Source of the DNA: Candidatus Micrarchaeota archaeon
Lineage (GTDB): Archaea; B1Sed10-29; B47-G15
Direction of reading: 5' to 3'
Length of the DNA: 64,000 bases
NCBI GenBank assembly: GCA_003660975.1
Contig: QMVG01000002.1
Coordinates: 7,996 to 71,995, forward strand
Part shown: positions 1 through 64,000 of the stretch, piece after piece
Position numbering within the stretch: the first letter of the stretch is position 1
How the letters are laid out: every line of letters starts with the position of its first letter
Position numbers and translations under genes: made by a program
The notes under the pieces: model-generated
Database searches by the model: none
Told to the model about the DNA's origin: nothing
Seen by the model: the letters and a program-made list of their open reading frames with translations, nothing else

Positions 1-1
1 T

Positions 2-352
2 TTATTCCTGCTAATCATTCTGGCAGGCTGTGGTAGGCAGGAAGCAGTGAATGAAAAAATAGAGTCTCTTATACCCCCTTCCTGGCATATCTCATACTAC
101 AAAGAAGCAGGTGAAGAACCATATGGTTGGACAGGTCATGGCAGTTGTGCATATGTGAGATTAGAGAACGAGAGCAACGCATACGTTGAGCTTTGGTTTT
201 GCCCACCATCATGGCGCGCTGTAAAGGATGACCTTGTGCCATGGCCTATAAGCGCTGAAAAAGTAAAGCAAGGCAAGAATTATGATATATATCTCTACGC
301 AGTGGACAAGCAAGTAGGTTTCATAAAAACCCTATTAGATGCATTCAAATAA
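2..352 (+). CDS. Putative lipoprotein, 5' end truncated by the window edge
   Basis: The reading frame is open from position 2 and encodes ...LFLLIILAGCGRQEAV upstream of the annotated Met at 47. The LAGC motif looks like a lipobox at the end of a signal peptide. The downstream part is hydrophilic with Cys and Trp residues. There is no recognisable family. Confidence 0.35.
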   Translation, partial: LFLLIILAGCGRQEAVNEKIESLIPPSWHISYYKEAGEEPYGWTGHGSCAYVRLENESNAYVELWFCPPSWRAVKDDLVPWPISAEKVKQGKNYDIYLYAVDKQVGFIKTLLDAFK

Positions 353-602
353 GGAAAGCAGCTGTTTTTGCTATCATCCTGCTGATAGCGTTCATCTCAT
401 CCAGTCTCTGTATATAACTATAGCTTATTGCCATGGCCAACACTAAGAGAATAATAAGCACCACTAAAGCTATCAATATCATAAGGTTCAATTTGTTTTG
501 TTTCATCATCAAATATTGTGAATAACCGAGCTTGTACTGACCTTCCTTATCACTCCAAACCATTATTACTTCTTTGTCTTTTTTTGCCATATGCCTCACC
601 AA
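345..602 (-). CDS. Hypothetical small membrane protein
   Basis: 85-aa ORF with one strongly hydrophobic helix (LMILIALVVLIILLVLAMAI). No family recognised. It could be spurious. Confidence 0.25.
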   Translation of the reverse strand: MVRHMAKKDKEVIMVWSDKEGQYKLGYSQYLMMKQNKLNLMILIALVVLIILLVLAMAISYSYIQRLDEMNAISRMIAKTAAFLI

Positions 603-714
603 AACAAGGTATTTATATTTTGTAATAAAGCTTTTTTAATGCTTGTGGTTATGAAGGCAAAGCTTTAAAAAGCAGCTGTTTCACAAATATTACAGCTCTT
701 TTTAGGCGATCCAT

Positions 715-945
715 ATGCTGACACGTTTTGAGAAGGCAAGAGTAATTGGTGCCAGAGCCCTTCAGATAAGTATGGGAGCTCCAGTGCTTGTGAAGGTTCC
801 CAAGGGCGTTAAGGACCCTCTGAAAGTAGTTTTGGCAGAGCTGAGAGCAGGTGCAATTCCACTGACTGTTGTAAGGAAATTGCCAAATGGCGACACAATA
901 ATGATAGACATCAAAGGTGAGGATTTTGGGGAAGCAGAGATCTAA
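715..945 (+). CDS. rpoK: DNA-directed RNA polymerase subunit K (Rpb6/omega homologue)
   Basis: The sequence [22 protein letters not shown]...[27 protein letters not shown] matches the conserved Rpb6/RpoK core. Confidence 0.8.
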
Positions 946-1126
946 GATAATTACACGTGCTGTAAGACAACTCTATGAGCATTTGCCAGATAAGTTTAAG
1001 GCTGATTTTGAGTACAATAAGAAGGTTATGAAAGAGATGAATATATTTAGTGAGTCAAAAGTTAAGAGAAATATAGCAGCAGGTTATATGGCAAGGCTCA
1101 TTAAAAAGGGACCCTCAGTCAAGTAA
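917..1126 (+). CDS. rps17e: 30S ribosomal protein S17e
   Basis: The region [30 protein letters not shown]...[16 protein letters not shown] closely resembles archaeal S17e (IKRxAREL..YPDxFTxDFExNKKVV...RNRIAGYITRL). It overlaps the rpoK 3' end by 29 nt, so the exact start is uncertain. Confidence 0.6.
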
Positions 1127-3364
1127 AATTTTAGTAGCGCCATTTTCCTCCTTGTCTCTATCAAGCATATAGAGAGAAGCAGTCGCTGCTTCTTTTAACT
1201 CCTCTTCGTGAGTTATTACGAATATTTGTTCTACGAGACCAGAAAAGCCCTCTCTCAGCGTTTGGGCCAGTTCCCTTATTGCTTGTCTGTCGAGGTTATG
1301 CGTTGGTTCATCCAGCACTAACCAGGATAGATTTCCTGCCAGCACAGACGCAAGGGCAATTCTGAGGCAGAGGCAGGCAGTGGTCCTCTCCCCGCCACTA
1401 CTTATTCCCTCCACGTTTATCCATTCTCCATTGCGTTCTAATTGCAGGATGTAATCCCCTGCATCATCTATGCCTAACCTAAGAGAAGTAAAATCAGCAT
1501 ATGGGTAAATCTTTTTCCAGAAGTGCTTTAATGCTTCATTCGTCTCATTGGTAAATTTCTCTCTTATGATGCCCTGTGTTTTTGACAGGACATTTGACAG
1601 GATATCAAATGATTCAATCATCTCATCAAGGAAACTCAACTCTTCCCTTCCTTTTTCAACTTCCTTCCTTATTTTCTCTAGCTCTTGGAGCATTTCCTTC
1701 CTGTCTTCTATTTGTTTGACGAGCGAGCTATTTTCTACATTCAGTGCAGTTAATTTTGTTTCCAGCTCCTTAATCTTGTTATATACCTCCTCTTCAACTT
1801 CCTTACTGTATTTCACTTTCTTTAATTCATCGTTGAGTTGCCTCAACTCATTTTCAGTTTTTATAAGCATTTTTTGATTTTCATAGAATTCCAGGGCTTT
1901 GACCAGGGATTCTCGCCTCTCTTTGAGTTCTTCAATACCCCTTCCTTTACTTATCACATTAAACTCTTGCTTTAATTTCTGAATCTCAGTTTCATAGCCA
2001 CTCAATTCTTCCTCAGCCTCTGCCAATTGTTTTACAAGCAACTCTTTCTTGTCCTGCCTTCTTCTTTCCTGTTCCAAATCATTTACTTTCTTTTCTAAAC
2101 TTTTTCTTTTGTCCTTAGCTACTTCAATCTTTACTTTTATTTCTTTTAGTCTACCTTCGTTTTCCTCAATTCTTTTTCTCTTTTCCTTTGCCAACTCGTT
2201 TGCTTTTTCAACACTTAGCTCAGCCCCACAAACAGGGCATTTTTCTTCGGCGTGCATTAGCTTTTGTATGTTTTCCTCTAATTCACTATTTTCCTTTGAA
2301 AGTAAAACATAGCTGCTCTCAAGTTCAGCGATTTCTTTTTCAACAACCGATATCTCCTTTTTGAGCTCTTCGAGTTCGGCATCCACATCTATGCTTGGAA
2401 TCCTTTCTATCTCAGATTTGAGCTCAAACTTTTTAAGCTCGGCCTTTTTCCTAACTTCCATCTTACCCTTTAATTCTGCTTTCAATTCCTCTAACTGTTT
2501 TACCGCTTCCTCAACTTCCTGCACTTCTTTCCTTAACTCCTCTTCACTTTTTTCCGGTTTTTCCCTGAGCCTTTCTCTTATTGCTTCCAAAGCGCCTTGT
2601 TTGTTGGATATTGCGTCTTTTAACCTCTCATATAGCTCTCTATTCAAGCTTATCTCTTCTTGCTTCTTTTTGTGTTCATTTAACTTAAGCTGTAATTCAG
2701 AAATCTGCTTTTCATTTTGCTCGAAACGGTTTTTTAATTCCATTATTTCATTTTTGATTTTAGGAATTTTCTCTAAATCTTCACTGTATTTCTCTAGTTC
2801 TCTTCTGCTTTCCTTTTTTACCTTTAGATTTCTGATCAAAACATTTAGGTTTTTTCTTGCCACCTCAAATTTGTTTATGTTAAGCAATTCATCTATCTTT
2901 TCTCTGCGTTTGCCCTTTGGGATATCTAAAAAGTACTCTAAATTGTTCTGTTCAGAATACACTGCTTTAGTGAACATATCATAGCTCATTCCTAAAATTT
3001 TTACTATGTTTTCTGTCACTCTCTTTGTTTGCGGGGCCTCTATTATTGTACTTCCTTTTTTCAACTCACTGTATGTGTTTCCTTTTCCCCTCTCAATGAT
3101 ACGCTTTATTTGATACTCATCACCGTCTTTTTCAAAGAGAAGCAGCACTTTTGCCTTATTTTCCCCGTATCTGATAACATCGTCCAATTTCAACTTTTTC
3201 TGCTGTAAGCTTGGGTATGTTCCGTATAAGGCATAACACAGAGCATCCATTGCAGAACTTTTTCCAGCGCCCATTCTGCCTACTATCACATTTGTGCCTT
3301 TCTTAAAATCAAAAACAGTTCTTGCGTGTGAACGCCAATTTTCAAGTTCTAACCTTTTAATCAT
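1115..3364 (-). CDS. rad50: DNA double-strand break repair ATPase Rad50 (SMC-like)
   Basis: N-terminal Walker A (GRMGAGKSS), a very long K/E-rich coiled coil, a central zinc-hook (KCPVCGAEL), and a C-terminal ABC signature and Walker B (SGGERTTACLCLRIALA...LVLDEPTHNLD). Confidence 0.85.
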   Translation of the reverse strand: MIKRLELENWRSHARTVFDFKKGTNVIVGRMGAGKSSAMDALCYALYGTYPSLQQKKLKLDDVIRYGENKAKVLLLFEKDGDEYQIKRIIERGKGNTYSELKKGSTIIEAPQTKRVTENIVKILGMSYDMFTKAVYSEQNNLEYFLDIPKGKRREKIDELLNINKFEVARKNLNVLIRNLKVKKESRRELEKYSEDLEKIPKIKNEIMELKNRFEQNEKQISELQLKLNEHKKKQEEISLNRELYERLKDAISNKQGALEAIRERLREKPEKSEEELRKEVQEVEEAVKQLEELKAELKGKMEVRKKAELKKFELKSEIERIPSIDVDAELEELKKEISVVEKEIAELESSYVLLSKENSELEENIQKLMHAEEKCPVCGAELSVEKANELAKEKRKRIEENEGRLKEIKVKIEVAKDKRKSLEKKVNDLEQERRRQDKKELLVKQLAEAEEELSGYETEIQKLKQEFNVISKGRGIEELKERRESLVKALEFYENQKMLIKTENELRQLNDELKKVKYSKEVEEEVYNKIKELETKLTALNVENSSLVKQIEDRKEMLQELEKIRKEVEKGREELSFLDEMIESFDILSNVLSKTQGIIREKFTNETNEALKHFWKKIYPYADFTSLRLGIDDAGDYILQLERNGEWINVEGISSGGERTTACLCLRIALASVLAGNLSWLVLDEPTHNLDRQAIRELAQTLREGFSGLVEQIFVITHEEELKEAATASLYMLDRDKEENGATKILLD

Positions 3365-3372
3365 GAAAATAA

Positions 3373-3969
3373 TTATGTATTAACTCTTTTACTAACCTTT
3401 TGCTTTGCTATCTGCTTGGCCAATCTTCTTTCAGATATCTCACCATAGAGCCACGATAGACCCGCGAGTATTAGAAAGAAAAATACGAAAAAGTTTGGAT
3501 TCACCACAGTGCTTGCCTTTTCCATCAGAAATATCCAAAAAAGCAGTCCTAAAACATTTCCAACAGCGATGCTCTTATATGCTTGGTTCCTTGGCAGTTT
3601 AAAAGAGTAAGCGAAAACAGCTGCCCATAAAAAACCCATTGAGAAAGCCATGAAAACAGTTGCCACATTATGCCCCAGATAACCCCACTTTTTTTGAAAG
3701 ACCTTGAGCAGCTGTTCAGGAGCCTTTTTTGCCTTCCTGAATTCTCTTTCCCCTATACTTGAAAACAGAGAAAGAATTTTGTTCTCTGCCTTTTTTACAT
3801 AATCTACCTTGCTTAAGAATATGAAAAGCAACGGCAACGGAGCAGTGTAGCAAGTAAAGAGGAATGCAAAGGTGAGCTCCTTAGACCAAAATTGTATTGC
3901 ATAGGGCACAGCTGTAGCAGGGCCCAATGTATAAGTTAGCAGGAACATGTAAAGCAAATTTATAGGCAT
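3373..3969 (-). CDS. Hypothetical polytopic membrane protein
   Basis: 198 aa with 5 to 6 hydrophobic segments and a basic C-terminus. Its stop lies 9 nt upstream of the rad50 start, so the two are probably co-transcribed. No family recognised. Confidence 0.4.
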   Translation of the reverse strand: MPINLLYMFLLTYTLGPATAVPYAIQFWSKELTFAFLFTCYTAPLPLLFIFLSKVDYVKKAENKILSLFSSIGEREFRKAKKAPEQLLKVFQKKWGYLGHNVATVFMAFSMGFLWAAVFAYSFKLPRNQAYKSIAVGNVLGLLFWIFLMEKASTVVNPNFFVFFFLILAGLSWLYGEISERRLAKQIAKQKVSKRVNT

Positions 3970-4002
3970 AAGACTTTATTGTTGTTTTTACAATAAAAAG
4001 GC

Positions 4003-4425
4003 ATGCGATTCATTGCAGATGCCATGCTCGGCAAGATGGGCAGATGGCTGAGAATGTTAGGTTATGACACAATAATATGCAACAACAAAATTTCTGATGA
4101 TGAGATAGAGAGAATAGCCAAAAAGGAAGGGCGCATTATTTTGAGCAGGGATAAACATATACATGGATATTATGTGGAGAGCGATGACTTTAAGGAACAG
4201 CTGAGACAGGTGTTTAAGGAATTCAACCTTAAAGCAAGATTTCCAGAAGCTTCAAGGTGTAGTAATTGTAATGGTAGATTGATAAAAGTAAAAAGAGAAG
4301 AAGTGAATGTGCCTCCTTCTGTAAAGAGCGAGGTCTTTTTTCAATGTGAAAACTGTGGCCAAGTTTATTGGAAAGGCTCTCATTGGAAAAGAATAAAGGA
4401 AGTCATTGACTATATAAGCTCTTAG
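4003..4425 (+). CDS. Mut7-C/DUF82 family PIN-like nuclease domain protein with C-terminal Zn-ribbon
   Basis: N-terminal MRFIADAMLGKMGRWLRMLGYDT (characteristic Mut7-C RNase domain start) and a C-terminal CSNCNGRL...CENCGQVYWKGSHW zinc ribbon. Confidence 0.55.
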   Translation: MRFIADAMLGKMGRWLRMLGYDTIICNNKISDDEIERIAKKEGRIILSRDKHIHGYYVESDDFKEQLRQVFKEFNLKARFPEASRCSNCNGRLIKVKREEVNVPPSVKSEVFFQCENCGQVYWKGSHWKRIKEVIDYISS

Positions 4426-4676
4426 CTTATTAGCGTGACATCAAGGCTTTCCATTTCTCTTACTCCGGCAAGAGACCTTATCTTTTCCTCTGTTTCCTCC
4501 GGCTTATCTTTCTTGTCGTCAAAGAGGATGCCAACCTTTATCACTTCAAGGCCAAATGCAATTGGCTCTCTTTGCACGCTTTTTACTTTATCTATCTTAC
4601 TTATTTCGTCCACAAGCTGCGCTAAATCTGCATTTTCTTCAGGATATATTCTATACACTGCCATTGCCATTCCCAT
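4422..4676 (-). CDS. ef1b: Translation elongation factor aEF-1 beta
   Basis: The region AVYRIYPEE...VDEISKIDKVKSVQREPIAFGLEVIKVGILFDD...SLDVTLIS matches archaeal EF-1beta. The start is placed at the internal Met just after the upstream Zn-ribbon gene stop (the track ORF extends to 4715). Confidence 0.7.
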   Translation of the reverse strand: MGMAMAVYRIYPEENADLAQLVDEISKIDKVKSVQREPIAFGLEVIKVGILFDDKKDKPEETEEKIRSLAGVREMESLDVTLIS

Positions 4677-4684
4677 AACAACAC

Positions 4685-4840
4685 CTACGGACCAACAAAG
4701 CCACAAACAGGGCACGTGTACGGAACAACAGTTCTCTTACAGAGATCACACCTTACTATCTCTGCCTTGCCGCAGTTTGGACATTTGAACTTTACATAGT
4801 TGTCTGTAACTTCCCTGTTGCACGATGTACATCTTATCAT
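4685..4840 (-). CDS. Zn-ribbon protein (COG2888-like) conserved upstream of ef1b
   Basis: Not in the ORF track (51 aa). Reverse-strand translation gives MIRCTSCNREVTDNYVKFKCPNCGKAEIVRCDLCKRTVVPYTCPVCGFVGP, with four CxxC pairs. The Zn-ribbon to EF-1beta gene order is a conserved archaeal pairing. Confidence 0.55.
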   Translation of the reverse strand: MIRCTSCNREVTDNYVKFKCPNCGKAEIVRCDLCKRTVVPYTCPVCGFVGP

Positions 4841-4916
4841 AATTCCACCTCAAAAAGAAGCACTATTATTTCACATAGTCTTGTTTATAAACATTTTGGC
4901 ACATAAACTTTACTAT

Positions 4917-4988
4917 GCCCCTGTAGTTTAGCGGATAGAACGCAGGCTTGCGGAGCCTGTGACCCGAGTTCAAATCTCGGCAGGGGCG
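4917..4988 (+). tRNA. tRNA-Arg (anticodon GCG), no encoded CCA
   Basis: Cloverleaf folded by hand. Acceptor stem GCCCCUG/CAGGGGC, D-stem GUUU/GAAC, anticodon stem CAGGC/GCCUG with loop UUGCGGA (U33, anticodon GCG, G37). T-arm CCGAG-UUCAAAU-CUCGG, discriminator G. The 3' flank reads CTA, so CCA is not genomically encoded. Confidence 0.65.
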
Positions 4989-6266
4989 CTAACCTTTTCT
5001 GAAATAAAGTTCCATCATCTCCTTATGTTTTAAAACATCTTTTCCTGTTCTTATTTTTGCTTTTTTAGCAAGTTTTTGATAATGTGAAGGAACAACTATG
5101 CCTTCTTTTAATAATTGCCTTATAAATTCTTCTGCCTTCACAAATCTCCTTTTCCTCCAAGCGTAAACCCTGCTTCTGTAAAACCAAAAGTCTGGATTTT
5201 TTTCTATGAACGCCTTTGTGTTTTTTTCATCCCATATCTCAGGTCCTTTGTGCTTCACAACAGAACTCAACTCATCACTCAATAGTTCCATTAATATAAC
5301 AGACTCCTTCTTTTCATCAGTCCAGTAAAAGCTCCTGTAAACCTCAAACTCATTATCCCTTAGTTGTTCTTTTAACATCTTTGCCATCTTTTCAAGCTGT
5401 GACCAAGCAATTTCAGGAACCACATCAGGATATGGCATTGATATACTTATCAATTTCCTTCCTTGAGCCTTCTTCTTCAAATCAATCTTCTCATGTTTCC
5501 CAAAAAACTGTTCTTCGCTTGGATTTTCAAGATAGCTTCTGCAAGCCCATATGAATTTGCTGAGACTTGTCCTATCAACAGCACTGGCGACATTTCTTTC
5601 AGGGTCAACAGGGTCTATCACTATTAAAGGTTCTATGAAGGACCTGGTGTTTTTTCCATGGCCTTCAATATCTATTACTGTCTTCCGCTCCCACCTAGCC
5701 GCATTTTTTAAGAGTTCTTCGAAGCTGCCATAGTGCAATATCAATAGTTCGCAAAGATAGCCAGAGAAGCCATGTGTTTTTTGGTCGGCCCCATAGCAAT
5801 TTATATTTTTTAAAAACTGTTTTAACAGCAGGACCTCTCTTTTGTGTTTCTCTTTTAGCCTTTCCATCAGGTATTCATTGTGGAGAGGTGTCCTATCAAC
5901 AGCACTTTTTATTTTCTGCCCGGGCTTTATCTTATAACAAGGCACGAGCTCCACATAGAAACCCTTTACTTTTCCCTTAACATATGGATGCTCAGCATAG
6001 TGTGTTTCTGTCTTCTTAAAAACCTTTTTTCCCAAATCCTTTATTTTTTTGTCAAGCATCTCTTTTGGCATGTTTGACGGGAAAAATACGAAAATGTCAA
6101 TGTCTTTTATAGGTTTTAAAGCAGTCCCTCTGGCCACGCTGCCTACAAGCACAGCTTCGTAGTTCTCCTTGTTCAGCTTCTCAATGATTTTTTTAGCAAC
6201 TGCCCTGGCCTTCTCGATTTCCTTCTCAGAAGGTTCTATCTTTTTGATTACCTCTTCAAGCTGCAT
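4989..6266 (-). CDS. cca: tRNA CCA-adding enzyme (archaeal class I nucleotidyltransferase)
   Basis: GSVARGTALKPIKDIDIFVFF is the pol-beta-type nucleotidyltransferase motif. Length and downstream motifs fit archaeal Cca. The start is placed at the internal Met (MQLEEVIKK), because the track's N-terminal extension is low-complexity. The stop abuts the tRNA 3' end. Confidence 0.75.
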   Translation of the reverse strand: MQLEEVIKKIEPSEKEIEKARAVAKKIIEKLNKENYEAVLVGSVARGTALKPIKDIDIFVFFPSNMPKEMLDKKIKDLGKKVFKKTETHYAEHPYVKGKVKGFYVELVPCYKIKPGQKIKSAVDRTPLHNEYLMERLKEKHKREVLLLKQFLKNINCYGADQKTHGFSGYLCELLILHYGSFEELLKNAARWERKTVIDIEGHGKNTRSFIEPLIVIDPVDPERNVASAVDRTSLSKFIWACRSYLENPSEEQFFGKHEKIDLKKKAQGRKLISISMPYPDVVPEIAWSQLEKMAKMLKEQLRDNEFEVYRSFYWTDEKKESVILMELLSDELSSVVKHKGPEIWDEKNTKAFIEKNPDFWFYRSRVYAWRKRRFVKAEEFIRQLLKEGIVVPSHYQKLAKKAKIRTGKDVLKHKEMMELYFRKG

Positions 6267-6300
6267 TAATAATTTATACTTCTGCTTACTATTTAACCTT

Positions 6301-7821
6301 ATGGAGCTACTTGAAGAGAGAAAGAATGCGAGAATATATCGTTCATCTCCTTGGCACATCTATGAGCTAAAGTTTCCTGACCTGAACAAAGACGAAAAGG
6401 AATTTGTCGAGCTGTTCAGCAGAGCCTTGCTGAAAAAATACTCTGCAAGGGAACTTGAAATACTTTTCATAAAGGACAAAGAAGAGGAAGCCTTTGTGAA
6501 TAGGATATATGAACTACTGTCTCAAATAGGTGACACAAGCATACAAAAGCTCAGCGATGAAAAGGAAGAGGAGATAAGACAGAAAATAAGCCGTTTTGTA
6601 AAACAAAACATCAGCAATTTAGAACATCCATATGAGCTGTCTGATCTGTTATTTCACGAAATTGTAGGTCTCAGCAGAATTGATTACCTCCTAGAAGATG
6701 ATACTCTTGAGGAGATTATGATAAATTCCCATAAAAAACCTGTTTTTGTTTATGATAAAAAATATGGTCTATGTAAAACCAACATCCTTTTTGATTCAGC
6801 AGAAGAGCTGCTCGCTTTGGTGGAACGCATTGCCTCATACGTGAATAAAGATTTGAATAAAGATAAGCCACTTCTTGATGCCAGATTGCCTGATGGCTCT
6901 AGGGTGAATGCCACGATTGCACCTGCATCTCCTATGGGAGCCACACTTACTATCAGGAAGTTTGGGAGAAGTTCTCTGAGCATTACTCAGCTTATTAAAA
7001 ATAAAACCATAAGTCCTGTTGCAGCTGCTTTTCTTTGGATGGCAGTTGAGGGTCTATCTATATGTCCTCTTAATATGCTAATTGCAGGAGGCACGAGTAG
7101 CGGCAAGACAACCACCTTAAACGCCCTAACAGTTTTCATTCCAGAGAAAGAAAGAATAATAAGCATTGAAGACACACTGGAATTGAACTTACATGATAGG
7201 GAAAATTGGGTCCAGTTAGAGGCAAGATACGGTCCTTATGAAAAAGAGCTCAGCTTAAATGATTTATTAAAAAACGCCTTAAGGATGAGAGCTGACAGAA
7301 TCATAGTAGGAGAGGTTAGAGGGGAGGAAGCAGAAACTATGTTCACTGCGATGGACATAGGTCAACAAGGTATGATGGGAACCATGCACGCTAACAGCGC
7401 CAAGGAGGCTATAATAAGGCTGCAATCTCCTCCAATGGCTGTGCCTAAAGCAATGTTCTCCTTATTGGACCTCATTGTAATGCAGCATAGAATGAAGCTT
7501 CCAGGACAAGGGGTGGTTAGAAGGCTTACTGAAATTTGTGAGGTAAGTTTGATGGATGAGCAGGTGCTTCTCAATAACCTCTTCTCCTTTGACCGTCAAG
7601 ATTTCTCTTTAAAGAGAACGTCAATACCCTCACAGTCTGTTGAGAAGTGGGCCACTTTGACTGGAAAAACTAAGGCAGATATTAGCAAGGAGATAAGCAA
7701 CAGAGCCCGTCTCTTAAATAGCATGGCTGAAAAAGCTATTTTTGACTACCCTGCAATAAGGAAAGTAATTAATGCTTACCTATCAGATCCTTCAAGTGTT
7801 TCAGATTTAAATCCATCTTAA
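6301..7821 (+). CDS. Type II/IV secretion-family ATPase (FlaI/TadA/VirB11-like), orphan paralogue
   Basis: LDARLPDGSRVNATIAPASP..TIRKF, Walker A AGGTSSGKTTTLNAL, Asp box/Walker B RIIVGEVRGEEA, His box GTMHAN. The start is placed at the internal Met (MELLEERKN). The track ORF's first 44 aa overlap cca and look spurious. Confidence 0.8.
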   Translation: MELLEERKNARIYRSSPWHIYELKFPDLNKDEKEFVELFSRALLKKYSARELEILFIKDKEEEAFVNRIYELLSQIGDTSIQKLSDEKEEEIRQKISRFVKQNISNLEHPYELSDLLFHEIVGLSRIDYLLEDDTLEEIMINSHKKPVFVYDKKYGLCKTNILFDSAEELLALVERIASYVNKDLNKDKPLLDARLPDGSRVNATIAPASPMGATLTIRKFGRSSLSITQLIKNKTISPVAAAFLWMAVEGLSICPLNMLIAGGTSSGKTTTLNALTVFIPEKERIISIEDTLELNLHDRENWVQLEARYGPYEKELSLNDLLKNALRMRADRIIVGEVRGEEAETMFTAMDIGQQGMMGTMHANSAKEAIIRLQSPPMAVPKAMFSLLDLIVMQHRMKLPGQGVVRRLTEICEVSLMDEQVLLNNLFSFDRQDFSLKRTSIPSQSVEKWATLTGKTKADISKEISNRARLLNSMAEKAIFDYPAIRKVINAYLSDPSSVSDLNPS

Positions 7822-9292
7822 AATCAAAGCGCTTCTTTTCCGTTTTAGCGCTGCTCTCAATTTTTCTTTTTATTATGCCCTCTTTTATCATGAATTCCAC
7901 ACCTGATTTTATCAAATCTTCAGAGTATTTTGTCATCTCACTTATCGCTTTTATATTCACTAGGCCCTTATTTTCTTTTATTATTCTAAATAATTCGTCC
8001 AAGAAGCTGTCATTAAAGGCAGCATTATCTTTAAGCACCTCATATTCCCCGTTTATGTCTGCTTTGAGTGCTGGAATTTTCCGCTTTGCCATTTTGGTCA
8101 CTGTTTTTGCTTTCGCTTGAATAAGCAAGACAACAATAATGGCAATAGCCAAGACCAGCGCTATGTAAAATATGGAATTACTTTCGCTTATACTCATTAA
8201 AAACGAGGTTGCCTCAAAATACGCCTTGTTTTTGTCTTCCATGGGATCTACTTTCACCAACCTCATCATCGGCTCTTCATATATCACTTGTGCTGATGCA
8301 GGTACCTTGCTAAATAATGGGTTTTTTATCCACTGCTCGTTGTTGTAGTATTCAACCCACGCATAATAACTTCCTCCTTTCTCAGCCACCACCACCTTGC
8401 AAGGCTCTGACAGCTTATCACAGGCAGTATCATAATACGCAGCAGCAGATATAAAATCATTCAATTCTCCATGAAGGTCAACACTGTGAACAATTCTGGA
8501 AGCGCCTATGTTCTCCAATCTATCTAAGATCATTTTATTTAACTCATCTATAGTGGCAACTGTTTCAACATCTCCCCTCGTTCTAAAGCTTTGCTGAGGC
8601 ACATAAGCAGTCAGCTCTAAAGGAATATACAATTGTCTTTTTCTCTGTATGTTCATCGGATAATAAATAGTTCTTACTGTCATCTGAGCATTTGGCTGAA
8701 GCGCTGGGTTGCTTATGCTAACGATATGCCATGGAATCTCCTGAAAGTTTATTTTTTCAGTTTTTAGTGAAATGCCTGGAAAGACAACCCCCAGACTTGC
8801 CCCCTCGCCCTCTTTTGGCATAAAGAGCAAGTAATTCGCACCTTCTCTAAATTGGGAAGCATCAAATATAGTCATATTCTCCTTACTGCTAAAATTGAAG
8901 TTGAGCGTTATTGAGGCGCTCTCTCCCTTATTTTTTATCTTGACTACTGTTTCAATAAAAGCATTGTATATGTTTATCTCAATGCCTACATCAACATTGC
9001 TTATTTCATTGCTTATTTTTAGCCTGTAGCTATCCGCTGGGTTGAATTTGTTATCGCTTCCACCTGCCAATATCACAAATGAATTTCTTTCTATTGGCTG
9101 CCCGTTTACATATATCTGTGGCAGTAAAGTCACATAATACCTTTCAGAAATTATCGCTTTATCAGAGAGAAGCATTGGTAGCTCTATACTGTAGCTATCA
9201 GTGCTTATGAAATAGTAATTTTCGTAAGTATATGGGTTGCTTACGCAATACATAGCAGGCATTATAATCAAAAGCAACAGCAATCTTTTCAT
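7769..9292 (-). CDS. Secreted/membrane-anchored protein with cytoplasmic C-terminal winged-helix-like domain
   Basis: N-terminal signal peptide (MKRLLLLLIIMPAMYC). An extracytoplasmic region of about 370 aa rich in N, S and Y. A single TM (IFYIALVLAIAIIVVLLIQA). Then a roughly 110-aa basic C-terminal domain (ELFRIIKENKGLVNIKAISEMTKYSEDLIKSGVEFMIKEGIIKRK) that resembles a wHTH. Its 3' end overlaps the convergent ATPase gene by about 50 nt. Confidence 0.4.
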   Translation of the reverse strand: MKRLLLLLIIMPAMYCVSNPYTYENYYFISTDSYSIELPMLLSDKAIISERYYVTLLPQIYVNGQPIERNSFVILAGGSDNKFNPADSYRLKISNEISNVDVGIEINIYNAFIETVVKIKNKGESASITLNFNFSSKENMTIFDASQFREGANYLLFMPKEGEGASLGVVFPGISLKTEKINFQEIPWHIVSISNPALQPNAQMTVRTIYYPMNIQRKRQLYIPLELTAYVPQQSFRTRGDVETVATIDELNKMILDRLENIGASRIVHSVDLHGELNDFISAAAYYDTACDKLSEPCKVVVAEKGGSYYAWVEYYNNEQWIKNPLFSKVPASAQVIYEEPMMRLVKVDPMEDKNKAYFEATSFLMSISESNSIFYIALVLAIAIIVVLLIQAKAKTVTKMAKRKIPALKADINGEYEVLKDNAAFNDSFLDELFRIIKENKGLVNIKAISEMTKYSEDLIKSGVEFMIKEGIIKRKIESSAKTEKKRFDFKMDLNLKHLKDLIGKH

Positions 9293-9807
9293 AGCTTCAC
9301 CACGTGTAGTTTACTGTATATGGGGCCTCTTGTTGTTAGTTTGCTCTCATATAACACAAGGCCCTCTGCTGTGAATTCTCCCAAATCATTTAGGTTGAAT
9401 ACCTCTCTTATTTCCATTGGAGGTCTTTTTTTAACCCTTGCAAGTGTTATATGAGGTATAAACGCTTTGTCTTTTTTAATGCTTTTTAAAGGCTCTAAGG
9501 ACATGACTTTTTTCTCTAATTCCATTAGCTTATCTGAAACTGCAGAAGCCCATATAACGTTAATTCTTTCTTTACTTGGAAATGCGGAGATATAGCTTAC
9601 TCTTACCTTAAAGCTTCCAAAGCCTTCTAAACAATCTAAGGCATCTGCTATCTCATTTGCTTTCTCCTCTCTTATGTCTCCTAAAAACACGATGTTTATA
9701 TGCAGGTTTTCTTTTTCAACACATTTTACATCAAAGCGTTTTAGAAAATTTAATGCTTTGACAATCTTTGGTAATGGAGGCACAGCAATTCCAATAAAGG
9801 CCCTCAT
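9289..9807 (-). CDS. thpR: RNA 2',3'-cyclic phosphodiesterase / 2'-5' RNA ligase (LigT/ThpR, 2H phosphoesterase)
   Basis: Two H-x-T/S-x motifs in the expected positions (HINIVFLG and HITLARV). Size of about 170 aa. Confidence 0.65.
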   Translation of the reverse strand: MRAFIGIAVPPLPKIVKALNFLKRFDVKCVEKENLHINIVFLGDIREEKANEIADALDCLEGFGSFKVRVSYISAFPSKERINVIWASAVSDKLMELEKKVMSLEPLKSIKKDKAFIPHITLARVKKRPPMEIREVFNLNDLGEFTAEGLVLYESKLTTRGPIYSKLHVVKL

Positions 9808-11618
9808 TTGGCTTTCACCTTTACAAATTTCAATAACTCTGCCAGGGCAATGTCATCAGTTTCGTAAAATAAAGCCCCATCGCAGAGTTGCTGCAATCTC
9901 CTAACAACTGGAGGCTCTGCAGCTTTTGGTTTTATTTTTTCGCTTGACATCTCGATATCATACCTCTTGTTGTGTTCAGCGAAGTGTTCGTGAGCATCAC
10001 TTCCCACAACTTCCCCTATCCTAAACTTCAGTCCACTTGCTCTCTCCTCTTCCCTTATCTTCCTTCTCGTGAATCTAAGTATTTTTTCCATAAGGTCAAG
10101 TTCCTTACTTGTAAATGTTTCGCTGCCACTTAATATCTTAACTGCCTGAGGAAGCCCTTCATAAGTAATTATATTGAAATAATTTTCAAGCTTGATATAT
10201 GCTTCACCTTCATACTCCGCTGTAAGAACATTTAGAACATCATTTCCGGACAGCCTTCTCTCAATTATCTCATATTTCTTTTTGCACACATCGAAGGCCT
10301 TCTCTATGACATCTTCAAGTTTGTTATAAAACACTGTTTCATTTTTATTTTCATAAGCAATCTTCACGATGTTTATACTAACACTCTGCATCACACCTCC
10401 TCTCATGTTCATTGTAGGTAGAGTGTTTCCATAAACTAGATTGTCGCCTCTCGTTAGGTAAACTTCCTGTTTGGCTTCTTTCAATAAGCTTCGGCAGTCC
10501 TCGCCACAATAGGTAACATTGATGTCAGGGTATAGAAAGCTAACCTCTGGATACGATTTGTCTCTCATATACATCATCTCTCTGAGAAAAGCCCTGCTTT
10601 CATCTTCGTACTCTCCATAAGTGCCTTTGAACTCCCCGCCCTTAGAAACCGCTTTCTTGGAGGATAGCTCTTTTGGGATTTCAGAGTCCATATTTATTGT
10701 TATGGCTTTTTTGCCCATCAATTCATAATTTATTTCATAAAGGAATTTTTGGCAAAGCTGCCTGATGCTTTTCTTGCTCATTCTCCTTATGTATGGAGCA
10801 ATGAAAACATTGAAGTGGTCAATGCTTATTCCTCCACTGACGAACTTTATACTTGCAAGAGCTGCCCTCACAACATGAGATATCGCCACCTCTGCACTTT
10901 TTGCAGGTTTTGTTTTTATTATACCTGGAAAGGCCAAACCATTCTTTAGAAAGACACGGATGTCATGCTCAAAACTTATTGGGCTGGTGATAAAGTCATG
11001 CAAGTCATGGATGTGAAGGTCTGCATTTAAGTGCATGTTGCTAATCTGCTGAGGCAGTATTCTAGTTAGTATGTATTCCTGCATGATGGCGTTTATGAAA
11101 CTTTCCTTAAACAGGCGGGGCGATGACATTGATTTTTTTCTTATCATTTGGCTAATATCATATACAGGAAGCCCTATACGGGTGTACTTCAACTTTTCAC
11201 TATCCATCCTTTTCTCAAGTAGTTTTGCGTTCACCATTTCTCTGATTAAGGGGGCGCTTATGTTTCTCAACTGCAGTTTTCTTATGTCATTTTCAACATT
11301 CTTGGCTATCTCTTCAGCCACAATCTTTGAAACCCTTGTTTCCTTTATTAGCGACTTGACTATTTTATCGCGCTCGAACGGTTCAATTATATTTTTTGAT
11401 GTTCTCACATTTATGAAATGATAAGACTCGTATTGCTGAGCAGCATTGGGGTCGTGTTTCTTTAGCTCTTCAATTACCATTTTATCTATGGTGGCTTGTA
11501 GGAGCTTTCTTTTCATCTTATCTTTTAGAGCAATAGCGACTTGACCAGCGAGCCAGAAGTCAATGCCTGCTTTTATGCACCTTTGTATTATGATATTTGG
11601 GTTTATCCTTTCAACCAT
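9804..11618 (-). CDS. ATP-cone domain protein, possibly ribonucleotide reductase (class III NrdD)-like
   Basis: Residues about 70 to 150 (VRTSKNIIEPFERDKIVKSLIKETRVSKIVAEEIAKNV) fit the ATP-cone consensus (V.KRDG..E.F...KI..). The roughly 450-aa remainder was not confidently assigned. The C-terminus shows no glycyl-radical RVCGY-type motif and no CxxC zinc ribbon. Confidence 0.35.
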   Translation of the reverse strand: MVERINPNIIIQRCIKAGIDFWLAGQVAIALKDKMKRKLLQATIDKMVIEELKKHDPNAAQQYESYHFINVRTSKNIIEPFERDKIVKSLIKETRVSKIVAEEIAKNVENDIRKLQLRNISAPLIREMVNAKLLEKRMDSEKLKYTRIGLPVYDISQMIRKKSMSSPRLFKESFINAIMQEYILTRILPQQISNMHLNADLHIHDLHDFITSPISFEHDIRVFLKNGLAFPGIIKTKPAKSAEVAISHVVRAALASIKFVSGGISIDHFNVFIAPYIRRMSKKSIRQLCQKFLYEINYELMGKKAITINMDSEIPKELSSKKAVSKGGEFKGTYGEYEDESRAFLREMMYMRDKSYPEVSFLYPDINVTYCGEDCRSLLKEAKQEVYLTRGDNLVYGNTLPTMNMRGGVMQSVSINIVKIAYENKNETVFYNKLEDVIEKAFDVCKKKYEIIERRLSGNDVLNVLTAEYEGEAYIKLENYFNIITYEGLPQAVKILSGSETFTSKELDLMEKILRFTRRKIREEERASGLKFRIGEVVGSDAHEHFAEHNKRYDIEMSSEKIKPKAAEPPVVRRLQQLCDGALFYETDDIALAELLKFVKVKAK

Positions 11619-11654
11619 ATGCCATTATTAGGATGTTTTTAGCATAAGTATATT

Positions 11655-12074
11655 ATGGAAGAAATTGATGAGACCGATGAGAAGATTATAGAGATATTAA
11701 AAAAGGACTCAAGGACTGCATATACAGATATTTCGAAGAAGCTAGGCCTGTCTGACGTGGCTGTTAAGAAGAGAATTGACAAGCTAATTGAAAAAGGCAT
11801 AATAAAGCACTTCTCAATCACCCTTGATTACGCAAAAATAGGAAAGCCCCTGAGGGCCTTTCTTCTTTTGAGGATGAAGCCCAGCTATACAGAGGACATA
11901 ATAGAACACCTGGCAAAAATAGATGGAGTACTCAACGTTCTTCAAACTGTGGGGAGTTATGATTTTCTAGTGGAGCTTGTTTGTAGGGATATGGGTGAAT
12001 TAAAAAGAATAGCAGAGGAGCAGATAGGCAATTTAGAGGGAATAAATGAGATAAGGACCTTAATAGGTGTTTGA
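11655..12074 (+). CDS. lrp: Lrp/AsnC-family transcriptional regulator
   Basis: N-terminal HTH (DEKIIEILKKDSRTAYTDISKKLGLSDVAVKKRIDKLIEKGII) plus a C-terminal RAM/AsnC_trans domain. 139 aa. Confidence 0.8.
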   Translation: MEEIDETDEKIIEILKKDSRTAYTDISKKLGLSDVAVKKRIDKLIEKGIIKHFSITLDYAKIGKPLRAFLLLRMKPSYTEDIIEHLAKIDGVLNVLQTVGSYDFLVELVCRDMGELKRIAEEQIGNLEGINEIRTLIGV

Positions 12075-12368
12075 GTGAAAATTGTTGCTGACTTAATGGA
12101 GAGTGAAGACCCAAAAAAGCTTTTAAGAGCTCTCAAAAAGCTCTTTCCAGATGCCAACTTTACAGTAGGCCCTTCATTTATAGAGGGAGAGTCAGATCTG
12201 GAAGAATTTTGGACATTGGTTGACAAAGCAAAAATAGGCCCCACAATCGAAGAACTGATAGATGCAAATGGCTTTGTAGACCTAAATAAGATAGCTGCCC
12301 TAGCAGGTAAAGTAGCAATTGACCAAGGCTCACCGATCGGCAAGATACGCGTCTTTTTTAGCAAATAA
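12075..12368 (+). CDS. Hypothetical protein
   Basis: 97-aa ORF starting with GTG directly after the lrp stop. Acidic. No family recognised. Confidence 0.3.
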   Translation: MKIVADLMESEDPKKLLRALKKLFPDANFTVGPSFIEGESDLEEFWTLVDKAKIGPTIEELIDANGFVDLNKIAALAGKVAIDQGSPIGKIRVFFSK

Positions 12369-12398
12369 TTAATAAATAAGCTTAGCCAAAATAATACT

Positions 12399-13244
12399 AT
12401 GCTTAGAAAACTGCCAATTGCACTGCTTTTCATTTTAACAATCTCGCTAGCCAATATTTACATGCTTTATCCAAAGAGGATTACTTTTACTGAAGAGCGC
12501 TTAGACCTTGATGAGGGAGTTAGGTATCTTAAAGGCATAAACCTCGGTGATATGGCACCTGGTCAAACATTGAAAATCATAATTGACAGGAGAAGCAGCT
12601 CTGAAAGAAACCTACCTGGTGAGCAGTTTTTGTGGAATTATCTCGAAATTTCTTCTTACGAAGAGGGTTGGCAAGTGAGTTCATTTGAAACAGAGCCAAC
12701 AATGTTGAGCATAAGCATAACCGCTCCAAAAACAGCGTCAGGCACCTCTTCATTTTACCTCATCGCCAAGAATATAGAGCAAGAAGAGGGTTTGAGGACA
12801 CCTGAAAAGGTACTGCTGCAAGTGAACATAAAGCCAGATGTTTTTGACTACCTTGTAAGTGAAAATGAAACATATACAGCAGAGGCAGGCAGGTTGAATA
12901 ACGTAACATTTAACATAAAGAGCAGGTCTATTGCTATGGATAGTCTGCTTTTGGAGGCACAGACTTTGCCAAATAAATGGACAAAAGCAGCGTATATGGA
13001 TGTTGAACCTCTTGTTAACAACAAGGTAAGCTTGATGTTGGAGCCAATGGAGGAAGGTCTGTATCCTCTGACAGTGAAAGTGAGCAGAGCTTCAAATCCT
13101 GAAATAGTTGATTATTTCAACACGAGGTTAAGGGTGTATCCTACTATGGCTTCAAAGTTTAAGGCCTGTGCAGAAGGTTTTTCTATCACTAGCCTCGTTT
13201 TACAACCAATCTATTCCTTAATGGCGTTAATATCTTCACTTTAA
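12399..13244 (+). CDS. Hypothetical secreted protein
   Basis: N-terminal signal/TM (LPIALLFILTISLANIYML) and a 281-aa hydrophilic body. No family recognised. Confidence 0.35.
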   Translation: MLRKLPIALLFILTISLANIYMLYPKRITFTEERLDLDEGVRYLKGINLGDMAPGQTLKIIIDRRSSSERNLPGEQFLWNYLEISSYEEGWQVSSFETEPTMLSISITAPKTASGTSSFYLIAKNIEQEEGLRTPEKVLLQVNIKPDVFDYLVSENETYTAEAGRLNNVTFNIKSRSIAMDSLLLEAQTLPNKWTKAAYMDVEPLVNNKVSLMLEPMEEGLYPLTVKVSRASNPEIVDYFNTRLRVYPTMASKFKACAEGFSITSLVLQPIYSLMALISSL

Positions 13245-13254
13245 GACAGGTGAG

Positions 13255-14586
13255 TTGGTGTATTCAAAGAACATATCTGAGTTATTGGCTAAGATAAATG
13301 CGAATTACGGTGATTTTATAAAAATAGAAAAATCTGGCAGGCATTATGAAGGCATTTTAATGCCTCCGCCAGAAATTGGTGACAGCGATGCAATCATCAT
13401 AAAATTAAAAAACGGCTATAACATCGGTGTCTCTTATGATGCTTCTATGGCTGTATCTCTCATTGAAAAATCCAAGTGGAAGAAAAAAGAAACTAAGGTG
13501 AAGTTAAATTTTGACAAGAAAAAAAGCGATGTAGCGCTGATAAGCACAGGTGGGACCATAACATCCAAAGTAGACTATGAAACAGGAGGCGTTAGCTCTT
13601 TAATGAAAGCAGAGGAACTCATCTCTCTTGTGCCTGAAATTGTAGAGTGGGCGAATTTAGAGATAGTCACTCCCTTCAGCAGAATGAGTGAGTCGATAAG
13701 TCCGAAGGATTGGCAACAGCTGGCTAAGGCAACTTTTAAAGAACTCAAAAAAAGAGACGCCATTATAATAACCCACGGGACAGACACATTGCACTACACA
13801 GCAGCTGCCCTATCCTTTATGATAAGAAATCTAAACAAACCAATTATCTTAACAGCAGCCCAGAGGTCTTCTGATAGGGGAAGCACTGACGCTGCTTTGA
13901 ACCTACTCTGTTCTTCTATAGCAGCCTCTAAGTTAGATATAGCAGAGGTGTCCATATGCATGCACGCAAATATTAGCGATGATTTCTGTTATCTACTTCG
14001 TGGCACAAAGGTAAGAAAAATGCACAGTAGTGCAAGGAATGCCTTTAGACCAATAAACACCTTGCCAATAGCAGAGGTATGGCCTGACGGCAAGATAAAC
14101 ATTTTGTCTGACTACAAAAAGAGCAGCGATTTAGAAGCCAAATTAGACAACAAATATGAAGAAAAAGTGGCGCTTGTAAAAATATATCCTGGCATAAATT
14201 CAGATGTTTTGGATTATTATATTGACAGAGGTTATAAAGGGCTAATTCTTGAGGCCTTTGGATTAGGGCATGTGCCTACTGAGACGAGAGAAAAAAAGCA
14301 CTCACTTTACAATTCCATAAAAATGGCAATAGAAAGGGGAATATTTGTTGGCTTTGCTGCTCAGACCCTATATGGCTCGCTAAACCCATATGTTTACTCT
14401 AGCGGTAGGAAAATGTTGGATTTGGGCGTTGTCTACTTGAAAGACATGCTTCCAGAGGTAGCATTAGTGAAGCTGGGCTGGGTGTTAGCACACAGTAAAA
14501 ACATTGAGGAAACAAAGGCTTTGATGCTCAAAAATATCGCTGGAGAATTTAATGATAAAATCACTGCAGAGCAGTTTCTGTATTGA
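13255..14586 (+). CDS. gatD: Glutamyl-tRNA(Gln) amidotransferase subunit D
   Basis: N-terminal GatD-specific domain followed by an L-asparaginase fold with ISTGGTI and HGTDTLHYTAAALSFM motifs. Lies upstream of gatE. Confidence 0.85.
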   Translation: MVYSKNISELLAKINANYGDFIKIEKSGRHYEGILMPPPEIGDSDAIIIKLKNGYNIGVSYDASMAVSLIEKSKWKKKETKVKLNFDKKKSDVALISTGGTITSKVDYETGGVSSLMKAEELISLVPEIVEWANLEIVTPFSRMSESISPKDWQQLAKATFKELKKRDAIIITHGTDTLHYTAAALSFMIRNLNKPIILTAAQRSSDRGSTDAALNLLCSSIAASKLDIAEVSICMHANISDDFCYLLRGTKVRKMHSSARNAFRPINTLPIAEVWPDGKINILSDYKKSSDLEAKLDNKYEEKVALVKIYPGINSDVLDYYIDRGYKGLILEAFGLGHVPTETREKKHSLYNSIKMAIERGIFVGFAAQTLYGSLNPYVYSSGRKMLDLGVVYLKDMLPEVALVKLGWVLAHSKNIEETKALMLKNIAGEFNDKITAEQFLY

Positions 14587-14594
14587 GGGATTAT

Positions 14595-15116
14595 ATGATA
14601 ATAGGTGTCGCAGGTTACGCTGCAAGTGGAAAGGACAGCATAGCGGATTACTTAGAGAAGAAATATGGCTTTAAGCACCTGGATTTTTTTAGAGATATTT
14701 TGCTTTCAATGTTGAGGGAGAGGGGTTTGAAAGAAGACAAAATGAATGCCTCTGTTTTGGGAAATGAGCTCAGGCAGAACTATGGAAGGGGCGCTTTGGC
14801 AAAGTTGATGGCTGAAAGACTGATTGAAAACACGGATTATGTTATCACTGGTTTTAGGAGCCCTGAGGAGGTTGAAGAAATCAGGAAGAAAGGGGAATTT
14901 CTCCTCTTGTGGGTATGGGCACCGTTAAAGAAAAGATTCAGTAGGAGAAGGGACATAGACCCCCAAAACATAGAGGAATTTAAAAGAAGAGATGAGCTGG
15001 ATAAGGAAAAAGGCATGGATGAGGTTTTCAAAAGTGCAGACATTATAATAAACAATGAGGGCAGTATTGAGGAATTGCACCAGCTTATAGACAGCATTAT
15101 GGAGAAATTAAGATGA
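14595..15116 (+). CDS. P-loop NTPase, small nucleotide/nucleoside kinase-like (paralogue A)
   Basis: Walker A-like GVAGYAASGKDS at the N-terminus, about 175 aa. The C-terminal DPQNIEEFKRRDELDKEKGMDEV is shared with the downstream paralogue. Start placed at the first ATG (the track ORF begins at TTG 14583). Its TGA overlaps the next ATG (ATGA). Confidence 0.45.
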   Translation: MIIGVAGYAASGKDSIADYLEKKYGFKHLDFFRDILLSMLRERGLKEDKMNASVLGNELRQNYGRGALAKLMAERLIENTDYVITGFRSPEEVEEIRKKGEFLLLWVWAPLKKRFSRRRDIDPQNIEEFKRRDELDKEKGMDEVFKSADIIINNEGSIEELHQLIDSIMEKLR

Positions 15117-15640
15117 AGATAATCATCGTGGTTGGTCTCGTAAGAAGCGGAAAGGACACGGTTTCTGAGTATATTTCAAGAGCTTATGGCTATCAATTAT
15201 TGGTAGCAAGTGATGTTATCAGAGAGGAAGCCAAGAAGAGAGGAATAACACCAAGCAAAGAAAACCTTACAAAGCTTACAGAGGAATTATATGAGAATGG
15301 CTTTCAGGGCGAGATTGCAAGGCGTTTAATGAAGCGCTTTAGCTCGGACAGAGTCGTAATAAACGGCTTTAGGAGCCCTGTTCAAATAGACTTTCTTAGA
15401 AACGAATATAATGGAGATGTTTATGTTTTAGAAGTGTTCAGCCGCTCTGATCTGCGTTTCGCTAGGCGGGAAAATGACGATCCTCAAAATGAGGAAAAAT
15501 TTTTTGAGAGAGACAAGATAGACATAGAAAAATTTGCCCTAAATAAAGTGCTTGAGATGGCTGATTACAGAGTAAACAATAATGGCAGCAAAGAGGAACT
15601 ATATAAGCAGATAGATGAGTTTATGAAGGAGATTGAATGA
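15113..15640 (+). CDS. P-loop NTPase, small nucleotide/nucleoside kinase-like (paralogue B)
   Basis: Walker A-like VVGLVRSGKDT. It aligns by eye with paralogue A along its length (GFRSP motif, DPQN...F.RD..D.EK tail). Confidence 0.45.
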   Translation: MKIIIVVGLVRSGKDTVSEYISRAYGYQLLVASDVIREEAKKRGITPSKENLTKLTEELYENGFQGEIARRLMKRFSSDRVVINGFRSPVQIDFLRNEYNGDVYVLEVFSRSDLRFARRENDDPQNEEKFFERDKIDIEKFALNKVLEMADYRVNNNGSKEELYKQIDEFMKEIE

Positions 15641-17484
15641 ATTACAAGAAACTGGGTTTAAAAGTTGGCCTGGAATTTCACCAAAGATTGGATACTCATA
15701 AGCTGTTTTGCAATTGCTCCTCTGTTATGGAGGACAGTCCTGTGATTTACACTGTTACGCGAAGGCTTAGGCCAGTAGCAGGAGAGCTTGGAGAATTAGA
15801 CGAAGCAGCCCTTCAAGAGTTCAAGAGAGGAAAGGTTTTTGAATACGAGCTGAGAAAAGGAAGCTCTTGTTTGGTAGAACTTGATGAAGAGCCTCCACAT
15901 GAAGTCAACAAGGATGCTTTGCATATAGCGTTAACTATATCTCTCATGCTGAACTGCAACATTGTTGATGAGATTCATTTCATGCGAAAAACAGTGATCG
16001 ATGGGAGCAATACCTCTGGCTTCCAACGAACCGCAATGGTGGCGCACGGCGGTTTTTTGAAGACCCCTTATGGCAGGATACCAATAGAGGCAATCTTTTT
16101 GGAAGAGGAGTCGGCAGGCATAGTGGCCGAGACAGAAGAAAAAAAAGTTTACCGCTTGGACAGGCTTGGCATACCTTTAGTTGAAATAGCAACAGGCATC
16201 ATAGAAAAAGAGCCAAAAGAGATAAAAGACATTGCCTTGCGTCTCGGCCGCCTTCTCAGGTTGACAGGAAGGGTACAGAGGGGCATAGGGAGCATAAGAC
16301 AGGATGTAAACATTTCCATTGAGAAGGGCAACAGAGTGGAGATAAAGGGTTTACAGGAAGTAGAGCTTTTGGATAAGGCGATTGACTTAGAAATTAAAAG
16401 GCAGCTTTCGCTTTTAGAGATACAAAAAGAGCTAAAAAGAAGACAGCTGAAGCACGGCAATTATATCGTAAAGGATGTTACAGCTGCCTTTGAAGGCTGT
16501 GAGAACAATTTTATTAAGAAGGCCTTACAAAAAGGGCACAAAGTGTATGCCATGTATTTGCCTGGCTTTGAAGGAATTTTAGGAAAAGAGCTCACGCCCG
16601 GACGCAGGTTTGGCTCAGAGCTCGCAGACCACGCTAAGGGCTTTGGTCTTGGAGGAATAATCCACTCTGATGAAGACCTTGGAAAATATAAGCTTTCAGA
16701 TGCATTTAATAAGATTAAGAGAAAAGGTGAAGCTGTTTTGATAGTTGTCGGAGAAGAGAGAAAAGCATTGTCTGCATTACAGGACATATCCAATAGAATA
16801 AAGCAAGCATTTGACGGTGTGCCTAAGGAAACAAGAAGGTTCCTTCCAGATGGCAATTCTGCTTTTATGAGAGTGCTGGCAGGCGCAAAGAGAATGTATC
16901 CTGAAACAGATGTGCCGACAGTCAAGGTCAATAGTAAGATGCTTTCCGATATCAAAAAACAGCTTCCTGAGGATTTGGACACTGTTTTGAAGAAATTGAG
17001 AAAAATGGGTTTGAGCGAAGAATTAGCAGAAAGGGTTGTTATTAGCAAGAGAGCCAAGCTTTTTTATAAACTCGTTGATATGGGGGTCAGCCCCACGCTT
17101 GCAGCTTCAACACTGGAGGATGAACTAATTTCAATAAGGAGAGAGGGGCTGGATATAGATAATATATCAGAGAAATCTATTGAGGATATTTTTGTAGATT
17201 ACCTTAGAGGCAGGTTTTCGAAGGAAGCAATACCTAAAATACTGAGAAGCTTAGCGAAATCAACGGATAAAGATGTAGAAGCTGTCATCAAAAACTTAGG
17301 TATTGAAACCGTTCCTAAGGAAAAGATCGAAGAAGAGATAACGAGAATTATCAGAGAGGAAAATCTCAACTTGAGCGACAAAAGAAAGTCCTTCCGTGCT
17401 ATAATGGGAGAACTTATGAAAAAATACAGGGGAAGAGTTGATGGGGGCCTCATGGCAGAACTTGTTAAGAAAAAATTGGGGTGA
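15637..17484 (+). CDS. gatE: Glutamyl-tRNA(Gln) amidotransferase subunit E
   Basis: N-terminal GLEFHQRLDTHKLFCNC and the overall GatB/GatE-type fold, with a C-terminal GatB/YqeY-like tail. 615 aa. Confidence 0.85.
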   Translation: MNYKKLGLKVGLEFHQRLDTHKLFCNCSSVMEDSPVIYTVTRRLRPVAGELGELDEAALQEFKRGKVFEYELRKGSSCLVELDEEPPHEVNKDALHIALTISLMLNCNIVDEIHFMRKTVIDGSNTSGFQRTAMVAHGGFLKTPYGRIPIEAIFLEEESAGIVAETEEKKVYRLDRLGIPLVEIATGIIEKEPKEIKDIALRLGRLLRLTGRVQRGIGSIRQDVNISIEKGNRVEIKGLQEVELLDKAIDLEIKRQLSLLEIQKELKRRQLKHGNYIVKDVTAAFEGCENNFIKKALQKGHKVYAMYLPGFEGILGKELTPGRRFGSELADHAKGFGLGGIIHSDEDLGKYKLSDAFNKIKRKGEAVLIVVGEERKALSALQDISNRIKQAFDGVPKETRRFLPDGNSAFMRVLAGAKRMYPETDVPTVKVNSKMLSDIKKQLPEDLDTVLKKLRKMGLSEELAERVVISKRAKLFYKLVDMGVSPTLAASTLEDELISIRREGLDIDNISEKSIEDIFVDYLRGRFSKEAIPKILRSLAKSTDKDVEAVIKNLGIETVPKEKIEEEITRIIREENLNLSDKRKSFRAIMGELMKKYRGRVDGGLMAELVKKKLG

Positions 17485-17488
17485 GAGT

Positions 17489-17938
17489 ATGGTAACCATT
17501 CTTTGCAGTGCTTGTCTTTTAGGTGTTAACTGCAAATATAATGGAAAAGCAAGCCCTAACGAGAGGGTTTTGCAGCTAGGAAAGAAGTATAACCTAATTC
17601 CTGTTTGTCCAGAGCAATTGGGAGGTTTGCCCACCCCAAGAGTGCCTCAGGAAATTCAAGGCATGGATGGGGACGCAGTGCTAGATGGCAAATGCAAGGT
17701 AGTAAACAAAGAGGGCAAAGACGTTACAGAAAACTTCATTAGAGGAGCGCATGAAACACTAAAAATAGCCAAGCTTTTTAATGCCAAGCTTTTCATTGGG
17801 AAGCAAAGAAGCCCTTCCTGTGCATGCGGTGAAACATATGATGGTTCTTTTACTGGAAGGACAGTAAAGGGCGACGGTGTCACAACTGCCCTGCTGAAAA
17901 GAAACGGCATAAAATGTATGAGTCAAGAAGAGCTATAG
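17489..17938 (+). CDS. DUF523 family protein (TudS-like [4Fe-4S] thiouracil desulfidase family)
   Basis: MVTILCSACLLGVNCKYNGKA...IPVCPEQLGGLPTPR carries the DUF523 cysteine signature. Start placed at the internal ATG directly after the gatE stop. Confidence 0.6.
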   Translation: MVTILCSACLLGVNCKYNGKASPNERVLQLGKKYNLIPVCPEQLGGLPTPRVPQEIQGMDGDAVLDGKCKVVNKEGKDVTENFIRGAHETLKIAKLFNAKLFIGKQRSPSCACGETYDGSFTGRTVKGDGVTTALLKRNGIKCMSQEEL

Positions 17939-18468
17939 TTTGCAGCCCTTATTTTCTCGAAACTTGAGAGAAGCTTAAATTTGGCTCCAGGCTGATTTTT
18001 TTCAATGTCTTCAAGCATTTGCATTATGTACCCTTCCATTTCAGTATTAACGCAGTTTTTCTTTCTTTTATATGTTATACCTTCTAATTCCGCATACAAT
18101 TCGTTTTCCCTTGCATAAAACCTGCTGAGGACATTTTTATTTTCATACGCTTGGCCTGTGATAAATGCCTTGAGGTAATCCTTTAAGCTGCACTCAATGT
18201 TAGAGGCATCAAGCAGGATGCTGTTCTCTTCATTGCTCATTTTGTAGTAATACTTTTTAAGGTAATGTTTTACAATTGCATTCTCAAGGAAACTGTCTTC
18301 TTTAACATTTACTTTTGTTTTCTTATTTATGCCTCTTTTAGTTAATTCAAGCTTCAGCCTCTTTTCATATACTTTGATAAAGTGTTCCTTACACAGGTGT
18401 TGGCTCATATATGGCAGATATATAACTGCCTTTCTTGCACAGCGGGAGCAGTTCATAAAATCAACCAA
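17923..18468 (-). CDS. Hypothetical protein with N-terminal Cys-rich (Zn-ribbon-like) segment
   Basis: N-terminal CSRC...C..H motif and 181 aa. No PP-loop or other catalytic motif recognised. Confidence 0.3.
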   Translation of the reverse strand: MVDFMNCSRCARKAVIYLPYMSQHLCKEHFIKVYEKRLKLELTKRGINKKTKVNVKEDSFLENAIVKHYLKKYYYKMSNEENSILLDASNIECSLKDYLKAFITGQAYENKNVLSRFYARENELYAELEGITYKRKKNCVNTEMEGYIMQMLEDIEKNQPGAKFKLLSSFEKIRAANYSSS

Positions 18469-20317
18469 AAAACACCACTCTTTTACTCAATAGCGTTGGC
18501 AGATTTAATTGCCTAAATGGCTTGCCTTTGCACTCTTCACTAATTGTCTTTTGCAATTCTTCCATAGCCATCTCTCTAACTTCTTTTCTTTCCCTTACTC
18601 TAACATTCAGCTTTCCTGATTTCACTTCTTTATCGCCCAGCACGGCAATGTAAGGTATCCACTCCTTTTCTGCCTTTCTTATCTTCTTGCTTAAACTATC
18701 AGCGCTGTCATCAATGTCCACCCTTACGTTTTTTAGTTGATTTGCAAAGTCAATAGCATTTTTTAAGTACTTATCAGACACAGGGATTATTCTTACTTGT
18801 GTTGGGGATAGCCATACAGGAAGCATAGGGCTTTTCCCTTCTCTCATCCTTCTGTACTCTCTCTCAAGCAATGCGTACATTATTCTCTCTATGGCCCCTG
18901 GCGAGAAGTGCATTATAATAGGCCTTTCTCTGTTCCCACTTTCATCTATAAAGTTTATATTATACGCCTCAGCGTTTTCAACATCAAACTGGTCTGTCGT
19001 TAGTGCAGCTGCTTTGTTGTTATTGTCCACAAAATTCCACTCATATTTTAAGACAAAATAGAAGAACCTTTCATCCCACATTTCCAAGAGGGCAGGTTTG
19101 CCCCACAATTTTACTAATTCATTAATGAAATCTTTATGCTCATTGTAGAATGATTTAGTTACTCTTATTCCCAGTTCAAAGTCTTCCTTGATATTAAATC
19201 CTATAGCTTGGTGGATTTTTTTTGCGACTTTGAATCTCGTAATCATCTCTTCCTTTGCTTGCTCGAAGTCACGGCAGAGGGCATGGCAGTCAGGCATAGT
19301 GAAAGCCCTAAGCCTTCTCAATCCAGCAATTTCTCCCCTTTGCTCTGCCCGATAGCACTTTGCCATTTCATACAGCCGCACAGGCAGTTGTTTGTAGCTT
19401 ATTACAGCGTCTTTTGCTGTTAGAAACTGGCCAAAACAGGCAGCAAATCTTAAAAATAGTTTTTTATTTGGGCTATTCACGACATACTGCCTCGCTGGAA
19501 ATCTGTTTAAGTATTTTTTAAGGCTTTCATGCTCGTAATCATACATTATAGGGGTCTCAAGTTCCATTGCACCATAAGACAGCATTTCCCTTGTTATGAG
19601 CTCCTCAAGAAGCGCCTTAATCAACCTGCCTTTTGGGTAAAATTTGAGATTTCCCGGGTCACTACCACCCTCATAATTTGCTATCTCCTGTTCTCTCATC
19701 AGTTTTACATGTGGTGGTTCCTTCTTTACCTCCCTTGATTTGGATATCTCATAAGCTGCAAATGCTTTTAGCCTTTCATAGCCAGTGAAATCAAAACCAG
19801 ATATGTCTCCATTTTTTTTCTCTATCCTGTATAGGGCACCGTGAGTGTCAACGATATACCAATGGCTCTTGAGTTTCCTCTCAGCCACCAAGGCCTTGCT
19901 TTCTTCTTTAGCAGCCCTTATTTCACGGGACAGTTCACTTAGGGGATGGCCCTTTACTTTCACTGTAAAGCTCTTGTACCAGCCAAAAGGAGCTTTTTTA
20001 ACATCACAGTTTTTCTTTATCTCCCTGTACAGCTTTTCAAGTATTTTTCCAGCATCTTCTAAATCAGCTAACTCTGAACTCAGGTGTGCCCAAGGATATA
20101 TCATAACCTTTTTTGTTCCAACTTCTCTGCATATCTTCTCAATCTCTTCAGCAGCTTTTTTCACTTCAGCTTCGCCGTCATTTTTCTCAACGCTTGTTAG
20201 CACTAACAAACATTCTTCCATTCTATCTGTTTTTTCTTTTATTTGCTCGGGCTTTTTAACAGCTGGCTTTATAGCTTGAAATTCAACGAAGTCAGAATGC
20301 AGCATTATAATTCTCAT
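18461..20317 (-). CDS. thrS: Threonyl-tRNA synthetase, archaeal type with N-terminal editing domain
   Basis: The N-terminus MRIIMLHSDFVEFQAIKPAVKKPE is the archaeal ThrRS editing-domain start. Class II aaRS core motifs and a C-terminal anticodon-binding domain follow. Confidence 0.85.
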   Translation of the reverse strand: MRIIMLHSDFVEFQAIKPAVKKPEQIKEKTDRMEECLLVLTSVEKNDGEAEVKKAAEEIEKICREVGTKKVMIYPWAHLSSELADLEDAGKILEKLYREIKKNCDVKKAPFGWYKSFTVKVKGHPLSELSREIRAAKEESKALVAERKLKSHWYIVDTHGALYRIEKKNGDISGFDFTGYERLKAFAAYEISKSREVKKEPPHVKLMREQEIANYEGGSDPGNLKFYPKGRLIKALLEELITREMLSYGAMELETPIMYDYEHESLKKYLNRFPARQYVVNSPNKKLFLRFAACFGQFLTAKDAVISYKQLPVRLYEMAKCYRAEQRGEIAGLRRLRAFTMPDCHALCRDFEQAKEEMITRFKVAKKIHQAIGFNIKEDFELGIRVTKSFYNEHKDFINELVKLWGKPALLEMWDERFFYFVLKYEWNFVDNNNKAAALTTDQFDVENAEAYNINFIDESGNRERPIIMHFSPGAIERIMYALLEREYRRMREGKSPMLPVWLSPTQVRIIPVSDKYLKNAIDFANQLKNVRVDIDDSADSLSKKIRKAEKEWIPYIAVLGDKEVKSGKLNVRVRERKEVREMAMEELQKTISEECKGKPFRQLNLPTLLSKRVVFFG

Positions 20318-20374
20318 ATGAACACCAATGCTAGAATTAGTGATTTTGGAATTAAAATATTTATTATGGAAAAC

Positions 20375-21946
20375 TCAGATAGATGGAGGCACAGCTGTTT
20401 CTTTCCACCTGTAATATAAGTCATCTTTTAATTTTTTGCCTGTTCTCGCTTCCCATTCCTTTGGACTTTCACCGTAATCAAGCTGCATCTTTATGGCGTA
20501 CTCTTGCTGCAAGCCCCAGAAAGCACAGAATGGAACGATTCTGCCATCAGGCATGGCATAATGGATCACACACCTTTTGACACGCTCAATGTCATAATTG
20601 TACGGGTCCATGAAGTGCATATTTCCTATAAACATCATCTTATAGTGGAATTCGCCTAGAGAGTGGTAGTCTCTTTTTGCCAAAACCTCAAGTATTATTT
20701 TCTTTAAGTCAAATTCTTTAGGGGCTTTCTTGCTATCGATAATCTTATTCAATTCTATCAGTGCATTAGCCAAGAATTTCGCCTTTGTTATCTTTCCTCC
20801 TTTCTTTATCTTTTCACTCCATTCCTCTAAGAAGTTGAAGAATCTCTTTACATCCACAAACTTTGTTATAGGCACTAACTTGTTGTTTTCCTTATCTATG
20901 TAAACATAAGTAGCTCCTCCGCAGTGCGGGTGAGCTGTAAACTCAAGGTCCAACTCGCCGGTCCAAGCCTCGCTGAACTTGGAGACAGGCACTACAGAAG
21001 GAATAGGATAAAAGTCCTCCCCTGTTATTTGCCCATCGGTTTGCTCCTCTATCCATTTGTACAGGTCAGGTATGGTTACCCTTTCCCTGTTTCTTTGTTC
21101 TGCAGGCATGCTACCAACAAAAGATACTGGCTGGAAGTTTACGCCTCTAACTATATCGCTGTTTTCAGCAGCAAATCTTATGATGTCTCCTACCTCCTGG
21201 TCATTTACTCCCCTTATCAATGTAGGCACTAGGACAACTCCAAGCCCTACTTTCCTGCAATTTTCAATGGTTTTTTTGTTTTCCTCCAACCACGGATTGC
21301 TCTTCATCGTAACGCCATCAAAGGACATATACAATACATTGACACCTGCCTTTCTGACCTTCACACAAAGCTCTGGGTCTTCAGCAGTTTTTATACCGTT
21401 TGTGTTCAGCTGTATATGGGTGAAACCTTTCTCCTTCGCCATTTTTATTATATCAATTAAGTCGTCTCTAACAGTTGGCTCTCCCCCTGTTATTTGCAGA
21501 GCTTTCGCAGGGACAGGTCTTTCAGCCCTCAAAGCATCTAACATTTTTTCTATAACCTCTAATGGAGGATCAAAAACCTTCCCTACTCTTCCAACATTGG
21601 CAAAGCAATACCAGCATCTTAAATTGCATCTGTTAGTGACAAATATGTTAGCCAAACCTGTCGTAGATAAGTGAAGTTTACACAAGCCGCAGTCATGAGG
21701 GCAAACAGGGTTTTCCTTTGTTATTGCTGGGTTTTCAATGCCAGGGCCGTCTCTTAGGTATTTTGCAGCTTCGTGGTACAATTTGGCATCAGACCAATAT
21801 GTTTCTTTAAAGTGGCCGTGTTCTGGGCAGGTCTTTTCCAGATATATTTTACCATCTTCCTCTATTATATCTGCTTTTAACACTTTGAAGCATACAGGAC
21901 ATATTGATTCTGTTTCCTTTATTTTCTTCGCAACCATAATATCCAC
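20375..21946 (-). CDS. Radical SAM enzyme with rubredoxin-like N-terminus, resembling tetraether lipid synthase (Tes/GDGT-MAS)-like proteins
   Basis: N-terminal CPVC...CPEHGH (rubredoxin-like), then CPHDCGLCKLH, the radical SAM CNLRCWYC box, GGEPT and a C-terminal HPHCGG cluster. 523 aa. The Tes-like assignment is from memory of that family's domain architecture, not from a search. Confidence 0.5.
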   Translation of the reverse strand: MDIMVAKKIKETESICPVCFKVLKADIIEEDGKIYLEKTCPEHGHFKETYWSDAKLYHEAAKYLRDGPGIENPAITKENPVCPHDCGLCKLHLSTTGLANIFVTNRCNLRCWYCFANVGRVGKVFDPPLEVIEKMLDALRAERPVPAKALQITGGEPTVRDDLIDIIKMAKEKGFTHIQLNTNGIKTAEDPELCVKVRKAGVNVLYMSFDGVTMKSNPWLEENKKTIENCRKVGLGVVLVPTLIRGVNDQEVGDIIRFAAENSDIVRGVNFQPVSFVGSMPAEQRNRERVTIPDLYKWIEEQTDGQITGEDFYPIPSVVPVSKFSEAWTGELDLEFTAHPHCGGATYVYIDKENNKLVPITKFVDVKRFFNFLEEWSEKIKKGGKITKAKFLANALIELNKIIDSKKAPKEFDLKKIILEVLAKRDYHSLGEFHYKMMFIGNMHFMDPYNYDIERVKRCVIHYAMPDGRIVPFCAFWGLQQEYAIKMQLDYGESPKEWEARTGKKLKDDLYYRWKETAVPPSI

Positions 21947-21967
21947 TCTTCAATTCTCTCGCATAGT

Positions 21968-22015
21968 TTTTTAAATATATAAATATAAAACAATATTGTT
22001 GTTTAAAAGACAACA
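21968..22015. promoter_or_regulatory. Divergent promoter region with TATA-like AT tract and inverted repeat TGTTGT-N7-ACAACA upstream of the TrmB-family regulator gene
   Basis: AT tract tttaaatatataaatataaaa (21968 to 21990), followed by the perfect inverted repeat tgttgt-ttaaaag-acaaca (21997 to 22015), 15 nt upstream of the ATG at 22030. This looks like a candidate autoregulatory operator. Confidence 0.35.
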
Positions 22016-22029
22016 TTTGAGATGGTCAT

Positions 22030-22761
22030 ATGTCTGATTTGGTTTCTAAGTTAAAAACACTTGGTTTTACAGATTACGAAGCAAAAGCATACATTGCTCT
22101 AGTTAGCTCTGGGGCTGCTTCTGTGACTGAGATAAGTCAAATATGCGATGTGCCTCGTTCCAACCTTTACTCTGTTTTGGAAAAATTAAATGAAAAAGGT
22201 TTTGTTGAAATTCAACGCGGAAGGCCTATAATGTTTCAAGCAGTGAAACCCTCAAAAGCGTTAAATGAGCAAGTAGACAAGCTGACAAAAAGCATAGAAA
22301 AAGCGAAGAAGGAGGCAATAAAGGAACTGGAAGCCATGATAAAGTCAACACAGAAGAACATAGAACCTGCACTGATATGGGCAGTTAAGGGCAGCTCTGC
22401 TGTTACAACCAGGTTAGCAGAGATGATAAAGCGCTCTAGAAAGGAGGTTCTGATAAATACCCCTTCTCTCTCATTGCTGAATGAGAATGTCGTAAAAGCA
22501 ATAAAAGAAGCCTCTGAAAGAGGAGTGAAGATAAAAGTGGTCACTCAGTCAACAAGAGGAATAGAACTATTTAGAAAAATATGCATAGTGAGAAGCAGGG
22601 ATAAGATATATGGTCTTGATGCTGTGGTTGATGAGAGGGAAGTACTTGTCGCTCCTGCTATGCCTGCAATTGCTGTTTGGGTAGATAACCCCACGATGGC
22701 TGCTCATGTGAAGGATTTTCTCAACCTTGTTTGGAAGGACTCAAACATAATAGGCAAGTAG
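22030..22761 (+). CDS. TrmB-family transcriptional regulator
   Basis: N-terminal LGFTDYEAKAYIALVSSGAASVTEISQICDVPRSNLYSVLEKLNEKGFVE is the canonical TrmB wHTH. 243 aa with a C-terminal effector domain. Sits directly upstream of the pilus genes. Confidence 0.75.
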   Translation: MSDLVSKLKTLGFTDYEAKAYIALVSSGAASVTEISQICDVPRSNLYSVLEKLNEKGFVEIQRGRPIMFQAVKPSKALNEQVDKLTKSIEKAKKEAIKELEAMIKSTQKNIEPALIWAVKGSSAVTTRLAEMIKRSRKEVLINTPSLSLLNENVVKAIKEASERGVKIKVVTQSTRGIELFRKICIVRSRDKIYGLDAVVDEREVLVAPAMPAIAVWVDNPTMAAHVKDFLNLVWKDSNIIGK

Positions 22762-22797
22762 TAAATTCTTATAAACGAGTAGTGATTTCTTAACAAT

Positions 22798-24300
22798 ATG
22801 GACTATTTGAAGAAGCTTGTAGACAGTGCTAAAGACACAGGAGTAAATCAAGCATCTACCAAAAAGACACTAGTAGCAAGCTATGGAGATGTCAAAATAT
22901 ATAAGATAGAGGGAGAAGCGCTTCTTCTTTATACTGTTCCGGTTGTGAAGCCTACAGGTCCTGAGAGAGAAATCATAGACACTTTGAAAGAAGCAGCAAC
23001 ACGTTTAATAAGCATAAGTCCTGAAGAGATAAGAGACCCAAAGCTCATGAGAGACATATACACACAGAGAGTGAAGGAGATTATCGAGTCAAGCCCAGAA
23101 CTAGGCATACCAAAGACGCGATTTGACTTTTATGCTGAAATGGTCGTTAGGGAAATGATAGGATATGGTTATCTAGACCCCTTAATTCACGATGACAAGT
23201 TGGAGGAAATAATGGTTATAGGAGCGCAGAAACCTGTCTATGTCTTTCATAGGGATTATGACATGATGAAAACCAACATTGTTTTTAGCACTGACAGCGA
23301 GATATACAACTTAATTTCCAGGATTGCGATGGGAGTGGGAAGGCGAATTGACAAGCAAAACCCCATATTAGATGCCAGATTGCCTGATGGCTCTAGGGTG
23401 AATGCCACGATAAAGCCAATAAGCTTGAATGGCTCAACCATAACTATAAGGAAATTTAGAGAGGATCCGCTAACTGTAGTTGATTTGATAAATAATGGAA
23501 CCATGGACTCCTATTTAGCTGCTTTTCTTTGGCTGGCAGTTGATGGTCTTTACAGTAAGCCTGCCAACATCCTCGTTTCAGGTGGCACAGGTAGTGGTAA
23601 AACAACCACCTTAAACGTACTGGCCAGTTTTATCCCAAGAGAGGAAAGGGTGGTGACGATAGAAGACACTGCTGAGCTAAAGCTTCCAATAGAGCACATA
23701 GTGAGGTTTGAGACGCGTCCTCCAGGGCTTGAAGGCACAGGCGAAATAAGTATGGATGCCCTTGTCAAAAATGCTTTAAGGATGAGGCCTGATAGGATCA
23801 TAGTAGGCGAGATAAGGCACGCTGAGGCCTTCACGCTTTTCACAGCCATGAACACAGGACATCAGGGTTGCATGGGAACAGTGCACGCTAATGACGCTTC
23901 AGAAACGGTAATTAGGTTGACAAACCCACCAATGAGTGTTCCGAAGATTATGCTTACCGCGCTTGACTTGATAGTGGTTCAGAGCAGGATAAGAGACAGG
24001 AGAAAAGGCACAATAAGGAGAGTTACAGAACTTGCAGAGCTTACTGCTGTGTCCAATGAAGGCGACGTTCATTTACAAACGCTGTTTTCATGGGATCCTG
24101 TCTCAGATAGTATAAATCATATGAAAATCAACTCACACTATCTCAAAGAGCTATCCAGATATGCGGGTATGTCTGTTGATGACATTGAGCTTGAAATAGA
24201 GAAAAGGAAACAGGTTTTAGAAGAGCTTACATCCAAAGGGATTAGAGACCTTAAAACTGTGTCTACATATCTAAACCGTTTTGAGGTAAGTAATAAATGA
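22798..24300 (+). CDS. Type IV pilus assembly ATPase (FlaI/TadA/VirB11 family)
   Basis: LDARLPDGSRVNATIKP...TIRKF, Walker A VSGGTGSGKTTTLNVL, Walker B/Asp box RIIVGEIRHAEA, His box GTVHAN. 500 aa. Confidence 0.85.
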   Translation: MDYLKKLVDSAKDTGVNQASTKKTLVASYGDVKIYKIEGEALLLYTVPVVKPTGPEREIIDTLKEAATRLISISPEEIRDPKLMRDIYTQRVKEIIESSPELGIPKTRFDFYAEMVVREMIGYGYLDPLIHDDKLEEIMVIGAQKPVYVFHRDYDMMKTNIVFSTDSEIYNLISRIAMGVGRRIDKQNPILDARLPDGSRVNATIKPISLNGSTITIRKFREDPLTVVDLINNGTMDSYLAAFLWLAVDGLYSKPANILVSGGTGSGKTTTLNVLASFIPREERVVTIEDTAELKLPIEHIVRFETRPPGLEGTGEISMDALVKNALRMRPDRIIVGEIRHAEAFTLFTAMNTGHQGCMGTVHANDASETVIRLTNPPMSVPKIMLTALDLIVVQSRIRDRRKGTIRRVTELAELTAVSNEGDVHLQTLFSWDPVSDSINHMKINSHYLKELSRYAGMSVDDIELEIEKRKQVLEELTSKGIRDLKTVSTYLNRFEVSNK

Positions 24301-25409
24301 CAGAAATAAAGAAACTAAAAAAAATTTTGGAAGCCGAGGATAGGAAAGAGAAAGAGCAGTCGCCATACCTGAACAGACAGTTGCTTTCTAAGATAATAAA
24401 GAGGATGGAAAAAAAATATGAAAAGGAGGGACTTAGCACCCCTGATTATGCTGCAAGAGAAAAAAAAGCAGAAAAGCTTAAAGTAATCACAGGCTCTCCA
24501 AAGGAATTGCTCTTGTCAAAAAAGCCAATAGTAAGGTTTCTAATTAGCATATATATGTTATCTTCTCCAATCAGTTATTACCTTCTAACATTTCTTGAGA
24601 AAATTTTAGGCAAGAGCTTGGAAAAAGACCTTAAAGCTTCTGGCATGATGTATTCCCAGAAGCAATACCTTGCATTGACTATGTCGCTTGTGTTTATCCT
24701 GTGGGTTTCATTTTTAATCCCTCTGACAGCACTGACGCTGCTCTTTCATTTTTCTCTATTCTACCTGCTTCTTTCAGCCATTTTAATCCCTTTGCTTGCT
24801 TTTTCAATTGCATTTTTACTACCAAGCACAAGGGCCAGCAAAATAGCAAATGAGATTGACAAGGAGCTTCCATTTGCATTGAGACATATGAGCATACAAA
24901 TACGGGCTGGAGTTGGAATATACAATTCCATGGAGTCAATAGCTGTGTCTGATTATGGCTATTTGTCAAAAGGTTTCAAATTCGTTCTCAGCAATATCCA
25001 AAAAGGCATGCCAACTGAAGAAGCTTTAGAGTCGTGGGCATATATGACACGGTCAGAAGCCCTTCAAAGGGTTATAAGCCACATAGTTAGAGCTCTAAGA
25101 ACAGGCGGCAATCTCTCTGATATTATGCTAAGCATTTCAGAGGACATATCATTTGAAAGAAGAATGAAAATATCTGACTTTGCCGAGAAACTCAACCTCA
25201 TGGCTCTTTTTTTGATGATGGTGGCCATAGTAGTACCTGTTATGGTAGGCATACTGACTGCCATTGCATCAATGCCCTCTCTTAGCTCTTATGTAAATGT
25301 CTTTTCTATATTCTCACTAACTTTTCTGCAGTTGCTGTATTTTCTGATAAGCCCAAGCCTTATATTGCTCTTCCTTTACTTCATAAAGATCTCAGATCCA
25401 GGTGCTTGA
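24297..25409 (+). CDS. Pilus platform membrane protein, N-terminal T2SSF-domain half (TadB/FlaJ-like)
   Basis: Cytoplasmic K/E-rich N-terminus, TM helices, and a T2SSF-type soluble segment (LPFALRHMSIQIRAGVGIYNSMESIA). It ends at TGA 25407 to 25409, in the same frame as the next ORF. Confidence 0.65.
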   Translation: MTEIKKLKKILEAEDRKEKEQSPYLNRQLLSKIIKRMEKKYEKEGLSTPDYAAREKKAEKLKVITGSPKELLLSKKPIVRFLISIYMLSSPISYYLLTFLEKILGKSLEKDLKASGMMYSQKQYLALTMSLVFILWVSFLIPLTALTLLFHFSLFYLLLSAILIPLLAFSIAFLLPSTRASKIANEIDKELPFALRHMSIQIRAGVGIYNSMESIAVSDYGYLSKGFKFVLSNIQKGMPTEEALESWAYMTRSEALQRVISHIVRALRTGGNLSDIMLSISEDISFERRMKISDFAEKLNLMALFLMMVAIVVPVMVGILTAIASMPSLSSYVNVFSIFSLTFLQLLYFLISPSLILLFLYFIKISDPGA

Positions 25410-26264
25410 ATGAAGGCATTAGAAAAGTATCAAGAAATAGCCCATTTCGCAGGGATTTCACAGCCCTGGCTTTTGTTGGGAGGAAGTATTTCAATAGGCG
25501 CAATACTGTTTTTCCTTTTGTTGTCCTATGACCCAATACTCTCAGTGCTTGTATTACTTATCTCCTTAGATGTATCTTTCGGCCTGCCTTTTTTGCTCGC
25601 AAGTAGGAAGGTTGAGAAGATTGAAGACAGCTTGCCAGATGTATTGCAGCACATAAGCACCACACTGAAAGCAGGCTCCACAATAGAGATGGCTCTAAAG
25701 GAGGTCTCCTTAGTTGACTATGGCCCAATAAGCCAAGAGATGAAACGGATGCTGGACGAAATAAACAAAGGCAAGACATTTGAAGAGGCCTTCAACGACT
25801 TTGCTGAAAGTTCTCACTCAAAACTTGTTAAGAAGATTGCAATCATAATCTCAGCCGCAAGGCGAAGCGGTGGGGCTCTATTACAGACTTTGAGCCTCAC
25901 AGCAGAGGATATAAGAGCTGTTAACCGCTTGAGACGGGAGAGAAAAAGCAAAACACTTATGCAGTTCTTGTTTTTGATAGCAGCAAGCTCTATCGTAGCT
26001 CCTTTTATATTTGGCATAGTGCGGGCTGTTCTGTCAACACTTCTTTCAATAAGCCCTTTTACCAACACAGATACATTGCAAGCCTTTGATTTTACATTTA
26101 AGCTATTTCTGGTATTGCAAGGTACTCTTACAACTATTGGAGCTGTTATGGTGAAAGAAGGCAAATTAGAAAAAAGTGCGCTTTACATCCCATTTTCTCT
26201 CTTCTCTATTTACGTGATATACAGCCTCGTGTCTGTCCTCTTTATGTCTTTAATAGGTGTTTGA
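25410..26264 (+). CDS. Pilus platform membrane protein, C-terminal T2SSF-domain half (TadC/FlaJ-like)
   Basis: Second T2SSF-like segment (LPDVLQHISTTLKAGSTIEMALKEVS) flanked by TM helices. Its ATG immediately follows the in-frame TGA of the upstream half. Confidence 0.65.
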   Translation: MKALEKYQEIAHFAGISQPWLLLGGSISIGAILFFLLLSYDPILSVLVLLISLDVSFGLPFLLASRKVEKIEDSLPDVLQHISTTLKAGSTIEMALKEVSLVDYGPISQEMKRMLDEINKGKTFEEAFNDFAESSHSKLVKKIAIIISAARRSGGALLQTLSLTAEDIRAVNRLRRERKSKTLMQFLFLIAASSIVAPFIFGIVRAVLSTLLSISPFTNTDTLQAFDFTFKLFLVLQGTLTTIGAVMVKEGKLEKSALYIPFSLFSIYVIYSLVSVLFMSLIGV

Positions 26265-26571
26265 TATGAAAGCCCAAACTGCTATGGAATACCTAGTCCT
26301 GACAGCTGTTGTGTTGACCATTGTAACTGTTGTAAGTTATATGATACTTACGGCATCAAAAGCAAGTGGTCAGACAGCCTCAGAGATGACCTGCAGGGCA
26401 ACAGCCTCCTCATATAAGTTAGCTATAATGGCAGACCCAAATGCCTGCGATGCAGAATGCGAAAAGGCCTGCGAAAAAGCCTGCGTGGACAGCAATGGCT
26501 ATGATGTAATTGGAGGCGAAAAAGGTTGCGGAACAGGTTGTCAGGCTTGCAAAAGCGGGACATTGCATTAA
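26257..26571 (+). CDS. Class III signal peptide (type IV pilin-like) protein, Cys-rich
   Basis: MKAQTAMEYLVLTAVVLTIVTVV is a K-A|Q prepilin-type N-terminus followed by a hydrophobic helix. The C-terminal domain carries 10 Cys, including CDAECEKACEKAC. The true start is probably the Met of MKAQ. Confidence 0.55.
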   Translation: MFDMKAQTAMEYLVLTAVVLTIVTVVSYMILTASKASGQTASEMTCRATASSYKLAIMADPNACDAECEKACEKACVDSNGYDVIGGEKGCGTGCQACKSGTLH

Positions 26572-26594
26572 TCTTTTTATAGAACAATGCTCTT

Positions 26595-26921
26595 ATGTTC
26601 TCTGGTGTTATCATGAAGGCACAGGGCTCACTTGAATACCTAATCATATTAGCAGCTGTATTGGCAATAGGAGCTATAGTGGTTTTGTTTGTGACAGATG
26701 CTTTTAGCCAGACAAAAACAGCTGCGAGCGTTGAGAATTGTAGAAATGCACTTACAAAAGTATATCAAGAATACAAACTTCACGGGTCTGTTGCCAAAGA
26801 CATTTCGGACAGCTGCTATGAAATCTGCAAGGATTTCGTTTATGCATCCTCACCAGCAACAGACTTTTGTGATGGGGAAGGTTTGACAGAAGACATAATA
26901 AACCACATAAGCCAATCCTAA
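26595..26921 (+). CDS. Class III signal peptide (pilin-like) protein
   Basis: MKAQGSLEYLIILAAVLAIGAIVVL prepilin-like N-terminus with 4 Cys in the globular part. The true start is probably the Met of MKAQ. Confidence 0.55.
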   Translation: MFSGVIMKAQGSLEYLIILAAVLAIGAIVVLFVTDAFSQTKTAASVENCRNALTKVYQEYKLHGSVAKDISDSCYEICKDFVYASSPATDFCDGEGLTEDIINHISQS

Positions 26922-26953
26922 TCGTTAAATATTCTTTTTGATACTATTCTCCT

Positions 26954-27904
26954 ATGTATGCTTTTCTAGCATTTGCACTGTTGCTTACAGCAAGCTATTT
27001 TGACTTAAAGGATAGGAGAATACCTCCCACGCTAAGCTACTCATTCATCTTGATTGGACTCACAGCCCACCTATTAGAAGGAATATCTCTCCAATATATC
27101 TATATCGTGTTTGCCTCTTTTTTCTTTGCCTACGCACTTTATAAGTTTGGGGTGTGGGCAGGGGGAGACTTCAAACTATTCGTGGCGCTTTCCCTCCTAC
27201 TGCCCACATACAAATCTATTGACTTCTTTTCATTTTATGTGCTGTTTTTTGCTGTGCTTGCCGTTCTGCCTTTTCTACTTGTATTTTTTGCGTACAAGCT
27301 TTTTCTTTCGAAAGAGTTCAGGAGAGGGGCGAAGGCAAAAGCTAAATCATGGCTAAAGCGTTCACTTTTTATCGCTATAATCGCTACAGCCTCTTATGAA
27401 CTTTCATCATTTTTCACATTGCCTCCTGAGTTATCTGTGCTCTTCTTTTTCATGCTTTTCTTGCTTAAGCAAAGTGGCTCTTTCATTGCTGTAGTTTTTC
27501 TATTAAACAGCATAATCAGAAATCCATCATATGTCTTAACAGTCATTTACTTGTTTTTAGTTTCCCTGCTTATTTCCATAGCTATCTACTCATTTAAGGT
27601 TTTGAGAAAAACTGTTCTCAGAAAAAAGCTGCCCATAGCCAAGATAAAGGAAGGCATGATACCTGCCCAGCACTTAATAAAGAAGGGAAAGAGGTATTAT
27701 CTAAAAGAAGCAGAATGGCGCGACTTATTCCATAAAGATAATATCGTGATAGACTCTATGAAGGCCAGAGGGCTGAACAGGGATGAAATCCTATTGATTA
27801 AGAAATCAGGCATAAAAGAAATAGAAATAAAGAAGTCACTTCCTTTTGTCCCCTTCATGTGCCTGGGATTTGTTCTAGCTCTCCTTAGTTTATTTATATT
27901 TTGA
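26954..27904 (+). CDS. Prepilin/preflagellin peptidase (A24 family, PibD/FlaK-like)
   Basis: Polytopic membrane protein with the two catalytic Asp contexts (YFDLKDRRIP and VWAGGDFKLF). It sits inside the pilin array. Confidence 0.6.
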   Translation: MYAFLAFALLLTASYFDLKDRRIPPTLSYSFILIGLTAHLLEGISLQYIYIVFASFFFAYALYKFGVWAGGDFKLFVALSLLLPTYKSIDFFSFYVLFFAVLAVLPFLLVFFAYKLFLSKEFRRGAKAKAKSWLKRSLFIAIIATASYELSSFFTLPPELSVLFFFMLFLLKQSGSFIAVVFLLNSIIRNPSYVLTVIYLFLVSLLISIAIYSFKVLRKTVLRKKLPIAKIKEGMIPAQHLIKKGKRYYLKEAEWRDLFHKDNIVIDSMKARGLNRDEILLIKKSGIKEIEIKKSLPFVPFMCLGFVLALLSLFIF

Positions 27905-27919
27905 CTGCCTTATTCTATC

Positions 27920-28087
27920 ATGGATGACAGGGCCCAGGTAAGCACGGAGTATCTAATAATACTCGCAGTGTCTTTGGTTCTAGCAGCAGTTGTGACTCTT
28001 TTAACAGTGAACCTCTTTAGCGTGAAGTCATCCGTGAAGGAATTGATAGAAATATACTACAAACGCGCCTTGCAACTGGTGACTTAA
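27920..28087 (+). CDS. Minor pilin-like protein (55 aa, class III signal peptide)
   Basis: Not in the ORF track (<60 aa). Sequence MDDRAQVSTEYLIILAVSLVLAAVVTLLTV..., stop TAA. Tandem with the next gene. Confidence 0.5.
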   Translation: MDDRAQVSTEYLIILAVSLVLAAVVTLLTVNLFSVKSSVKELIEIYYKRALQLVT

Positions 28088-28255
28088 ATGGATGATTGCG
28101 CACAGGTTTCAATAGAATATATGTTCACAGCAGCTATTTTTCTTATAATTGCAGCCATTCTATCTGTTTACGTAGAGAGGATATTTGCAATGAAAGACAC
28201 GATTTTCAAGACAAACAGCATATATTCAAAATCACTCTCAAACCTATTAAAGTGA
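28088..28255 (+). CDS. Minor pilin-like protein (55 aa, class III signal peptide)
   Basis: Not in the ORF track. Sequence MDDCAQVSIEYMFTAAIFLIIAAILSVYV..., stop TGA. Paralogue of 27920 to 28087. Confidence 0.5.
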   Translation: MDDCAQVSIEYMFTAAIFLIIAAILSVYVERIFAMKDTIFKTNSIYSKSLSNLLK

Positions 28256-28259
28256 TATT

Positions 28260-28640
28260 ATGAAAGCTCAGCTGACATTGGAATACCTTATTATTTTTGT
28301 AATCTTACTGCTACTGTTTTCAAATGTTTCTATGGATTTAATGGGTTCTTCAATGAGCTCTGCCCTGCAGATACAGAAGCAACAGATAATGAAAGCAGCC
28401 AATCTCTCTTTAGAGTCAGCTGCATCCAAGCTTCAGTATCAGGGAGAAGGGGCCAGGATATTAGTAAAGATAAGAGCAGCACCTGATTGCAATTACATAT
28501 TTGAGGAGAAAAGAGCATACGCTGAATGCAGGAGCGGAACTTATGATATAGGTCCAAATCCTTTACCAGCTGATTTGGTGTACTCTGAAAAGACAATAAA
28601 GGAGAATGAGTTGGATGTTGTTGAAATTAGTAAAGAGTAA
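28260..28640 (+). CDS. Class III signal peptide (pilin-like) protein
   Basis: MKAQLTLEYLIIFVILLLLF N-terminus, 126 aa. Confidence 0.55.
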   Translation: MKAQLTLEYLIIFVILLLLFSNVSMDLMGSSMSSALQIQKQQIMKAANLSLESAASKLQYQGEGARILVKIRAAPDCNYIFEEKRAYAECRSGTYDIGPNPLPADLVYSEKTIKENELDVVEISKE

Positions 28641-28962
28641 GGGACAGCTTTCAATTGAACTTTTGTTTATCATTTCAATACTGATTCTCCTATGCTCATC
28701 CATAACACTGGACGCATTGGCCACTTCATCACGAATGTTTGACATATCACACGTTAAAGACGCTGTAAATACTTATCTTTACAAAAAAGGCATTGAAGAC
28801 AAAGCATGCCTTTCAATGAGGCTTTCTGCGTTGTCAGTAAAGCAAAATACAGTTTACGTCAGGATAGATGGAGACAAAAGCTGCAAGCCTAGCTCTGATG
28901 AACTGCTTTATTTAATAAAAAAAGAAAACCCTTCTTTTGCGCTTTCCGTGGAGGTGATTTAA
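28606..28962 (+). CDS. Class III signal peptide (pilin-like) protein
   Basis: KSKGQLSIELLFIISILILL prepilin-like segment near the N-terminus. 118 aa. The start is uncertain. Confidence 0.45.
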   Translation: MSWMLLKLVKSKGQLSIELLFIISILILLCSSITLDALATSSRMFDISHVKDAVNTYLYKKGIEDKACLSMRLSALSVKQNTVYVRIDGDKSCKPSSDELLYLIKKENPSFALSVEVI

Positions 28963-29499
28963 TTGGAATGGACTAAAACTAATGTTATTATACTGCTTCA
29001 GTCAGCAGTCCTATTCGCTGTCATTCTCGCAGTAGTTGCGAGTTTTTTGTCAGAACCATTTTTACTGCTTCTGGACATGGTTAGCTTGATTATGCTTGGT
29101 TATGGCCTTTGCTTAGTATATAAAAATTGGAGAAAGGAGTTCAAAACATATGCATTGCTTTTCAGTGTTCTCTTTTTTATAACAGTAGCTTTCCCAATTT
29201 TGATAATATCCAAATTTATAAACAGTTTCAATACCTCTTTATTACTTCTCTTTTTGCTGCTTTTCTATTTTATCTTGAAGGCTTATTTGACACCAAAGCA
29301 GCTGGAAGGTATAGTAGTAATGGCAGACAAAGAGAGAGCAGTGGTGCATATAGATTACAATATCCTTTTGTCATTACCTGCAGGGGATTATGTTGTCAGA
29401 AATAATGGAGCCAAGAAGGGACATAAAGTTCTGCTGTCTTATAAAAAGAGCATATTCAGGACTGTAAAGCCAGAAGCCGTGATCAAGGTGATAAAATGA
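28963..29499 (+). CDS. Membrane protein (about 4 TM) with small C-terminal soluble domain, embedded in the pilin array
   Basis: Four hydrophobic helices, then a roughly 70-aa beta-rich-looking tail (GIVVMADKERAVVHIDYNILLSLPAGDYVVRNNGAKKGHKVLLSYKK). No family recognised. Confidence 0.4.
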   Translation: MEWTKTNVIILLQSAVLFAVILAVVASFLSEPFLLLLDMVSLIMLGYGLCLVYKNWRKEFKTYALLFSVLFFITVAFPILIISKFINSFNTSLLLLFLLLFYFILKAYLTPKQLEGIVVMADKERAVVHIDYNILLSLPAGDYVVRNNGAKKGHKVLLSYKKSIFRTVKPEAVIKVIK

Positions 29500-29870
29500 A
29501 GAAGGGCATGTTTAGCATAGATTTTATTATGGCCCTTGTGATAGTTAGCTTTGTAGTTTTCTTTATACAAGAGCATACATATAGGAGTTTGAGACACAGC
29601 GAAGAGTTTGGAAGATTGGAGCAGCTCTCAAGCATGACATCTTCTGTTGCATCTCAGCTAAATGCTTTTTATGCCCTATCACCAGAAAAGGGAGACTTCT
29701 TTAATTTATTACCCCCTAAAATAAGCAGTTTCAGCAGAACCCAGGATTGCACTGTCTTGAAATACGCTTCGTCTCTGACACTTAGTTGTGGAGATTCTTC
29801 CCTCTCCTTTCCACTTTGTTTTGACGATGCATCTTACGAGGTTGGTGAAAAGGCGGTTGAGAAGGTATGA
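29496..29870 (+). CDS. Pilin-like protein
   Basis: MKKGMFSIDFIMALVIVSFVVFFI N-terminus, which is K-G followed by a hydrophobic helix. 124 aa. Confidence 0.45.
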   Translation: MKKGMFSIDFIMALVIVSFVVFFIQEHTYRSLRHSEEFGRLEQLSSMTSSVASQLNAFYALSPEKGDFFNLLPPKISSFSRTQDCTVLKYASSLTLSCGDSSLSFPLCFDDASYEVGEKAVEKV

Positions 29871-30268
29871 AAGCACAGATATTTTCATTGGACGCCATGC
29901 TTGCCATTGTAGCTCTTACAGTTATCGTGGGCTATTTTTCGTGGTCCCTTGAGAATACATTACATAGCGCAGATATTTCGGAGTATGAGAGCTTGCAGCG
30001 TATGGCAGATGATTGGGCACAGCTGGCTGTTAAAAGAATCTTGGCGCAAAGAGACGAACCAAATAAGGTAGACAGCTCAAGGCTTAGTGATCTTGCAGCG
30101 CAGATGTCAGAACTGCTTGTTTCACCATATGACTTTGAGCTGCATCTTGGCAATTCTAAGCTGGGTGGGGACTGCAGTTCAAAGCAAAATGTGGTTTCTG
30201 TCAGGCGATTGGTTTATGACAAGGACTCAGCAGAAGGGAAAGTATTTGAATTGAGGTTATGTGTATGA
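29867..30268 (+). CDS. Class III signal peptide (pilin-like) protein
   Basis: MKAQIFSLDAMLAIVALTVIVGYF N-terminus. 133 aa. Confidence 0.55.
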   Translation: MKAQIFSLDAMLAIVALTVIVGYFSWSLENTLHSADISEYESLQRMADDWAQLAVKRILAQRDEPNKVDSSRLSDLAAQMSELLVSPYDFELHLGNSKLGGDCSSKQNVVSVRRLVYDKDSAEGKVFELRLCV

Positions 30269-30564
30269 AAGGCTTGCTCTTTAGCGTTGATTCGGTGTTG
30301 GCATTGTTGCTGTTGTTTGTAATTAGCTCAACATATCTTGTTATGCTGGAAGTGCAGGAAAAAAACAAAGACAACGTTTTGATGCTTAGCAGGTTGGCAA
30401 GAGACATAATAGACATAAGGTATTACCAGCCTTCATATTCGCCGCCAGACTGGCTAAAAGAGGAAAACTGCCAGCACAATGTGGTTTCTCTGGACTATTT
30501 TGTTTACGATAGCAGCTCTAATAAGGTAATTAAAAAAACTCAAAAGGTGTGCTTCAATGAATAG
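30259..30564 (+). CDS. Pilin-like protein
   Basis: MKGLLFSVDSVLALLLLFVISSTYLV N-terminus. 101 aa. Confidence 0.45.
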   Translation: MCMKGLLFSVDSVLALLLLFVISSTYLVMLEVQEKNKDNVLMLSRLARDIIDIRYYQPSYSPPDWLKEENCQHNVVSLDYFVYDSSSNKVIKKTQKVCFNE

Positions 30565-31036
30565 GGCCTTCGTTATCTCCTCATCTGTCTTCATTCTGCT
30601 GTTAGCCAGCTTATTTCTCATAAACTTTATTATGCTGACCTCTACATACCAGTCATCTGCTGATGAAAGGAAGCTGATGCTGGATTCCCTTTACAATGTT
30701 TTAACAGATGCAAAGCGCCTCTTATTCTACGCAGGAGAGAATGTGCTTGATGATGCTGTGGCGGACCATATAGGACACTGCCCTAAAGACGCGATTCTTG
30801 AGGCATGGGTAGATAACGCATTGCAAAACAGCATTGCAGAAATGAACAGCTTTTTGAGAGATAAAAACATAAGGCTTAGCTTATCCTATGACGGGCCCTT
30901 TGTCAGTAAAACTGGGCTGTGCTCTTATAAGGTGAGCTTAACAAATGTTAAAATTACTGCTGTTAAGCAGATGGGAGACATAACAGAAGCAAAGCTCAGC
31001 CACAGTTTGCCAGACATAAACAGGAATTATCCTTGA
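30557..31036 (+). CDS. Pilin-like or pilus-associated secreted protein
   Basis: N-terminal hydrophobic helix (FVISSSVFILLLASLFLINFIM), 159 aa. Translationally coupled to the upstream gene. Confidence 0.4.
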   Translation: MNRAFVISSSVFILLLASLFLINFIMLTSTYQSSADERKLMLDSLYNVLTDAKRLLFYAGENVLDDAVADHIGHCPKDAILEAWVDNALQNSIAEMNSFLRDKNIRLSLSYDGPFVSKTGLCSYKVSLTNVKITAVKQMGDITEAKLSHSLPDINRNYP

Positions 31037-31090
31037 CTAACCTATAACCGTTGGTAAATTCTTAAAAAAATAACGAAAAACAAACGTAGC

Positions 31091-31423
31091 ATGCGGCTTT
31101 TAACAGGCGTTTATATGCTGACTGCATTGTTTTCCTTATCTCTTATCTACTTTTTCTCACCCCAGCTTTCATACAAGGCAGTTAGTGCTGAGGAGCTTTA
31201 CAGCAACTGTGAAGGCAGCGTGCAGGCAACTGTTCTTCTTCAAGATGTCTTCATATCAAAAAATGGAAACCGAATAGGTATCGTGTCAGATAGCCCTCGC
31301 ACTTTTGTGCTGCTCAATGATATTTACGCCACAAAAGGGGACCGCTTGCTGTTGAAAGCCAGAGCCTCTCGCTTTAGAAAGGCCTGTTGGCTTTTTCCTG
31401 AAAAGGTGAAATGGCTTGATTGA
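31091..31423 (+). CDS. Hypothetical secreted protein (last gene of pilin array)
   Basis: N-terminal signal or anchor (LLTGVYMLTALFSLSLIYFF). 110 aa. Confidence 0.35.
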   Translation: MRLLTGVYMLTALFSLSLIYFFSPQLSYKAVSAEELYSNCEGSVQATVLLQDVFISKNGNRIGIVSDSPRTFVLLNDIYATKGDRLLLKARASRFRKACWLFPEKVKWLD

Positions 31424-32552
31424 CTTTGCTTTTTTCTTTCTCGGCATTTTTATTGGGATTTTAGTTGGCTTCATTCCAGGACTCCATGTGAATAGCATTC
31501 TGCCTTTTCTTTTTCTCACTTCAGGGTATCAAATGCACTGCCTTGTTATCCCTATGTCTGTTGCCTTTGTCTTTTCATCCTTCTTTCCAGCAGCACTTCT
31601 TGGGCTGCCTGACGAAGACAACGCATTATCTGTTTTGCCTGCTCACAGGTTGTTAGCAAGGGGAAAGGCATACACTGCGTTTAGGCTCTATTTTTTAGGC
31701 GCTCTGACCTCGTCTTTCTTTTCATTCATCTTTCTGGTTTTCTTTTTGATATTTCTGAAGGACTTCTATCAAGCGCTAAAGCCCATTATTCCTCTCATTT
31801 TGCTTTTCATACTTGTTGTTATGCTATTTTCTAACAAATACGCTTTCATAGTCATAGTGCTGTCTTCTGCACTAGGATATATGACAGTTAATTACAACAC
31901 AATCCTTCCACTGCTTACAGGTTTCTTTGCAATGAGCAACCTTATCCTCTCACTGTTTTCCACGGGCAGACAGCCAACGCAAAGGCTGAAAAGTGAAATC
32001 TCAATAAGCAGGTTTGACATAATTCATAGCTCTCTTGTGGCTTCTGTTCTGGCCTCTTTCTTCTCCCTTATTCCGGCAATTTCTTCTGGCATATCTGCTA
32101 CTGCTTCCAAGATTTTCGGGCGTTTCAATACAGAAGAGTTTCTAGTATTGATAGGCTCTACAAATATGGCATATATGGTTTTTTCATTTTTTACACTGTC
32201 TTTGCTGGGCATAAGCAGAAGCGGTTCTGCTGTTTTATTATCAAACGTAGAGAATGTTAGCGCTTTTTTTATGGCTGCTTTGGTACTCCTCTCCTCTTTG
32301 CTAAGTTTTCTGATATTGGAGTCCGTTTACAAAAGACTGCTGCCTTTGTACACAAAGCTTAAACAGAAAAGCATAAACATTGCAGCGGCGTTTGTACTAC
32401 TTCTTATAGTCTTTTTAACTTCTTCTTACTTCGGCCTTCTCGTTTTCTTGGCATCTACCAGCATAGGCCTGCTCTCTAATGAATTAGGAGTGAAACGAAT
32501 AAATTGCATGTCTGCCCTAATTTTTCCAACGGTGCTGTTGATATGGCAGTGA
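31416..32552 (+). CDS. Polytopic membrane protein, TctA/DUF112-like
   Basis: The GFIPGLHVNS motif near the N-terminus and at least 10 predicted helices resemble the tripartite tricarboxylate transporter TctA-type (DUF112) family. Confidence 0.45.
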   Translation: MIDFAFFFLGIFIGILVGFIPGLHVNSILPFLFLTSGYQMHCLVIPMSVAFVFSSFFPAALLGLPDEDNALSVLPAHRLLARGKAYTAFRLYFLGALTSSFFSFIFLVFFLIFLKDFYQALKPIIPLILLFILVVMLFSNKYAFIVIVLSSALGYMTVNYNTILPLLTGFFAMSNLILSLFSTGRQPTQRLKSEISISRFDIIHSSLVASVLASFFSLIPAISSGISATASKIFGRFNTEEFLVLIGSTNMAYMVFSFFTLSLLGISRSGSAVLLSNVENVSAFFMAALVLLSSLLSFLILESVYKRLLPLYTKLKQKSINIAAAFVLLLIVFLTSSYFGLLVFLASTSIGLLSNELGVKRINCMSALIFPTVLLIWQ

Positions 32553-32902
32553 AAATAAAGAGAGAAGTGATTGGAAACTTATTGGAGCTATGCAGGGCTG
32601 CCTATCCCAACGAGGTAGGCGGTATGCTCCTAGGGAAGGAGATAATAGATGATTTTGTTTTAACACCAAGTGAATATGGACCCTCTTCAATAATAACGAG
32701 AATGCAGGACATGCCAATATACACTAACATCGCAGGCAGTTTTCATTCCCATCCAACAGGAGACAATAGGCCATCCAGGGCAGATTTAAACTTTTTCTCC
32801 AAGACAGGCAAATACCACCTTATAATTGCGTATCCATATACTTTAAATAAGGTGGCAGCTTATGATGTTAAGGGCAGAGCTGAAGAATTGGTGATAATAT
32901 GA
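32543..32902 (+). CDS. JAMM/MPN+ family metalloprotease
   Basis: E(VGG) ... HSHPTGDNRPSRADL matches the JAMM motif E-x(n)-H-x-H-x7-S-x2-D. Start placed at the internal Met (MAVKIKREV). The track ORF starts 39 nt earlier, inside the upstream gene. Confidence 0.65.
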   Translation: MAVKIKREVIGNLLELCRAAYPNEVGGMLLGKEIIDDFVLTPSEYGPSSIITRMQDMPIYTNIAGSFHSHPTGDNRPSRADLNFFSKTGKYHLIIAYPYTLNKVAAYDVKGRAEELVII

Positions 32903-34080
32903 AGCAGATAATATATCTTCTCTTGGACGGTCTCGGTGATTATTCTTATGCAGAGTTAGGCATAAAAACACCCTTAGAATATGCTAACACTCCCTTCTTT
33001 GACTCTCTTGCCTCAGGAGGAAAAGAGGGGCTTATAGTACCAACAGGTCTTGGAAGGGAAATCTTGATGGAAAACGCCTCTCTCATGCTTTTCAGCGATC
33101 TTGGTTATGACTTGAGGACCTTTCCTCATGCAAGAGGCATTATTGAGGCTGTTGGCCATGGCTTTGATGTTAAAGATGGTGAGCTGTGGGCAAGAACTAA
33201 TTTTGCTACTGTTGATGAGAATTGGGTATTGATAGACCTTAGGGCAGGTAGAATCTCCCAGACAGAGGAACTGGTAAAGGCAGTGAACGAAATCCAAATG
33301 GATGTGGAGTTTCATTTCTATGGCACTCAGGTATATAGGGGCCTCCTTGTTTTTAGGGATGACAAAGCGCTGTCTGATGAAATAACAGGCGTTGACCCGC
33401 ACATGCCCGGGAAGAAAGTAATGATGGCAAAGGCTTTGAAGCCAGAAGCAAAGCGCTCAGCTGAACTGATAAATGATTTTATGAAAAAGGCTTATGAGGT
33501 GTTAAAGCAGCATCCAATTAACATTGAACGAAGAGAGATGGGCTTGCCTGAAGCCAACTTTATTCTGCCAAGGGGAATTGGTTCAAAACTTCCCCACTTA
33601 CAGCCTTTTGAGGAAAGGCATAACTTAAAGGCGGTCTCAATTACTGGCATAAATGTCAATAAGGGCATATCTAAGTTATTGGGGATACCTATATGGGAAG
33701 TGCCTGAAGAAATAGGAGAAAAGGAATATGAAGTTAAAAGAGAGCCTATTCTAAAAGCCATTGACCAAGGCTATGATTTTATATCAGTACATGTGAAGCC
33801 AACAGATGACGCTGGTCACGATGGCGATGTGCATAAAAAGGTTAGGGAGATTGAAAGGGCAGACGCTTTCTTCTCTTCCTTAGAGCTTGATGATGTGCTG
33901 TGGGCGATATACGCAGACCACTGCACTCCTTGTTTCATAAAGGCACATTCTAATGACCTAATACCCTCTTTGATATCTTCTAAAAAAGCATCTGGGAGGC
34001 AGTTTGCCGAGAAATATTGTACTGATTATACAGTTCAAGCATACGATTTTATCAAACTCGCTTTAAAGGAAGCGCGTTAG
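32899..34080 (+). CDS. apgM: 2,3-bisphosphoglycerate-independent phosphoglycerate mutase, archaeal type
   Basis: 393 aa. LLDGLGD near the N-terminus and the C-terminal metal-binding DAGHDGD...YADHCTP are consistent with the archaeal iPGM (ApgM) family. Confidence 0.75.
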   Translation: MKQIIYLLLDGLGDYSYAELGIKTPLEYANTPFFDSLASGGKEGLIVPTGLGREILMENASLMLFSDLGYDLRTFPHARGIIEAVGHGFDVKDGELWARTNFATVDENWVLIDLRAGRISQTEELVKAVNEIQMDVEFHFYGTQVYRGLLVFRDDKALSDEITGVDPHMPGKKVMMAKALKPEAKRSAELINDFMKKAYEVLKQHPINIERREMGLPEANFILPRGIGSKLPHLQPFEERHNLKAVSITGINVNKGISKLLGIPIWEVPEEIGEKEYEVKREPILKAIDQGYDFISVHVKPTDDAGHDGDVHKKVREIERADAFFSSLELDDVLWAIYADHCTPCFIKAHSNDLIPSLISSKKASGRQFAEKYCTDYTVQAYDFIKLALKEAR

Positions 34081-35831
34081 ACTGAGTAATAATATCTACC
34101 TGATTTTCTTTGTTCTATATCCTTCTGGGAGCCTTTTTTGTTTATCCTTGGCCTGCCAGTGCTCGGGTCTCTTCTGAATGTAATCTCCATCATCTTGAGG
34201 AAGTCATTCATGCCTTCTTCCATTGCTTTTGCTCTTTTCGCTCTTCCGTATCGCCCAGGCTTTCCCTCAAAATTTATAATCCTGTTTGAAACAGCATCTA
34301 TGAAGATTATGTCATGGTCTATAACCATCGTCGCTTCTTCCTTCTTTTCACTTACCCTTTTTATCAGCTCTGCCAATCTCAGGCGTTGCTCTATATCTAG
34401 GAAGGCGCTAGGCTCGTCTAATAGACAAAGGTCTGCGCGCTTAGCCAGCGTTAAGGTTATTGCCAACCTTTGCAGTTCGCCTCCAGACAGGTTTTCCAAT
34501 TCCTTCTCCATTAAATCTTCAACAGTGTTCCTCATCAAACTGTTGAACAGCTCCATGTCAATATCTTGATTTCTTATAAAGTCCATAACCTTCACGTGTC
34601 CGCTCGCTTTCACATACTGAGGCTTATACGCTATCCTTAATTTTAACCCTGGCTCTCCCTCTGTAGTTTTTTCAATGCCAGCAAGCACTTTAAAGAAGGT
34701 TGACTTTCCAATTGCATTAGGTCCTAATATGCCTATGCACTCTCCTCTTTTGATTTCGCCCCCTTCTACCTCCAAAGTAAAACCAGGATAATCTTTCCTA
34801 AAAGCACCATATTCAAACATCTCTTTATTTTTCCACTCCTCCGCAGGAGGCCTTGGAGGGAAGCTAATGCTGTAATCCCTTATCCTTATGTTCTCTGCCT
34901 TCAAAAAGCCGTCCAAGAACTCGTTTATGCCTGCCCTTGATGTTTTTAATCCAGAAACAACACCATACACTCCAGGTTCACCAAACAGTATATGCACATA
35001 GTCTGTCAAATAGTCAAGTATTGCCAGATCATGTTCAACAATAAATACTGTTTTGTCTTCGCCTAACCTCCTTAAAAGCTTCGCGACCTTTATTCTTTGT
35101 CTTACATCTAGATAAGAGCTTGGCTCATCAAAAAAGTAATAATCGGCCTCCTTCATCATAGTAATCGCTATAGCCAGCCTCTGTAGTTCTCCACCACTGA
35201 GCTCTGAGACCTTTCTTTTCCTCGCCTCTTCCAACTCAAACAACGATATGTACTCATCTAAGACTCCTTTTTCATCTGCAACTTTTAAGACATCCCCCAC
35301 AACTTTGTCTCTCCTGCCCTCAAAAAAGGCATCTATATCCTGTGGCTTGTAAGATAACTTAGCTTTTTTCTCACTTAGCGCTTTCAAGTAACCATGAATC
35401 TCATGGCCTTTTAGCTCTGCCAGAATCTCGTCCCATGAAGGAGCATTGTCATGGTGGCCTAAATTTGGTTTTATTTCTCCTGCCAGTATCCTCACAAGCG
35501 TGCTCTTTCCAATACTGTTTCTACCTACGATCCCTATGACAGCCTTTTTCGGTGAAGGCAGATTATACAACCTAAAGCTATTCTTTCCGTATTGGTGGAT
35601 TATCTGTCCCAGCTCTTCTGCTGTGTTTATTATCTTTATAGCTTTGTAGGGGCATTTCTTAGGACATATGCCACAGCCAGTGCATAACAGTTCATTTATT
35701 ATTGGGTATCCATCCTCCCCCTGCACTATGGTTTCATCGCCCATTCTTACGCCAGGACATACAGAAATACAAATATAGCCACATTTCTTCGGAGAACATT
35801 TTTCCCTGTCAATCACAGCAATCCTGACCAT
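34077..35831 (-). CDS. abcE1: ABCE1/RLI ribosome-recycling ABC ATPase
   Basis: N-terminal 4Fe-4S ferredoxin-like Cys clusters (CGYICISVCPG...CTGCGICPKKCP) followed by two ABC ATPase domains (GRNSIGKST...LSGGELQR; GPNAIGKST...LSGGELQR). Confidence 0.85.
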   Translation of the reverse strand: MVRIAVIDREKCSPKKCGYICISVCPGVRMGDETIVQGEDGYPIINELLCTGCGICPKKCPYKAIKIINTAEELGQIIHQYGKNSFRLYNLPSPKKAVIGIVGRNSIGKSTLVRILAGEIKPNLGHHDNAPSWDEILAELKGHEIHGYLKALSEKKAKLSYKPQDIDAFFEGRRDKVVGDVLKVADEKGVLDEYISLFELEEARKRKVSELSGGELQRLAIAITMMKEADYYFFDEPSSYLDVRQRIKVAKLLRRLGEDKTVFIVEHDLAILDYLTDYVHILFGEPGVYGVVSGLKTSRAGINEFLDGFLKAENIRIRDYSISFPPRPPAEEWKNKEMFEYGAFRKDYPGFTLEVEGGEIKRGECIGILGPNAIGKSTFFKVLAGIEKTTEGEPGLKLRIAYKPQYVKASGHVKVMDFIRNQDIDMELFNSLMRNTVEDLMEKELENLSGGELQRLAITLTLAKRADLCLLDEPSAFLDIEQRLRLAELIKRVSEKKEEATMVIDHDIIFIDAVSNRIINFEGKPGRYGRAKRAKAMEEGMNDFLKMMEITFRRDPSTGRPRINKKGSQKDIEQRKSGRYYYSV

Positions 35832-35882
35832 AGTACCACATAGATAACATTAAGCAAAAACAGAAAAAGAGAGAAAATTGGA

Positions 35883-36152
35883 TTAAAGCACGAGCAACAT
35901 TATGCCTATCAATATCATAATTACTGCCAGAATTAATATACCGCCCTCAATTGCCGTTACTACGGCGTTTATAAGTCCCTCCAGTGTCCATACACCGTTG
36001 CTCATGAAGCCGAAGTGGAGCATTGCCACTAACAATATTAAGCCAACAACAAGCGAAGCCACGCCGAACTTGTCCACCTTCATTGTTTTCACCACCTTTT
36101 TATAGAGAGAACTATATTTAAAAACGTTTTCATATAATAAAGCCATGCTCAT
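35883..36152 (-). CDS. Hypothetical small membrane protein
   Basis: 89 aa with two hydrophobic helices. No family recognised. Confidence 0.3.
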   Translation of the reverse strand: MSMALLYENVFKYSSLYKKVVKTMKVDKFGVASLVVGLILLVAMLHFGFMSNGVWTLEGLINAVVTAIEGGILILAVIMILIGIMLLVL

Positions 36153-37170
36153 ACTGTACAGGAAGGATAATCAGATTAAACTTAGGGTTCAAAGCTTGGA
36201 AGACCTCTGGCATTTGGAAAAGATAATCAGAAAGGGGGACAGGGTCTCCTCCCTTACTACAAGAAAATTCGTTGCAGATTCAGGAAGCCAGGAGAGAAAG
36301 AAGCTTTTTATCAAGATAGCAGTAGAGAAGCTCAGCTTTCACAGAGACATGTCAAAGCTGCGTATTTTGGGAAGCATAGTTGAAGCACGCCCAGAGGAGT
36401 TAGCCCAAATAGGGCAGCACCACAGTATTGATATTGGTGTTGGCGATGAGCTAACAGTAGAAAAGGACAGATGGACCAATTACGAGCTTGCAAGATTGAG
36501 GGAAGCTGAAAAACATGGCAAAAGAGAAAAGTTATCCGTGCTAACGATAGATGACTCATCAGCGCAACTTTTCCACATCTTAGGTTATGGCTTAAAAGAA
36601 GCTGGGGAAGTTCATGCTAGAGGGCTGCGAAAATACAGGCAGGTTTCGGATAAGGCGAGGCAAGATTACTACAACGATATCTATCAGCTGATTTCCTCTG
36701 TTGATAAGTTAATAATAACTGGCCCTGGCTTTGAGAAAGACAGATTCAGGAAGTATCTAGAAGAAAAAGGAAAGGCAACAAAAATTATGTTCGAGAAAAG
36801 CAGTTCTACTGGCAAATCAGCTGTTGCTGAGCTGATAAACAAGGGAGTCATAGACAAAATTATGCGTGATTCCAGGCTGGTAAAAGAAAATAAGGCGGTT
36901 GAAGAGTTTGTTTCTTCGTTGGCCAAGGGCAGAGCAATATACGGGGAGAAAGAAGTTATAAATGCCTTAAAGTCAGGAGCTGTTGCGAAATTGCTTATTC
37001 TTGATGAGCTACTTTTTACTCACAGGGAAAAGATAGATATGCTGTCTGAATTAGCTTCCAGAACAGGGACTGAACTGCTGTTTATAAGCCGTGAGAACGA
37101 GGCATCGGAGAAAGTGAAGGCATTTGGCGGAATTGTCGGGATTTTGCGCTTTTCCCTAAGTAAATCATAA
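36145..37170 (+). CDS. pelA: Pelota/Dom34 (mRNA surveillance, aRF1-like)
   Basis: 341 aa. N-terminal MLILYRKDNQIKLRVQSLEDLWHL, an eRF1-like central domain and a C-terminal domain. It is flanked by ABCE1, its functional partner. Confidence 0.8.
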   Translation: MLILYRKDNQIKLRVQSLEDLWHLEKIIRKGDRVSSLTTRKFVADSGSQERKKLFIKIAVEKLSFHRDMSKLRILGSIVEARPEELAQIGQHHSIDIGVGDELTVEKDRWTNYELARLREAEKHGKREKLSVLTIDDSSAQLFHILGYGLKEAGEVHARGLRKYRQVSDKARQDYYNDIYQLISSVDKLIITGPGFEKDRFRKYLEEKGKATKIMFEKSSSTGKSAVAELINKGVIDKIMRDSRLVKENKAVEEFVSSLAKGRAIYGEKEVINALKSGAVAKLLILDELLFTHREKIDMLSELASRTGTELLFISRENEASEKVKAFGGIVGILRFSLSKS

Positions 37171-37193
37171 ATAGTTTGTAAATCTTCAAAACT

Positions 37194-39068
37194 ATGGTTG
37201 TTATGAAAAAGAAAGCCTTGTTGATTCTTTTGATTTTTAGCCCAGTTGTAAACGCCATCGCGCTTAATATAGTCCCACAAGTGTTAAACAATACCATAGG
37301 CAATGTTTCTTTGGTTTTCTTCAACGATGAGAATATCAGCATATCGCAGTTATACTTCAATTCAAGTGACATAGCGATATCATCAGTGTCCGAAGACAAT
37401 TGTTTGCTTTCAACATTTTCATTTAACTGTGATATTGATGTAAAGCCGTCTTCCCAACATTCTCTTTCTTTCACTTACATGGCGAATGCAGGCCAACACA
37501 ATGCGAGCATAACCCTTGAAGACCTGTCTTCAAGGCGATTTGTTTTTAATAAATCCATAGTCGTTGACTTGGATAGACCAATTATGGCCAAGGTAGAAGT
37601 TGAATATCCCCCTGGCTACTTGGCTGCAAAAACAGGAACAGTTGTTATATTAAAAGCTTTCGTGGTTGATGCGACGAGTTATGTAAAAAAGGTAGTGGTT
37701 GATGCCGCTCCCATAGGCTGCGGCGAGCTTCAGTTGAGCAAGGGAGTTAGTTATTGGTCAGGCATTTGTAAGGTGGAGGCTAAGGATGGGGTTAAAATTC
37801 TGAAAGCAATTGCTTACGATGCCGCAGGAAATAAAGAAGAAAAGAACTTTCAAGTGATAATAGACAACAGTCCTTCAAAGATAAACTTAATTCACTTCAA
37901 GCAAGCTTCACGGATAGGCGAGACAGTTACATTTACATTTAATTTAAGCGAGAAGGGCACAAGCATTAAAGATGTTGTGATTGACATGTCTGAGCTGGGC
38001 TGCCCTGTCAAGCACCTTGAAGCAAGCGATGCTGTCTATTCCAGTTCATGCACTGTGGTTTCAGGAGAAGGCCATTATAATATTAGCATAGATGCTTATG
38101 ATTACGCCGGCAATGTGGAGAGAAAGCTTATAGATTTCTTCGTTGACAATCATCCTCCACAAATAAATAGTGTAGAGCTTAAGTATACAGGAAAGCAAAA
38201 GGCTGCAAAACAAGGAGACACTATTCACATCTTAGTTAACGCCAATGATTCTCTAAGTGGTGTTTCAAAGGTAATTCTACAGCAAAACAGCGTTTGTAGT
38301 GCTAACTTCTCATATGAAAAAGGAGTGTGGGAAGGGCTTTGCACAGTTGAGGAAAAAAAGAGTGGCAATTACAAAATCATGCTTTTGGCTTATGACCAAG
38401 CAGGCAATGTCGTTAATGAGAGTATCAATATATCAATAGACAATGACGTTCCAGAAAGCCTTGAAATAGAGATGTTCAATAGCACACATCCCATTAACAA
38501 TTTGAAGAACGGAGACATACTGTCCTTTGTTATCTCTGCTTATGACAGTCAGTCAGGCATTCAGTCAGTAAGGGTTTATGGTCAGGGAACTGGTTGCGAT
38601 GCTACTTTAAACTATGCTAACGGCTATTGGAGCGGCTTCTGCAAGGTTCACAGGGCTTCTATGGGGCCTGCCTCCATTGCAATTATAGCATATGATTACG
38701 CCAATAACAGCATTTCACACAGCATTGACATCAACATAAATGACAGCTTCTGCGACAAAATCTGTGACATTGGATACAGATTAAACTACAGCACCTGCAC
38801 TTGTGAAAAAATGGCATGTAACAAGATATGCCCTCGCGGCTTCAATCTTAACAGGGAGTCATGCACCTGCGAGGCTCCAAAGGTTTGCAATAAAAAATGC
38901 AAAGAAGGGGAAAAATTGAACACTCAAGATTGCGTTTGCGAAAAAGTTAAGGCAGAGGAAACAGATTATACATGGGTTTTGTATCTGGGGGTCATAGTTG
39001 TTTTGCTTGTTCCATTAACCTTTGCGTTGAACTCAAAAATGATAAATTCCTTGAAAAAATACGACTAA
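37194..39068 (+). CDS. Large surface protein with tandem Ig-like repeats, C-terminal Cys-rich CxCE repeats and C-terminal TM anchor
   Basis: Signal peptide (MVVMKKKALLILLIFSPVVNA). At least four roughly 100-aa repeats ending in AYD(A/Y/Q)AGN(K/V).... A C-terminal fourfold repeat C(T/V)CE...CNK(I/K)C. A terminal hydrophobic helix (YTWVLYLGVIVVLLVPLTFAL). Confidence 0.5.
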   Translation: MVVMKKKALLILLIFSPVVNAIALNIVPQVLNNTIGNVSLVFFNDENISISQLYFNSSDIAISSVSEDNCLLSTFSFNCDIDVKPSSQHSLSFTYMANAGQHNASITLEDLSSRRFVFNKSIVVDLDRPIMAKVEVEYPPGYLAAKTGTVVILKAFVVDATSYVKKVVVDAAPIGCGELQLSKGVSYWSGICKVEAKDGVKILKAIAYDAAGNKEEKNFQVIIDNSPSKINLIHFKQASRIGETVTFTFNLSEKGTSIKDVVIDMSELGCPVKHLEASDAVYSSSCTVVSGEGHYNISIDAYDYAGNVERKLIDFFVDNHPPQINSVELKYTGKQKAAKQGDTIHILVNANDSLSGVSKVILQQNSVCSANFSYEKGVWEGLCTVEEKKSGNYKIMLLAYDQAGNVVNESINISIDNDVPESLEIEMFNSTHPINNLKNGDILSFVISAYDSQSGIQSVRVYGQGTGCDATLNYANGYWSGFCKVHRASMGPASIAIIAYDYANNSISHSIDININDSFCDKICDIGYRLNYSTCTCEKMACNKICPRGFNLNRESCTCEAPKVCNKKCKEGEKLNTQDCVCEKVKAEETDYTWVLYLGVIVVLLVPLTFALNSKMINSLKKYD

Positions 39069-40024
39069 TGCCTAGAGCTTAAAACAAGATAAGCCAAAAA
39101 TGCCTCCATTTGTATTCTCTCATTTGCGCCCTCACTTATTCTAAAATTATATTCTCCCAATTTATCTATAATTCTCAGCTTTGTCTCTGCATCTATTTCC
39201 ATGGCATTTATTTCTGAGTAGATCTGAGCCATCACGTCCTCACCGCTCATTCCATACTCATACAGCAAAATGTCTAATTGCTTTCTTGCCTCTTCAAACT
39301 TTCCTTTGATGGCCTCACTAAGCATCTTCTTGATTTCCTCTGGTTTGGCTCTCGTAGCCACTTTATATATCTCTGCCTCTGTGATTTTTTTAGCTGTTGT
39401 GCTAGCTGTCTGCAGGAAGTTTATCGCCTTTCTCATATCTCCCTCTGAGACATAAACCAAAGCTTCATATGCTTTTTTGTCCACATGTAGTTTTTCTTTT
39501 TCTGCTATATACTGCAGCCTTTTTATTATCTGCTCTTTGTTTAGTGGTTTGAACCTAAATACTGCACATCTGGATTGGATGGGCTCTATTATCTTTCCTG
39601 AGTAATTGCATGACAAGATAAAACGAGTAGTGCCCGCAAATTTTTCCATAGTTCTTCTTAAAGCGTTTTGCGCGTCTTTTGTCAGGGCATCTGCTTCATC
39701 AAGGAAGATGATTTTAAAACCACTGCGACCATATGCAAGAGAACTGGCAAAGTCTTTTATCTTTCCTCTTATGATATCTATGCCTCTCTCGTCAGAAGCG
39801 TTTAACTCTAAAAAGTTTCGCTTAAAGTCATCACCGAAAAGCTCCTTCCCAAGTGCCACTGCACACACGGTTTTGCCTATGCCTGGTGGACCAGCAAATA
39901 ACATATTCGGCATGTTTCTTTGCTTTACATATGCTTGCAGTCTCTCAACAATCCGTTCATGACCTACAACATCTGAAAGCCTGTTTGGTCTGTACTTTTC
40001 TGTCCAAGGCAGTTCGATTTCCAT
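39065..40024 (-). CDS. rfcS: Replication factor C small subunit
   Basis: PWTEKYRP, Walker A GPPGIGKT, DEAD-like IIFLDEADALT, SRC motif (QSRCAVFRF). 319 aa. Confidence 0.85.
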   Translation of the reverse strand: MEIELPWTEKYRPNRLSDVVGHERIVERLQAYVKQRNMPNMLFAGPPGIGKTVCAVALGKELFGDDFKRNFLELNASDERGIDIIRGKIKDFASSLAYGRSGFKIIFLDEADALTKDAQNALRRTMEKFAGTTRFILSCNYSGKIIEPIQSRCAVFRFKPLNKEQIIKRLQYIAEKEKLHVDKKAYEALVYVSEGDMRKAINFLQTASTTAKKITEAEIYKVATRAKPEEIKKMLSEAIKGKFEEARKQLDILLYEYGMSGEDVMAQIYSEINAMEIDAETKLRIIDKLGEYNFRISEGANERIQMEAFLAYLVLSSRH

Positions 40025-40097
40025 GTTAAATAATATGCCAAGTGATTATTAAATATCTTTAGGGATAACTTTAAATAGGGCGCTTTAATAAAAGCTT

Positions 40098-40457
40098 ATG
40101 AGTGCTATGAAAGAATACATACATGTGGTAAGTACAGCTGAAGTGCCTGGCTATGAAATAATTGACATAAAGGGTCTTGTTTGGGGAACTACTGTTAGAG
40201 CTAAGTTTCTAGGAAAAGACCTGTTAGCTATTTTTCGCTCTCTTGTCGGCGGAGAGATAAAGGAGTATACTGATATGGTCAATATTGCAAGGAGGCAAGC
40301 AATAGAGAGAATGGTTGCCAATGCCAAGGCCTTAGGCGCAAATGCAGTCGTTAATGTTCACATTGGAAGCACATCACAGGTTCTACCTGGCACTGTGGAG
40401 CTTTTTGCTTATGGCACAGCCGTTGTTATAAGGCCTAAAAAGAAAAAGAGGAAGTAA
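40098..40457 (+). CDS. YbjQ/UPF0145 family protein
   Basis: About 110-aa domain with the GANAVVNV...Y.GTAV signature of the UPF0145 (YbjQ) family. Confidence 0.6.
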   Translation: MSAMKEYIHVVSTAEVPGYEIIDIKGLVWGTTVRAKFLGKDLLAIFRSLVGGEIKEYTDMVNIARRQAIERMVANAKALGANAVVNVHIGSTSQVLPGTVELFAYGTAVVIRPKKKKRK

Positions 40458-40459
40458 CA

Positions 40460-40768
40460 ATGACAGTTGCAGAGATTAGCCTAAAACTTTTCGCTTTAAT
40501 CTTTGGTTACTTATACCCAGATTTACTGCTTCTCTTTGGAGCAAAAAAGAAATTTGCGTTTTCTCTTATAAGTATTGCTCTACTTGCTTTTGTTATATTT
40601 GTAGCTTTTTTATTTGCACCTTTTCTCGCTTTTGGCCGTATGACTGCCTTACCAATACATGAATTTTATAAGCACGACATGTTTTGGATAGCTGTTTTTT
40701 CAGTCATCGGTGGAGGCATTAGATTCATCCAGAACATTGTTTCAGAGAAATTTTTTAATAAGAAGTGA
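40460..40768 (+). CDS. Hypothetical membrane protein
   Basis: 102 aa with three hydrophobic helices. Confidence 0.3.
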   Translation: MTVAEISLKLFALIFGYLYPDLLLLFGAKKKFAFSLISIALLAFVIFVAFLFAPFLAFGRMTALPIHEFYKHDMFWIAVFSVIGGGIRFIQNIVSEKFFNKK

Positions 40769-40774
40769 AATCAG

Positions 40775-41992
40775 ATGAATATCTTTCTAGACACATATGG
40801 CTGTGCCATAAACAAGGCAGATTCAAATATCATAAGAGCCATACTTGGAAAGCACAACTTCACTTCTCTGGAAAAGGCAGAAATCGTTATAGTTAACTCA
40901 TGCGCTGTCAAAGCACAAACAGAGTCACGAGTGGCTGATGCTGTCAGGAAATACAAAAGATTAGGGAAGAGGGTTATTCTACTTGGTTGTTTGCCCCGTA
41001 TCAACCCAAAACTCAGCAGAAGCTTGGGCGTCGAAATTGTGGACTTAGACGACTATCACTTATTGCCTTATATTATAGATGGGGACAGAGCGCTTGAAGA
41101 AAAAGACAGAATCAAATTGCCGATGTACGATGATTCTTCAGTAACAGGCATAATACCAATAGCAGAGGGCTGTTTGGGGAATTGCACTTATTGCGCAGTT
41201 AAAAATGCAAGGGGAAGGCTAAGAAGCTATCCAGAGGACTGGATTGTCAAGAAGCTAAAACATTTAGTCAAAATCGGAAAAAAGCAGATTTTTATAACTG
41301 CTCAGGACACTGGTTGCTATGGCCTTGACATCAACAGCTCTCTCCCTGAACTGGTAAAAAAATTGCTGGAAGTAGAAGGAGAATTCCGTATCAGGATTGG
41401 AATGATGAACCCACAATTTGCCAAAGAGATAAGCAAAGACTTACTGCCCTTATTTTCTGATAAAAGGTTGTACCGCTTTGTTCACATCCCACTGCAATCT
41501 GGCTCGAACAAAGTATTAAAAGATATGAAGAGAAGCTATACTGTTGAGGACTTTATGGAAACAGTCAAAAATTTTAGAAAAGTTAAAGACATGTCTATCG
41601 CAACAGATATGATAGTTGCGTATCCAACAGAAAGTGAAGGGGATTTTGAAGATTCGATGGAAGTTCTAAAAAAGACAAAACCAGATGTTACCAATATATC
41701 AAAGTTTTATCCAAGACCCATGACAGAAGCAGCCCGGCTTAAGCCTCTTCCAACGCAGATTCTCGCAGAACGCTCCTTGAAAATGTCAAAATTGTGTAGG
41801 CAAATAAGCCTCGAGTCAAATTTGAACTATGTTGGCAGAGAATTAGAGTGCTTGGTCACTGGGAAGACAAAATATGGTCAGCTTAAAGGCAGGGCCATAA
41901 ACTTCAAGCAAGTAGCTCTTCACAGCGGTAGACTGGGAGAATTTGTCAAAGTAAAAGTAAAGGGCGCGAGCCCCACGCTTTTGAAGGCATAA
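40775..41992 (+). CDS. MiaB-like tRNA methylthiotransferase (radical SAM, archaeal MtaB/CDKAL1-type)
   Basis: N-terminal UPF0004/MTTase domain (FLDTYGCAINKADS), radical SAM CLGNCTYC, C-terminal TRAM-like domain. 405 aa. Confidence 0.7.
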   Translation: MNIFLDTYGCAINKADSNIIRAILGKHNFTSLEKAEIVIVNSCAVKAQTESRVADAVRKYKRLGKRVILLGCLPRINPKLSRSLGVEIVDLDDYHLLPYIIDGDRALEEKDRIKLPMYDDSSVTGIIPIAEGCLGNCTYCAVKNARGRLRSYPEDWIVKKLKHLVKIGKKQIFITAQDTGCYGLDINSSLPELVKKLLEVEGEFRIRIGMMNPQFAKEISKDLLPLFSDKRLYRFVHIPLQSGSNKVLKDMKRSYTVEDFMETVKNFRKVKDMSIATDMIVAYPTESEGDFEDSMEVLKKTKPDVTNISKFYPRPMTEAARLKPLPTQILAERSLKMSKLCRQISLESNLNYVGRELECLVTGKTKYGQLKGRAINFKQVALHSGRLGEFVKVKVKGASPTLLKA

Positions 41993-42033
41993 CCCTCGTA
42001 TATTTTATATAGAAGTTAAACCCTATTTTTATC

Positions 42034-42777
42034 ATGCAACTTGCATTAAAGAAGAGCATTAAAATGTATCTAGATTCATTCGGAATTATTGCAGGTTTTA
42101 GCATATTTGCCCTTTGTTCTTTGATTCTAATTCCTCTAATTGCCAGCTATATTGATTTGGGCAGTGGTTTTATTAGGTACTCATCATTATACCTTGATAT
42201 AAACACGGTTCAAGCAACTGTTTTCCTCTTTGTCGGGATTATCTCCCTGCTTTTCATGGCTTTCTTTATGTCCTCAATTATTACAACCGTCAAATTAAAA
42301 GAGACCCTGGACCACGTGGGCTTTACAAAAGTGCTTCATTCATTTTACTCTTATGTGCTACGTATATTCTCTTTGCTTGTGTTTTTGGGCATAGCAACAG
42401 CTGGCATCGGAGTCCTATTTACATATCTTCAGCTTCCAAACGCAGCGCTCCAGTTAATAATATTTGCCATATGGCTGCCATTTATCTTTGTTCCACAAAT
42501 TGTCATTCTCGATGATTTCAGTATAACTAAGGCAATAAAGGATTCATTCAACTTTATAGTAAATAATCCCAAGCCGACTTTATTTTACTTTATTGTGGGA
42601 TTCGCTTTGATGCTCATATTGGCAGTAATAGAAGTACTGCTGGGACACCTCTTCATATGGGAACATAAACTAATCACGATATTCTTGCTCTCATTGGGGG
42701 TTTTGCCTTTTATGTTGATATTCACAACCGAGCTATACCTAAGCAGGTATCCTCTCTCCCATACTAAGTCGGTTTAA
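42034..42777 (+). CDS. Hypothetical polytopic membrane protein
   Basis: 247 aa with at least 6 hydrophobic helices. No family recognised. Confidence 0.35.
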   Translation: MQLALKKSIKMYLDSFGIIAGFSIFALCSLILIPLIASYIDLGSGFIRYSSLYLDINTVQATVFLFVGIISLLFMAFFMSSIITTVKLKETLDHVGFTKVLHSFYSYVLRIFSLLVFLGIATAGIGVLFTYLQLPNAALQLIIFAIWLPFIFVPQIVILDDFSITKAIKDSFNFIVNNPKPTLFYFIVGFALMLILAVIEVLLGHLFIWEHKLITIFLLSLGVLPFMLIFTTELYLSRYPLSHTKSV

Positions 42778-42814
42778 GCAAATCTTTTTATATGCTGCCT
42801 ACTTTTTAAGACTG

Positions 42815-43201
42815 ATGAGGAAGAGAGATACAGATTATTATCTCATTGTCTTAGCTATTCTTCTATTTTTGGGAGGCCTCTTGATGATGGCCTACGATTA
42901 TAAGTTTTCTGCTTCTGCAGTAAGAAAATTCGAACAAAAGCTTCCACCGCAGGTTTCCTTTAATTATGGCCAGTGCGGAGAAGACCCCTTAACTTACTGT
43001 TTTGAGGGAGGGGCTTATGACCCTGATGGTGGAGACATCCTCTTTATGACGTGGGACCTTGGAGATGGCAGGATAGCCAGCTCGCTCTACAATCACATAG
43101 AGCACCACTACAAAAAAGCAGGGACATACACTGTTACGCTTAGATGCATAGATGATGAAAATACCATGTCAAGCTATTCAAAGACAATCCATGTGGGCTG
43201 A
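42815..43201 (+). CDS. PKD-domain secreted protein
   Basis: N-terminal anchor, then a PKD-like signature (CFEGGAYDPDGGDILFMTWDLGDG....YKKAGTYTVTLRCIDD). Confidence 0.5.
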   Translation: MRKRDTDYYLIVLAILLFLGGLLMMAYDYKFSASAVRKFEQKLPPQVSFNYGQCGEDPLTYCFEGGAYDPDGGDILFMTWDLGDGRIASSLYNHIEHHYKKAGTYTVTLRCIDDENTMSSYSKTIHVG

Positions 43202-43234
43202 CTTTTTATACTTGATATTCCAATAAGATAAAGC

Positions 43235-45238
43235 ATGAAATTGATTATAGCTGAAAAGGCCAGTGCAGCGCGTAGGATTGCGGAGATACTTGGCATTAAA
43301 AAAAGCGAGAAATATAAGGGCATTCCAATATATCATCTAAAAGACGCTGTTGTTATTCCTCTTAGAGGCCATATCGTTGATTTGGAATTTCCCAAGGAGT
43401 ATTCCAGTTGGACCAGAGTAAGTCTTTCATCTCTTCTCAAAGCGCCAATACTCTATAAACTGGCCAATAAGGACATAAGAGATGTTTTAAAAAAATATGC
43501 AAAAGATGCGGATATTCTTATAATAGCAACTGATTACGACAGAGAAGGAGAAAGCATAGGCAAAGAGGCAATAAACATAGTGAAAGAATTTAACCCAGGA
43601 ATAAAAGTAAAACGCGCCAAGTTTTCTGCTATAACTGAGAAAGATATTAAAGAGGCTTTTACACATCTCCAGGATTTTAATTACAAAATGGCCAATGCAG
43701 CAGATGCTCGCAGGGAAATAGACTTGTTGTGGGGGGCAATACTAACACGATATGTATCCTTAGCCTCTCAGCGCTTGGGAAAATCCTTTCTCTCTGTTGG
43801 CAGGGTTCAGACTCCCACCTTATCTCTCATAGTATCTAGGGAGGAGGAAATAAAAAGCTTCAAACCCAAGCCATATTGGCAGGTCAAGATTCGCTGCACA
43901 AAGAAAAAGAAGAGCTTTGATGCAGTATATCACAAAGAAAAGATTTTTGAGAAGTCAGAAGCAGATCGTTTATCTCTTTTAAAAGCTGACACTGCTAAGG
44001 TTCTTGCTGTTGAGAAGAAAAGGTTAAAGCAAGCAGCTCCTACCCCGTTCTCAACAAATGACTTTTTGAGAGCAGCAGCTTCTCTTGGCTTCAGCCCAAA
44101 AAGGGCCTTAGACATAGCGGAATCTCTTTATATTCAGGGATATATCTCATATCCAAGAACAGACAATACAGTGTATCCATCCACACTAAACCTAAGGGAG
44201 ATATTAAAAAAGCTTTCTAAATCCCCTGATTACAGAGCATATGCAGAAAAAGTTCTGTCTATGAAGAAACTCCAGCCTAGCAAAGGTAGGAAAAAAGCCA
44301 CAGACCACCCACCAATACACCCAGTGGATATTGCCAAGGGATTGAGTAAACAAGAGAAAAAGATTTATGACTTAATCGTAAGAAGATTTCTGGCCACCTT
44401 GTATCCTCCAGCAGAGTTGGAAAGCGTTTCAGTTAAGTTGGGCTACTGTGGTGAGTTCTTTCTTGCCTCTGGAAAGCGTTATGTTGAAAAAGCTTGGAAG
44501 GAAGTTTATACATTTGGCAAGGACAAGGAAGAGATACTTCCTCCTTTGCTGGAAGGTGAGGAAGTTAAAGTAAAGAAATTGATTGTGGAAGAGAAAGAAA
44601 CAAAGCCAAAACCAAGGTTTTCAGCATCTGCACTGTTAAAGCTTATGGAGGACCTAGGACTGGGGACCAAAAGCACCAGGGCTGAAATTATCCAGAAGCT
44701 CCAGAGCAGGGGTTATATATCTGGCGCCAAGGTTTTTGTACCATCAAAAATAGCTCATGCAGTTGTTGACATGCTCAGGAAATATGGTAGAAAAATAACA
44801 GAGGCATCTATGACTGCTGAGCTTGAAAAGGAAATAGATGACATAGAGAAGGGGAAAAAGAAGAAAGAGGAAGTGGTTAAAAATTCAAGTAAAATGCTTT
44901 CAGAAGTGCTAGAAGTCTTGGAGGACAATAAGTTCAGAGTAGCAGGCGACCTTCAAAAGGCATTGAAAGAAGACAGCGTGCTTGGAAAATGCCCAAAATG
45001 TGGAGGAGATTTACTTATAATAGAAACGAATAAAGGCACCCGTTTTGTCGGATGCTCTGGCTACAAAAACGGTTGTGATGTTTCCTATCCATTACCTGCC
45101 AAGGGAAAGATAGTGAACCTTCATAAGAAGTGTAATGTATGTGGTCTTCCCATGATAAGGGTTATCCGTGGCAGGCGATATTTTGATATGTGCATAAACC
45201 CAAATTGCCCCAGCAAAAAGGATTGGTCCAGCAAGTGA
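43235..45238 (+). CDS. topA: DNA topoisomerase I (type IA) with C-terminal zinc ribbons
   Basis: N-terminal Toprim (LIIAEKASAARRIAEIL...ATDYDREGE), catalytic Tyr context (GYISYPRTDN), and C-terminal CPKCGGDL...GCSGYKNGC...CNVCG...CINPNC zinc ribbons. Confidence 0.8.
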   Translation: MKLIIAEKASAARRIAEILGIKKSEKYKGIPIYHLKDAVVIPLRGHIVDLEFPKEYSSWTRVSLSSLLKAPILYKLANKDIRDVLKKYAKDADILIIATDYDREGESIGKEAINIVKEFNPGIKVKRAKFSAITEKDIKEAFTHLQDFNYKMANAADARREIDLLWGAILTRYVSLASQRLGKSFLSVGRVQTPTLSLIVSREEEIKSFKPKPYWQVKIRCTKKKKSFDAVYHKEKIFEKSEADRLSLLKADTAKVLAVEKKRLKQAAPTPFSTNDFLRAAASLGFSPKRALDIAESLYIQGYISYPRTDNTVYPSTLNLREILKKLSKSPDYRAYAEKVLSMKKLQPSKGRKKATDHPPIHPVDIAKGLSKQEKKIYDLIVRRFLATLYPPAELESVSVKLGYCGEFFLASGKRYVEKAWKEVYTFGKDKEEILPPLLEGEEVKVKKLIVEEKETKPKPRFSASALLKLMEDLGLGTKSTRAEIIQKLQSRGYISGAKVFVPSKIAHAVVDMLRKYGRKITEASMTAELEKEIDDIEKGKKKKEEVVKNSSKMLSEVLEVLEDNKFRVAGDLQKALKEDSVLGKCPKCGGDLLIIETNKGTRFVGCSGYKNGCDVSYPLPAKGKIVNLHKKCNVCGLPMIRVIRGRRYFDMCINPNCPSKKDWSSK

Positions 45239-45242
45239 TGAA

Positions 45243-46400
45243 ATGAAATTTGAAAAGCCCTTCATTGCACTTTTATTTTCAACATTTTTTCTTACAGCTG
45301 CATCATCAATTATTGCTCCAATAGAGTCGAGGTTTATACAAACCCTAAATGCAGACCCTGCCGTGATAGGCTTTACCCTGTCAATCCCTTCAATAGTGTT
45401 TATAATTATTTCTCCTTTAATTGGCAGGCTGTCTGTTAAGTACGGTCTTCGTAAGTTAACACTCTATTCTATCTGGTTTTCTGTTGTGATTCCCATAGTA
45501 TATGCGAGTAGCCAAAATATACTCCAATATATGGGGGCAAAGTTAGGTTATGGGCTTACTGCAGTGGTCTTCGGTCCAATTATGTATTCAATACTGCAAT
45601 ATTATATATCAGATAGAAAGGAAAGCAGAGGCCAGCTATCTGGCTTTTACTTCTCTGCCCAAGCCATAGGAGGAAGCTTAGCTTCTTTCATGGGAGGGTT
45701 TATAGCAGATAGCTTTTTTCTGGCTGCCCCATATTATGCGATGGCAGTTTTTACATTGCTTTCTGCTTTGTCTATGCATTTCGTCGATGTAAAAGAGAAA
45801 ATAGAAGTACCCAGATATCACAAACCATTCCAGCTCTTGAGATACTTAATAAAGGATAAAACCGTTCGTTTTACATTTATCTTTTCTTCTATGGCTAGTA
45901 TGCATTGGGGCATGAGGGCTGTAATATTTCCCCTATTTATTTTTTCTATGACAGGTGCAAACTTTTACACCGGTCTCTTGTACTCGTCAATGGGCTTGCT
46001 TGCTATGTTTACATTACCTATGGCAGGCCATTTACTAGACAAAAAGGGCATAAGAGTAAGCATCTATGCTATTGCAGTCCTCGCTATTTCTTCCCTTCTT
46101 ATGGCCTTCTCAAACAACTTTCTTTTTTTCTATTTATTTTCACTTCTTTATGTCATCGGAGAGGCATTTAACGGCACTACTCTTAGTTATGTTGATGTTA
46201 GTCATTTACCTGAACAAATACGCAAAGAACTAATTTCTTTGAGGGCCTCTCTCTTTGCGTTGGTCTCTTTTATTGCCCCTTTTCTTGCTGGCCTCGTTCT
46301 TAAATACAGCTCCTACCAAGTTGTATTGCTTTTATTTTCATCTTTTTTCTGGATATTGCTTTTTTACACCTTGTTTTTGTTTGGACGGGGAGAATTATAG
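45243..46400 (+). CDS. MFS transporter
   Basis: About 12 TM helices. Conserved MFS motif A-like GRLSVKYGLRK between TM2 and TM3. 385 aa. Confidence 0.55.
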   Translation: MKFEKPFIALLFSTFFLTAASSIIAPIESRFIQTLNADPAVIGFTLSIPSIVFIIISPLIGRLSVKYGLRKLTLYSIWFSVVIPIVYASSQNILQYMGAKLGYGLTAVVFGPIMYSILQYYISDRKESRGQLSGFYFSAQAIGGSLASFMGGFIADSFFLAAPYYAMAVFTLLSALSMHFVDVKEKIEVPRYHKPFQLLRYLIKDKTVRFTFIFSSMASMHWGMRAVIFPLFIFSMTGANFYTGLLYSSMGLLAMFTLPMAGHLLDKKGIRVSIYAIAVLAISSLLMAFSNNFLFFYLFSLLYVIGEAFNGTTLSYVDVSHLPEQIRKELISLRASLFALVSFIAPFLAGLVLKYSSYQVVLLLFSSFFWILLFYTLFLFGRGEL

Positions 46401-46431
46401 AAAACACTAACATAATCTTTAAAAATAGCCT

Positions 46432-47496
46432 ATGTCATTTAATACTCAGCTGGTGAGTGTCATGAATACCTCTCGTTTTAGGATTTTAGTTAAGCACCCT
46501 TTTCACGTGTTGAGGTTTGTGCTGAAAAAGGACATTCCCATATTCACACATATCTATGTGACAAGAAGATGTAATTTGCACTGTGCAAAATGTAGGGTAA
46601 TTGAGAGGAGAGGTTCAAGAGAGCTGAGCCTGGAAGAATGGAAGAAAGTAATGGACAGAATGAGTGAATGGGGAACGATAATACTTACTGTTCAGGGTGG
46701 GGAAGGAATGTTAAGGCCAGATATTTATGATATTCTATCTTATGCATCAAAGAAATTCTACACCACATTTTATACTAATGCAGTTTTATTGGATGAAGTA
46801 AAAATTAATAAGTTAATAAGCACAGGTATTGCAGGTATTGGTGTCTCTCTTGACTCTCTCTCTGCTGTGAAGGAAGCAAAGATGGGGAGAGGAGACATTG
46901 CAACTAAGAAAGTGATAGAGTTTCTAGAATACGTGAAAAATATAAAAAGGAAACCAAAGATTACAGTAAATACAGTAATAACACACCTTAACCTGTCAGA
47001 GATACCTGACCTGGCCAAGTTTGCCAATGAGCATGGTGCATTTTTCTCAGTGGCAGTTCTAGAGTCAACACCTGGAGACAGGTGGTGGTTCAGGAATTAT
47101 GCTCCTTTCCTGGAGATAAAAGAGAAAGATTATCCAGAGCTAGAGAGGGTTATCAATGAGCTAATTAGAATGAAGAAGAAGGGCTATAAAATCTCCAACG
47201 ATGTAAACCAATTGAAAAATGCCGTTCGTTATATCAAAAAAGAATACACTCCGCCCTGTAATGCAGCCAAGCTTTATTATTCTGTAAATGAAGACGGGCG
47301 TTTTATGGGCTGTCAGGACCTGGAACCTATACCTAAGAGGATTGATGAAATGCAGTCAATAAAGGAAGCCTGGCAATACAAAAAGATGATTAAGGACATT
47401 GAGACATGCCCAGGTTGCTACTATGGCTGTTATGTTTCTATAACTGATTTGGCCAGCAATCCTTTGAAGTTTTTGATAGGAGAAATTCTCCATTAG
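46432..47496 (+). CDS. Radical SAM protein with SPASM-like C-terminal Cys cluster
   Basis: THIYVTRRCNLHCAKC (CxxxCxxC) and GGEG, then a C-terminal CNAAKLYYSVNEDGRFMGC...CPGCYYGCY cluster typical of SPASM/twitch auxiliary clusters. Confidence 0.55.
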   Translation: MSFNTQLVSVMNTSRFRILVKHPFHVLRFVLKKDIPIFTHIYVTRRCNLHCAKCRVIERRGSRELSLEEWKKVMDRMSEWGTIILTVQGGEGMLRPDIYDILSYASKKFYTTFYTNAVLLDEVKINKLISTGIAGIGVSLDSLSAVKEAKMGRGDIATKKVIEFLEYVKNIKRKPKITVNTVITHLNLSEIPDLAKFANEHGAFFSVAVLESTPGDRWWFRNYAPFLEIKEKDYPELERVINELIRMKKKGYKISNDVNQLKNAVRYIKKEYTPPCNAAKLYYSVNEDGRFMGCQDLEPIPKRIDEMQSIKEAWQYKKMIKDIETCPGCYYGCYVSITDLASNPLKFLIGEILH

Positions 47497-47499
47497 AAG

Positions 47500-48642
47500 G
47501 TGTGGTATATGAAATTGGCTGTGATACAACCACACCTCCATGTATATGGCGGTGTAGAAAAGGTCATATTAGAAATCGCAAAGAATTTTGATGTCACTGT
47601 TTATACTTTGACATATAAGCCTGAATCTCTGTATCCTGAATTTGGTAACCTAGATATTAGAGTACTCAAACCCATGTGGCCAAGCGCTTTATTACCTAGC
47701 AACCGAATTTTCAACGCCCTCAAAGCTTCGTGGACTTTCTACAAAACAGAATTAGATGATTATGATATCATAAACCCCCATGGCAGTCCGGCAGAATGGA
47801 TAGCTAATAAAAATTCAAATGTTTTGTGGTACAATCATGGAATAATGCGTGAAGTTTTTGACATTTCTTCTTTTAGAAGGAAAGCATATAAACCACCAAC
47901 ACGCGTTGCACATTTTGTTTTCTCAAATATCTTCAAATTCATAGAGAAACACATGGTGAAAAATATAAGTTACACTTTAACAAACAGCAATTATTCAAAG
48001 ACCCTGCTTTGGAAATATTTAGGTATTGAAGCAGAGGTTTTGCACCCTGCAGTAGATTTAGGACATTTTAAACCGAAAGCCCACAGCAAATATTTCCTGG
48101 TTGTCTCTAGAATTGGGTATGAAAAGCGCCAGCATTATGCAATAGAAGCATTCAAGAAATTTATACAAAAGACTAAGAGAAAAGATTGGAAATTGATAAT
48201 TGCAGGAGGATATGGAGATGGAGGCAAAGCCCAAGAAGATTATTTTAATATGTTAAAAAGTATTGCACCAAAAAATGTACAGTTTATGTTAAACATAACT
48301 GAGCCAGAGAAGAGAAAATTGATTGAAAATTGTTATGCTTTGCTTTTCCCTTCAATGAATGAGCCATTCGGCATTGTTCCTTTAGAGGCCATGGCCGCTG
48401 GAAAAGTTGTTATCGTCATGAGGGACTGTGGAGGGCCATTGGATTACATGCAAGAAGGCAAGAACGGTTTTATTGCACCTTCAATAGAAGCAATGGCGGA
48501 TAGGATGAATTTTCTTGTTGAGCATAGAAAAATTAATGAGGAAATGGGCAAGTTTGCAAGAAAATACGTATTTAATAACTTCAAAACGCACGACTTTATA
48601 AGAGCTTTTAAGAAAGCCTGCCGTTTAGTTATGGGTGGGTAG
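47500..48642 (+). CDS. Glycosyltransferase family 4 (GT-B)
   Basis: C-terminal donor-binding signature (FPSMNEPFGIVPLEAMAAGKVVI) typical of GT4. Confidence 0.7.
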   Translation: MWYMKLAVIQPHLHVYGGVEKVILEIAKNFDVTVYTLTYKPESLYPEFGNLDIRVLKPMWPSALLPSNRIFNALKASWTFYKTELDDYDIINPHGSPAEWIANKNSNVLWYNHGIMREVFDISSFRRKAYKPPTRVAHFVFSNIFKFIEKHMVKNISYTLTNSNYSKTLLWKYLGIEAEVLHPAVDLGHFKPKAHSKYFLVVSRIGYEKRQHYAIEAFKKFIQKTKRKDWKLIIAGGYGDGGKAQEDYFNMLKSIAPKNVQFMLNITEPEKRKLIENCYALLFPSMNEPFGIVPLEAMAAGKVVIVMRDCGGPLDYMQEGKNGFIAPSIEAMADRMNFLVEHRKINEEMGKFARKYVFNNFKTHDFIRAFKKACRLVMGG

Positions 48643-49420
48643 CATGGAAATTGTGATAGACCCCAAGAAATCTATTAATGAAAATATATCTCACTATTAT
48701 GAAAAAGCGAAAAAGGCAAAGGCAAAGCTGAAAGGTCTTGAGAGAGCCATTGAAGAAACAAAAAGGCTGATTGCGATTGAAGAGGAAAAGGAAGCAGAAG
48801 CAAATGTTTTGCAAAAGAAAAAAGTTAGGAAAAAAGAATGGTATGAAAAATTTCACTGGTGCTTTACTAGGAACGGTCTTTTACTGCTTGCTGGAAAAGA
48901 TGCTAAAAGCAACCAGGTTTTGGTTTCAAGGCATATGGAGAAGGATGACTTGTACTTCCATGCAGATGTGCAGGGAGCACCTTCTGTATTGTTGAAGAAA
49001 GGCAGGAATGCAAAGCAAGAGGATATAGAAGACGCAGCAGTATTTGCAGCCTCATATTCAAGCGCTTGGAAAAAAGGAGCCAATGCTGTTGATGTGTATT
49101 ATGTTGGACCCTCACAGGTTAGCAGGTCTGCTCCATCTGGAGAATATTTGCCTAAGGGAGCTTTTATGATCAAAGGAAAGAAAAATTACATAAGAAATGT
49201 TCCTTTGCAGTTATGGGTTTCTTTCTTTGATGGTAAACTGCAAACCCTTCCATACAAGACAAATGAAAAAGCATTTCTAATAAAGCCAGGAGGCAGCAGC
49301 TCAAAACACGAAACTGCTAAAAAGTTGCTCAAGCTATTGAAAGAAGCGTTTCCAGATGCAGACATTGACATTGACTGGCTAATGCAGAGACTACCTAATG
49401 GAAACTCCATAGTTATGTGA
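48635..49420 (+). CDS. NFACT-R (DUF814) domain protein
   Basis: WYEKFHWCFTRNGLLLLAGKDAKSNQVLVSRHMEKDDLYFHADVQGAPSVLLKKG is the characteristic NFACT-R/DUF814 core, without the long NFACT-N domain. Confidence 0.5.
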   Translation: MGSMEIVIDPKKSINENISHYYEKAKKAKAKLKGLERAIEETKRLIAIEEEKEAEANVLQKKKVRKKEWYEKFHWCFTRNGLLLLAGKDAKSNQVLVSRHMEKDDLYFHADVQGAPSVLLKKGRNAKQEDIEDAAVFAASYSSAWKKGANAVDVYYVGPSQVSRSAPSGEYLPKGAFMIKGKKNYIRNVPLQLWVSFFDGKLQTLPYKTNEKAFLIKPGGSSSKHETAKKLLKLLKEAFPDADIDIDWLMQRLPNGNSIVM

Positions 49421-50519
49421 TAAATTCCTTTAGCCTTCTCACCGCGTTTTTCTTTTCCTTATCCCCTATTTTCGCCTTTTCTATGGCCTCCTCCAACACA
49501 GATATGCTTTTATCATATACTGCTTTATTAACTGGATAAGGAAAGCCGTCCTTACCGCCATGAGCAAAGGAATATTTTACTGGGTCCTTCCAACTAAGCT
49601 CTGCGCCGTATATCAGTTCAGAAATAAGCGCCAAAGCTCTGATTGTTTTTGGACCAAGCCCTCTTATCGCTATCAGCTCTTGGTAATTTTCAGGCTGCAA
49701 TTCATAAGCTTTGTATAAAACTTTCCATGCTCTTTTGCTCAAATCACTTTTTTTCACTTGGTGGTGCTTGGGCAACTTCAAATATTTCATAGAGGTCTGG
49801 CCGTTAAAGTATTTTTCTAAATGCACAGGATTGTCTTTAACAATGTCAACAGATACCTTTCTCGCCTCCTCGCTGTTCTTTGATGTCATGTCTAAAACAT
49901 TTCTCTTTTTGACATCTCCACATATCGCTGTGTGAGGTTCTATAACCAATGATTTTAAGCCCTCAGACAACCAATGATATCTTCTTGCATTGCCTGAAGC
50001 AGCCATCCCCTGCTGTATAACAGCCCAATTACCTGTTTCAGATATAAAAAATGAGTGTTGGTATAGCTGATAGCCATCTTGTATACAAGCATTGTCCACT
50101 TTAGCGACAATCCTGCTTGTTTTTACAAGTTCTTCATTCCCTGTTGTTTTTATTATCTCTTCAGGCGTTCTCCTAGAAGCTTTTCCTTTTCCCCCACAAA
50201 CCACAACACCATGTTCTTTCAGGGATAAAGACAGCTTCAAAGCAGCGCATAGTGTTGTGGTGCTTCCTGATGAGTGCCAGTCAAAACCCAGCACACAAGC
50301 AAAAGCTTGAAACCAGTAGGGATCTGATAACCTTTTTAACAACTCATTAGGGCCATAATCATCAACTATTATTTTACTTACTGTTCCACCCAATCTCTGC
50401 ATTCTCTCAAATAGCCATTTTGGTGCCTTCCCATAATGCAATGGCAGGTCAGCAATGCCAGTCCTCATGTAGCTCCCATAGAAAATTAAGAGGGATATAC
50501 TTATAAACGCACGCTGCAC
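49413..50519 (-). CDS. DUF763-like hypothetical protein
   Basis: 368 aa. Resembles the archaeal DUF763 family by general appearance (YGPNELLKRLSDPYWFQAFACVLGFDWHSSG). Low certainty. Confidence 0.4.
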   Translation of the reverse strand: MQRAFISISLLIFYGSYMRTGIADLPLHYGKAPKWLFERMQRLGGTVSKIIVDDYGPNELLKRLSDPYWFQAFACVLGFDWHSSGSTTTLCAALKLSLSLKEHGVVVCGGKGKASRRTPEEIIKTTGNEELVKTSRIVAKVDNACIQDGYQLYQHSFFISETGNWAVIQQGMAASGNARRYHWLSEGLKSLVIEPHTAICGDVKKRNVLDMTSKNSEEARKVSVDIVKDNPVHLEKYFNGQTSMKYLKLPKHHQVKKSDLSKRAWKVLYKAYELQPENYQELIAIRGLGPKTIRALALISELIYGAELSWKDPVKYSFAHGGKDGFPYPVNKAVYDKSISVLEEAIEKAKIGDKEKKNAVRRLKEFIT

Positions 50520-50533
50520 ATGGCGATTGTCCT

Positions 50534-51190
50534 TTATTCATCATCTACTATGCCACTGCCAACTATTCTAAAAAGAGCTTCCTCACCCTCTTTTTTAAAG
50601 AGGTGCTTCCTGAGTATTGCCTTCCTTCTCCCATCTCCACCATTTTTCTGCAGTTCTACTATTACCTTTGAGTCATACTTTACTGTATCTCCCCCAACAG
50701 GCTCAACTCTGCCAGAGTCAAAGTTTTCATATACTTGGTTAGTGACAAGAACAGGCACATCATAGGTTCTTGCATATTGCAGAAGGCTGTTCATCTGCTT
50801 ACCCATAAGCCTATTTATCTCTTTAACATTACTCTCATCTCTCTCCAACCTATACAAAGATGAGATGCTGTCTACAATTACAAAATCTGCTCTTTTGAGA
50901 TTTTTTATCACTTTATCCTGCTCTTCAAAGCTTGTAATTTCATATAAAATGGTGTTTTTAAGCACCTCTTCATAGCTCTTAGCAGCTATCTGCCTCAGTC
51001 TTTTCTCATTGAAGCTTCCTTCAGTGTCTATGAAAATGGCTTTTTTTCCTATTTTTACAGCATTGACGAGAGCTTGGAGGGCAATATTGGTTTTTCCACT
51101 GCCTGCAGGTCCATATATCTGGGTAAGCATCTTTTTTGCTATGCCTCCTCCAAGGAGTTGGTCCAATGCTCTGCAACCAATAGGAACCAT
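50534..51190 (-). CDS. radB: DNA repair/recombination protein RadB (RecA-family paralogue)
   Basis: MVPIGCRALDQLLGGGI...TQIYGPAGSGKTNIALQ is a RadA/RadB-type Walker A. Its short length (218 aa) and lack of an N-terminal HhH domain point to RadB. Confidence 0.75.
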   Translation of the reverse strand: MVPIGCRALDQLLGGGIAKKMLTQIYGPAGSGKTNIALQALVNAVKIGKKAIFIDTEGSFNEKRLRQIAAKSYEEVLKNTILYEITSFEEQDKVIKNLKRADFVIVDSISSLYRLERDESNVKEINRLMGKQMNSLLQYARTYDVPVLVTNQVYENFDSGRVEPVGGDTVKYDSKVIVELQKNGGDGRRKAILRKHLFKKEGEEALFRIVGSGIVDDE

Positions 51191-51433
51191 AAAGTTATTA
51201 TACCCTTAATTCTTTATACTGCTTGCGACGGTGACTGTATGGACAAAATACAAGCAGTAATACTGGGCGTTTTCGTTATACTTGTTCTGACAGGTCTTAT
51301 AGGTAGCTCCAGCTCTCCAACCTCTATTGAGCAGGAGATAACATTTATGAGCTTTGAAGAGTATCACCAAATGCAACATAGCGAGGCTATGGGCAATGTT
51401 CAGAGTGTTCAACCATTAGGTTTTAATTCATAA

Positions 51434-53617
<2,184 letters not shown>

Positions 53618-53618
53618 T

Positions 53619-54242
53619 CTAGAGTAAAGACCTTACCAGCTCTACTGTGCCTCCAAAGCCCAGCCAGAAATTGAACAGCAACATTGTGATAAAGACAACA
53701 GCCCAGACCTTGAAGCTCCATGCAGCTACTTTTGAGCCGTCAAGTGGAGGTATTGGCAGGAGGTTGAAGAGGCCTAAAAAGATATTTATGGTAAATCCCC
53801 AAGAGGCAAGTGTTTTAATGAAAGCGATCTGGGGAAGAAGGACATAAAGAAACACAAAAAGTATGGACAGCACAAAATTGGAAAAAGGCCCTGCTAAGCT
53901 TATAATGCCATCTTCTCTTCGCGTTAGATTTGCCTTGTAAATGTAAACAGCACCAGGCGCTGCGAATATAAACCTACCTCCTGTTATAACTGCCATCATA
54001 AGCGCAAAAACAAGCCCCATGGTCCATGCCTTGTAAAACGCATGACAGCCAAAATGGATAGCCACGAACCTATGAGATAACTCGTGGACAACAAAGCCAA
54101 GGCCAACTGCAAGAAATATTATTGGAATAAGCTGATAATTGCCAAAGTTTATGGCAAAAAGACTGAATGCTAATGAAATGGTGAAAAAAGACACAAACAA
54201 GTCAAAAATCTCTCCTCTGTAAAACAGCCCCATGGGAATCAA
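53619..54242 (-). CDS. Membrane metalloprotease, M50/site-2 protease-like
   Basis: Polytopic membrane protein with HELSH (HExxH) inside a TM helix (VVHELSHRFVAIHFG) and a later LDG motif. Confidence 0.55.
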   Translation of the reverse strand: MIPMGLFYRGEIFDLFVSFFTISLAFSLFAINFGNYQLIPIIFLAVGLGFVVHELSHRFVAIHFGCHAFYKAWTMGLVFALMMAVITGGRFIFAAPGAVYIYKANLTRREDGIISLAGPFSNFVLSILFVFLYVLLPQIAFIKTLASWGFTINIFLGLFNLLPIPPLDGSKVAAWSFKVWAVVFITMLLFNFWLGFGGTVELVRSLL

Positions 54243-54291
54243 GAAGATTACTCAGAAGATATAAAAAAGCTTTACCAATACGTTTAAAAAT

Positions 54292-55074
54292 TTGTCAGTT
54301 CACAATAGATGGGGGATCGCTATGAAATTTGTAAATGTATTTGTTGTACTTGTATCAGCCGTTGCAATTGTTATGCTTTCACTTTTAATCCATCCAGCGA
54401 ACAATGCAGTGGCGGCCCAAGAGGGGCAGATAACAGAGAGCTTTAATGTTTCTGTAACAGGAGAAGCCTCTGTATATCTCAACCCAAATAAGGTAATTGT
54501 TAATCTGGGAGTTGAAACGCTCTCAAAAACCGCAAAAGAGTCTCAGGAGAGAAACGCAGAAATAATGAACGACGTGCTTGCAGCTTTAGAGCAGGCAGGC
54601 ATAAGCAGGGAGCAGATAAAGACAACGCACTACAGCTTATATGCTGACTATGACTGGAGTAATGGAGATAGGGTATTCAAAGGCTATAAAACAAGGCATT
54701 ACATACAAGTGAGCTCTAAGAACATAGACAAGGCAGGAAGCATAGTTGACGCTGCCTCCTCAGCAGGGGCCAACTACATAGGAGACATACAATTTACATT
54801 AACAGATGAGGCTATGCTGGAAGCCAAGAAAGCTGCAATTGCCATAGCTACAAACAATTCCAAAGAAAAGGCAATGGCAATCGCCAGAACCTTCGGAAAT
54901 TACCGCATTGTGCCTGTGAAGCTGAGCCTTTCTTCATATAGCCCATATCCCATATACAAAGGTGCCATAGGAAACTATATGGAAAGCGAGAGGTCTGCCT
55001 CAACACAGATATATAGTGGAGACATACGTGTTTCAGCAACTGTTCAGGCCCTCTATAAGGCGATTCCCTCTTAA
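54292..55074 (+). CDS. SIMPL/DUF541-domain secreted protein
   Basis: N-terminal anchor, then a body consistent with the SIMPL family (ISREQIKTTHYSLYADYDW...GYKTRHYIQVSSKNIDKAG). 260 aa. The start is possibly at the internal MKFVNV. Confidence 0.55.
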   Translation: MSVHNRWGIAMKFVNVFVVLVSAVAIVMLSLLIHPANNAVAAQEGQITESFNVSVTGEASVYLNPNKVIVNLGVETLSKTAKESQERNAEIMNDVLAALEQAGISREQIKTTHYSLYADYDWSNGDRVFKGYKTRHYIQVSSKNIDKAGSIVDAASSAGANYIGDIQFTLTDEAMLEAKKAAIAIATNNSKEKAMAIARTFGNYRIVPVKLSLSSYSPYPIYKGAIGNYMESERSASTQIYSGDIRVSATVQALYKAIPS

Positions 55075-55134
55075 CTCTTTTTAACCTTTTCTTGTTGGGA
55101 AACAGTTTTAAGCCCTGTTTTTTCAAAGACAGTT

Positions 55135-55314
55135 ATGGACAATAGGGCCCAAATTTCTATAGAGATGCTCCTCGTGGCAGGGGCTTTGTTCGCCGTGGCA
55201 GTTCTTGTTGTCAGCAGCCTGACGCAGAGTTCAAAAGAAGCAAGTGATAAGATGAGCGCCAAGGTAAGCGAGGTTTTGGAGAAAATTGACAAGATGACAG
55301 AAGGTGCTTCCTAA
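55135..55314 (+). CDS. Minor pilin-like protein (59 aa, class III signal peptide)
   Basis: Not in the ORF track. Sequence MDNRAQISIEMLLVAGALFAVAVLVVSSL..., stop TAA overlapping the next ATG (TAATG). Confidence 0.5.
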   Translation: MDNRAQISIEMLLVAGALFAVAVLVVSSLTQSSKEASDKMSAKVSEVLEKIDKMTEGAS

Positions 55315-55481
55315 TGGACGATAAAGCGCAGATTAGCCTTGAAATGCTCTTGTTGGCAGCTGCGTTGATAGCTGTGGCTGTCTTGTTTCTGAGCGGTGTT
55401 AGGACTTCTTCAAAGTCATTCCAATCAAAGATGACTGCCAACAGCAAGCAGGCCCTGTCAAAATTGGGGCAAATCAAATGA
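55314..55481 (+). CDS. Minor pilin-like protein (55 aa, class III signal peptide)
   Basis: Not in the ORF track. Sequence MDDKAQISLEMLLLAAALIAVAVLFLSG... It is a tandem paralogue of the upstream gene. Its stop overlaps the next ATG (ATGA). Confidence 0.5.
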   Translation: MDDKAQISLEMLLLAAALIAVAVLFLSGVRTSSKSFQSKMTANSKQALSKLGQIK

Positions 55482-55876
55482 GGGGTCAGCTGAGCCTTGA
55501 AATGTTATTGCTGATGTCTGCAATGATGGGAGCGTTAGCAGTTATCCTGCCTTTATATAACTCACTATTTTCTGCTTCCAACACCGTTCTTGAAAAACAA
55601 GGGGCTCTGGAAATGGCAAGGAGCTTTAAACATTTATGCTCAATGCTTGATGTTATGGGGAAGGAGTCCTCGGCTAACTTTCTTTTTAATTCTCCATGCG
55701 ATTATGAGATTAGGAAAAAAGAGAATTCAGCAGAAATCAGCTTTGGAGAAGGAAGTATCAGCTTTGAGCTGGAGGAAAACTGTGAGCTGCCAACCATGGT
55801 TGGAAGGGGCAAGCACAATTTTTTTGTTAAGAAAGAGGGGAGCAAGGTTATTGTTTATGACAGACAAGCAGGTTAA
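55478..55876 (+). CDS. Class III signal peptide (pilin-like) protein
   Basis: MRGQLSLEMLLLMSAMMGALAVILPLY N-terminus. 132 aa. Confidence 0.55.
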   Translation: MRGQLSLEMLLLMSAMMGALAVILPLYNSLFSASNTVLEKQGALEMARSFKHLCSMLDVMGKESSANFLFNSPCDYEIRKKENSAEISFGEGSISFELEENCELPTMVGRGKHNFFVKKEGSKVIVYDRQAG

Positions 55877-56153
55877 AGCTCCCATCAATCTTTTTTCTTG
55901 AGAAGCTGATGCCTGTCTCGCAGTCCTCATCAAATGCCACAGAGACACCAACATGATTCATCAGCTTTTTTACGCAGCTTTTGCTTAACTCAGCTTTGAG
56001 GTTGCAGACCTCTATCGCATCTTGCGTCATTTGGAACAAGATTTCATTGTTTAGGTCAGGGAGTGGCTGCCTTGACATAATCATAACAGACAATATGACC
56101 ATAACTAAGAAAAATGCCAGCAAAGCGTCTGTTGTGAACAGAAAAGCTTTCAT
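55848..56153 (-). CDS. Pilin-like protein
   Basis: MKAFLFTTDALLAFFLVMVILSVMIM N-terminus. Start placed at the internal Met. The track ORF begins 30 nt upstream at 56183. Confidence 0.4.
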   Translation of the reverse strand: MKAFLFTTDALLAFFLVMVILSVMIMSRQPLPDLNNEILFQMTQDAIEVCNLKAELSKSCVKKLMNHVGVSVAFDEDCETGISFSRKKIDGSFNLLVCHKQ

Positions 56154-56596
56154 TCGCATTTGCCCCACAGCTCCACTACACATTCTTTATTTCCACATAG
56201 CGCGAACCTTCTTAGCGCCAGCCCCTCCTTTTTTCCAGCTGAGAAAAGCTCACGCCCATTTATCTCATAAATAAACAGACCCCAATGCCTCGGCAGTGCC
56301 AGTTCCCTGCCCAAATCGTCATGTTTTTTAAGCATTTCAATGCTTTTTTTGGATAACTGGTGGTGTTTTACGTTATTGGCCATTTTTACAGCAAGACCTA
56401 TGCCATTGTCCTCAGATGATGTGGAGATTAGCAGCTCTGAGGCATCTATCAGCGCCCTCTGGCTTTCGAAACAATTATATGATTGTTTTATAGATGCATA
56501 TCTTTGCGTAATGAATATTTGGAATAGAGAAATGGACAGGATTAAGACAAAGAAAGCAATTAACACATCACTTAGGAATATCTGGGCCTTTCGCAT
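56150..56596 (-). CDS. Class III signal peptide (pilin-like) protein
   Basis: MRKAQIFLSDVLIAFFVLILSISLF N-terminus. 148 aa. Confidence 0.55.
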   Translation of the reverse strand: MRKAQIFLSDVLIAFFVLILSISLFQIFITQRYASIKQSYNCFESQRALIDASELLISTSSEDNGIGLAVKMANNVKHHQLSKKSIEMLKKHDDLGRELALPRHWGLFIYEINGRELFSAGKKEGLALRRFALCGNKECVVELWGKCE

Positions 56597-56865
56597 CCTA
56601 ACACCTTTTTTGATAGCATGTCTTTCCCCAACTTTAGATATATCTTATCACCTTGCTTGCCAGCGTAGGCAAAATGAAAATCGCTGTCAAATAAGAGCCT
56701 ATTGCAGGCAGAGGCGTAGTAGCTCAACTCTGCCTCTTTTTTAAGCTTTGACAGGCCTGAAGCCAGCATAGTGTTGCTTTTCTCAGCTGTGAATATTATC
56801 ATTGAGATAACGCTCGCTATTAATGCCACAGAAATTATAAACTCAAGGCTAAGCTGCCCTTTCAA
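56572..56865 (-). CDS. Class III signal peptide (pilin-like) protein
   Basis: MKGQLSLEFIISVALIASVISMIIF N-terminus. 97 aa. Confidence 0.55.
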   Translation of the reverse strand: MKGQLSLEFIISVALIASVISMIIFTAEKSNTMLASGLSKLKKEAELSYYASACNRLLFDSDFHFAYAGKQGDKIYLKLGKDMLSKKVLGCERPRYS

Positions 56866-57451
56866 GCACTTCCCCTCCCCTTATGATTAGGTGAACCGTT
56901 TTACCTCCTATCTTCTTCTCAGCAACAAAGGCTGGTTCAGGCATCTTCATTTCGGATTTTAGCCTGCTGGCCACTTCATTGAGAATTCCCCTGACCTCTT
57001 TTATTGACTTTAAGTATGCAGGGCAAGCAGTGATATCCAAGAGAGGCGGACACTTTTCGCTGATTTCAACATTGTTGTTGTTAAAACCTATGAAGAGCAT
57101 GCACTGGGCATAACTCATTTTTTCGAAAGGCGGGACAAAGAAAAGGATATTAGCGCCATCAGTATACGCTATGCCTGTTTTTGCATCCAGACCAGAAGCC
57201 CACTCGTATATTTCATGACACAGCCGGACATCATCAATATACACATCACCAGTTCTCATTTCAAACGCTTCTTCAGCAATATCAAAAAAAGCGTCTTCTA
57301 TTTCATACCTAAACTCATCAAAGGCCAGCCTTTCGTTTATGTTTTCCTTTACCTGCCACATCGCCTCACTGATTCCTTCTTCCTGCTCTAAATAGAGCAG
57401 CACAAATGGGCTTATTACAATAAGCAGTGATATGCTTAGGAAGGCTCTCAT
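56849..57451 (-). CDS. Secreted or pilus-associated hypothetical protein (first gene of minus-strand pilin operon)
   Basis: N-terminal hydrophobic helix (MRAFLSISLLIVISPFVLLYL) followed by an acidic soluble domain. 200 aa. Confidence 0.4.
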   Translation of the reverse strand: MRAFLSISLLIVISPFVLLYLEQEEGISEAMWQVKENINERLAFDEFRYEIEDAFFDIAEEAFEMRTGDVYIDDVRLCHEIYEWASGLDAKTGIAYTDGANILFFVPPFEKMSYAQCMLFIGFNNNNVEISEKCPPLLDITACPAYLKSIKEVRGILNEVASRLKSEMKMPEPAFVAEKKIGGKTVHLIIRGGEVLERAA

Positions 57452-57554
57452 CTCTCTTAATCCTGTCCTGTCCTCATTTATCTGTTTTGCTACCTTTAAC
57501 AGTTAAACTAAGTTAATCGTTATTTTAAAATACCTATAACGTCCAAAAATACAC

Positions 57555-58202
57555 ATGGCAATTTTTAAGAAGAGCAAGTTAGCTACGAAGGACATACAGT
57601 CTCTTGTTCTTGAAATGATTACAAAGGCAAAGCCAAAGGAAGAGGTAATTCAGACGCTGACAGCATCAGGTCTGTCTGGTGAAGAAGCCGAAATGATTTA
57701 TGAATCTGCCAAAAAAGAGTACGAAAAGCTGCTGAAGTCAGAGATAGGCAAAGCAATACAAAAAGCGGCTGATGAAAGAAAGCAGGAGATTATAAGGCAA
57801 TTGGAGGAAGAGATGGCAGCAATGGAAAAAGAGCTTAAAACACACCTGGACCTTGAAGCTATGAAGGAGAAACAGGAGCTCAACAAAAAACTTGAACATG
57901 TGGATGCAGAGGTTGGTGCCTTAAAGTCAGAGCTTTTTTCAGTCAAGATGGATACAAAGAAAAAAATCAGTGAATTGGAAAGTGAAGTAGAGACAGTGCG
58001 CCTGAAAGGCTTTATAAAAATCCTGCTTTCCATTGTTACTATCTTAGCATCCATTGTTATGGCCCTCTTCTCAGTCACTAATATATATAAGGTTTTAGCC
58101 AATATGGAAGGAGATGTTCTACTGCCAATCGTGCTTTATTTGGTTGTTTTCATAGGCGCAGTTATGTTTACTTGGCTTGGGGTTAAGGTCTACAGAGCAT
58201 AG
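57555..58202 (+). CDS. Coiled-coil protein with C-terminal double TM anchor
   Basis: About 150 aa of K/E-rich heptad-like sequence, then two hydrophobic helices (IKILLSIVTILASIVMALF; LLPIVLYLVVFIGAVMFTWLGV). Confidence 0.4.
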   Translation: MAIFKKSKLATKDIQSLVLEMITKAKPKEEVIQTLTASGLSGEEAEMIYESAKKEYEKLLKSEIGKAIQKAADERKQEIIRQLEEEMAAMEKELKTHLDLEAMKEKQELNKKLEHVDAEVGALKSELFSVKMDTKKKISELESEVETVRLKGFIKILLSIVTILASIVMALFSVTNIYKVLANMEGDVLLPIVLYLVVFIGAVMFTWLGVKVYRA

Positions 58203-58210
58203 GAGATTTT

Positions 58211-58924
58211 ATGGCAGCAAAAGACGATATTTTATTTGAAGAGCTAGTCCAAAAGAAGAATAACTTAAGAAAAAAGCTTAGAGACATCAAAAAGAAAGTA
58301 GTTGACTTAAAGAAAAAGAGAGATGAGAAGAACAAGACAGTAGCGGAGAACAAAGAGAAAAGGAAGAAAGCGACAGCTAAAATAATAGCAATAAAAGCAG
58401 AGCTAGATGTCTTGAACAAAAAAATGAAGGACGCTCCTGAAAAAGCGTATGCTCTGCTTAAAAAGGAATATGACAGGCTTAATTGGAGATATCAAACAGA
58501 GGTATTTAGCAGGAAGAGAGAGGAAGCCATTGTAAAGAGATTGGACGAATTAGAGCTTGAGATGGAGAGGGCTAGGGAATATGAGGAGCTAAGGAGGAGG
58601 TACAAAAAACTCATTAGGCAAATGAAAGCTCTGAAAGAGGATGCAAAGACATACCATGAAATAGTGATTCAGAACGCTGCTGAGAGCGAGGCTTACCACA
58701 GAGAGCTTGTTAAGTTATATGACTGCATGGACGAGCTGAAGAAGGAGCTTTCTTCTGTTGAAAAGCAATTGAAAGAGGAGTTTCCAGAAGCAAAAAGCAT
58801 TGTGAGGAAAAGCCAGAAAAGGGAGATGAAGCAGAAGGCGACTCAAATACTTGAAGAGTTCAAAAAAGGCAAGAAAAAAATAACCACAGAGGATTTGGCC
58901 GTGCTCCAGCAACATTTGGTCTAA
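58211..58924 (+). CDS. Coiled-coil protein (archaeal uncharacterised coiled-coil family)
   Basis: 237 aa, strongly K/E/R-rich with heptad periodicity throughout. No catalytic motif. Confidence 0.4.
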   Translation: MAAKDDILFEELVQKKNNLRKKLRDIKKKVVDLKKKRDEKNKTVAENKEKRKKATAKIIAIKAELDVLNKKMKDAPEKAYALLKKEYDRLNWRYQTEVFSRKREEAIVKRLDELELEMERAREYEELRRRYKKLIRQMKALKEDAKTYHEIVIQNAAESEAYHRELVKLYDCMDELKKELSSVEKQLKEEFPEAKSIVRKSQKREMKQKATQILEEFKKGKKKITTEDLAVLQQHLV

Positions 58925-58975
58925 TTCAGGCAAAGCTTTTTAATCTATTCTGCTTTTTATTATCTTGGTGTAGCT

Positions 58976-59242
58976 ATGCCAGAGGACAAACCTTCTGATG
59001 AGGAAATGGCCTTTAAGTTGGTCAGCTTGTATGTCAGTGAAATTTCAAGGAAGGGAGAAAAAAGACAGATGGGTTTGGACACCATAATAAACGCTTACTT
59101 TTACACTCTCCTGCGGTTGAAGAAGAAAAGAAAGGAGATGGAATATATAGAACCAGCTGTTAAGAGGGAAGAGGAGGAATTGGCGAGCTCATTGGACGAA
59201 CTTCCGATACCACAAATGGACGACCAGTTTAATTTTGACTAA
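58976..59242 (+). CDS. Hypothetical small acidic protein
   Basis: 88-aa ORF with an acidic C-terminus (DELPIPQMDDQFNFD). Confidence 0.3.
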   Translation: MPEDKPSDEEMAFKLVSLYVSEISRKGEKRQMGLDTIINAYFYTLLRLKKKRKEMEYIEPAVKREEEELASSLDELPIPQMDDQFNFD

Positions 59243-60387
59243 TGCCTTGTGAGTATCTGTATCACATCTCCGTCTGAGAGGCGATGCTCCCTTCCTATCT
59301 TCATCTTTTTCTTGCAGTCAAAGGCAGCTATGAACTTTTCCCCTATATCTGAATGTATCTTATAAGCGAGGTCTATGGCAGTGCTGCCTCTTTCCATTAG
59401 GTAAGCATCAGGAAGCACATTGCCTTTTTTGTCTGAAAAGTGATTTCTATCTTCCACAGGGTATACAACAATGTAGCCCAGGCTTTCAAAAACTACCTTA
59501 TTTAAGACCTGTTGCACTCCGGTGCTACCGTAAACATCCAATATCTTTTCCTTTATGAATTCAAGCGCTTTTTTCTGTTTTCCAGATACTTCTTTCAGGT
59601 ATTCAAAGCCAGAAGCTCCTGGCACATATCTTATTAATCCATCTGCATTGGCCCTTCTCAAAGCAAGCTCTGCCTCAGCGCAGACAGGTATTATATCATA
59701 CTTTTTCTTTAGCCGTTTAAAGTTTTCCTGTGCAGATGGCAAATCTATTTTATTGCCTGCAAGCACAATGGGCTTATTTTTTTCTCTTATCCTTCTGGCA
59801 AGCTCATATAAGCCTTCATAACCTTCTTCCACAATTTCCCTGATAAGCTCTTCTTTCATGCCCAATCCTGAGAGCTGTTTGTACAACAGCTCATATAGCT
59901 TAAAACCCATTTTGCTCTTTCTCTCAATTTCCTTCCACTTCTTCTCAAGCATGCCCTCTATCCAAAAGTCAATTTCTTTCTCCAAAAATTCAATGTCTTT
60001 TTCAGGGTCATATCCCTCACAAGCCTCTCCCTTTTCATTGGTCATTCCAGACAAATCAAGCACATGTATCAGAGCACTGGCTTCCATCAGGTCAGAGAGA
60101 AATTGATTTCCAAGCCCTTTGCCCAAATGCGCGTCAGGAACCAGACCAGCCACATCAACGAGAGTAATTGGAATAAAGCGCATCCCATTCTCACATTTGC
60201 CATTTTTCGGCTTGCATTTTACATTGAGCTCTCTATCCACACAGGGTTTTGAAACATACGACACGCCCACATTTGGTTTTATCGTAGTAAAAGGATACGC
60301 TGCCCTTGGCACATCTACCAGCGTAGCTGCTGAGAAAAAAGTACTTTTTCCCGAAGAGGGCTTGCCAACTATGCCTACTTTAAGCAT
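59239..60387 (-). CDS. Obg-like GTPase/ATPase (YchF/OLA1-type) with C-terminal TGS domain
   Basis: G1 GIVGKPSSGKSTFF and the YPFTTIKPNVG switch region. C-terminal TGS-like (GREHRLSDGDVIQILTRH). 382 aa. Confidence 0.65.
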   Translation of the reverse strand: MLKVGIVGKPSSGKSTFFSAATLVDVPRAAYPFTTIKPNVGVSYVSKPCVDRELNVKCKPKNGKCENGMRFIPITLVDVAGLVPDAHLGKGLGNQFLSDLMEASALIHVLDLSGMTNEKGEACEGYDPEKDIEFLEKEIDFWIEGMLEKKWKEIERKSKMGFKLYELLYKQLSGLGMKEELIREIVEEGYEGLYELARRIREKNKPIVLAGNKIDLPSAQENFKRLKKKYDIIPVCAEAELALRRANADGLIRYVPGASGFEYLKEVSGKQKKALEFIKEKILDVYGSTGVQQVLNKVVFESLGYIVVYPVEDRNHFSDKKGNVLPDAYLMERGSTAIDLAYKIHSDIGEKFIAAFDCKKKMKIGREHRLSDGDVIQILTRH

Positions 60388-60457
60388 GAAAATCTTCTGT
60401 TTTTTTCCTTATTAAAGCCTAACTAATTATAAAAAATAAGCGCCATAATATCTGCTA

Positions 60458-61717
60458 ATGTGGGTAGAAAAGTACAGGCCTAAGAACCTAGATGATGTGA
60501 TAGGTTATCCTTCTGTAGTGGAAAAGCTCAGAATATGGGCAGACAACTGGGAAAAGGGCAGGCCCCAAAAAGCTCTTTTGTTCTCAGGCAGGCCAGGCAT
60601 AGGAAAGACAGCAATAGCACTAGCCCTGGCATCCGAATATAACTGGGAAGTGCTTGAGATGAATGCTTCTGATATAAGGGATAAGAAAAGTATAGAAAGG
60701 ATTGCTGGTCTTGCCTCTGTTTCAAGAACCTTTTCAGGCAATTTGAGGCTGCTTCTTTTTGACGAGATTGACGGTCTCTATGCTGCTGACAGGGGAGGAG
60801 CCTCTGCTGTGCTTAACATAATAAAGACAGCGAAGTGCCCTGTTATTTTAACAGCGAACAATGCATGGGACAGGAAGATTGCTAATTTGAGACCTGCTGT
60901 TGAGATTATAAGTTTCAAAAAAATCCACCACAGTTCTATAAAAAAGCTGCTCCAAAAGATAGTTAAAAAAGAAGGCCTTAACATACCAGACACGGTTATT
61001 TCATTTATTGCAGAAAATGCAGAAGGGGACGTGCGCTCTGCAATAAATGACTTGGAGAGCATTGCATTCTCAAAGCACTTTGACAAGGAAGTTCTTGAGA
61101 GCATCGCGAAGAGAAACAGGCAAGAGGACATATTCAATGCTATGAAAAAAATCCTGAAAGAAAAGAACTACTTTGAGAGCATATCAGTTGTTGATGAGCT
61201 TTCTGAAGACCCCTCCATGCTCATGGCGTGGATAGAGGAAAACATTCCAGCAGAGTACAAGAGAGCAGAAGACCTGTTTAGAGCTTTTGATATACTCTCT
61301 CGTGCAGACCTCTTTTTTGGGAGGACATTGAGCAGGCAGGATTACTCTTTATGGAGGTATGCAATTACACTTATGACAGCTGGCGTTAGCTATGCAAAAA
61401 AAGAAAAATACCCTGGCTTTACCAGATACAATTTCCCAAAGAAGATCTCTTATTTGTCAGCCAGTAAAAAGCAGAGGAACATCCTAAAAAGCATTGCCCT
61501 GAAAGTAGCTAAGCGCTGCCACCTGTCATCAAAAAAGGTTATTTTAGAATACATGCCTCTGATAAAAGTTCTAGCAAAAAAAGAGGCAGTAAAGGTGGCT
61601 GCCCAGTTTGAGCTTTCAGATGAAGAGTTGAGTTATCTCGGTGTTAAAGACAGCAAAAAAGTTGTTAAGGAAGCAAATGCATTAAGGGAGGAATATATTA
61701 AAAAACTAGTCGCCTAG
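60458..61717 (+). CDS. rfcL: Replication factor C large subunit
   Basis: MWVEKYRPKNLDDVIG, Walker A GRPGIGKTAIALALA, Walker B LLLFDEIDG, and a C-terminal extension typical of the archaeal RFC large subunit. 419 aa. Confidence 0.8.
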   Translation: MWVEKYRPKNLDDVIGYPSVVEKLRIWADNWEKGRPQKALLFSGRPGIGKTAIALALASEYNWEVLEMNASDIRDKKSIERIAGLASVSRTFSGNLRLLLFDEIDGLYAADRGGASAVLNIIKTAKCPVILTANNAWDRKIANLRPAVEIISFKKIHHSSIKKLLQKIVKKEGLNIPDTVISFIAENAEGDVRSAINDLESIAFSKHFDKEVLESIAKRNRQEDIFNAMKKILKEKNYFESISVVDELSEDPSMLMAWIEENIPAEYKRAEDLFRAFDILSRADLFFGRTLSRQDYSLWRYAITLMTAGVSYAKKEKYPGFTRYNFPKKISYLSASKKQRNILKSIALKVAKRCHLSSKKVILEYMPLIKVLAKKEAVKVAAQFELSDEELSYLGVKDSKKVVKEANALREEYIKKLVA

Positions 61718-63340
61718 TGGCTTTATATCTATTTCCAACGCAGACACTGGAAGCTCTATGTCAAAGTTGTTTAGCACAAGCGGATGAATCTCTCCCATGA
61801 CACCTATTTTCTTTCCATCCAGAAGGATGGCAGCGCACCTTCCTCCTATGAAAGCAGGGTCTTTTTCTTCAACCACGTCTATCTTTTTTCCACACTCTCT
61901 TGCTACTGCCTCTGCCACTGCTTTTATTGATGAGAAATCAGCATTTTTGTGGCACAGGGCAACTGCAAGATGCAATTCCTCTCTTGCCTTGTTTTCGCTT
62001 TTCTCATCTGGGAAAACAACACGGCCTATCTCAAAAATGTTCTGTGGGTATTCATAATGCTTGTTTTCCGAAAGCACTTTCATAAGCCCTGGCAGCAGAG
62101 AGTTCCTGATAATATTGTAGTTTTCGTTCTTGGCATTGGCCAATTCAATATATTTTTCTGCTTTTCTGTTCATCTTTTTGAACTCTTCGTCTACATTTGT
62201 TAGGTGGTAATTGTAACACTCTAAGAAGGAAAAGCCAACACAGACCTCTGCAATCTTTCTGGCTAATATCTCTTCATAGCTTTCTTCCCCCATTGTGTAA
62301 ACATTTGGGATTTCTTCTTTAAAGTTGTCATATCCATAAGCAATTGAAATGTCATTTATGAGGTCAACAGGATGCAATATGTCTGTTCTATATGCAGGAT
62401 AAAGGACCTCCAAAACATCGCCCTTTACTCTTGCCTCATGCCCCATCATTGCCAGCAGTTTTGCCATTTCACTGCCAGAAAGCTTTAGACCAAGCCTCCT
62501 GTTCGCGTCAGCTATATCAACCTCCATGCTCAGTGGCTCTAGTTTAGGATAAGAAATTTCGTTAACCTTAACCTCATATATCTCTCCACCCATATCAGCC
62601 AACTGTGCAACAACAATATTTAATGTCTGCTCCACCGTTTGCTTATGCGTGCCAGTTACATCAATGAAAACATTTTTTGTTTTTTCTGTCACAGCTGTTT
62701 CTGCGCTGTTTATTATTGGTGGTAATGACAAAACCTGTTTCTTGCTGTCTATCCATATAGGGTATTTTGGACCAGCTAGCAGGTGCCCGTATGCTTTTCC
62801 TTTGGGGTGCTCTTCAAGAATTTGCTTAACAGTCATCTCATTATCATAACCCAGGGGCCTAAACTTGAAGCTGCTGTCAACAGCCTTATATGTCAGCGGA
62901 AAAGTTATTGTGTCAAGGTCATACAGGCCTATGCTGGCTTTCTTCCTGTTTCTGCACTGGGTTGTATGCAACTTCTCTTGCATCTGCATTAAGCTTTTGA
63001 CAGTATAGTCATCAACCTCTATGCCTTTTACTACTGCATTGGCCACGAACGGTCTTATCTTAACAGCGTCTTTCTCTAATATTGACTTATAATCTGATTT
63101 TTTTACTGCGTACCTTCTCAGCCCTGTTCTTATGCCCAAAAAAGATGAAAGCGCTCTGGCAAAGCCTTCCTCTGAAAGCATGTCAGGTCTGTTTGGAAAT
63201 ATCTCAACGTCTATCTCTGCGTCAGTCACGGCGCTGAGGTCTGTTCCTAACATAGGTATTTTCTCTATAAGCTCCTTATCACTAATTTCTTTTCCAAGGT
63301 AGTCAAGCACCTTTCTTTTGTTTAATATTATGTTCGGCAT
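61706..63340 (-). CDS. pheT: Phenylalanyl-tRNA synthetase beta subunit (archaeal)
   Basis: 544 aa. An N-terminal B3/B4-like region and a C-terminal B5 plus class II-like domain. Sits adjacent to pheS. Confidence 0.8.
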   Translation of the reverse strand: MPNIILNKRKVLDYLGKEISDKELIEKIPMLGTDLSAVTDAEIDVEIFPNRPDMLSEEGFARALSSFLGIRTGLRRYAVKKSDYKSILEKDAVKIRPFVANAVVKGIEVDDYTVKSLMQMQEKLHTTQCRNRKKASIGLYDLDTITFPLTYKAVDSSFKFRPLGYDNEMTVKQILEEHPKGKAYGHLLAGPKYPIWIDSKKQVLSLPPIINSAETAVTEKTKNVFIDVTGTHKQTVEQTLNIVVAQLADMGGEIYEVKVNEISYPKLEPLSMEVDIADANRRLGLKLSGSEMAKLLAMMGHEARVKGDVLEVLYPAYRTDILHPVDLINDISIAYGYDNFKEEIPNVYTMGEESYEEILARKIAEVCVGFSFLECYNYHLTNVDEEFKKMNRKAEKYIELANAKNENYNIIRNSLLPGLMKVLSENKHYEYPQNIFEIGRVVFPDEKSENKAREELHLAVALCHKNADFSSIKAVAEAVARECGKKIDVVEEKDPAFIGGRCAAILLDGKKIGVMGEIHPLVLNNFDIELPVSALEIDIKPLGD

Positions 63341-63344
63341 GAAA

Positions 63345-64000
63345 TCAACCCATCAACCACTTTTTGCTTTGCCTCAATTTTTGGATGTCGTTTTTGTAAA
63401 GCTCTCTCAAGTCGTTTATCTTGTAGTAATCCATCATTATTCTGTCAAGACCAGGCCCCCACGCAAGCACAGGAATATCCTCTCCCAATAGAGGCACAAC
63501 CACTTCTGGCCTAAATATGCCTGCTCCTCCAAGCTCTATCCATTGTTTCTGAGCAGGGTGGAATATCTCCATCTCTGTGCTGAAATATGTATAAGGGAAA
63601 TAAGCAGGCCTAAATCTGGCTTTAAGCTTCATTTTTTTGAAGAACTGCTTCAGGTAGCCTAAAAGGTGTCTAAAATTGGCATTCTTATCAACAACTATAC
63701 CCTCAAATTGGTTGAACTCAAAGCTGTGACTCCAATCAACTGTTTCATTCCTAAAGCACCTACCTATGGCAAAGTACTTTGCAGGCAGGTCTTTTTTTAT
63801 GTCCAGAGACGCAAGTGTTATAGCACTTAGACAGGTAGTGTGTGTTCTCATGACAAGTTTTTTAGCTTCATCTGCACTCCATTTGTAATTCCACCCTTTT
63901 GAGCCATGTCCCCCTTCTTCGTGCATTCTTTTGACTCTCTCAACAAGCTCTTTTTTTGGAAGCTCTCCTTTTCCCTTTACATAAAAGGTATCCTGCATTT
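63345..64000 (-). CDS. pheS: Phenylalanyl-tRNA synthetase alpha subunit, C-terminal part (5' end beyond window)
   Basis: Class II motifs (FRPAYFPYTYFSTEMEIF; GAGIFRPEV; GPGLDRIMMDYYKINDLRELYKN). The ORF runs off the window end. Confidence 0.75.
   Translation of the reverse strand, partial: MQDTFYVKGKGELPKKELVERVKRMHEEGGHGSKGWNYKWSADEAKKLVMRTHTTCLSAITLASLDIKKDLPAKYFAIGRCFRNETVDWSHSFEFNQFEGIVVDKNANFRHLLGYLKQFFKKMKLKARFRPAYFPYTYFSTEMEIFHPAQKQWIELGGAGIFRPEVVVPLLGEDIPVLAWGPGLDRIMMDYYKINDLRELYKNDIQKLRQSKKWLMG

Follow-up and report, generated by a model that had tools for sequence, protein, structure and literature searches.

Four short open reading frames in a 64,000-nucleotide stretch of DNA from a Candidatus Micrarchaeota archaeon (hereafter the window) are real, conserved genes, and their products are probably filament-forming, Epd/Flp-like pilins of a Micrarchaeon pilus of the Epd/Tad-like type. 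They form two tandem pairs, ORF1-ORF2 in a pilus gene cluster (locus 1) and ORF3-ORF4 in a satellite set of pilin-like genes (locus 2). Short type IV pilins with no globular domain are already known from Epd/Tad-like pili, and the family around the four genes appears to be a new DPANN subfamily of this kind.

Four small genes and their family

An earlier, sequence-only reading of the window had picked out the four frames by a shared N-terminal motif, and the ORF listing together with an alignment confirms both the motif and the positions on the plus strand (Table 1). M1, D2, A5, Q6, S8 and E10 are invariant among the four, and the common motif is M-D-(D/N)-x-A↓Q-(V/I)-S-x-E, where the arrow marks the predicted cleavage site. 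The genes are tightly packed: the TAA stop of ORF1 abuts the ATG of ORF2 (TAAATG), and a 126-aa frame begins 4 nt past ORF2. In the second pair the start of ORF4 overlaps the stop of ORF3 (TAATG), and ORF4 in turn overlaps a 132-aa frame (ATGA), both overlaps lying where the earlier reading had placed them. The description of all four as unannotated holds in GenBank for ORF2 and ORF4, which are absent from nr but appear as genes in JGI, ENA and Logan; it does not hold for ORF1 (RLG21589.1) and ORF3 (RLG21621.1), both GenBank hypothetical proteins (locus tags beginning DRN74_).

Relatives of the four are numerous and uniform in size. An HMM built from ORF1-ORF4 and the four first matches was searched against 1.84 billion protein cluster representatives; 236 representatives matched at E ≤ 1e-3 and 29 at E ≤ 1e-10, and E-values of the family profile among these 1.84 billion proteins go down to 1e-15 to 1e-21. 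Nearly all matches are 50-60 aa long and align almost end to end, with a modal length of 55 aa followed by 54, 56, 57 and 58 aa. At least 526 proteins came up when an 87-sequence alignment was used in a word-indexed search. NCBI lists relatives under the name "class III signal peptide-containing protein" and IMG under "UPF0333 family"; their sources are given as Ca. Micrarchaeota and Ca. Diapherotrites/Iainarchaeum, a taxonomic range based mainly on the source names of matches, with five genomes confirmed by a 12-sequence alignment. Literature searches found no paper specifically on this DPANN small-pilin family, and a search for "UPF0333" was likewise without result.

Gene order is conserved along with the frames. 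Five independent contigs (L001, L002, L003, L008 and L009) share the order A24 peptidase, small gene, small gene, pilin-like gene of 130-144 aa, the last being the ortholog of the 126-aa gene and the conserved third gene of the module; the small ORFs of these contigs are 32-64% identical to those of the window at the amino-acid level. Nucleotide differences rank codon position 3 > 1 > 2 in all 16 pairwise comparisons, as between ORF1 and its L008 ortholog (L008a), which are 64% identical and differ by 18/9/27 at the codon positions. ORF2 is 32% identical to its own L008 ortholog, and by this measure ORF1 is the better conserved copy of pair 1 and ORF2 the faster-evolving one. Homologues, conserved gene order and the codon-position pattern together identify the ORFs as real genes. 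The sequence-only reading had named loss or disruption of the frames in related genomes as its refutation; because the frames are conserved in relatives, it survives this test. Alternative overlapping frames at 28096-28263 on the plus strand and 28017-28112 on the minus strand were considered and rejected, as they have no homolog support whereas the called frames do.

Are these proteins pilins? The best family for all four is PF04021 (Class III signal peptide), with 21.0, 15.5, 14.9 and 23.2 bits for ORF1 to ORF4 against a gathering score of 23.7; it is matched at E ≤ 0.01 by 66 of 87 family members, and six members (P0052, P0061, P0069, P0073, P0075 and P0126) exceed the gathering score with 24.3-30.8 bits. 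A short charged leader, Q(+1)-x-S-x-E(+5) and a hydrophobic helix are present in every one of the four, and Gln(+1)/Glu(+5) marks the canonical prepilin-peptidase site of archaea, which EppA substrates also have (PMC3875500). The sole deviation is the unusual Cys(-2) of ORF2, where the family has K/R, and it makes the processing of ORF2 uncertain. Among 151 family members the leader carries M(-5) in 115, D(-4) in 106, N/D(-3) in 104, K/R(-2) in 131 and A/G(-1) in 141; the mature part begins with Q(+1) in 149, followed by V/I at +2, S(+3) in 138 and E(+5) in 149; position +6 is Y (94), M (27) or L (19). The mature proteins have a median length of 50 aa. These sequence features support ORF1-ORF4 as class III signal-peptide pilin-like proteins (PF04021/UPF0333), marginally below the Pfam threshold. 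NCBIfam models give no match for ORF1 and ORF2, and noise-level matches only (ComGE, classIII_w_PIP) for ORF3 and ORF4. The view that these are pilin-type proteins with a prepilin-peptidase signal is thus borne out by the PF04021 matches of all four and by the pilus loci in or beside which they lie.

The family divides into two subfamilies, an EYL type that includes pair 1 and an EM/EL type that includes pair 2. Aligned with hhalign they match over 50 columns at 98% probability (E=2.9e-14), with the helix three residues shorter in EM/EL. The tails of one subfamily average a net charge of +0.8 and those of the other -0.3; the short basic tail described earlier is a property of ORF1, ORF2 and ORF4, not of ORF3 (tail net charge about -1), and is not a family trait.

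Modelled by AlphaFold2 from the family alignment, ORF1 and ORF4 are each one unbroken helix over residues 3-54 (pLDDT 94.9 and 93.5), and the mature protein of about 50 aa is predicted to be a single helix without a globular domain. The first ~25 mature residues are almost purely hydrophobic, most alignment columns from +6 to +25 being >85-100% hydrophobic. The tail in turn keeps a conserved hydrophobic face with a 3-4 spacing (+27/28, 30, 34, 38, 41, 45 and 48/49) and charged positions between. An N-x-S/T sequon is present in none of the four window proteins and in about 26-27% of the family. A PDB profile search returned weak N-terminal-helix matches to type IV pilins and archaellins (best E=0.006) among MsbA transmembrane-helix noise, with the Caulobacter Tad PilA of 8u1k at E=1.4; Foldseek matched the single-helix model to no PDB entry, an expected and uninformative result for a lone helix.

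Pilus loci and expression signals

Table 1. Features of the two pilin loci, with positions counted from the first nucleotide of the window
Feature	Position	Strand	Basis or remark
TrmB-type regulator	22030		First gene listed in locus 1
Pilus assembly ATPase (TadA/CpaF/FlaI superfamily), 500 aa	22798..24300	+	GenBank "CpaF family protein", RLG21583.1
Platform protein 1 (TadB-like), one T2SSF domain	24297..25409	+	PF00482 E=3e-19, one stretch
Platform protein 2 (TadC-like), one T2SSF domain	25410..26264	+	PF00482 E=6.7e-20, one stretch
Cys-rich class III pilin, about 101-104 aa	26257..26571	+	PF04021 27.7 bits (> gathering score), motif scan
Cys-rich class III pilin, about 102-108 aa	26595..26921	+	PF04021 28.7 bits (> gathering score)
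Prepilin (class III signal) peptidase, EppA-like architecture	26954..27904	+	Peptidase_A24 E=8.8e-12, Arc_PepC E=5e-6
TATA-like box TTTATA	27893..27898	+	27 nt before ORF1 ATG, in 3' end of peptidase gene; no SD
ORF1 (small pilin 1), 55 aa	27920..28087	+	N-terminus MDDRAQVSTEYL; leader MDDRA, mature 50 aa, EYL-type
ORF2 (small pilin 2), 55 aa	28088..28255	+	N-terminus MDDCAQVSIEYM; leader MDDCA, EYL/EYM-type
Pilin-like protein, 126 aa, MKAQLTLEYL...	28260..28640	+	Weak PF04021 match; candidate minor pilin
Pilin-like protein, 118 aa, ...KGQLSIELL...	28606..28962	+	PF04021 E=6e-4
DUF2101 membrane protein within pilus cluster	28963..29499	+	PF09874 22.3 bits, gathering score 22
Four overlapping ORFs (124, 133, 101, 159 aa)	29496..31036	+	Short charged N-termini, then hydrophobic helix; no Pfam family
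TATA-like box TTTTAA	55106..55111	+	29 nt before ORF3 ATG; no SD
ORF3 (small pilin 3), 59 aa	55135..55314	+	N-terminus MDNRAQISIEML; leader MDNRA, EM-type
ORF4 (small pilin 4), 55 aa	55314..55481	+	N-terminus MDDKAQISLEML; leader MDDKA, EM-type
Pilin-like protein, 132 aa, MRGQLSLEML...	55478..55876	+	PF04021 E=0.002; ATGA overlap with ORF4
Four convergent ORFs (111, 148, 97, 200 aa)	55848..57451	-	Most with pilin-like N-termini

Locus 1 is, on its gene content, a complete Epd/Tad-like pilus machine (the "clade 1" of Makarova, or "System 1"). This assignment follows from its two adjacent platform genes with a single T2SSF domain each and its short pilin, the published signature of the Epd-like clade from which bacterial Tad pili stem (PMC6668835). 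Pili of clade 1 have been reported in Micrarchaeon Mia14 (PMC5498576) and in DPANN archaea generally (bioRxiv 10.64898/2026.04.22.720090). Against NCBIfam the ATPase scores 339 bits with FlaI and 254 bits with the TadA family, both under the cutoffs. The peptidase carries Arc_PepC as an archaeal C-terminal domain and shows both Asp motifs, FDLKDRRIP and WAGGDFKLF, and its gene ends 15 nt upstream of ORF1; it is the predicted processing enzyme of the small pilins. Of the two Cys-rich pilins, the first likely starts in truth at the ATG at 26266, giving MKAQ..., and the second has an ortholog in L003 and L008. Locus 1 holds six to eight pilin-like ORFs of 101-159 aa. The four overlapping ORFs that close the list are candidate minor pilins or accessory subunits, and L008 has a syntenic string of genes similar to them in size.

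Locus 2 has no ATPase, platform or peptidase gene of its own and adjoins CDC48 and an M50 peptidase. Its arrangement is kept in two further contigs, L010 and L011 (the latter 853 kb), each with a single small pilin, a 136-141 aa equivalent of the 132-aa gene after it and the corresponding four-gene block on the minus strand; the 97-aa ORF of the block in the window bears the class III motif. Since L010 and L011 have one small pilin each, the second pair of the window (ORF3 and ORF4, 49% identical) would be a lineage-specific tandem duplication. Tandem pairing, put forward earlier as common to both loci, therefore holds for both pairs here and for the relatives of locus 1 but not for those of locus 2, where the gene is single. 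Whether locus 2 arose by duplication of the pilin genes in locus 1 was examined as well; BLASTP of the larger pilin-like genes gave only N-terminal-helix matches, which do not demonstrate such a duplication.

Expression signals set the first gene of each pair apart from the second. A TATA-like hexamer whose first base lies 27-32 nt ahead of the ATG precedes 15 of the 67 gene starts in the window, where chance would give about 3.5, and most of these starts have no Shine-Dalgarno (SD) sequence; operon-internal genes tend to a GGTG-type SD at -9 to -13. ORF1 and ORF3, with a TATA-like box and no SD, show the pattern of first genes of transcription units, and SD-like sequences precede ORF2 (GGTGA at -10) and ORF4 (AGGTG at -12). 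Spacing varies among the relatives, a point against the reading: L001 shares TTTATA at -27, in L008 and L003 the TATA-like runs lie somewhat more distant from the start (L003 with an SD), and L002 has no clear box. Lying within the 3' end of the peptidase gene, the ORF1 box is suggestive of an internal promoter for the small-pilin module alone, which would give a leaderless mRNA.

Filament subunit, minor pilin or free peptide

The proposed route from gene to filament can be outlined as follows. Each precursor would insert into the membrane via its hydrophobic helix, and the upstream EppA-like A24 peptidase (26954-27904) would cut off the 5-residue leader M-D-(D/N)-(K/R/C)-A, so that a peptide of ~50 residues remains, with Gln(+1) as its first residue and Glu(+5) retained. 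Pulled out of the membrane by the CpaF/TadA-like ATPase and both single-T2SSF platform proteins, the peptides would then be packed into a thin filament, with the hydrophobic N-terminal halves forming its core and the conserved amphipathic C-terminal halves its surface. The larger pilin-like genes downstream (101-159 aa) would supply low-abundance minor pilins, and locus 2 would be a satellite pilin set served by the machinery of locus 1. Cleavage at A↓Q, polymerisation and biological function are what we infer for these proteins; the likely use of the pilus is adhesion to surfaces or to a host cell.

Would the small proteins then be the bulk of the filament? The chief ground for reading ORF1-ORF4 as its major subunits is that the major pilin of Epd and Tad systems is likewise short and has no globular domain. 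The major pilin of Methanococcus maripaludis, MMP1685, has 74 aa (62 aa mature), and its minor pilins EpdA-C have 130-156 aa (PMC3875500). Families of small proteins of ~70 aa are the major pilins predicted for clade 1 by Makarova et al. (PMC4858521), major pilins of Epd-like and Tad systems being characteristically short (PMC6668835, PMC4858521), and the arCOG06620 pilin, like Tad pilins, is without a globular domain (bioRxiv 10.64898/2026.04.22.720090). The promoter-like boxes of the small genes, the uniform length of the family and its conserved packing face argue in the same direction. Taken on its own, the major-subunit role is mildly favoured by these analogies, and the pilin-like ORFs of 101-159 aa that follow the small ORFs fit a minor-pilin role better.

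The sequence-only reading had proposed the converse, that the small proteins are minor pilins of the tip or priming kind. As low-abundance subunits they would prime assembly or cap the filament, and the shaft would be built from the ~105-aa Cys-rich pilins (26257 and 26595) or from another protein. MMP1283 offers a precedent, being as small as the major pilin and yet a minor pilin essential for piliation (PMC3875500). In addition, the role of major subunit could fall to the two Cys-rich pilins, larger proteins above the PF04021 gathering threshold that come right after the platform genes and are conserved in relatives, and the second copy of pair 1 evolves fast (32% vs 64% identity). Against this stand the closest studied systems, in which the short domain-less pilin builds the filament and the minor pilins are about twice its length (PMC3875500, PMC6668835, PMC4858521). 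The small genes also have TATA-like boxes of their own, and their family is large, hardly varies in length and keeps a conserved amphipathic face, as a repetitive packing unit would be expected to. A minor-pilin role is not supported by these comparisons and stays a tentative second choice, some way behind the filament-subunit reading.

The other proposal, a distinct class of secreted helical peptides, found no support in the analysis. In a broader form it would have the ORFs encode processed single-helix peptides outside any filament, either retained in the membrane, as a short pseudopilus or machinery component, or secreted. Such a role would suit the extreme smallness of the products and the very conserved acidic 5-residue leader M-D-(D/N), and polymerisation is here a deduction; however, the hydrophobicity from +6 to +25 makes a soluble secreted peptide unlikely, the setting is a full pilus-assembly cluster, and pilins of 45-62 aa that do polymerise exist in the PilA of PDB 8u1k, a Caulobacter Tad chain of 45 residues, and in MMP1685 (PMC3875500). 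We regard a non-filament role as improbable. That the ORFs are chance open frames or mis-calls, as their shortness and the absence of ORF2 and ORF4 from the GenBank annotation might suggest, has next to no probability and is already refuted by conservation, given hundreds of full-length homologs of the same length, synteny in L001, L002, L003, L008, L009, L010 and L011, codon-position differences that fit purifying selection and SD or TATA signals at the predicted starts.

Significance and comparison with known pilins

For pilins that build a filament, as we read ORF1-ORF4, the family bears on two questions beyond the window. DPANN archaea such as Micrarchaeota rely on physical contact with host cells, and the family provides a specific, easily synthesised 50-residue candidate for the filament subunit; microscopy has shown pili-like connections in such archaea (PMC5498576). 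As Flp-like pilins from archaea, the proteins also bear on the hypothesis of an Epd-to-Tad transfer (PMC6668835). More speculatively, the MD(D/N)(K/R)A↓Q family might be a DPANN-specific or DPANN-enriched clade (Micrarchaeota, Iainarchaeota/Diapherotrites) of minimal, non-glycosylated 50-residue single-helix pilins that form the shaft with which these ultra-small archaea contact their hosts, possibly the closest archaeal counterpart of Flp, with the acidic leader as a possible distinct recognition code for the peptidase. This is a doubtful proposal; if true, the Flp-like E(+5)Y(+6) would tie the suggested archaeal origin of Tad pili to a concrete sequence feature. A practical consequence concerns annotation: because the genes are so small, standard annotation missed half of them, and pilus loci in DPANN MAGs can appear to have no major pilin. 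Apart from this candidate and the annotation gap, the small pilins are what one would expect to find in a machine of this known type.

Among bacterial proteins the nearest likeness is to the Flp/Tad pilins (Caulobacter PilA, Aggregatibacter Flp-1/Flp-2), which have a mature length of ~45-50 aa and are essentially one helix. Glu(+5)-Tyr(+6) of the locus-1 type, the heart of the Flp motif and common to pair 1 and most of its subfamily, stands in the same register as in the PilA chain of PDB 8u1k, and the machinery is likewise of Tad character, with a split TadB/TadC-type platform and a CpaF-type ATPase. In bacteria, tandem pilin genes beside a prepilin peptidase are known from the flp-1-flp-2-tadV operon, and the order of pair 1 is similar. 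An archaeal system of Epd-like type has been proposed as the origin of Tad systems (PMC6668835). The differences are equally clear: the cleavage site is A↓Q with Gln(+1), not G↓(A/T), none of the four matches the Flp family PF04964 at E ≤ 1, the locus-2 type has Met or Leu at +6 so that E(+5)Y(+6) is confined to pair 1 among the four, and the machine has no secretin and belongs to an archaeon. Judged by sequence, ORF1-ORF4 would work like Flp pilins but are no members of PF04964. PF16982 (Flp1_like), a family of short archaeal proteins with a domain of ~49 residues, is matched by 7 of 87 family members at E ≤ 0.01 (best 4.5e-7) and faintly by ORF4 (E=0.1), the individually seen matches lying far below its gathering score of 33.5 bits. 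It is a neighbouring family, not identical to the small-pilin family.

The archaeal comparison is with M. maripaludis EpdE (MMP1685, arCOG06620) and other small UPF0333/DUF361 pilins, to which ORF1-ORF4, expected to work like EpdE, are likened by their features. The window pilins are shorter than MMP1685 (50 vs 62 aa mature), and their leader is acidic and 5 residues long (M-D-D/N-K/R-A), as against leaders of 5-13 residues that end in Gly in M. maripaludis. Tyr(+6) of the locus-1 type is absent from the M. maripaludis pilins (PMC3875500). MMP1685 is a glycoprotein, whereas ORF1-ORF4 have no N-glycosylation sequon, and the genes of pair 1 lie inside the main cluster beside the peptidase, whereas the major pilin of Methanococcus is encoded by a stand-alone gene. 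What the two have in common is the class III signal with Gln(+1) and Glu(+5), a very short protein with no globular domain and several small paralogs per genome, and, at the level of the Epd locus, a dedicated EppA-type peptidase, two platform genes and about five larger minor pilins (PMC3875500, PMC4858521, bioRxiv 10.64898/2026.04.22.720090).

Minimal pilins of Iainarchaeota-like contigs

A cluster of three pilin genes in L006, a contig of an Iainarchaeum MAG, recurs nearly identically in L004 and L007, which probably represent DPANN sequence mis-binned into other MAGs (accessions and labels in the table). Its products are a 54-aa pilin starting M(S/G)F(W/L)KE…, one of ~94-98 aa, and a 57-aa pilin starting MDN(R/K)AQVSIEYL. 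In these Iainarchaeota-like contigs the pilin of ~54 aa, which has an 11-residue leader (M-x-F-x-K-E-x-K-A|QGSIEML…) and is encoded two genes upstream of the MDNxAQ-type pilin, represents a second type of small pilin. It follows that there are several different types of minimal pilin in DPANN genomes.

Pilin genes of locus 1

The cleavage site predicted for ORF2, the second small pilin of the locus, is MDDCA|Q, with Cys at -2, a position occupied by K or R in 131 of the 151 family members; apart from ORF2, Cys occurs there only in P0003 and P0004, which are nearly identical to it. If the small pilins are not the filament subunit, the main alternative candidates are two ~105-aa class III pilins whose C-terminal parts are Cys-rich. 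These have conserved relatives of their own (P0117, P0127 and P0153, N-terminus MR(R)AQGSLEYLIIIAAVLAIAAIVVLF…), and the first probably starts at the ATG at 26266 (MKAQ…) rather than at the GTG called at 26257. Amid the pilin genes lies a predicted DUF2101 membrane protein of 178 aa, which could be a pilus-machinery component not yet characterised; the syntenic string of contig L008 also includes a 178-aa gene.

Positions of the features (nt)
Feature	Contig	Position	Label or accession
Three-pilin cluster contig	L004		JAFCCH010000039.1, Thaumarchaeota
Three-pilin cluster contig	L007		JAFCCG010000023.1, Chloroflexi bacterium
11-residue-leader pilin	L004	3187-3351
11-residue-leader pilin	L006	5456-5620
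11-residue-leader pilin	L007	5460-5624
Cys-rich pilins	window	26257-26571, 26595-26921
ORF2 cleavage site	window	28088-28102
DUF2101 protein	window	28963-29499
Example gene starts, two-class scan	window	22030, 22798, 31091, 36145, 40098, 42034, 42815, 43235, 57555
SIMPL/DUF541 gene	window	54292-55074
Locus-2 block	window	51470-57451
Locus-2 block	L010	3134-8160
Locus-2 block	L011	3097-8389

Gene starts in the window

The 67 gene starts scanned fall into two classes. Operon-internal genes have GGTG, AGGTG or GGAGG at -9 to -13, while 15 of the 67 starts have a TATA-like hexamer beginning 27-32 nt 5' of the ATG and mostly no Shine-Dalgarno motif, an arrangement that suggests leaderless transcripts.

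The locus 2 block in other DPANN contigs

The window shares with two other DPANN contigs, L010 and L011, a block comprising CDC48, an M50 peptidase (minus strand), a small EM-type pilin, a gene of ~136-141 aa and four minus-strand pilin-like genes. Unlike in those contigs, the block in the window has an additional SIMPL/DUF541 gene inserted, and its small pilin is duplicated.

Follow-up and report, generated by a model that had tools for sequence, protein, structure and literature searches.

Organization of the pilin-like gene cluster

The 64,000-nucleotide stretch of DNA analyzed here (hereafter the window) comes from a DPANN archaeon labelled Candidatus Micrarchaeota at NCBI. An ORF check located seven genes in one region of the window, three on the plus strand and four on the minus strand, arranged in two converging sets. 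All seven begin with N-termini resembling class III (prepilin-type) signals. The genes and their associated features are listed below.

55075-55134, plus strand: 60-nt intergenic region upstream of g1, putative promoter of the plus operon (read from the sequence)
55135-55314, plus strand: g1, short Flp/EpdE-like pilin, 59 aa (ORF; family search)
55314-55481, plus strand: g2, second short pilin, 55 aa (ORF; PF04021, E=6e-5)
55478-55876, plus strand: g3, minor pilin-like protein, 132 aa, leader MRG then QLSLE (ORF; weak PF04021)
55848-55876, no strand: g3/g4 overlap, meeting point of the two operons (sequence and gene calls)
55848-56153, minus strand: g4, pilin-like protein with the second N-terminal class, 101 aa, MKA then FLFTTDALLA (gene call)
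56150-56596, minus strand: g5, pilin-like protein with the second N-terminal class, 148 aa, MRKA then QIFLSDVLIA (ORF; orthologue motif)
56572-56865, minus strand: g6, minor pilin-like protein, 97 aa, leader MKG then QLSLE (ORF; weak PF04021)
56849-57451, minus strand: g7, first gene of the minus operon, 200 aa, MRA then FLSISLL (ORF)
57452-57554, minus strand: 103-nt A/T-rich divergent intergenic region upstream of g7, putative promoter of the minus operon (read from the sequence)

Within each operon, neighbouring genes overlap by 1 to 25 nt, and the 3' ends of g3 and g4 overlap by 29 nt, as set by their stop codons. The initial annotation had described seven pilin-like ORFs with class III signal-type N-termini, converging with a 3' overlap of about 30 nt. 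Both descriptions were borne out: leaders and hydrophobic stretches are present, g7 being the least canonical, and the overlap could be given its exact length. Miscalled stops at the overlap had been raised as a possible error; the ORFs, the sequence and independent gene calls indicate that the stops are correct. The start of g4 at MKAFLF also agrees with an independent gene call on the source contig (the longest ORF would begin at 56183). A TATA-like TTTTAAG lies about 29 nt before the ATG of g1, within the putative promoter of the plus operon.

All seven ORFs are short, several have no database family and a single-sequence search detects no homologue of g7, features that might be expected of chance reading frames or of genes with miscalled starts or stops. 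A strict N-terminal motif was scanned in all six frames over the whole window, with 787 kb of other DPANN loci as background. Fifteen ORFs in the window carried the motif, nine at 26-30.5 kb and six in the cluster, and the six-frame scan found none elsewhere in the window. Only four matches lay outside true clusters in the background. This predicts 0.012 matches per 2.3 kb where six were observed, a density about 500 times the background rate, so that the clustering is far beyond chance. Moreover, ten other, deeply divergent genomes show the same gene number, order, sizes and N-terminal motifs, and independent gene calls are in agreement. Chance or miscalled ORFs are thus extremely improbable, and the comparative data rule out chance ORFs.

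Predicted N-terminal signal sequences

The predicted leaders (MDNRA, MDDKA, MRG, MKA, MRKA, MKG and MRA) are positively charged and end in Gly or Ala at position -1; those of g3, g4, g6 and g7 consist of three residues. The uncharged hydrophobic stretch of about 20 residues expected right after the predicted cleavage site passes a hydrophobicity filter in six of the seven proteins. In g7, this stretch comprises 19 hydrophobic residues with one Pro, and it fails the filter on the strict count only. The g7 N-terminus (MRAFLSISLL) does not pass the strict motif either and is the least canonical signal in the cluster.

Two N-terminal classes can be distinguished, with g7 (R-A before a hydrophobic stretch) apart from both. 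In g1, g2, g3 and g6, [KR][GA] is followed by Q.S.E, giving Gln at +1 and Glu at +5 (QxSxE), together with a weak match to PF04021 (Class_IIIsignal). Four window proteins scored 14.9, 23.2, 18.3 and 13.0 bits with this model, for a gathering cut-off of 23.7. In the other proteins the pattern differs: g5 has Gln at +1 and Asp at +6, and g4 and g7 have Phe at +1. The +1 Gln is thought to be important for EppA. The sub-cut-off PF04021 scores (13.0-23.2 bits), the lack of +1 Gln in g4 and g7, and the three-residue leaders of four proteins are observations that count against reading the cluster as a pilus assembled in trans.

Conservation of the cleavage motif in orthologues had been proposed as a check on these signals, and its outcome was largely favourable. 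The N-terminal motifs of all seven families are kept in most orthologues (8-10 loci; seven to ten other genomes), at an overall identity to the window proteins of only 11-36%. The exceptions are a minority of leaderless orthologues with M-x-S-L-E starts, found in L002 and L070 and also for g6 in L062 and L065.

Two short pilins and five larger pilin-like proteins

The g1 precursor has the leader MDNRA and a mature N-terminus starting QISIE. Its family comprises 427 matches, nearly all of 54-62 aa, with g1 as the closest window member; in a set of 1.84 billion representatives, it accounts for 305 clusters at 50% identity. PF04021 was matched by all 28 sampled family members (E<=0.1, best 6.8e-8), and the archaeal Flp1_like family (PF16982) was matched weakly by 9 of the 28. 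Mean pairwise identity is 52% in the g1 family, compared with 23-27% for the other cluster genes. A profile search of the PDB with the short-pilin family gave only insignificant matches to archaellin N-termini (E about 0.3). Given the strong conservation of this family of 54-62 aa pilins and its resemblance to Flp and EpdE, g1 is likely the main filament subunit.

The second short pilin, g2, has the leader MDDKA followed by QISLE and is 50% identical to g1. Second short-pilin copies orthologous to g2 were found in L002 and L070. Sequence comparison identifies g2 as an old tandem duplicate of g1.

The remaining proteins, g3 to g7, look like five fast-evolving minor pilins. Most g3 orthologues in related loci carry [KR][GA]Q.SLEYL; the exceptions are a Cys at -1 in L067 and the leaderless starts in L002 and L070. 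The g6 orthologues share G-Q-x-[SH]-[IL]-E, and four of them (L062, L065, L002 and L070) have no canonical leader. No family match was obtained for g4, g5 or g7 in Pfam or NCBIfam. The g4 and g5 proteins combine N-termini of the form K[GA]..F[ST].D...A with a C-terminal Cys pair, the motif in g4 orthologues being K[GA]..F[ST].[DE]...A. An AlphaFold2 model of g4, computed from an alignment with four window paralogues, shows, at low confidence (pLDDT 65), three strands and three helices, one of the helices being N-terminal; it had no Foldseek match in the PDB below E=0.1. The g5 alignment, which includes the protein encoded at 29867-30268 in locus 1 (described below), contains an invariant Arg and an invariant C-terminal Cys. 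A metagenome scan with alignment A5 returned two loci only, one of which duplicates L046.

Finally, g7 is the fastest-evolving member of the cluster. A single-sequence search of 5.8 billion proteins returned no homologue besides itself, and a profile search with the g7 orthologues recovered nothing beyond its own input sequences. Its positional orthologues begin MN.[KR]G, followed by a hydrophobic stretch. The AlphaFold2 model from the single sequence was unusable (pLDDT 35).

Conservation in related genomes

Ten other genomes, from Micrarchaeota and Iainarchaeota, contain the same cluster, again beside the genes for CDC48 and an M50 peptidase. The gene set and its housekeeping flanks (CDC48, M50; YchF, DUF7121) are thus common to 11 genomes. 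A gene for a RecA/KaiC-like ATPase at 50534-51190 was considered as a pilus regulator and rejected, as it looks like the housekeeping RadB of the same synteny block.

The cluster had been called a second pilin cluster. The label may undersell it: it is the copy that the lineage as a whole has conserved, and it includes the best-conserved short pilin.

The convergent overlap

The initial annotation considered convergent, overlapping pilin operons to be unusual and suggested that they could allow antisense regulation. In such a reading, the layout would be a selected regulatory device, with antisense pairing or transcriptional interference setting the ratio of short to minor pilins. Tight convergence of some form is indeed found in all 11 genomes, with a gap never exceeding 50 nt. 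Moreover, the first plus-strand T-run downstream of the g3 stop falls inside g4, at about 55891-55897, so that the transcripts probably overlap.

However, the length of the junction is not conserved. At eight orthologous loci it measures +29, +33, +17, -50, -7, +8, +22 and -3 nt (positive values denoting overlap), ranging from a 50-nt gap to a 33-nt overlap, with no overlap in three of the eight. In the Micrarchaeota relatives L002 and L070, the operons converge between different genes. The overlap encodes C-terminal residues that are not conserved, and an Rfam search of the region gave no match. A scan for bacterial promoters and terminators, which is inapplicable to archaea, returned no more than shuffled sequence. 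Of the 10 convergent gene pairs in the window, 8 have overlapping 3' ends (4-53 nt); the overlap is therefore a genome-wide consequence of compaction. The layout is thus not unusual, the proposal of antisense regulation is unsupported, and we consider a selected regulatory role very improbable.

Candidate assembly genes elsewhere in the window

No pilus machinery was found within 10 kb of the cluster. The candidate assembly genes of the window are the following.

6301-7821, plus strand: orphan T2SSE ATPase, alternative motor (PF00437)
22798-24300, plus strand: T2SSE ATPase, putative motor acting in trans (domain search)
24297-25409 and 25410-26264, plus strand: two platform proteins with one T2SSF domain each, putatively acting in trans (domain search)
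26954-27904, plus strand: A24 prepilin peptidase with an archaeal C-terminal domain, Arc_PepC (PF01478 and PF06819)

The two ATPases are the nearest T2SSE genes to the cluster, and the A24 peptidase is the only one in the window. Likewise, none of the 11 copies of the cluster has an ATPase, platform or peptidase gene within 10 kb. The earlier description of a cluster lacking its own ATPase, platform or peptidase therefore holds here and in ten related genomes.

The genes at 22.8-27.9 kb belong to locus 1. In addition to the ATPase, the two T2SSF proteins and the peptidase, which make up one complete machinery in the window, this locus encodes ten other proteins whose N-termini are of the pilin type. 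Larger pilins are encoded at locus 1 itself (26257 and 26595). These could be the major subunits instead, an observation that counts against the cluster pilins being assembled in trans into a pilus.

After removal of the N-terminal 28 residues, hhalign detected a weak similarity between g3 and the locus-1 protein encoded at 28260-28640 (E=0.003), and no significant similarity between the other cluster families and locus-1 proteins. What links the cluster to locus 1 is thus motif class, size and order. A recent duplication of the locus-1 module was considered as the origin of the cluster and dropped because, except for this g3 match, the C-terminal domains share no significant similarity.

The presence of two ATPases and two pilin sets in the window raises the possibility of two distinct filaments, with the orphan ATPase serving the cluster while the platform pair and the peptidase are shared. 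The orphan and locus-1 ATPases are close paralogues, with 46% identity over 384 aa, and it has been argued that ATPase/TadC pairs can serve different sets of pilins (Makarova et al. 2016; PMC4858521). However, the orphan is flanked by genes for a CCA-adding enzyme and for an unrelated 507-aa membrane protein, it adjoins neither platform nor pilin genes, and none of the 11 clusters has an ATPase within 10 kb. We regard this arrangement as rather unlikely, and the locus-1 ATPase as the probable motor.

Comparison with known systems

The closest likeness is to the Epd pili of Methanococcus maripaludis (EpdA-E, EppA), and it was drawn from published descriptions. In this species, signal peptides of 5-13 aa end in Gly and are followed by Gln at +1 and Glu at +5; the major pilin MMP1685 (74 aa, 62 aa mature) is encoded at a distant locus, the pilin operon includes neither the ATPase nor the platform genes, and pilus genes are spread over at least four locales (PMC3875500). 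In clade 1 systems, small stand-alone major pilins are accompanied by five or more minor pilins (PMC4858521), and Epd-like systems combine short major pilins with two one-domain platform genes (PMC6668835), the latter being a hallmark of Epd/Tad-like systems (PMC6668835, PMC4858521).

Like the Epd pilins, the cluster proteins have class III signals with Gly/Ala at -1, and QxSxE (Gln at +1, Glu at +5) is found in g1, g2, g3 and g6. Both have a very short major pilin without a globular domain, a role that g1 and g2 (59 and 55 aa) would fill here, and several minor pilins (about 130-156 aa in Epd; 97-200 aa for g3-g7). A dedicated A24 peptidase, an ATPase and two one-domain platform proteins are also shared, encoded here in the window outside the cluster, as is the scattering of pilin genes over loci away from the ATPase and platform genes (PMC3875500, PMC4858521, PMC6668835). 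In contrast, the cluster leaders are shorter (3-5 aa), g4, g5 and g7 have another N-terminal pattern without QxSxE (g4 and g7 also without +1 Gln), the cluster consists of two convergent operons amid housekeeping genes, and searches of Pfam and NCBIfam gave no annotated family similar to its C-terminal domains.

In bacterial Tad/Flp systems (Flp, TadE, TadF, TadV, TadA, TadB, TadC), the major pilin is similarly small (about 50-60 residues); it consists of a hydrophobic helix with a short polar tail and likewise has Glu at +5. As here, the minor pseudopilins are encoded together and the platform genes are two in number. The proposed ancestor of Tad is an archaeal system of the Epd type (PMC6668835). 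Unlike in Tad, no cluster protein matches the Flp_Fap Pfam model, the 'EY' motif is absent from g1 and g2 (E5 then M6) whereas E-Y is present in locus-1 pilins, a secretin and TadZ are missing, and the organism is an archaeon. The adhesion pilins PilA1-6 of Haloferax volcanii belong to a different family, in which +5 Glu is lacking (PMC3875500), go with a different ATPase clade, and are encoded by single, scattered genes rather than by a seven-gene, two-operon cluster.

Class III signals are also found on archaeal proteins that do not form filaments, such as the substrate-binding proteins of the bindosome (bioRxiv 10.64898/2026.04.22.720090), and g5 has a weak NCBIfam match to BasB (E=0.075). 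The cluster might therefore encode no extended pilus, but a short pseudopilus or membrane-anchored assembly for secretion or display, as in type II secretion or the Sulfolobus bindosome. However, the BasB match is far under its cut-off, none of the seven proteins has a substrate-binding or enzymatic domain in Pfam or NCBIfam, and one very short conserved pilin with five larger divergent ones is the major/minor pattern of Epd/Tad systems (PMC3875500, PMC4858521). We consider such an assembly improbable.

A probable stand-alone pilin set, proposed to be assembled in trans

Altogether, we judge it probable that the cluster holds the stand-alone structural genes of an Epd/Tad-like type IV pilus (archaeal clade 1 / System 1), assembled in trans. 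The Epd-like, clade 1 assignment is a prediction from gene content. The seven products would enter the membrane via their N-terminal hydrophobic segment, and the A24 prepilin peptidase encoded about 27 kb away would cut the 3-5-residue leaders after the Gly or Ala at -1. The pilin of about 50 residues without a globular domain, g1, and its duplicate g2 would then form the filament body, as the major subunits. The filament may be the cluster's own or the same pilus as that of the locus-1 pilins. The putative minor pilins g3-g7 would be of low abundance, priming assembly and/or capping the tip. Polymerization would take place in trans, driven by the ATPase and the two TadB/TadC-like platform proteins encoded at 22.8-26.3 kb.

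Pilin loci apart from their machinery are well documented in M. maripaludis and H. volcanii (PMC3875500, PMC4858521). This arrangement is thus already known, and overlapping convergent gene ends are likewise ordinary.

A broader proposal would make the cluster, instead of a spare pilin set, the lineage-wide core filament locus of Micrarchaeota and Iainarchaeota, with any of four undescribed features. The orphan ATPase could provide a second motor on a shared platform, for instance to retract a filament or to build a distinct one; the always-adjacent M50 intramembrane protease could be a dedicated enzyme for pilin processing or turnover; convergent transcription could fix the stoichiometry of major and minor pilins; or the leaderless M-x-S-L-E forms of some relatives could be subunits bypassing the prepilin peptidase. 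Even taken jointly, we give these options a low probability.

DPANN archaea depend on host-cell contact, and their surface filaments are poorly described. A filament built from the cluster's pilins would most likely serve attachment in this host-dependent archaeon. The locus is otherwise ordinary, as separate pilin genes and overlapping convergent ends are expected in such genomes. For Micrarchaeota and Iainarchaeota, the analysis names and locates a conserved six- or seven-gene pilin module and a well-conserved family of short pilins (54-62 aa). Most genes of the module are listed as hypothetical proteins; the short pilin is a sensible target for filament studies.

Gene content and layout of the cluster

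ORF calling in the window identified seven closely packed genes at 55135-57451, arranged as two convergent operons.

Genes and inferred promoters of the pilin cluster
55075-55134, plus strand: 60-nt intergenic region, inferred promoter of the plus operon
55135-55314, plus strand: g1, 59 aa
55314-55481, plus strand: g2, 55 aa
55478-55876, plus strand: g3, 132 aa, stop codon 55874-55876
55848-56153, minus strand: g4, 101 aa, last of the minus set, stop codon 55848-55850
56150-56596, minus strand: g5, 148 aa, third transcribed
56572-56865, minus strand: g6, 97 aa, second transcribed
56849-57451, minus strand: g7, 200 aa, first transcribed
57452-57554, minus strand: 103-nt intergenic region, putative promoter of the minus operon

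Gene calls made independently on public contig ENA ERZ650341 NODE_11, from which the same sequence is available, gave the identical seven genes, including the g4 start MKAFLF. Adjacent genes inside the operons overlap by 1, 4, 17, 25 and 4 nt, consistent with co-translation. The cluster is flanked on one side by RadB-like, CDC48, M50 peptidase and SIMPL genes, and on the other by genes for a coiled-coil membrane protein, DUF7121, YchF, RFC and PheRS. No ATPase, platform protein or pilus-type peptidase is encoded within 10 kb of it in the window. The observation made in the initial annotation is confirmed, in that the pilin genes are real and lack machinery of their own; the accompanying interpretation was borne out in part, and the features flagged as unusual proved ordinary.

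N-terminal signals

The seven proteins fall into three N-terminal classes. The g1, g2, g3 and g6 proteins carry [KR][GA] ahead of Q-x-S-x-E and a hydrophobic stretch of about 20 residues. This QxSxE is the pattern of Pfam PF04021, for which the four proteins score 13.0-23.2 bits, slightly below the 23.7-bit cut-off of the 27-position model. The g5 and g4 proteins start with K-A and then (Q/F)-x-F-x-x-D-x-L-x-A, and g7 with R-A and then F-L-S-I-S-L-L.

Scanning all six frames of the window with a strict motif returned 15 ORFs, nine at 26-30.5 kb and six in the cluster, with none outside these two loci. In a further 787 kb of DPANN DNA, the same motif gave only four matches outside real clusters; 0.012 matches are expected per 2.3 kb, against the six observed in the cluster.

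Conservation in related genomes

The source genome carries the NCBI label 'Candidatus Micrarchaeota archaeon' (locus tags DRN74_). Its YchF shares 61% identity with the YchF of another Micrarchaeota MAG and 48-53% with those of Iainarchaeum/Diapherotrites MAGs. Relatives of the cluster were sought around YchF and around homologues of the short pilins (g1/g2 type). The cluster is present in 10 further genomes (loci L002, L007, L010, L046 (=L061), L062, L065, L067, L069, L070 and L071, the last interrupted by a contig end), and is conserved across its lineage. All loci share a housekeeping block, with CDC48 close by and the M50 peptidase gene adjoining the short-pilin gene or a few genes off. 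T2SSE, T2SSF and A24 genes were absent within 10 kb of the cluster in all 10. Eight loci have the layout of the window, where the short pilin(s) plus g3 converge with g4, g5, g6 and g7. L002 and L070, the two loci of Micrarchaeota type, have their g5 and g4 orthologues on the short-pilin strand, and the convergence point is beside g6.

The orthologues of g1-g7 have 11-36% overall identity to the window proteins, and most retain the N-terminal motifs: [KR][AG]Q[IV]S.E in short pilins, [KR][GA]Q.SLEYL in g3, G-Q-x-[SH]-[IL]-E in g6, [KR][GAS]..F[ST].[DE] with a conserved C-terminal Cys in g5 and g4, and MN.[KR]G before a hydrophobic stretch in g7. By this comparison, which the initial annotation had named as a possible refutation, the signals are conserved and the genes real. 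A minority of orthologues is leaderless. The K/R-G-Q leader is missing from g6 in L062, L065, L002 and L070; the last two loci have, in addition, g3 and g5 orthologues that open directly with M-x-S-L-E. Overall, several g3, g5 and g6 orthologues have neither leader nor Gly/Ala-Gln and open at M-x-S/V-L-E or with the hydrophobic helix.

Leaderless g3/g5/g6 orthologues
L002: 14395-14712, 14018-14407
L070: 10344-10664, 10661-11041, 11316-11657
L062: 11501-11824
L065: 11486-11821

Either these are pilin-like proteins that, if their starts are right, would be independent of a prepilin peptidase, or unusual start codons are used.

The M50 intramembrane metalloprotease (~190-207 aa) adjoins the short pilin or lies a few genes from it in all 11 cluster-bearing genomes, usually in divergent orientation. 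In L069 this proximity is kept although CDC48 is separated from M50. It could reflect nothing more than housekeeping synteny, or else a functional connection, e.g. pilin turnover. Four Iainarchaeota loci have a gene for a small two-transmembrane protein (87-110 aa) immediately upstream of, and co-oriented with, the g7 orthologue; this gene is absent from the window, L002 and L070. The corresponding position in L065, L067 and L069 is occupied by a small gene (73-91 aa), a positional equivalent.

Neighbouring genes
M50 peptidase: window 53619-54242, minus strand; L007 9226-9819; L046 9497-10084; L062 9213-9833; L065 9323-9928; L067 9284-9892; L069 9363-9950; L070 6218-6781; L071 9080-9655
Two-transmembrane protein: L007 6085-6375; L046 6991-7299; L010 13770-14102; L062 12593-12856

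The convergent overlap

The annotated overlap of about 30 nt is 29 nt as given by the g3 and g4 stop codons, and the stop calls, which had been open to doubt, are correct. Across eight loci the g3/g4 junction measures +29, +33, +17, -50, -7, +8, +22 and -3 nt (plus, overlap; minus, gap); in L002 and L070 it sits between other genes. The residues encoded by the overlap are not conserved. With both length and encoded residues varying, nothing points to selection for the antisense regulation that had been proposed. Nor is such an overlap unusual, as had been claimed: in the window ORF list, eight of 10 convergent pairs overlap, by 53, 16, 4, 4, 8, 29, 4 and 12 nt (five pairs confirmed by independent gene calls), indicating that the genome is very compact.

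Examples of overlapping convergent pairs
17438-17938/17923-18468
32899-34080/34077-35831
48635-49420/49413-50519
60458-61717/61706-63340

Tight convergence is conserved, and the overlap itself is a by-product of genome compactness. The 3' ends of the two operons' transcripts likely overlap, since the first T-run downstream of the g3 stop, as read from the sequence, falls within g4.

Probable major and minor subunits

The g1 proteins make up a distinct family, with 427 members in a 5.8-billion protein set (E<=0.001) and 305 clusters at 50% identity in a 1.84-billion representative set. Nearly all are 54-62 aa, with the consensus ..[KR]AQISVELIIVLAAVVALVLLLVSQLQETS.EG.K.IEEKSKKIF.EID.I. PF04021 matched 28/28 sampled members and archaeal Flp1_like 9/28. 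Mean pairwise identity is 52%, about twice the 23-27% of g3-g7. Because it is small, without a globular domain, first in its operon and strongly conserved, g1 is probably the main filament subunit. It can be compared with MMP1685/EpdE, a 74-aa protein of M. maripaludis with a mature form of 62 aa (PMC3875500). The g2 protein is 50% identical to g1 and has orthologues of its own kind in L002 and L070; the g1/g2 duplication is therefore old.

The five larger, fast-evolving proteins g3-g7 match the picture expected of minor pilins, of which Makarova et al. count no fewer than five in each clade 1 locus (PMC4858521). The g4/g5 class has five members in the window, g4, g5 and the proteins at 29496, 29867 and 30265 of locus 1, the window's pilus locus. 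In their alignment K, F, D and A close to the N-terminus are invariant, as is a C-terminal Cys, and four of the five have a second Cys 15-25 residues before it. This pattern is reminiscent of bacterial type IV pilins, whose C-terminal region is disulphide-bonded.

Relation to locus 1 and proposed assembly

Locus 1 (22.0-31.0 kb) encodes a regulator of the TrmB family, a T2SSE ATPase, two platform proteins that each have a single T2SSF domain, two short pilins of 55 aa, two QxSxE proteins, three g4/g5-class proteins and a protein with a g7-like start (MNRAFVISS), together with the following.

Further features of locus 1
26257-26571 and 26595-26921, plus strand: two pilins of 104-108 aa, flanked by the platform genes and the peptidase gene
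26954-27904: A24 peptidase with archaeal C-terminal domain
28963-29499, plus strand: DUF2101 membrane protein, amid pilin genes

The Epd-like/Tad group is defined by two one-domain platform genes and short pilins (PMC6668835, PMC4858521, bioRxiv 10.64898/2026.04.22.720090). Given this definition and the content of locus 1, the cluster therefore consists of the protein classes of the second half of locus 1, without its machinery. Locus-1 QxSxE pilins, including the two of 104-108 aa, have E-Y at +5/+6 (exception, 28606-28962), as do Flp pilins, whereas the short pilins of the cluster have E-M. The two longer pilins have Cys-rich C-terminal parts, e.g. CDAECEKACEKACVD...CGTGCQAC, and the DUF2101 protein has no counterpart in the cluster.

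The cluster is not a recent duplicate of locus 1: when profiles were compared without the N-terminal 28 residues, similarity was insignificant save for g3 versus 28260-28640 (E=0.003).

The orphan T2SSE ATPase (6301-7821, plus strand) shares 46% identity with that of locus 1, and its neighbours include neither platform nor pilin genes. Its 3' end overlaps by 53 nt the convergent gene (7769-9292, minus strand) of a 507-aa protein, which has a signal peptide and a transmembrane segment at the C-terminus and matches no Pfam family.

In the assembly we propose as most likely, the products of both operons would enter the membrane, the A24 peptidase encoded at 26954-27904 would remove leaders of 3-5 residues, and the locus-1 ATPase and platform would put the subunits together in trans. 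The shaft would be formed by g1 and g2, with g3-g7 acting in priming or capping. The subunits may form a separate filament or join the pilus of the locus-1 pilins, and the orphan ATPase may take part. There are direct precedents for assembly in trans (PMC3875500): M. maripaludis has its major pilin, minor-pilin/EppA operon and ATPase/platform genes at no fewer than four places. Altogether, the cluster falls under a known type of system, that of Epd/Tad-like archaeal type IV pili.
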